64,000 nt of DNA, from assembly GCA_965112155.1 (NCBI GenBank), contig OZ218112.1; one strand, written 5' to 3'. Positions 1 through 64,000 of the stretch are shown piece by piece. Position 1 is the first letter of the stretch, and every line of letters starts with the position of its first letter. The position numbers and the translations under genes are program-made. The notes below the pieces were generated by a model. The model searched no databases. It worked only from the letters and a program-made list of their open reading frames with translations, and was not told where the DNA came from. Origin of the DNA: Podarcis liolepis (Eukaryota).

Positions 1-3000
1 CTGCACCAGATTCCCCAGGTGGGCCCTATCTCATCCCAATTAGATCACAGCAAGAGACTCTCTTGTGAGGAAACAGCAAGTGCTGATCTCCGACTCTGTT
101 CCTCTGGGAGCCAGTGCCCCAATATTCTAGTGCAGGAGGAATAAACAGTGATAATTGTTTTAATTACTGCTGTGATCCAGCCGTTTGGAAGGGAACCGGG
201 ACAGCCCCAGAGAGAATGCTGTTATTATGCTGTCATTTTCCAGCTGCCTTCCTCCACCGGGGTAGTAATTTTAAGGTCGTTGTGTGCAGCAAGGGATTAT
301 TTAAAATGTTAGCGTGCATGTTCCACGCTGAGCACGGCCTGCGGTGTGTAAGCAACCCCTCAATTTCCTCTGAAGCCAAAGTCACAATGACAGGTGCGTC
401 CCCAAACAAAGCAAAAGTCCCAGTGTCTAACAGTAACTGGCGCTGTTACGTAAGACTCATTCCCCATTTGTAATGAATTAATGTTTCAATGTGGGAGCCC
501 CCACATTTTGGAGCTTCTTACCCATTGACACCAGGCAGCCACCTTCACTGTACTCCTTCCGACACCTGCTTAAAACATTTTTGCTAAAGCAATCCTATCC
601 AGCCCAGGGAGAGTCAACACATGTTTTAATCTGGTGTTTTGCTTATCATTGATTTTATTTTTATTTTTTTCTAAAGGCTTTAAAATGTTCTTTTCAACTG
701 TTTTTTTTTTTTACTGATGATTTCATTGTATGTTTTTTTGTAAACCGCTTTGAGATTTATTTATTTTTACAGTCAAGCAGTATGTAAAGTTTATGGAATA
801 AGTAATTTGAATTAAGGTTTATCCATCACCTTTCTTGCACATACAAAATCCTCCCATTTTAGTTAACGTCAAGAAGCAGGGAAAAAGCAAGAGGTGAAAA
901 GGTAAGTTGCATTTGGAACTCAGTGCAGCAGATGGCATCCCTCGGGTCCCATTTTATCAGGCTGGCTGTCTTGCATAATCCTGAAACTGGGCCATTTGTG
1001 TGGTGGAGCAGCATTTGCCCTTTGGATCTCCCTCCAGTTAGAGGTCATTCAGGCGCAGCTTCCATTGTCTTTTCAGCACCTAAGGAGAAATCCCCGGTGG
1101 TATCTTGAGCATGGTTTGAACTGTGGAAAAGCGGCATACAAACAAAATGACGTCTGTCTGTCAGTCTATGTCATCTGTTCTGACTACGAAGCTGCTTTGA
1201 TTGATGCAACTGTCTTAATTATATAACTGTCTTGTTATATTTGCAGTTGCTTTACATATGATGTTAGGTATTATGAAATAGCTTTAGGGCACTTCATAAA
1301 AAGTGATTTGTAAATGAAATTTGCCATCAGCATTGCAGAGCACTTCCAGTGGTGGCTCCCCATTTGTGGGCTGCTTTCGCTAGCAAGGCTTGCTTGTCTT
1401 CATCGTTGCTTTCAGGAGGAATTTTGAAATACTCTTCCCTCAAGCCCTTGGTGGCTGAAGAATATTGTTCCTAGCAACCTTAAGACAATAGGATGGAATA
1501 ATGTTTCAAATCGCAGTGCTTTTAGAGGTTTTTAATTCTAATTGTTTTTAGAATGTTTTGTCTGTTTTAGAATGCTTTTGCATTCTAGATAGGTTCTAGA
1601 TAGTGTTCTGTTTGCTACCCTAGGCTCTTTGCAGAAGAAGAGAAGGGTACAGATAAACAGCATCATCATCCTCCAATCATAATTGCATTTTTGTGTTTTA
1701 GCAGTGCATCCTTCTTTCTTCCCCATCTTGTCTGGATGCATCCAGGGTTTGTCTGATGCATGGAACTTGCCCTTTTCCCTGCTCAGCTGACGATTCAAAC
1801 ATCTAGTGCAGCTCCCGTCATTGCCATTAAAATTGCTTGGAAATCTTGAGCAATCAGCTTTTTAATAGCTCTGTTCTTCTAGCTTAATGATGCTTAATTA
1901 CCCTTGCTCATCAAGGACCATGCAGCTTAATTAATATGTGCAAATTGCATTGGTGTTCTTGCCAGCCTCATTGGTGTATGCCAGAAGCCAGTCCAGACCT
2001 CAATGAAGTGAGCATCAGAGCAGAGTTCCAAGCATTATCTTTAGCAATAACAAATGTTGCATTGATTTATTGATTTGTACAATGACTATCCCAGCTTTCA
2101 GCATCAAGTGGCCTGAAGGATGCAACCCGGTAAATCATTCAAGTAAACACAATTTTACATCAGCTGTAGCTTTTTGGCTAGCTGTGATCAGCTGAAAAAT
2201 AAAGCCGCTCCCGTCCAGCCTTATTATATCAGTGCATTGTGGGCAATGACCACATGACCGACTCAGTCCTTGGTACCAGGTGGTTGCATCCAATGCTCAT
2301 CTGACTCAAATCACGAAATTAATAGGCATAGCTTCATGAGTGCCCAAATGCAGGTCATGCTGTACTAAAAATGTCAAGACAACTTGACTACAACCAAATG
2401 CTTGCGTAATTCAGGCTACCATCACCTTTCAGAAACAAAAGCTTTACATCAGCAGATATTTTTTCCAAAGCTCAGTGGAAATGAAGACACTTGAGACTCT
2501 GCAGTAGCCTTTTTGGAAAGCTCCCTGTCTTCAAATTTTTTTCTGTAACACGATGTCCTTGTGGGAAGGGGTTTAGGCCCACCAGGGTAGGTGGGATGGA
2601 ACTTAATTAAAACTTAATTAAAAAGGCAACTGACAATGAATGCTTGAACCTGTTTGACCAGTTAGGAAGTGCTTCTCTGAGTCAGTTTGGAAGATGGGGA
2701 GGGAGCAACCCTGGTGACGTGCTTGGTTTTTTAAATTAAATTTGCTATTTTAAAAAATGCTTCCTAAGGGCTGCTCAAAGTGGGATTTCATTTCTCTGAG
2801 CAAATATTCTTCACCAACACCACAGTCCTAAATCAGGCCATGTCACCAACTGCTTTTGAAAGTAAAAAATAGATTGCCATTCTTTGTGGGGGTGTTGATA
2901 TAAAGATGGATGGATCTGCAGAAAGTTTGCTTTATCATTTTTCACATCTTAAGCTTGGTTCTGCATTGGCATGTTTTAACAAAAGAATTCTGTTGAAAAT

Positions 3001-3145
3001 TCACCAGCGTTTTAGTGTATATTTCTGCTAACATTCACAATTCTGCTTGCAATTTTCCCTAATATGATTATGTCTTTATACATTATTTCCACTAATATCA
3101 TCATATACTTTCCCTTAAAATATGCATTCATGTATGCATTTTCCT

Positions 3146-3358
3146 TTCTTCTTCTTCTTTGGCAATCACTCGTAGCCGAGTTAGATTGTCTTCCATAAAG
3201 ACGGTTTTAACAGTGAGTCTGTAAGTGACTGTGGAGGCCAATTCTGGATCCCCACGACCTTCCACAGTGGGGACATTGGTTTCTGGGCAGATTTGCCAAG
3301 CTCGCCTTCCTCTTAGCACGTTTCTCCCTTGCGTCCTCAGTTTGAGCGTCTTCAAAGA
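3146..3358 (-). mobile_element. Putative RTE-clade LINE-derived fragment
   Basis: (TTC)n followed by ggcaatcactcgtagccgag...ttgtcttccat, resembling recalled RTE-type termini; no ORF support. Confidence 0.35.
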
Positions 3359-3486
3359 TAAGCTCTACCAAAAGTAGTTCAGCTGAAATGATCTAAGGCT
3401 CTAAACCATGTTCATTTGTTTTAATGGGTTTACTTGGACTCCAATGGAGAGCTTCATTGCAAATTTGAAGAAGTGTAAGTTTCGAA

Positions 3487-3834
3487 GGGACGCAGGTGGC
3501 GCTGTGGGTTAAACCACAGAGTCTAGGCCTTGCCCATGAGAAGGTCAGCGGTTCGAATCCCCGCGACGGGGTGAGCTCCCGTTGCTCAGTCCCTGCTTCT
3601 GCCAACCTAGCAGTTCGAAAGCACGTCAAAGTGCAAGTAGATAAATAGGTACCGCTCCGGCGGGAAGGTAAACGGCATTTCTGTGCACTGCTCTGGTTCG
3701 CCAGAAGTGGCTTAGTCATGCTGGCCACATGACCCGGAAGCTGTACACTGGCTCCCTCAGCCAATAGATGAGCGCCGCAACCCCAGAGTCGGTCACGACT
3801 GGACCTAATGGTCAGGGGTCCCTTTACCTTTACC
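3487..3834 (+). mobile_element. Sauria SINE (Squam1/POM-type), full length
   Basis: GGGACGCAGGTGGCGCTGTGGGTTAAACC head with B box GGTTCGAATCC, (ACCTTT)n tail, 11-bp TSD TAAGTTTCGAA at 3476-3486 and 3835-3845. Confidence 0.9.
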
Positions 3835-4265
3835 TAAGTTTCGAAACAAAGTCTATGTTTCAGTTTGCTAATTGTTTCAGGGATTTGTAGATTATTCGGA
3901 AAATTATTGTTAACAACTAAGTTCATTAGCAGGATTAATCTAGAACAAGCAGTTAAGGAAAACATAGAGAATAACTAATAAATGAAACTAAGTGGGAGAT
4001 GCAGTATTGAAAATTAAAACATAAGAAACCACAGAAGAGGGTGGGATGGAAGTCAAATTATATTTTTTATTGGGAAATCTAATTAATCCGTATGATTGTT
4101 TAAAAAATTCAAAAATATTGAATAAAATATTTTTAAAAATTGTTTCAGGGTGCATGAATTGTGTCAAAATGCAAACCAAAACTGATTTATCCCACCCATC
4201 CCTGGTCTGATAATCAAGAAATAAGAGCCAAAATTATATGAAGTTAACTACAGAACATCTTATTC

Positions 4266-4602
4266 CAGACCCTCCAAGGGTCCCTATTTTCCAGGGACAT
4301 CCCTGATTTAAAGAAGTTGTCCCAGTTTCTGATTTGATCCCAGAATGTCCCCCTTTTGCTTAGGATGTCCCACTGGAGAAATGTTGGAAGGTATAGAGTT
4401 ATCCATCCCCAAGTTGTCTGAAGGCAATTCTGTATAGGGAAGGGTTTTTTAAATGTTTAATGTTATATTATGTTTTTATATATGTTGGAAGTTTCCCAGA
4501 GTGGCTGGGGCAACCCAGTGAGATGGGTGGGGTATAAATAGTAAAATTATCATTAGGGAATGGGACATCCCTATTTTCATCGGAGAAATGTTGGAGGGTT
4601 TG
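4266..4602. mobile_element. Non-autonomous DNA transposon (hAT-like MITE) containing an L2 3'-end fragment
   Basis: TIR CAGACCCTCCAA / TTGGAGGGTTTG, internal TGTCCC repeats; ~4415-4550 is similar to the L2 3' end at 55530-55660; partial second copy at 6597-6741. Confidence 0.6.
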
Positions 4603-5632
4603 TTATTTATGTATTGAATGTATATCCTGCCCTTCTGAAGAAGCCGAGGATGGCAAACAAATTCACACAAAAAATTAAAAAGCAAAATCTTTCTAGAATG
4701 GTTAAAACATTATATTTTAAAAATTACAATTAAAAACATCTAAACTCAGTTGCAAGCATTCTAGAACAGTTTTTTAAAAAATGATTCTATCCAATGATCT
4801 TAGGGTAGCCAGGAACAGTATTCAAATACTGTTTTCAAGTACATCTTGAATATTAATAATAATGGAGACAGGTAAGCCTTGCTAGGGAGAGCATTCCACA
4901 CCCAAGGAGTCACCACTGAGAAGGCCCTTTCATGGGTCACCACCAACAAGGCCTCAGAGGCCAATTGAAGAGTTTGAGGTGGTTTGTGTTAGGGAAGGTG
5001 CTGTTGCAGGCATTCCTGCATCTCAGCCGCAAACATCTTCTGACCTGAGGTGGTGATGAATGTTTCTCTCTGCACAACTGCTCCCTTTCAGATCTTGACT
5101 CTTTGGTCCAGGAATTAAAGTATGTTAACTGTGTTAGGTTCAAAAGGAGGATTCAAAGGACACACAAGCAGAGTCTTCTCTCCCGTTTAAGGAGAACAGG
5201 GAAAGAACTTCTGCTTTGTGTAATAGAGACTTCTGGGGCTGCAGGTTGTGGTTGCATAAGTGGAACAGGAATTTCTGGGCTCCAGCTAAGTGCCCTATAA
5301 CAAATTACGCATAAGGTGTTTCTTTATGTTTAAACAAAAATGGATTAAAATTATTTCTTTTTTTAAGAAAAGAATTGGTTGGACCTGTGAGACTCAGAGC
5401 CATAAAGCCCACTAGGTGACTTTGGTCCCAACCTTGTTTCTTAGCCTAACCTACTTCATGAATTGGGAAGGCCTAGAGAACCACGAACACTGAGCTTGAA
5501 GGAAAAGTGGAAAATAAATGAAACAAACAAAAGTTCCTTATTTACTGTACTGAAACAATATTGTTAATCTTCTTGATCGCTGTGTTGTTTACCTCGCTGG
5601 CTTCCCCCCCCCCCCTCTTTCCCTTCCAATAG

Positions 5633-25106
<19,474 letters not shown>

Positions 25107-26590
25107 AACAACAGGACTGAGTTATGCCAGTAGATCTTTGAAGGAGGTCCTTCCTTGGTCCTTGGGGTTATGACTGGTTTTGCAGGAATGATTAATTAAA
25201 ACTTTGGGATTTGATAACAAGAGGAATCTACCAAAGCAAAGGGCTCTGCAAAAGAAAGTGAATGAGATGTTATAAGAATATTTAAAAAATGGGGGGAGAG
25301 GGGAAGTTTACATGCTTTCTCTTTGACACATCCCATACTATGGGGGGGGGGGGCGACAGGATATAGTTCCTAGCATAGAAAACTAGTGTTGTAGCAGATA
25401 TATGGGAATAGCTCATCTTCCCAAATAGATAGCTCATACATCACCAAACAGCTTGGCAGTGTGACATTTTTCTTTTAGGGGAAAGACTAAAAAGGGGGTG
25501 ATTAGTTTGTTATAATTATCTAAACAATGACATGATTGGGTGTGTGTGTCATTTTATAGCACGTATTTAAGTATTCCCTTCTTTCTACATACCGTAGGTT
25601 CCAGCATGGAGATGTATTTTTTTAAGCCATCAGGTAAATGCCACAAGTATTGCTAATAACTCCAAGTGTATCACAAAAAGAAGGGCAAGTGCCATTTTCA
25701 AATGCTGAGATCTAGCAATACTAAAGATTTTAGCTAGGGGGTCCCATGGCTAAGTACTACCAATATCTGATTCAAGTTAGATATTGCTTATTAACAGTTC
25801 TCAGGCCTGAATGCTTTGCACTTTTACAGCATGACGACTAGCAGTGGTCTTTCAAGTGCTTTTAATACATGAACTGTACCGGGATCCCGTTCTTACTTTC
25901 CATATATATCTAAGCAAGTTATAATGCACTAGACCGGGAGAAAAAGTAACCTGTCTTTATCTGGGAATCTCTGCTAACTCCTGGTTCTGCCCAATAACAA
26001 TAACTACTCAGAATTTCAGGAATCTGCCAGTGGGGTTAAGTGGTCAGTGCACACCACCCAAAGAAAAAGCTAGCCAGGAAGGTCTTTTTGCCTCCTTGTC
26101 CTAAATGTCGCCTGGTTTCAAAAATAATCCACTTGCAAGCCTGAAATTTAACTGTCCCTTTGTTGTGTATGCATGCATACTTTTGGGCTACCCAGTGTAC
26201 ATGGGACGCAGTCTCCTTTCGGGGGCGAATGGAGAGAAACCACCATTAAAAAGCCACCTTTTCTACAAAAGAGGCGTTCATGGGGTGTGTGCTTTCTCTG
26301 ACACCATAGTTCCAATGAAGAAGCAATGGATACAGAGCTTTCCGCACACATAGCTGGGAGGCTTACAAGCTCCAGGCAGCCTCTCCAAGGATTCTCCTTT
26401 CATCCTTGGAGGAGACCTGGAAGCTCTTATGGCCACCTGGCCCACCCTCCCACAGACCATATGTAGGATTGTGCCCCAAAGCACAGAAAAAGCAGAATGC
26501 TCATCTTTCCCCTTGAGCACATGACGGCTTTAGAAGTAGAGCATCACAGAAATGAGGATGAGGACCAAACAAGATTACAGAACTTAAATA

Positions 26591-26596
26591 TTTATT
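26591..26596 (-). terminator. Candidate distal poly(A) signal of STK26 (3' UTR ~26570-28836)
   Basis: AATAAA on the - strand (tttatt on +) at the end of an AU-rich 3' UTR-like stretch; further AATAAA hexamers occur near 26813 and 27054. Confidence 0.5.
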
Positions 26597-28836
26597 TCTT
26601 TAAACCATTCAACCTTCTGCTGCCCCCTTGCCTGCCCTCCCCCCAGCCCCCAAAAAAACACTGAAAGGAGCTTCATCTATAAACAGATTTACAGGCCTAA
26701 TAGCTACAGAGAAGAGCACTAGAGTTCTGTTTCAGTGATGCAGTTATTTTGTGAAGCTTCAGATCAACTGTATATTTACAACATTTGCTGCTTTTACATT
26801 TATAAAAATATTTTTATTTAATCCATAACATTATTGTTTTCAAAAACTATGCCCAGACTTTCCCCCCCTCAGATATAAATTTTAATTGTGTTTCAGTTAT
26901 ATAGCGATGAAAGCTTTTTTTTTAAACAAACATTTCTTTAAAATTAAAACAAATGAGTTAAAGTATATATATATTTTTTACAGTGTAGGCACCATTGAAA
27001 ATAATTGCCCTTGGCATTTCTAAACCACCATCTGTCGCCAGTGTCTTTATATCTTTATTTATTTCTTTTTTTTTTAAACGATGTAATGGCAACTTTTAAA
27101 CTAAGGGAAAAAAATCAGTATTTGCTTGCATTCCTTTAACGCTTTTCAATATTTGGCAGATATATTTCAAATCCTTTAAATGACTTTTGTGCAAAAACAA
27201 AAAATGTGCAGATCCAAACCATAAAATTAAACACATCCAGACTTTTTATCAAAAATAAATTTACACCAACAGTTCCACAGCTAAGGACTGAAATACAACC
27301 CCACTTCAAACTTCAGCATAATATACAAAATGGGTTGAAAGGGGGGGGGGGGAAGATATTACCCAATCTAAACAGTACCATAAATATATAATTGAAAGCA
27401 AGTTTATAATTTTAGCTACCTTTTATGAAAAAAAAATCACTCTGTACTGCACAGTACTATCTTTTTGAGAAAGAATATCTATAACTCAGTTATTTGCATA
27501 TTAACTGCTAAATACGTATTTAAAATACATAGGGGTGGGGAAGAGGAATTAAACATGGTAATGCACTGCATGTAAATGTCTTTAAGAACGTAAGTGTATA
27601 AATATCTTACAGGATAGAACACCACCACACAAAACGCTGGTGTCACACACTTATACCTTCTGGTGAGGTATTTCATCGCATGCCACGGTATTCCCATAGG
27701 TCCCCTGCCCTAAACAAAGAATGAGCTACTTCCCCCTCCCGAATCTTACTAAAGAATGAAGAAATGATTAAATTAAGCCAGATTTCTGTGTGTGTCCATT
27801 ATTGCAGAAAGCCCCCTGCTCTTCATCTGTATTGCTTTAAAATTTTCCTTACCATGATGAATGACTATTTGAAATCCTGCCCTAAAGGGTAATACGTACA
27901 AACTGTACACTAAGCTATATCAGTCACTACATGTTAACTTGCAAAGCTAATGACATATTGCTCTCAAAATGTAGGTGATTACAGAGCTGCCTAAAACACT
28001 GTACCCATTTTTCAAAAGAATAGTGTTGCTTGGTGACACCAACTTGGATAAAATATTGGGGGAAGGGCGCTCCAGGAAAGCCGTGCCCCCCATCATTGGT
28101 CACATGACATGGTGACACCCCTCCATATGAATGGCATTGCCAACCAACTTTGGGGGCCTGGCCTGCTCAAATATTTTATCGGGGGCGCCGAAGGGACCTC
28201 GGCCCCTAAGAGTTAGCTCCTATGTTGTTGCAGGTATTACATTTACAGGGGCCTAAATAAAGACTACTATGGTGTTTGAGCAAGTGCTATAGCCACATCC
28301 TATAGGTTAAGGTGCTCTCGTATATTTTCCTGTAAAAAGCTGTTTTGAAGTCTAGTTTTAGTGACTCAGAAGAACTGTATCTTATGTGGACATAAAAAGA
28401 AACAAGACTCATCTCTGGAGAGTAACGAATTGTTGTTGAAACACAGCATGTGCACTTCCTATGAACTCAAGTGCATTCCATTGATCTCTGGTCAACCCAG
28501 ATCCTGCGCGTGGAGATTGGCATTCCACTGGTTATATCTAGAAGCAAAGCTGCACCTCACCGTTTTTGTTTTTTGTTTTAAACTGGATTAAATAAGTGAA
28601 AACTACAATATTAAAAGTTGCTCTTTACAAAAAAGAATGTCCTGGAAATACAAAAAAGCATGTATACCCATCACAAAATAGTGGAATTAAGTCCTTTCAA
28701 ATCTGCGATCATCATATATGTTGCAATGATCCAAAAGGCACAAGGAGCTCATGAACAAAGCATTGCCAAGCTTATAGTAGGTTTTGGTGGGCTATTACTG
28801 GGTCCATATGGAACAGCATCATTGATAGAAAGTTTC

Positions 28837-47831
<18,995 letters not shown>

Positions 47832-47957
47832 CTGAAGGGAGTGGGAGGAGGGCACAAAAAGAAAATAGTAAGTGAGGTTTCTGCCTTTTCTCTCTCCAAG
47901 ACTGAGGATTTTAATTCATATCAAGGGAATTATAATAAAGAGGGGGGATATACTGAC

Positions 47958-48432
47958 TAGCACTGGGCAATATTATCAATATATCACCCAGGACCAGTAT
48001 GGGGAGGGGGGAGAGACTGCAATGACAGCTTCACTCAGTGGTATATCGCTGGTGAAACTGCCACAGCTCTTGAGCCCCCTGCCTCCAGTGCCTGGCCAAG
48101 GAGCCCCGGGTTCCCTGCCAGCTGTGTGTGAGTGGAGCGGGGGGGGGGCTCATAGCTGGCTCCCCTGCCCCCCAGCAAAGCCTGGCCAAGGAGCCCCAAG
48201 TCCTCTGCTGGTTGAGTGCAAGCGGTGGAGGACTCGGGGCTCCCCCAGCTGAGCAGCAGGCTGGGCCAGCTGTATCGGCCACAGCCCACAAGGCGTGAAG
48301 GGGAAGCTCCCAAGGATGAGAGCTACGGCAGTTTCACCCAGCACCTTGTTGGCTGGGGCCAATGCAGTTTTTTACCGCGATGTTTGGCTGCGATACACCG
48401 TGATGTTGAAAACTCAGCATCACCCAGCCATA
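47958..48432. mobile_element. hAT-like MITE with GC-rich internal repeats
   Basis: Perfect 8-bp TSD ATACTGAC (47950-47957, 48433-48440); imperfect TIR TAGCACTGGGCAAT / ATCACCCAGCCATA; internal repeat GCCTGGCCAAGGAGCCCC. Confidence 0.8.
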
Positions 48433-49499
48433 ATACTGACAAGTCCACCCTGACATTCAGCACCAAATAAATCCCAAATTCTTTAAACTAAGCCGAGTGT
48501 GTGTGTGATCTCCTAATCTTTGTGTAACATTTCACACAGCTTGAAGGGATGGAGAATGAAATGGTAATGAAAAGTGATGGAAAGTTCTCTCTGACCACAA
48601 CAGCAAGAAAACTGTCTTGTAATTGAGGCAAGAATCTGTGTAAATTACTAATCCCATTTATTAACATGAACTGCTAATTTCATTATCTGATATTGGTCAC
48701 ACAGATTTCCGAAACCCTCAAAGATAGTCTTTTTAATTACAGTCACCAATTGCAGCTGTGACACTACCCAGCTGAAGGAAAATCAGCAAAAGATTTGTGT
48801 ATTTTAGAAAGGACTGTGAGGAACCTTAGCAACAACTCAGAAAAGTTATAATAATGAAAAGAAAGGCTTCAGATTGTCACAGCAGCAATAATCTACCATT
48901 AACTGGGGGCATGTGATCATTGTCTACAAAAGGAGGGATTTATTAAAATTCTGTCTGTGAACAATAGATAACCACAAAGTACATGCATACATAAGATGGA
49001 AGAATCACCCATCATGTCTTTGTGAGGTTCAAAAAACCAAAACCCAGTCAAAGCAATTTATGTAATTTCCAGCAAAACCAACAAAAAGAGAGCCAGCATG
49101 GTGTAGTGATCAGAGAATGGGATTGGTACCTACAAGACCAGGGTCCCAGTCCCAACTCTGAGTGACTTGGCCAATTTCTGCTTTCAGCCTAACTTGCCTC
49201 ATGCGGTTGTCATGAGGATAAAATGGGGAGTGTGTGTATGCTAAGAACCATGAATGCCACATTAAACTCCTTGAAGAAAATGAAAAAGATATATATGTAA
49301 AAGTAAGATTTAGCTAGGTAACTCATGTTCACTGTTTTTCTAGTTTAAATAAAAAATAAGATTTTATTAAGATTAATGTTAAAATAGATTAGTGTTATCT
49401 TCAATGAAATTCACAAAATAACCAATCAACCCACAGCTGGCTATGAATTTATTTTTGGTTTCAAATAAGAGCATTGCTGGTGACAACAAGGACCTGATA

Positions 49500-49728
49500 C
49501 AGTGGTACCTCAAGATACGAACGGGATCTGTTCCGGAGCCCCGTTTGCATCTAGAGGTAAACATATCTATCGACGGCGTGCCTGTGCACGCGCGCGTTGC
49601 TTTTCGCCGCTTCTGTGCATGCGCAAGTGGCGAAACCCGGAAGTAACGCGCTCCGTTACTTCCGGGTTGCCGCAGAGCGCAACTTGAACTCGCTCAACTT
49701 GAAGCAAATTTAACCCGAGGTATGACTG
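49500..49728. mobile_element. Tc1/mariner-pogo-type MITE, subfamily A
   Basis: TA|CAGTGGTACCTC ... GAGGTATGACTG|TA; internal 15-bp perfect hairpin at 49634-49668. Confidence 0.85.
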
Positions 49729-50098
49729 TAGGTTATTTGTTAATGGCAGTATGTCAAACCCTTGCTAAACTACTTCTAAATAAACTGGTATTTAATTTCT
49801 AATAAATACACTTATAATTGCAGCCTTTAGTATTATTAATCTTAAATGTCAGGGTTGAACTAGAGTCCTTGAGCCATGCAGTTCACATGCTTTGTCGTTA
49901 GACTATAGATTCTTCCTACTGGAGGAGAGAGGATAGGAAATGCTATGAAGGAAAAATAATGCAAATGGTTGAAAATGCTTCCTCCCCTTAAAAAAGCTCA
50001 GTTGAAGGCTACATCGTGCTACATTTCTCACTGGCCCTTTCTTCCAAGAATGGGGATTTGAACCCTGGTCCTCCTAGCCTCAGGTTAACATTCTAAGC

Positions 50099-50569
50099 CA
50101 TGGGTAGGCAAACTAAGGTTCACGGGTCGGATTAGGCCCAATTGTCTTTGGATCCAGCCTGTGGATGGTCTGGGAATCACCGTGTGGATCACCAGCGCAC
50201 GTGCATTCTTTCCCTCTCCCTCCCTCTCCCTCCCACAGCAGCAGCGGCGGCGCCTCCTCCCTCCCTCCTCCTGGCTTCTCCTCACCCTGCCTAGAGGAGG
50301 AAGGGGGCTGGGCTTTGTTGGTGCCAGCAGCAGCAGCACTCGAGTGGCTGCCATTATAAGCAGCCCCTCTCTGGAGCCCTTTCGCGCGCCGCTCATCGTC
50401 CCTCCGCCGTTGCCGCCAGCCCCTGCTGCTCGCAAGACACAGGTAAGCAGCTACTGGGGCTCGTGGTGCTCTTGCATCTCCCCCCCCCAAAAAAAAATAT
50501 AGTCCGGCCCCCCACAAGGTCTGAGAGACAGTGGACCGTCCCCCTGCAGGAAAAGTTTGCTGACCCCTG
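50099..50569. mobile_element. hAT/Charlie-type MITE, same family as 31905-32500
   Basis: TIR CATGGGTAGGCAAACT / AGTTTGCTGACCCCTG; TSD TTCTAAGC / CCCTAAGC. Confidence 0.85.
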
Positions 50570-51768
50570 CCCTAAGCACTATCCCATCACACTGGCTATG
50601 CTAATAGATGCTAGGCAGTAACATTTTGCAACCCAGGAGTTATCTTTCCCAGAAACTTTACTCAGCCCTTTGCAAATACAGAATTGCAAAGGCCCAGGGA
50701 ACTTATGCACTACAAACAAGGCCTGAACCTGGAGCATGTTCCAATTTGTACTTTTTTTTAGTACAAGCCGCAGCAGTTGTGCAACATTCCCAGCTTGCCT
50801 AATTGTTCCTCTTTAGAAACCAGCTGATAATTGCATAGACTATTTCCTTCAGCGCTAAAACTGTTCTAAAGCCTCATGGAATTTTCCACTTCTAACTCTT
50901 CATCCCCAGCTGTACCCCACCCCAAGGACTAGATGCTACCAGAAAAAGGCAAGGGTACTGCTGCAAGAGGAGAATCAGGATGCTTGTAAAAAAATCACCT
51001 CTCAAAGATAAAGAAACCAGCAGGGATTTTTCTTTTCAAGTTTACAAGGAAACATGTGTCAGTTTCCCAGATGTTTAGAAATAATGTAGGTTTTTCCAAA
51101 ACTAGATATACTTTTAGAATCTCCCACTTTAGAAATCTGTTTAAAGACTGTTAGGAGCTGTATGCAAACATCATCTGAGTTGAAATAAAAAAGGCAAACA
51201 TAACCAAATTCAGTAATCCAGCATTTAGCAAGGACTTGTTTCCTTAACCATTACATAAACCAGCAAAAACGTAACATTATGTGTCAGTGATGCTCTTTGC
51301 TATTCAATACACTATGAGAGATAAAAGGGAAGCCAGCCATTCTAGGAGAAGACCCCCTGAACGCAATAGACCTAAGTACCTTGATTTCAATAGGCCTCAT
51401 CTGAGTATGACTTAATAGTGCAAACATCATAGGGTTGTCCTCTTTTTCAGGTCTGGTTGCAACATGAGCTTTTTCCTGCACAGGTTCTCTTTTTCAGGAT
51501 TACAATTTCTGTCCAGGCAGATTTTTAAAATTTGGCAAAATGTCCTGGTTTTTTTTGTTTGGTTTTTTGTTTACACTAATCCAAGATTTTTTACAAAAGA
51601 TAAATACAATTTTTAAAGCCTCGTGTATCACGCTCCCATTTCTCACTGTTTTTCATAAATGGAATATACATGTTAAACAGTTTAATAAATTGTTCTGTGC
51701 ACACTTATGTTCACAAAGGTGTATGTGGCAAGTGAGAGAGAAATATGTATTATTATTATTATTATAAC

Positions 51769-51973
51769 AAAATTCCTTCCAGTAGCACCTTAAAGACCAA
51801 CTAAGTTAGTTCTTGGTATGAGCTTTCGTGTGCATGCACACTTCTTCAGATACCAGAAGAAGTGTGCATGCACACGAAAGCTCATACCAAGAACTAACTT
51901 AGTTGGTCTTTAAGGTGCTACTGGAAGGAATTTTTTTATTTTGACTATGGCAGACCAACACGGCTACCTATCT
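51769..51973. mobile_element. Penelope-like retroelement terminal remnant forming a perfect 79-bp inverted repeat
   Basis: Arms 51769-51847 and 51856-51934 are exact reverse complements around an 8-nt loop; contains a PLE-type minimal hammerhead; tail gcagaccaacacggctacct is shared with 18958-18980 and 60718-60740. Confidence 0.8.
51814..51855 (-). ncRNA. Minimal type I hammerhead ribozyme motif (Penelope-type)
   Basis: The - strand reads UGGUAU CUGAAGA A GUGUGCAUGCACAC GAAA GC UC AUACCA: stem I UGGUAU/AUACCA, CUGANGA and GAAA core, palindromic stem II, minimal palindromic stem III, and an NUH cleavage triplet CUC. Confidence 0.75.
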
Positions 51974-53946
51974 ATTATTATGATTATGATTATGATTATT
52001 ATTATTAAAGTTAAGAACATTGCTACTAACAATATATCTATCACAGCTTCTATAGCTGTAAGAGCTCTGTAGTTAAAAGTAGAAGTTGGCAAATGTGTCC
52101 TCTTTTTTTGCTCTTCAAAATATGGCAACCCTAAAACATCATGATAGTTGATGTCACATGTTCCATGACAAAAAAATACTTTTTTTAGTGGCAAGGAACT
52201 CTGAACAAAACAATACGAAGTGATAGAATTCTGAAAACAATAAAAAATCCTGCACTCACTGTCTAAATTAGCAGCACTTGTACTGAAGAGTTACTATCTA
52301 TACTGTCACTTTGAAAATCCTCCATAAGAACATAAGCAGAACCCTACTGGACCAGAACAAGGATCCATCCAGCCCACCACCCTGTTCTCACAGCGGCCAA
52401 CCACAGGCCCATGGGAAGCCTACAAACATAACTTGACCACAACATTACTCTTCTCTCCTGCAGTTCTCAGCAACTGGCATTCAGCGGCATGCTGCCTCCA
52501 TGGAAACTAATGCAGCAGGCAGTTTGTACATGGCCAGAAGCAATGTTAGCAGGAGACCTGCCTGCACTTCCCCATTCCCGCGTTTAGCAGGACCATTCTT
52601 TTTGTGCTCCCATTGTTTGAGACAAAATAGCAGGGAAAGTGCCCTCAATTATTCCAGCTCCCCATGGCATTTTCAACTGTGTGAACTCAAGCCAATGATC
52701 CCCAGCAGCCAAGAGTGAAAGCGAACAAACATCTTCGTAACTTTCAGGATTAACATTCAGGGGTTCATCATTCTGTATCAATCCTTAAGCCTAGCAAGAA
52801 TCATGTATCAAAATATTCTTGGTGAGAAGAAGCCACGGTGCTTCTCATTGGAAAAGAACCCCCCCCCCCCAATTTGTCATTCCCCTCAGCCTCCAGCAAG
52901 AATACTGTTCCCCACAGACTCATCCACAAGAGAACACTTCCCAAAATGGACAATGTTTTGGGGATTCTAAATTTGTCCTGGTTCATCAGTGTCCACTGGA
53001 TGATACCAGATTGTGATTTTTTTAAGCTTGATGGGGCTGGATCTCAGAGCTTGTCAATATATGAGACCTTTATTTGTAGTTTTGCAACTGAGCATATTTT
53101 TAAAAATTACACAGATGAAAGTTGTCAACTAAAGCAGCTAAGTTAAAGAAGATTCTCCTAAGGGTAGAGGTGAGTTTGCACAATTAAAAGTCAAAACAAG
53201 AAGTTCATAACTCCACAGCCCAATTTTGCCTTTCAATTTGCATTTTGATCCATCATGACATTCTAAGGATCTCTTAAGAACCATAATTGTAGCAGGACAG
53301 TTATTCTTAACTTTGTACTTACAGTACAAGCTATTCTATGTTATTTATTTTGGGGTCGCAGAGAGGCCTGAAAGGCAGCTCCCTAGGGAAGATTAAAATA
53401 TTCATTTCAGGAATGTTATTTAAGTAGGATAGAAAACTAGAGATGGAAAATTGCCTATAAACATAGATCTCCAGAGAACACATGAACCCACTAGAACTGC
53501 CTTCAAGAAGCCATAAACTCTCAAGCTCCATTCCCCTTCTGCAATGTGGGGAGGATACTGACTTAACTTGATCTTACAGCTTGCAAGGAGGTCTGTGAAG
53601 CACTTTGAAGCCTTTCAAGTGCAAGATGGTAAACGCTATAAGTAATCATCAATATGCCTTTAGAACCATATTAAGACTTTCAAAAAATCAATTCATACAT
53701 TTTATGATGTCAGTTGAACCCTCAACTTGAAGCAAATCCTAGCTACTTGAAAGCTGTTTTATGCCCATCAGCATGCAGAGATATTAAAATAATACTACAA
53801 AATTTAGAATAAATTTAACTGTGGATAATGTGTGTTGCCTATAAAGGAAAGTCCTCTTATCAACAAACACTAAGGGAAGTTTGAAAGCAACAAGGAAGCA
53901 CAACCCATATTCTTTTTTCTACCTCACCCTCCAAAGTATGGGATTA

Positions 53947-54180
53947 CAGTGGTACTTCAGATTAAGTACTTAATTCGTTCCAGAGGTCCATTCTTAACCT
54001 GAAACTGTTCTTAACCTGAAGCACCACTTTAGCTAATGGGGCCTCCTCCTGCTGCCGGAGCCCGATTTCTGTTCTTATCCTGAAGCAAAGTTCTTAACCT
54101 GAAGCACTATTTCTGGCTTAGTGGAGTGTGTAACCTGAAGCATATGTAACCTGAAGCATATGTAATCCAAGGTACCACTG
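53947..54180. mobile_element. Tc1/mariner-pogo-type MITE, subfamily B
   Basis: TA|CAGTGGTACTTC ... AAGGTACCACTG|TA. Confidence 0.85.
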
Positions 54181-54230
54181 TATGATACTTTTGACAGACA
54201 GCAAAATAAAAATTGGAGGATTATCTCTAT

Positions 54231-54425
54231 GTTGTGGACTCTTCTTCATTGGAGGTTTTTAAGCAGAAGCTGGCTGGCCATCTGTCATGGATGCTTGGCA
54301 GGGGGTTGGACTCGATGGCCCTTGTGGTCTCTTCCAACTCTATGATTCTATGATTCTACTTTAATTGAGGTTCCTGTGTTGCAGGCAATTGGACTAGAAG
54401 ACCCCTGGGTTCCCTAACTCTACAA
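54231..54425 (+). mobile_element. Old CR1 3' end with a young CR1 3' tip (54293-54358) inserted in it
   Basis: Inner piece is the reverse complement of ~41142-41201 with TATGATTC repeats; flanks rejoin as a diverged CR1 3' end. Confidence 0.7.
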
Positions 54426-55505
54426 CCTTTTTCAGCCCAAGGACCACATTCCTGTGTAGACAACTTTCCAGGGATGCCAGTGGTGAGCAGGGTGAGAAGC
54501 AGAATTGCAACAGATGTGACTCTTACCTTTTTATGGTAGGTGACATTGCAGCCATGCCAGAGGTTTCTACACCCCCCCCCCATTCAACCACTACCTCAAG
54601 GTCACAGTTTTAAAATACATTCCATACGGGCAACAGCACCCATGGAGTGTGTGGAACTGGGCTGGTGAGAGGAGGTGTATCTTGGGAGGCACCCCAGGAC
54701 CTGGAGGGTCACATTTGGCCCCCAGGATTGAGGTTACCCATAACTGGTCTATAGTTCTCTCCATTACAATAAAAAACACAGCAGTTATCTGTAAGCTAGT
54801 GAAAGGATCATATCCACCATGTTCAGGGAAGCTCTAGCAAAACAAATATTTACAGAGAGTTTAAGGATATCTGTCATGTCAGTATCTTCACTGGAATGTT
54901 CTTGAGATGTGACACTGCCCAATAACCTGGTGATTCTTGTTTGAGATTTCACACCCCTGTCATGAGTTGATATTCTGTTGTACGCTTGTAACACTCCCAT
55001 ATTCTACCTTAATGTACTGAGAAATCTTAGCTTGCCCAGTAGAAGAATTCTTTTGTTTAATAGGTTTTTTTCTTACAGTAATACCCGCATTGGAGTCATG
55101 AATTCAGTCGTGCAAAATATGGAATACAAACTACAGTAGGTAGCCTCAAAGAAAGAGTAGACAAGGAACTATTACCACACAGGTGGAGAGATGAAACATG
55201 AAGCAGTATGACTTGCAACAAGGAAATCTCTTTAACCTTTGTATGTTATATTTCACTGTTTTACTTCCTTCATTAGTTTGGGTCAGGAATACTTTTCAAG
55301 ATGACGAAATCTAAATCTACATGAAGATATTTACCAAACATTAGTGCACTGAATAATGTATCCACCTGTTCTGTAAACCAGCAAAGCCTTAGCATTTCCC
55401 AAATGCAATGCAATACACTTATCTAGGCTGGTATCTCATGGCTATGAACAACCAAGGGTTACTCTGGTAGCAATATACATTTGTGAATATTGTGAAGCAA
55501 CTAGA

Positions 55506-58500
55506 CAACAACAACAACAACAACAACAATTTATTATTTATACCCCGCCCATCTGGCTGAGTTTCCCCAGCCACTCTGGGCGGCTCCCAATCAGTGTTAA
55601 AAACAGTACAGCGTTACATATTAAAAACTTCCCTGAACAGGGCTGCCTTAAGATGTCTTCTGAATGTCAGGTAATTATTTATCTTTTTGACATCTGATGG
55701 GAGGGCGTTCCACACGGTGGGCGCCACTACCGAGAAGGCCCTCTGCCTGGTTCCCTGTAGCCTCACTTCTCGCACTGAGGGAACCGCCAGAAGGCCCTCG
55801 GCGCTGGATCTCAGTGTCCGGGCTGAACGATGGGGATGGAGACGCTCCTTCAGGTATACAGGACCGATGCCGTTTAGGGCTTTAAAGGTCAGCACCAACA
55901 CTTTGAATCGTGCTCGGAAACGTACTGGGAGCCAATGCAGATCTCTCAGAACCGGTGTTATGTGGTCCCGGTGGCCACTCCCAGTCACCAGTCTAGCTGC
56001 CGCATTCTGGATTAATTGCAGTTTCTGGGTCACCTTCAAAGGTAGCCCCACGTAGAGCGCGTTGCAGTAGTCCAAGCGTGAGATAACCAGAGCATGCACC
56101 ACTCTGGGGAGACAGTTCGCAGGCAGGTAGGGTCTTAGCCTGTGTACCAGGTGGAGCTGGTAGACAGCTGCCCTGGACACAGAGTTAATCTGCGCCTCCA
56201 TGGACAGCTGTGAGTCCAAAATGACTCCCAGGCTGCGCACCTGGTCCTTCAGGGGCACAGTTACCCCATTCAAGACCAGGGAATCCCCCACACCAACCCG
56301 CTCCCTGTCCGCCAAAAACAGTACTTCTGTCTTGTCAGGATTCAACCTCAATCTGTTAGCCGCCATCCATCCTCCAACCGCCTCCAGGCACTCACACAGG
56401 ACCTTCACCGCCTTCACTGGTTCTGATTTAAAGGAGAGGTAGAGCTGGGTGTCATCTGCATACTGATGAACACCCAGTCCAAACCCCCTGATGATCTCTC
56501 CCAGCGGCTTCATATAGATATTAAAAAGCATGGGGGAGAGGACAGAACCCTGAGGCACCCCACAAGTGAGAGCCCAGGGGTCTGAACACTCATCCCCCAC
56601 CACCACTTTCTGGACACGGCCCAGGAGGAAGGAGGTGAACCACTTTATGACAGTGCCCCCAGCTCCCAGCCCCTCTAGACGGTCCAGGAGGATGTTATGG
56701 TCGATGGTGTCAAAGGCCGCTGAGAGATCCAGCAGAACTAGGAAACAGCTCTCACCTTTGTCCCTAGCCCACCGGAGATCATCAACCAGCGCGACCAAGG
56801 CAGTTTCAGTCCCATGGTGAGGCCTGAATCCTGATTGGAAGGGATCCAAATGGTCCGTTTCCTCCAGGCGTGCTTGGGATTGTTCAGCAACCACCCGCTC
56901 AATCACCTTGCCCAAGAATGGCAGATTTGAGACTGGGCGATAGTTGGCCAAATTGGCCGGGTCTAAAGATGTTTTTTTAAGAAGCGGTTTAATGACCGCC
57001 TCTTTCAGCGGGTCTGGGAAGGCTCCCTCACAGAGGGAAGCATTCACCACCCCGCAGAGCCCATCACCCAGCCCTTCCCGGCTCACTTTTATCAGCCAGG
57101 ATGGGCAAGGATCAAGGAGACAGGTGGTCGGTTTCACTTGTCCAAGCAGCCTGTCCACATCCTCGGAGGTAACAGATTGGAATTGATCCCATGTAACAGG
57201 ACCAGACAGAACTCTAGCACTCTCCCGCCCTGGCCCTGCTCCCACGGTGGAGTCTACCTCCTTCTGAATCTGAGCAATTTTATCTGCAAAAAACTTTGCA
57301 AAAGCATTGCAGGAGATCTTGGGGTCCCTACCAGGTCCCGGTGGTACAGGTGGTTCCGATAGATTGCAAACCACCTGAAAAGGTCTCTTGCTGCTGTTTT
57401 CTGCAGATGCAATGGAGGCGGCGAAGAAGGCCCTCTTCGCCGTCGCCATTGCCACTTGGTAGGCTCGACGTTGAGCTCTAGCCCGTGTCCGGTCTGATTC
57501 AGAATGAGTTTTCCACCACCGGCGCTCTAGCCGTCTCAACGATTGTTTCATCACCCTCAGCTCCGGGGAAAACCAAGGGACTGTCCGGGCTCCAAGCAAT
57601 CAGAGAGGGCGCTTCGGAGCCAGACAGTCAATAGCCCTGGTTAACTCCGCATTCCAGTGTGCCACCAGGGAATCAGCTGAAAGGCCATCAACTTGGGATA
57701 AAGCATCCCCTACCACTCTCTGGAAGCCAATTGGATCCATTAAGTGGCGGGGGCGGACCATCCGAATCGGTCCCACCTCCCTGCAGAGGGGCAGGGTTGC
57801 GGAGAAGTCCAGTTGCACCAGAAGTGATCTGACCATGGCACTTCTTTTGTTTCGCTTTTAGTTAGTGTCAGATCACCAACATCCATAGAGGTGAACACCA
57901 AGTCTAAGGCATGTCCACGGCTATGAGTTGGGCCAAACTTATTCAGGGACAGCCCCATGGAGGCCATGCTTTCCATGAAGTCCCGAGCGGCCCCTTGTAA
58001 GGTCGTGTCGGCATGGATGTTAAAATCCCCCAGGACAACCAAGCTAGGTGTCTCCAGGAACATATCCGCCACGACCTGAAGCAGCTCGGGCAGGGAATCC
58101 TTGGTGCAGCAGGGAGGTCGGTACACCAGTAGGAATCCTGTACTGCCCCTATCGCCCAACTTCCAGAACATGCACTCAGAAAACTGGGTCTTCCCAATAG
58201 GACGCCTGGTGCAGACTAATGACTTCCTAAAAATCACTGCAACCCCCCCTCCCTGCCCACATGACCTGGGTTGCTGTGCGTAAGAGAAACCTGGTGGGCA
58301 AGCAGCGGCAAGGACAGGCCCATCTGCTTCATCCAACCAGGTCTCTGTCACACATGCCAGGTCAAATCCTCCATCCACAATCAGGCCGTGGGTGGCAGTG
58401 GTTTTATTCATCATTGACCTGGCATTGCACAGCAACACTTTCAGGTCATGTGGGTATCCCTTGCTGATTACTGTATCCTTCCGGTCAGGACCAGACCTGG

Positions 58501-59118
58501 AGGCAGGGATAGTCCTCAAACAAGGACTAAACCTGCCTCCTCGGTAATGACATGGTCTGGTCTTAGCGTAACTCCTCCTCCTGCCCGTGATCACTGAGAT
58601 CGGGTGTCCCAATACATCCCCCCCTGTGGAACCTGCCCCACCCAATCTATTGGCTGAGGCCCACTCCCAGGCAGCCATGACCCTTCCCCTTAGAAAGCAA
58701 AATACAAACTATATAATAATTTAACAGAATAATAATAATAATACAAAACAAAGCAAGAAACAATAACGCTGACTAAATGCTTATCCCACCCCAAGCAAAA
58801 ATAAAATAATGAAATATAATATTATAAAAAACAACCACCACCATTTAAGGTGCTGCAAATTAAAAGCAATTAAAACATTTAAAACCATTTTGTCCATTGC
58901 TGCCGGTAGCTGCTCAGGCCTCTAAACTGTAGTGGTAGTGCAGGCCCTGCCCCCTAGGCCGGATGGAGTTGGCAGGAGAGGGAGCGGTCTTCCCAGCACT
59001 CACACAAGCAGCAACAGCAGCCGTGTCCCGGAGGCCTCTCTCAGGCCTCTTATGCTGTGGCGGTGGGTGCAGGCCCCACCCCCTAGGCCAGATGGTGTTG
59101 GCAGAAAAGATGGAGTTG
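55506..59118 (-). mobile_element. L2 LINE, young, complete ORF2 region with two lesions
   Basis: APE domain (CNARS, TETWL, VYRPP, GDFN, LDLVF, SDH) in 57740..58678 and RT (QSGFR, LDLSAAFD, PQGSVLSP, QYADD) in 55614..57599; (GTT)n tail; ~127-bp tandem unit at the 5' end. Confidence 0.93.
55614..58678 (-). pseudogene. L2 ORF2 (endonuclease-reverse transcriptase), ~1020 codons, disrupted
   Basis: One 1-nt frameshift after SDHF (~57820) and one in-frame TGA at 57600-57602 (probably from CGA); ORFs 57600..57836 and 55614..57599 are contiguous and in frame. Confidence 0.9.
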
Positions 59119-59423
59119 ACAATGATCCAACACTGCTAGAAAAGCTGGACTACCCATAAGACATGGGTCCAACGCCTAACAGAAAATAATGCCAAACTCA
59201 GTGCTGCAAGTGGCACTACTCTAGTGACAGATGCCTCATTTGCAAAAGGGGAAGAGCCCCTTCTATGCTTCAGAAGGCCAATAGTTACTTTTAATCCTGG
59301 CACCTACCCATATAGAAAGTAGATTTAAAATGCTAAAAGACTGGAGGTATATGCTCTTTTACTGACTACATGCCATAGTAGGAATCAACCATCTGTGAGG
59401 TACTAAACCCTAATAGTTTAAGG

Positions 59424-59604
59424 CAGTGGTTCCCAATTATCTAACTACTGAGTACCCCATTTTTCAAAAGCATAGCCAAGGGCTGCCTGTTTTTGAAAAT
59501 TTTGATATGTATAGTAGTTTTTGTTATGTGAATGGTGCCACAGACCCCCTAGATGTGTTACTCTGACCCCTTGAGGTCTGCAGACCACCAACTGGGAACC
59601 ACTG
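59424..59604. mobile_element. hAT MITE
   Basis: TIR CAGTGGTTCCCA / TGGGAACCACTG; TSD GTTTAAGG / GTTTAAAA. Confidence 0.75.
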
Positions 59605-61689
59605 GTTTAAAAAATAATGTAATTTGCCTTCGCTTGCAATTCTACAAGGAGTAACGGAATAGTCCTGAAAAGTGTTTTGCACTTAAAACTACAGCTGTCG
59701 TTTTCTGTGAAAAGCAGAAGTTTGGCATGTACATAAACTCTTACATCAGCCCTCAAAACAGGAAGGTTGTTAGCAATATCTGTCTGACACTGAGCAGTCT
59801 ATGCAAAATTAATTTGTGTTCTCAAGTCTAACAAGTTAGCAGGTCTCAACATCACAGAAACATCAATCAAAAGTTAACATGCCGAGCTGCCTTCCAGAGT
59901 GGGTTGTCCGAGGCTGCAAATTAAGAACAATGTTTCTACCAGTCTATATCTTTGTGAACACCCACTTCAGTCAACACTGTTTGATCCTCCCTGCTATAAT
60001 GCTAAATAACCTAAAACTCAAGAGGGAAAACAGTGCCTTTTCTCCTGACAAAGCAGAGTTCAAAGCTTGATCAAGATGACAACAGAGCAGGAATATCAAG
60101 AAGCACATAATTATTAACATGAAGCACTTTACTTTTATAAAAAGTACAACAAATCATTACCCTTCATTACAACAAAGCACATAGTCTGCAAGTTTAAATG
60201 AATATTGATTTCTTCCCCAATTAACAGTTTTCAAGGGCTCTCTACTCTGCTCCCTATTGTCTTTGGAGCCAATACTGCAACCCTGACTACATCTGTGTTG
60301 AAAAGTGTCCCAATAATTTTAAAGGGATTTAAACCCAACTAGGTATTCTCAGGATTACAGCATTAGCCCTCTCACTAGTGTCTGATTGTATGCTAAAAAT
60401 CCTTTTCTTAGTTCTATTTCTTTCCAAACTAGTTAAAATGTTCCAAGTTATTTTTGTTATCTTCAGAACTATAATTAATCTTTCTACAGTTACGTATTCC
60501 ACATAAACCCATCAGAAGTGGCGATCTTTATTTACATCTTATCTGGAGCATGTCGTCTTCAAAAAGGTGGGGGTTTTTTGGGGGGTGTCTTTTGTAAACA
60601 AGTTTCCCTCAGACTCCACAAACTTCTGGAGTTATGAGCAAGAAAGAATGGCTAATTTCACTCTGAAGGTTTTGTATTATTGCACCACTTTCTCTAACTG
60701 ACAATAATTTGACTGCGGCAGACCAACACAGCTACCTACCTGTAACTAGTGCGCATTTGTTACACTTCATATACTTAATACTTGCTGCTTTTACTAAAGG
60801 AGTAAGTCTGCCTTCATTTTTTGACTATACTCTTTAAATATTTCTATTGTGACAATTGGAGTGCCCTCTGAAAACAGCTTTAAAAATAGTATTCTACTGA
60901 CCTGTTCTTCAGTATCAATATTAGCCTTCAAATTCCTATCGGCCAAAACAGGAGTTCTGTGTGCACATTTTTGAGCTATAAACTCCAGTTAAACCTGAAG
61001 AACCATCACAGACTAAGAGCAAGCTGTGAATTCCATCCCATCACATGCAACACAACTGGAGTGTTGGCCAGTTTCCAAGCACAGCCTTTGCATAGATATG
61101 CCAACAAACATTATTTCAATCTGACAGATATCGCTAAAGGCTGAAGGCAAGTTCTAATGTTTCATCCAGGAAAAGTAGTAGTTGTACATTGGTTTTCGAA
61201 CAGCTTAGTTCTCAAATGTTTTGGCTCCCAAATGCCACAAACCCTGAGTGTTCCAGTTTGCAAACTATTTTTGGAAGCCAAACGTCTGATGGGGCTTTCG
61301 ATTGGCTGCAGGAGCTTCCTGCAGCCAATCGGAAGCTGCACTTTGGTTTCTCAAACCTTTTGGAAGTCAAACAGACTTCCGGAACGGATTCCGTTCGACT
61401 TTCAAGGGATGAATGTAATGTGAACCAAGGGCTGTGAAGCTGCTACATTTTCTGGGGATGCAAAGTCCCAACACAACTCCCTCTTCAATTGAACAAGTAT
61501 TCCTGTACTCCTTCAAACCCATCCAGAATGGCATCAATAAGGTTGGAATCTCAGTATCCCCTCATGGGTAGGTAGTTGCCATGTTTACCTGTTCAGGAAG
61601 TTACCTGTTCAGGATGGGGCTGTACTGGCTCTGAAGGAACAAGTGCATTGCTTGGAGTACTCCTGAAAACACATTTGTAGCTAGAAGTC

Positions 61690-62260
61690 CAAGTGTCCTC
61701 TGTGGACAGGAGTGCCTTTTATGAGCTTCATCTCGTTCATCTGGAACTACAGCTGTTCCTGAACAGGGAAAGCCTGACCACTGCAGTTCACCAAGTGTTG
61801 GAAACCTCAAGGCAAGATTACTGTAATGTGCACTATGTGGGGCTGCCCCTGGGTCTGGGTCAGAAACTCCAGCTGGTGCAGAATGTGGCACTCAGACTGC
61901 TGAAAGGAGCTCCTGGTTGAGAACACATGGAGACATTGTTAAAACAGGAGCACTAGCTGCCCATTTACTACTGGGCTGGGGTCATGGTTCTTGTATGAAT
62001 TTACAAAGCCTGAACAACTTAGTTGTAGAGTTCCTCAAGAATTACCTGAACCCTTACATCCCAGATCGATCACTGAGATCACCTGCAGGAGCATCACTGG
62101 TCATTCCCTGAGTTGGTAAGGCTCATTTGATAACAAGAGTCTTTATTTTCATTAGCTCAGTCCTGTGAATACTCTGCCAATGGAAATTCAGCAGACACCT
62201 TCTGTGCCATATTTTTAAAATGTCTACTACAAACTTTTCTACCCTGCCAGGCCTAGCTAT
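61690..62260 (+). mobile_element. Old L2 RT 3' fragment
   Basis: Degenerate translation SSVDRSAFYELHLVH...SRQDYCNVHYVGLPL...KLQLVQN aligns by eye to the C-terminus of ORF 55614..57599. Confidence 0.8.
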
Positions 62261-62910
62261 ACAGGCAATTAAGAACACATTCTTCTACAATGGTTAATTG
62301 ATGTCTGTTTTTAACTTTGTTATGGTTTTTATTGTACAATTTTATGTTTTATTCCTGTAACCCACTTCTATATATTTTTATAGCATAGCAGTGTATAAAT
62401 ATTTTTATTTTTTTTAAAAAAGAGTACCCCTGATGGGATAAAATGGCAGATAGAAAGGCACATCTACCCACCCTCCAAATTTTGTAAAAGGAAAACTTAT
62501 ATATTATATTAGTGAACAAGCCACTTCCAGGGCTTCTGATTGAACTTTCAGTTCTCCACAGCCAGAAGCCACATTTATGCTTAAATGAGCCTATTTTTAT
62601 TGTCAATCAGCATCTCATTGTCAAAATACTAAAGTAGTTCAGAATTCAGTTAATAACAGTAGGTATGTCAGATCCAAATCACAGACAAACTACATTACGC
62701 TACCCAAGACAACTCAGCAGGCTGGAATGATTTAAAATTAGATACAAATTTTCAGTATAAATATGCCAGTAACCTCTACATATGTAAGGAACGCAGCTTC
62801 CTTGGAAGGGAACTAAGTCAAACACACACAAAAACTCCTGTGGCTCACCACAGAGCATAGAAAAAAATCAAAGCAAATACACAATGGAAAGATCAAAGTA
62901 CATGCATATA

Positions 62911-63150
62911 CAGTAGTACCTCGGGATGTGAACGGGATCCGTTCCGGAGCCCTGTTCACATCCTGAATAGAACGTAAGACGCGACCACGCAGGTTGCATT
63001 TTGCCGCTTCCATGCATGCGCGTGACATCATTTTGAGCGTCTGCGCATGCGGCGAAACCTGGAAGTAATGCACTCCGTTACCTCCGGGTTGTCGTGGAGC
63101 GTAACTTGAAAACGCTCAACCTGAAGCACATTCAACCCGAGGTATGACTG
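62911..63150. mobile_element. Tc1/mariner-pogo-type MITE, subfamily A
   Basis: TA|CAGTAGTACCTC ... GAGGTATGACTG|TA. Confidence 0.85.
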
Positions 63151-64000
63151 TAGTCCTGTTCACATACTGTTTATGTGCACACACTATACTGTTGTAACCA
63201 GTCTCAACAATCTTTGGAAACTTGAGTACTTTGAGAGGCAAGGGAACCTCTTCAGAAAACTCTTAACACCATCAAACTTACAGTTCCCATGAATCTCTGA
63301 AGGAAGTCATGACGGTCTTAGGGTAACCTGATTAAAATTTAATACCACCTTGTTTAGAGTTCTGGACAAGCTAAGCAGGAATTATTCTATTTCAAGCTCC
63401 TTCAAACAAGTCCAACATTATGTAGTAAAAGTTGCAAGTACAGGTGTCCAAATATTTCCCATGGTCCTACCTTAAATATACCTATGAGAGAACACTACAT
63501 TCAAGTCCAGATCTGTTTACACTTCCTGAAATCAAGCTACACACACTTCCATGCTACATCCATCCTTGAAGAAACATTTATTTTGTGTTATGCACCTTCA
63601 TTTTAAAAAATTCATCCAAGAACTCTTTATTCTCTGCAGCTATATAAAACCAAAACAGAGAATACTATTAACTCTATGCATATCTAGGTTAAGCTACCAG
63701 CTATGAAGTAAAAGGAAGTGTGCTATTACATAAAGTTTATTGCCAACTCTACAAAGTTTTTCCTGGAATTCAGCCCTGCCCAAGAATAATCACAAAATCA
63801 AAGGGAGAAAATGGAGGAATATATTTTTAGGTTTGAAAAATGAAAATTCACTTCCAATTTGCTTGCAGCTACTCATGTATGGTGAGAATTGCCTCCATTC
63901 AAGGAGGCTAATGATGAAAAATGGGTTCTTCCCATAACCCCGTCAGAAGATCGAATCAGGATTCAATGTGACCATAACAGATTGAAGAGTTGAGCCCAAA

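Follow-up and report, generated by a model that had tools for sequence, protein, structure and literature searches.

An STK26-intron palindrome in Podarcis liolepis is an ordinary stub of a Penelope-like retrotransposon family whose insertions may record how such elements integrate

We analysed a stretch of 64,000 nucleotides of Podarcis liolepis DNA (contig OZ218112.1 of assembly GCA_965112155.1; hereafter the window) that contains a long palindrome with a hammerhead ribozyme motif. Judged by its sequence, this palindrome is a stub of a young, high-copy Penelope-like (PLE) retrotransposon with Neptune-type domains. The stub of 210 bp was probably made in one step at insertion, when the first 100 to 130 RNA bases were copied onto both target ends, and the motif is predicted to be trapped in the resulting hairpin. 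For the host gene, STK26, the insertion is likely an ordinary scar and no gene switch. The architecture has already been published, and the STK26-locus stub is a real, ordinary example of it; what is still of interest is how the family as a whole documents the mechanism of integration.

Insertion site and structure

By sequence comparison, the best match of the exon at 39053-39238 is STK26/MST4 (69 bits versus 56 for STK24). STK26 exons run along the minus strand from 47.8 to 29.1 kb while the first coding exon lies outside the window, at window-equivalent position 72,304. The insertion is therefore intronic and the hammerhead strand, which is the minus strand, is sense, as the initial annotation had placed it; the next acceptor is approximately 3.9 kb further on. 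The antisense arm is indeed transcribed first in the STK26 pre-mRNA, as had also been stated.

The palindrome is formed by two perfect reverse-complement arms of 79 bp each (51769-51847 and 51856-51934) around an 8-nt loop, AGATACCA, exactly as first described, and the arms reach 84 bp if one mismatch is allowed. The unit that had been described, 51769-51934, stands as a palindrome but not as the extent of the insertion. The right arm runs on beyond 51934 and ends at 51973 in a tail of 30-40 bp, so that the insertion comprises approximately 210 bp with a tail on one arm and a target duplication (Table 1). The insertion site is an ATT microsatellite, where the exact duplication is 9 bp.

Table 1. 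Features of the insertion and its surroundings, in window coordinates
Feature	Position	Strand	Remarks
Whole insertion: two 5'-truncated pLTR arms, head to head	51764..51973	.	~210 bp; left end uncertain by 5 bp
Short arm, element +4 to ~+88, stopping in U-rich run, without tail	51769..51853	-	compared with natural full-length copies L140 and L143
Short arm reaching ~+92, if 51764-51768 is element-derived with one mismatch	51764..51853	-	
Two junction bases (T, G) foreign to native upstream sequence	51854..51855	-	
Tailed arm, element +10 to ~+127	51856..51973	+	without C3/U4 of the core and without the stem I 5' strand
Tail	51942..51973	+	ATG at 51947 opens the first nine codons of the element ORF (MADQHGYLS)
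Target duplication, left copy	51757..51765	+	exactly 9 bp, blurred by the ATT microsatellite; median of 12 bp in the family
Target duplication, right copy	51973..51981	+	
Minimal type I hammerhead motif	51814..51855	-	native stem I 51853-51850 with 51819-51816; predicted cut 51820/51819; features per PMC4209133
Part of STK26 intron hosting the insertion	47832..64000	-	between first coding exon (outside window) and exon starting near 47831

A hammerhead motif within a hairpin

The minus-strand motif consists, in order, of stem I, CUGAAGA, an extra A, a self-complementary stem II of 7 bp, GAAA, GC and UC, which confirms in sequence the minimal hammerhead and predicted cut of the initial annotation. 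A generic core expression has a single match across the 64 kb of the window, and that match is on the minus strand. On the plus strand the sequence is CAGAAGA and the 5' strand of stem I is missing; the mirror core is thus broken and one strand alone carries the motif, as had been proposed. The reported 6-bp stem I is a different case: six pairs are present at the locus, but they are not all native to the element. Upstream of the core, the element itself reads TTTCAGTGTAT, and therefore the native stem I has 4 bp, with the two outer pairs at the locus coming from junction bases 51855-51854.

By sequence, the motif has the features of minimal PLE hammerheads as set out in the accessible text of PMC4209133: the core, an extra nucleotide at 9/10.1, G10.1-C11.1, palindromic 15.2-16.2, a long helix II (7 bp) and a short helix I (4 bp in its native form). 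The same source describes minimal hammerheads that lie 100-700 bp from each other on opposite strands, and mentions reptile motifs. Unlike those published motifs, the STK26-locus copy has a helix I that is 2 bp longer by an accident of the junction, and it sits in its own antisense.

Folding of the minus strand of 51700-52000, as the initial annotation had suggested, gave a strong hairpin of -166.4 kcal/mol (z = -23.8), an energy that 0 of 100 shuffles matched. The Rfam comparison turned out negative, with no hammerhead covariance-model match in 51000-52700 at E values up to 10. All 22 matches in that scan were below threshold and most were microRNA hairpins; a microRNA identity was rejected, as the scores are far below gathering cut-offs and reflect any long hairpin.

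It had been suggested that the hairpin silences the ribozyme and, further, that the two folds could switch the locus between cleaving its own STK26 intron and serving as a double-stranded substrate for ADAR or Dicer. Silencing is supported as a prediction. Imposing the hammerhead fold on the minus-strand transcript costs 54 kcal/mol compared to the hairpin, and the pairing probability of stem II and stem I is 0 at 12 of 12 lengths of the growing transcript. The ribozyme motif is real, and it is predicted to be locked in the hairpin. The same two results count against a switch, despite an intact core in sense orientation inside an intron and despite the fact that a 79-bp hairpin would be a plausible ADAR substrate: with the hairpin favoured by approximately 54 kcal/mol, there is no plausible switch. 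Furthermore, the minimal hammerheads studied so far did not cleave as monomers and had low activity as dimers (accessible text of PMC4209133), the Anolis hammerhead is described as cleaving only with its protein (part of PMC11167929), the same geometry is common genome-wide, and there is no sign of special conservation of the STK26-intron palindrome. We consider a locus-specific switch extremely improbable. In the STK26 pre-mRNA the palindrome would, from the folding model, be a passive 79-bp hairpin, and the consequence for STK26 is most likely none.

The family of origin

All 40 scored candidates (of 498) match nearly all of a 204-bp query at 94-100%. Genome-wide, the 41-nt ribozyme core has 9,757 exact copies and the 25-nt 3' motif has 15,893, while head-to-head junctions of the same geometry, with a loop of up to 13 nt, number 604. 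Many different loop sequences occur among the 50 of these 604 junctions that were listed, and since the loops vary, the junctions appear to be remade each time.

The parent element consists of 3,008-bp tandem units with an intact ORF of 910 amino acids. This ORF contains RVT_1 (E=1e-11) plus a GIY-YIG domain (E=2e-5) at the C terminus, both above Pfam cut-offs, with a CX4CXXC motif directly before the GIY-YIG region. Together with the family copies, it bears out the Penelope-like origin that had been proposed. In the accessible part of PMC8557442, a CX2-5CXXC motif between RT and EN is a mark of Neptune and Nematis elements; our element resembles the Neptune clade of that paper in its order of RT and GIY-YIG and in the motif just before the endonuclease, an assignment made by domain content. 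These sequences suggest recent activity of the family. In L139, L140, L142 and L143 there are full-length copies that are nearly identical and have uninterrupted ORFs, some in tandem and some head to head at kilobase scale, and partial tandems form pLTRs in L139, L140 and L143. A composite was seen at L141:1365-4292, where the 5' part of the ORF precedes an RT-end/GIY-YIG part that belongs to another Penelope-like family.

Arms of 70 unselected insertions

We mapped insertions on a natural full-length copy, with +1 set at the A of an Inr-like TCAGT, 30 bases past a TATA box. The sample comprised all 70 insertions behind the first 100 matches to the 25-nt 3' motif. L044 duplicates L043 and L052 duplicates L051, so that both were left out; L034, L036, L037 and L045 fall outside the 70-insertion sample.

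We found that at least 37 of the 70 insertions are head-to-head pairs, which is a lower bound because a pair escapes the script if the anchor is absent from its second arm. A short arm that ends in the U-rich run is joined to a tailed arm in 36 of these 37 pairs. Target duplications, with a median of 12 bp, flank 84 of 85 mixed pairs drawn from three locus sets (selected sets included). The two arms share source variants with no exceptions at the two sites tested (4/0/0/75 and 2/0/0/55 tables).

The initial annotation had taken the lack of divergence between the arms as a sign of very recent insertion or ongoing conversion. This is not supported at the level of the family. Arms are identical in 19 of 37 pairs, and over all 37 a hand sum gives differences at 26 of 2,490 compared sites; approximately 44% of the time, therefore, 79 bp would be expected to be perfect, which makes perfection routine. 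The core is intact on one strand in 23 pairs, on both in 10 and on neither in 4, in a count taken across entire loci, in which nearby copies may also have been scored. Thus neither the palindrome, with 604 of its geometry genome-wide, nor an intact core on exactly one strand makes the locus special; the STK26-intron locus is typical of its family.

Origin of the head-to-head arms

We propose that these stubs would arise as follows. The pLTR promoter would start a capped RNA at +1, +2 or +4, just upstream of the hammerhead, and the GIY-YIG domain would make two staggered nicks approximately 12 bp apart. Priming from one nick would take place in the U-rich site (+90 to +100) and priming from the other in the tail end (+126 to +140), with a single RNA, or several RNAs of one source copy, serving both; the template would be mostly uncleaved RNA. 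Each cDNA would extend as far as the 5' end of the RNA, where a C would often be added opposite the cap, and the 3' ends of the cDNAs would then be joined in a process involving trimming, microhomology or some filler bases. The Anolis element, in vitro, extends both strands from uncleaved RNA with two RT start sites that bound the tail (accessible part of PMC11167929).

Sharing of variants between arms would also follow if a tail-primed cDNA reached the RNA 5' end, folded back and copied itself up to the U-rich run to yield the second arm. Self-priming of this kind has been proposed for PLE palindromes (in the accessible text of PMC3846280), and our junctions do favour self-complementary spots, with AGCT in 11 of 43 and an AACTAA/TTAGTT repeat dominating the control window. 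The two routes differ in which arm may be complete, given that a copy cannot contain sequence that its template lacks. Of the 28 short pairs, 9 combine a complete short arm with a trimmed tailed arm, as at the STK26 locus; a fold-back copy of the short cDNA could not have gained the tail that the trimmed arm carries. Both arms reach the start in 9 more, and some pairs have an extra G on both arms (L151, L162, L182), which also argues against fold-back. The reverse pattern, a complete tailed arm with a trimmed short arm, occurs in 5 of the 28 and would fit fold-back as well. The 15 versus 9 bias among the short pairs is not significant (p=0.31). We prefer dual priming because the complete arm is the short one in 9 of 28 pairs and at the STK26 locus, and regard fold-back self-priming as unlikely.

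Two further explanations were considered. First, the palindrome could be mobile as a unit, a mini-element of autonomous appearance akin to a MITE or retrozyme. Such an element would leave 204-bp copies that are nearly identical and have duplications, and retrozymes have been described as non-autonomous PLE derivatives (bioRxiv 10.64898/2026.07.22.740005, accessible part). However, loops and arm ends vary and grade continuously to kilobase arms, so that there is no fixed monomer; no tandem arrays of the unit were seen, and the outer ends coincide with the parent's RT start zones. A mini-element is therefore, in our judgement, very unlikely. Second, the contigs of 4 runs over 51350-52400 cover the unique flanks, and none among those listed spans the site, as might be expected of an assembly or fold-back library artefact. 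The arms are, however, asymmetric with element-specific ends and come with a target duplication, and hundreds of like structures each have different junctions; we give an artefact hardly any credence.

5' ends, the extra G and the cleavage site

Dual priming would bring cDNAs to the RNA start. We found that the 5' ends of 44 of 107 arms lie within -4..+7, a cluster 30 bases past the TATA box, while 0 of 107 lie at the cleavage site, +38. A second accumulation of ends, at -94, results from an indel relative to the reference and was disregarded. A non-native base precedes +4 in 2,288 copies genome-wide and is G in 60 of the first 100 (hand count); for comparison, a non-native base precedes +6 in 550 copies and is G in 17 of 100. 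RT is able to copy the RNA cap, adding a base to the cDNA end. We infer that the extra G and the pile of 5' ends reflect cDNAs that end at the capped RNA start, and that the junction G at 51854-51855 is an instance of the family-wide excess base before +4, that is, a copy of the cap.

Other sources may contribute to the excess. Part of it may be target microhomology, and the extra G lies inside the target duplication in several solo copies. In some inverted pairs the extra G could be templated by the partner arm. Fold-back at stem I predicts TG and then TTG; TG was seen in 10 of 28, TTG in 4 of 28 and AG in 12 of 28, so this source is not dominant, and it may apply at the STK26 locus. A shared spliced exon upstream of the extra-G copies was rejected, as upstream sequences are heterogeneous in 46 extra-G arms from 40 loci. 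TTTCAG before +3 does resemble a 3' splice site, which counts against a TATA/Inr start; Drosophila Penelope has such a feature (accessible text of PMC4209133).

Cleaved RNA was rejected as the main template, given the absence of arms at +38 among the 107 and the fact that a non-C at +37 is mostly a variant. Indeed, 91 of the first 100 of 711 non-C copies have T at this cleavage-site base (hand count), often in both arms of a pair, and this common T is therefore a sequence variant. It suggests that a source copy with an altered ribozyme site was still mobile. Among 43 junctions near the cleavage site, 22 have an arm that ends exactly at +38 (hand count), 9 of them with a 2-base overlap; the control window has 118 junctions with clusters of its own. 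This is at most a hint of a small cleaved-RNA class, and of cleavage at +38 in vivo.

Taken as a family, the stubs seem, by a modest balance of probability, to record PLE integration itself: a single RNA, capped and for the most part uncleaved, would be copied from the two staggered nicks, each strand using one RT start site (36 of 37), and a minor junction class at the hammerhead cut that perhaps reflects cleavage in the germ line.

Some copies show other irregularities. In L092:976-1247 the stretch from +6 to +40 is missing and the hammerhead is gone across the base of stem I, as if RT had skipped the stem-loop. In L067, L071, L073 and L075 (near 1530-1600 of the oriented loci), arms enter the ORF for 40-60 bases, after which a second copy begins at its +3/+4, in many cases preceded by an additional G; we read these as tandem template jumps to the RNA start.

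Relation to described elements

The family has the features of EN+ PLEs: an ORF with RT and GIY-YIG, pLTR tandems, an inverted 5'-truncated copy, a 30-40-bp tail at one end and a short duplication. An inverted truncated pLTR, one-sided tail, duplication and TATA/Inr have been described for PLEs in the accessible parts of PMC3846280, PMC8557442 and PMC8969392. Like the EN+ PLE insertions of the first two papers, ours have head-to-head arms, a one-end tail that encodes the ORF start, TATA plus Inr, and a duplication. Unlike them, the STK26-locus insertion comprises two arm stubs only, without an ORF body, and the median duplication of the Podarcis family is 12 bp compared to 8-10 bp in the rotifer examples given there (PMC3846280, PMC8557442). 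In contrast to the published EN+ PLE examples, thousands of copies permit statistics on ends.

Poseidon of Anolis carolinensis is similar in vitro in its two RT start zones that bound the tail, extension of both strands and uncleaved template, and shares an ATT-rich target with the STK26 locus (accessible part of PMC11167929). Poseidon belongs to another clade, and its ORF starts inside the hammerhead whereas the Podarcis ORF starts approximately 100 nt past the start site. The strict pairing of a short with a tailed arm, one start site per strand, that is seen in the Podarcis family is not reported for Poseidon in the accessible part of that paper, a point against our proposed route. A literature search, whose coverage excluded most subscription journals, Repbase and supplements, found no mention for PLEs of a cap-G signature or of arms being strictly paired.

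Twin priming by L1 likewise produces inverted insertions with a duplication and junction microhomology. L1 arms cover different parts of the RNA, whereas the arms of the Podarcis stubs cover the same 5' stretch.

Near-identical intact copies together with thousands of minimal insertion products make the origin of PLE inverted repeats and tails testable. For the existing in vitro system, the predictions are strict pairing of short and tailed arms, a 12-bp stagger and an RNA start with a cap signature. In addition, several thousand long, perfect hairpins of one sequence, many of them surely intronic, could be a bulk source of double-stranded RNA.

Other repeats in the window

Minus-strand reading frames at 14238-14954 and 41309-41530 resemble what we take to be the RT end of CR1-type LINEs. 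An older palindromic stub of a related subfamily, approximately 83-85% identical and with a truncated centre, lies at 18998-19117, and a diverged solo tail fragment of the same Penelope-like family (86% over 37 bp) lies at 60705-60741. A short, repeat-rich, MITE-like element with 20-bp inverted ends occupies 53945-54182; related sequence is the insertion target in L003, L039 and L041.
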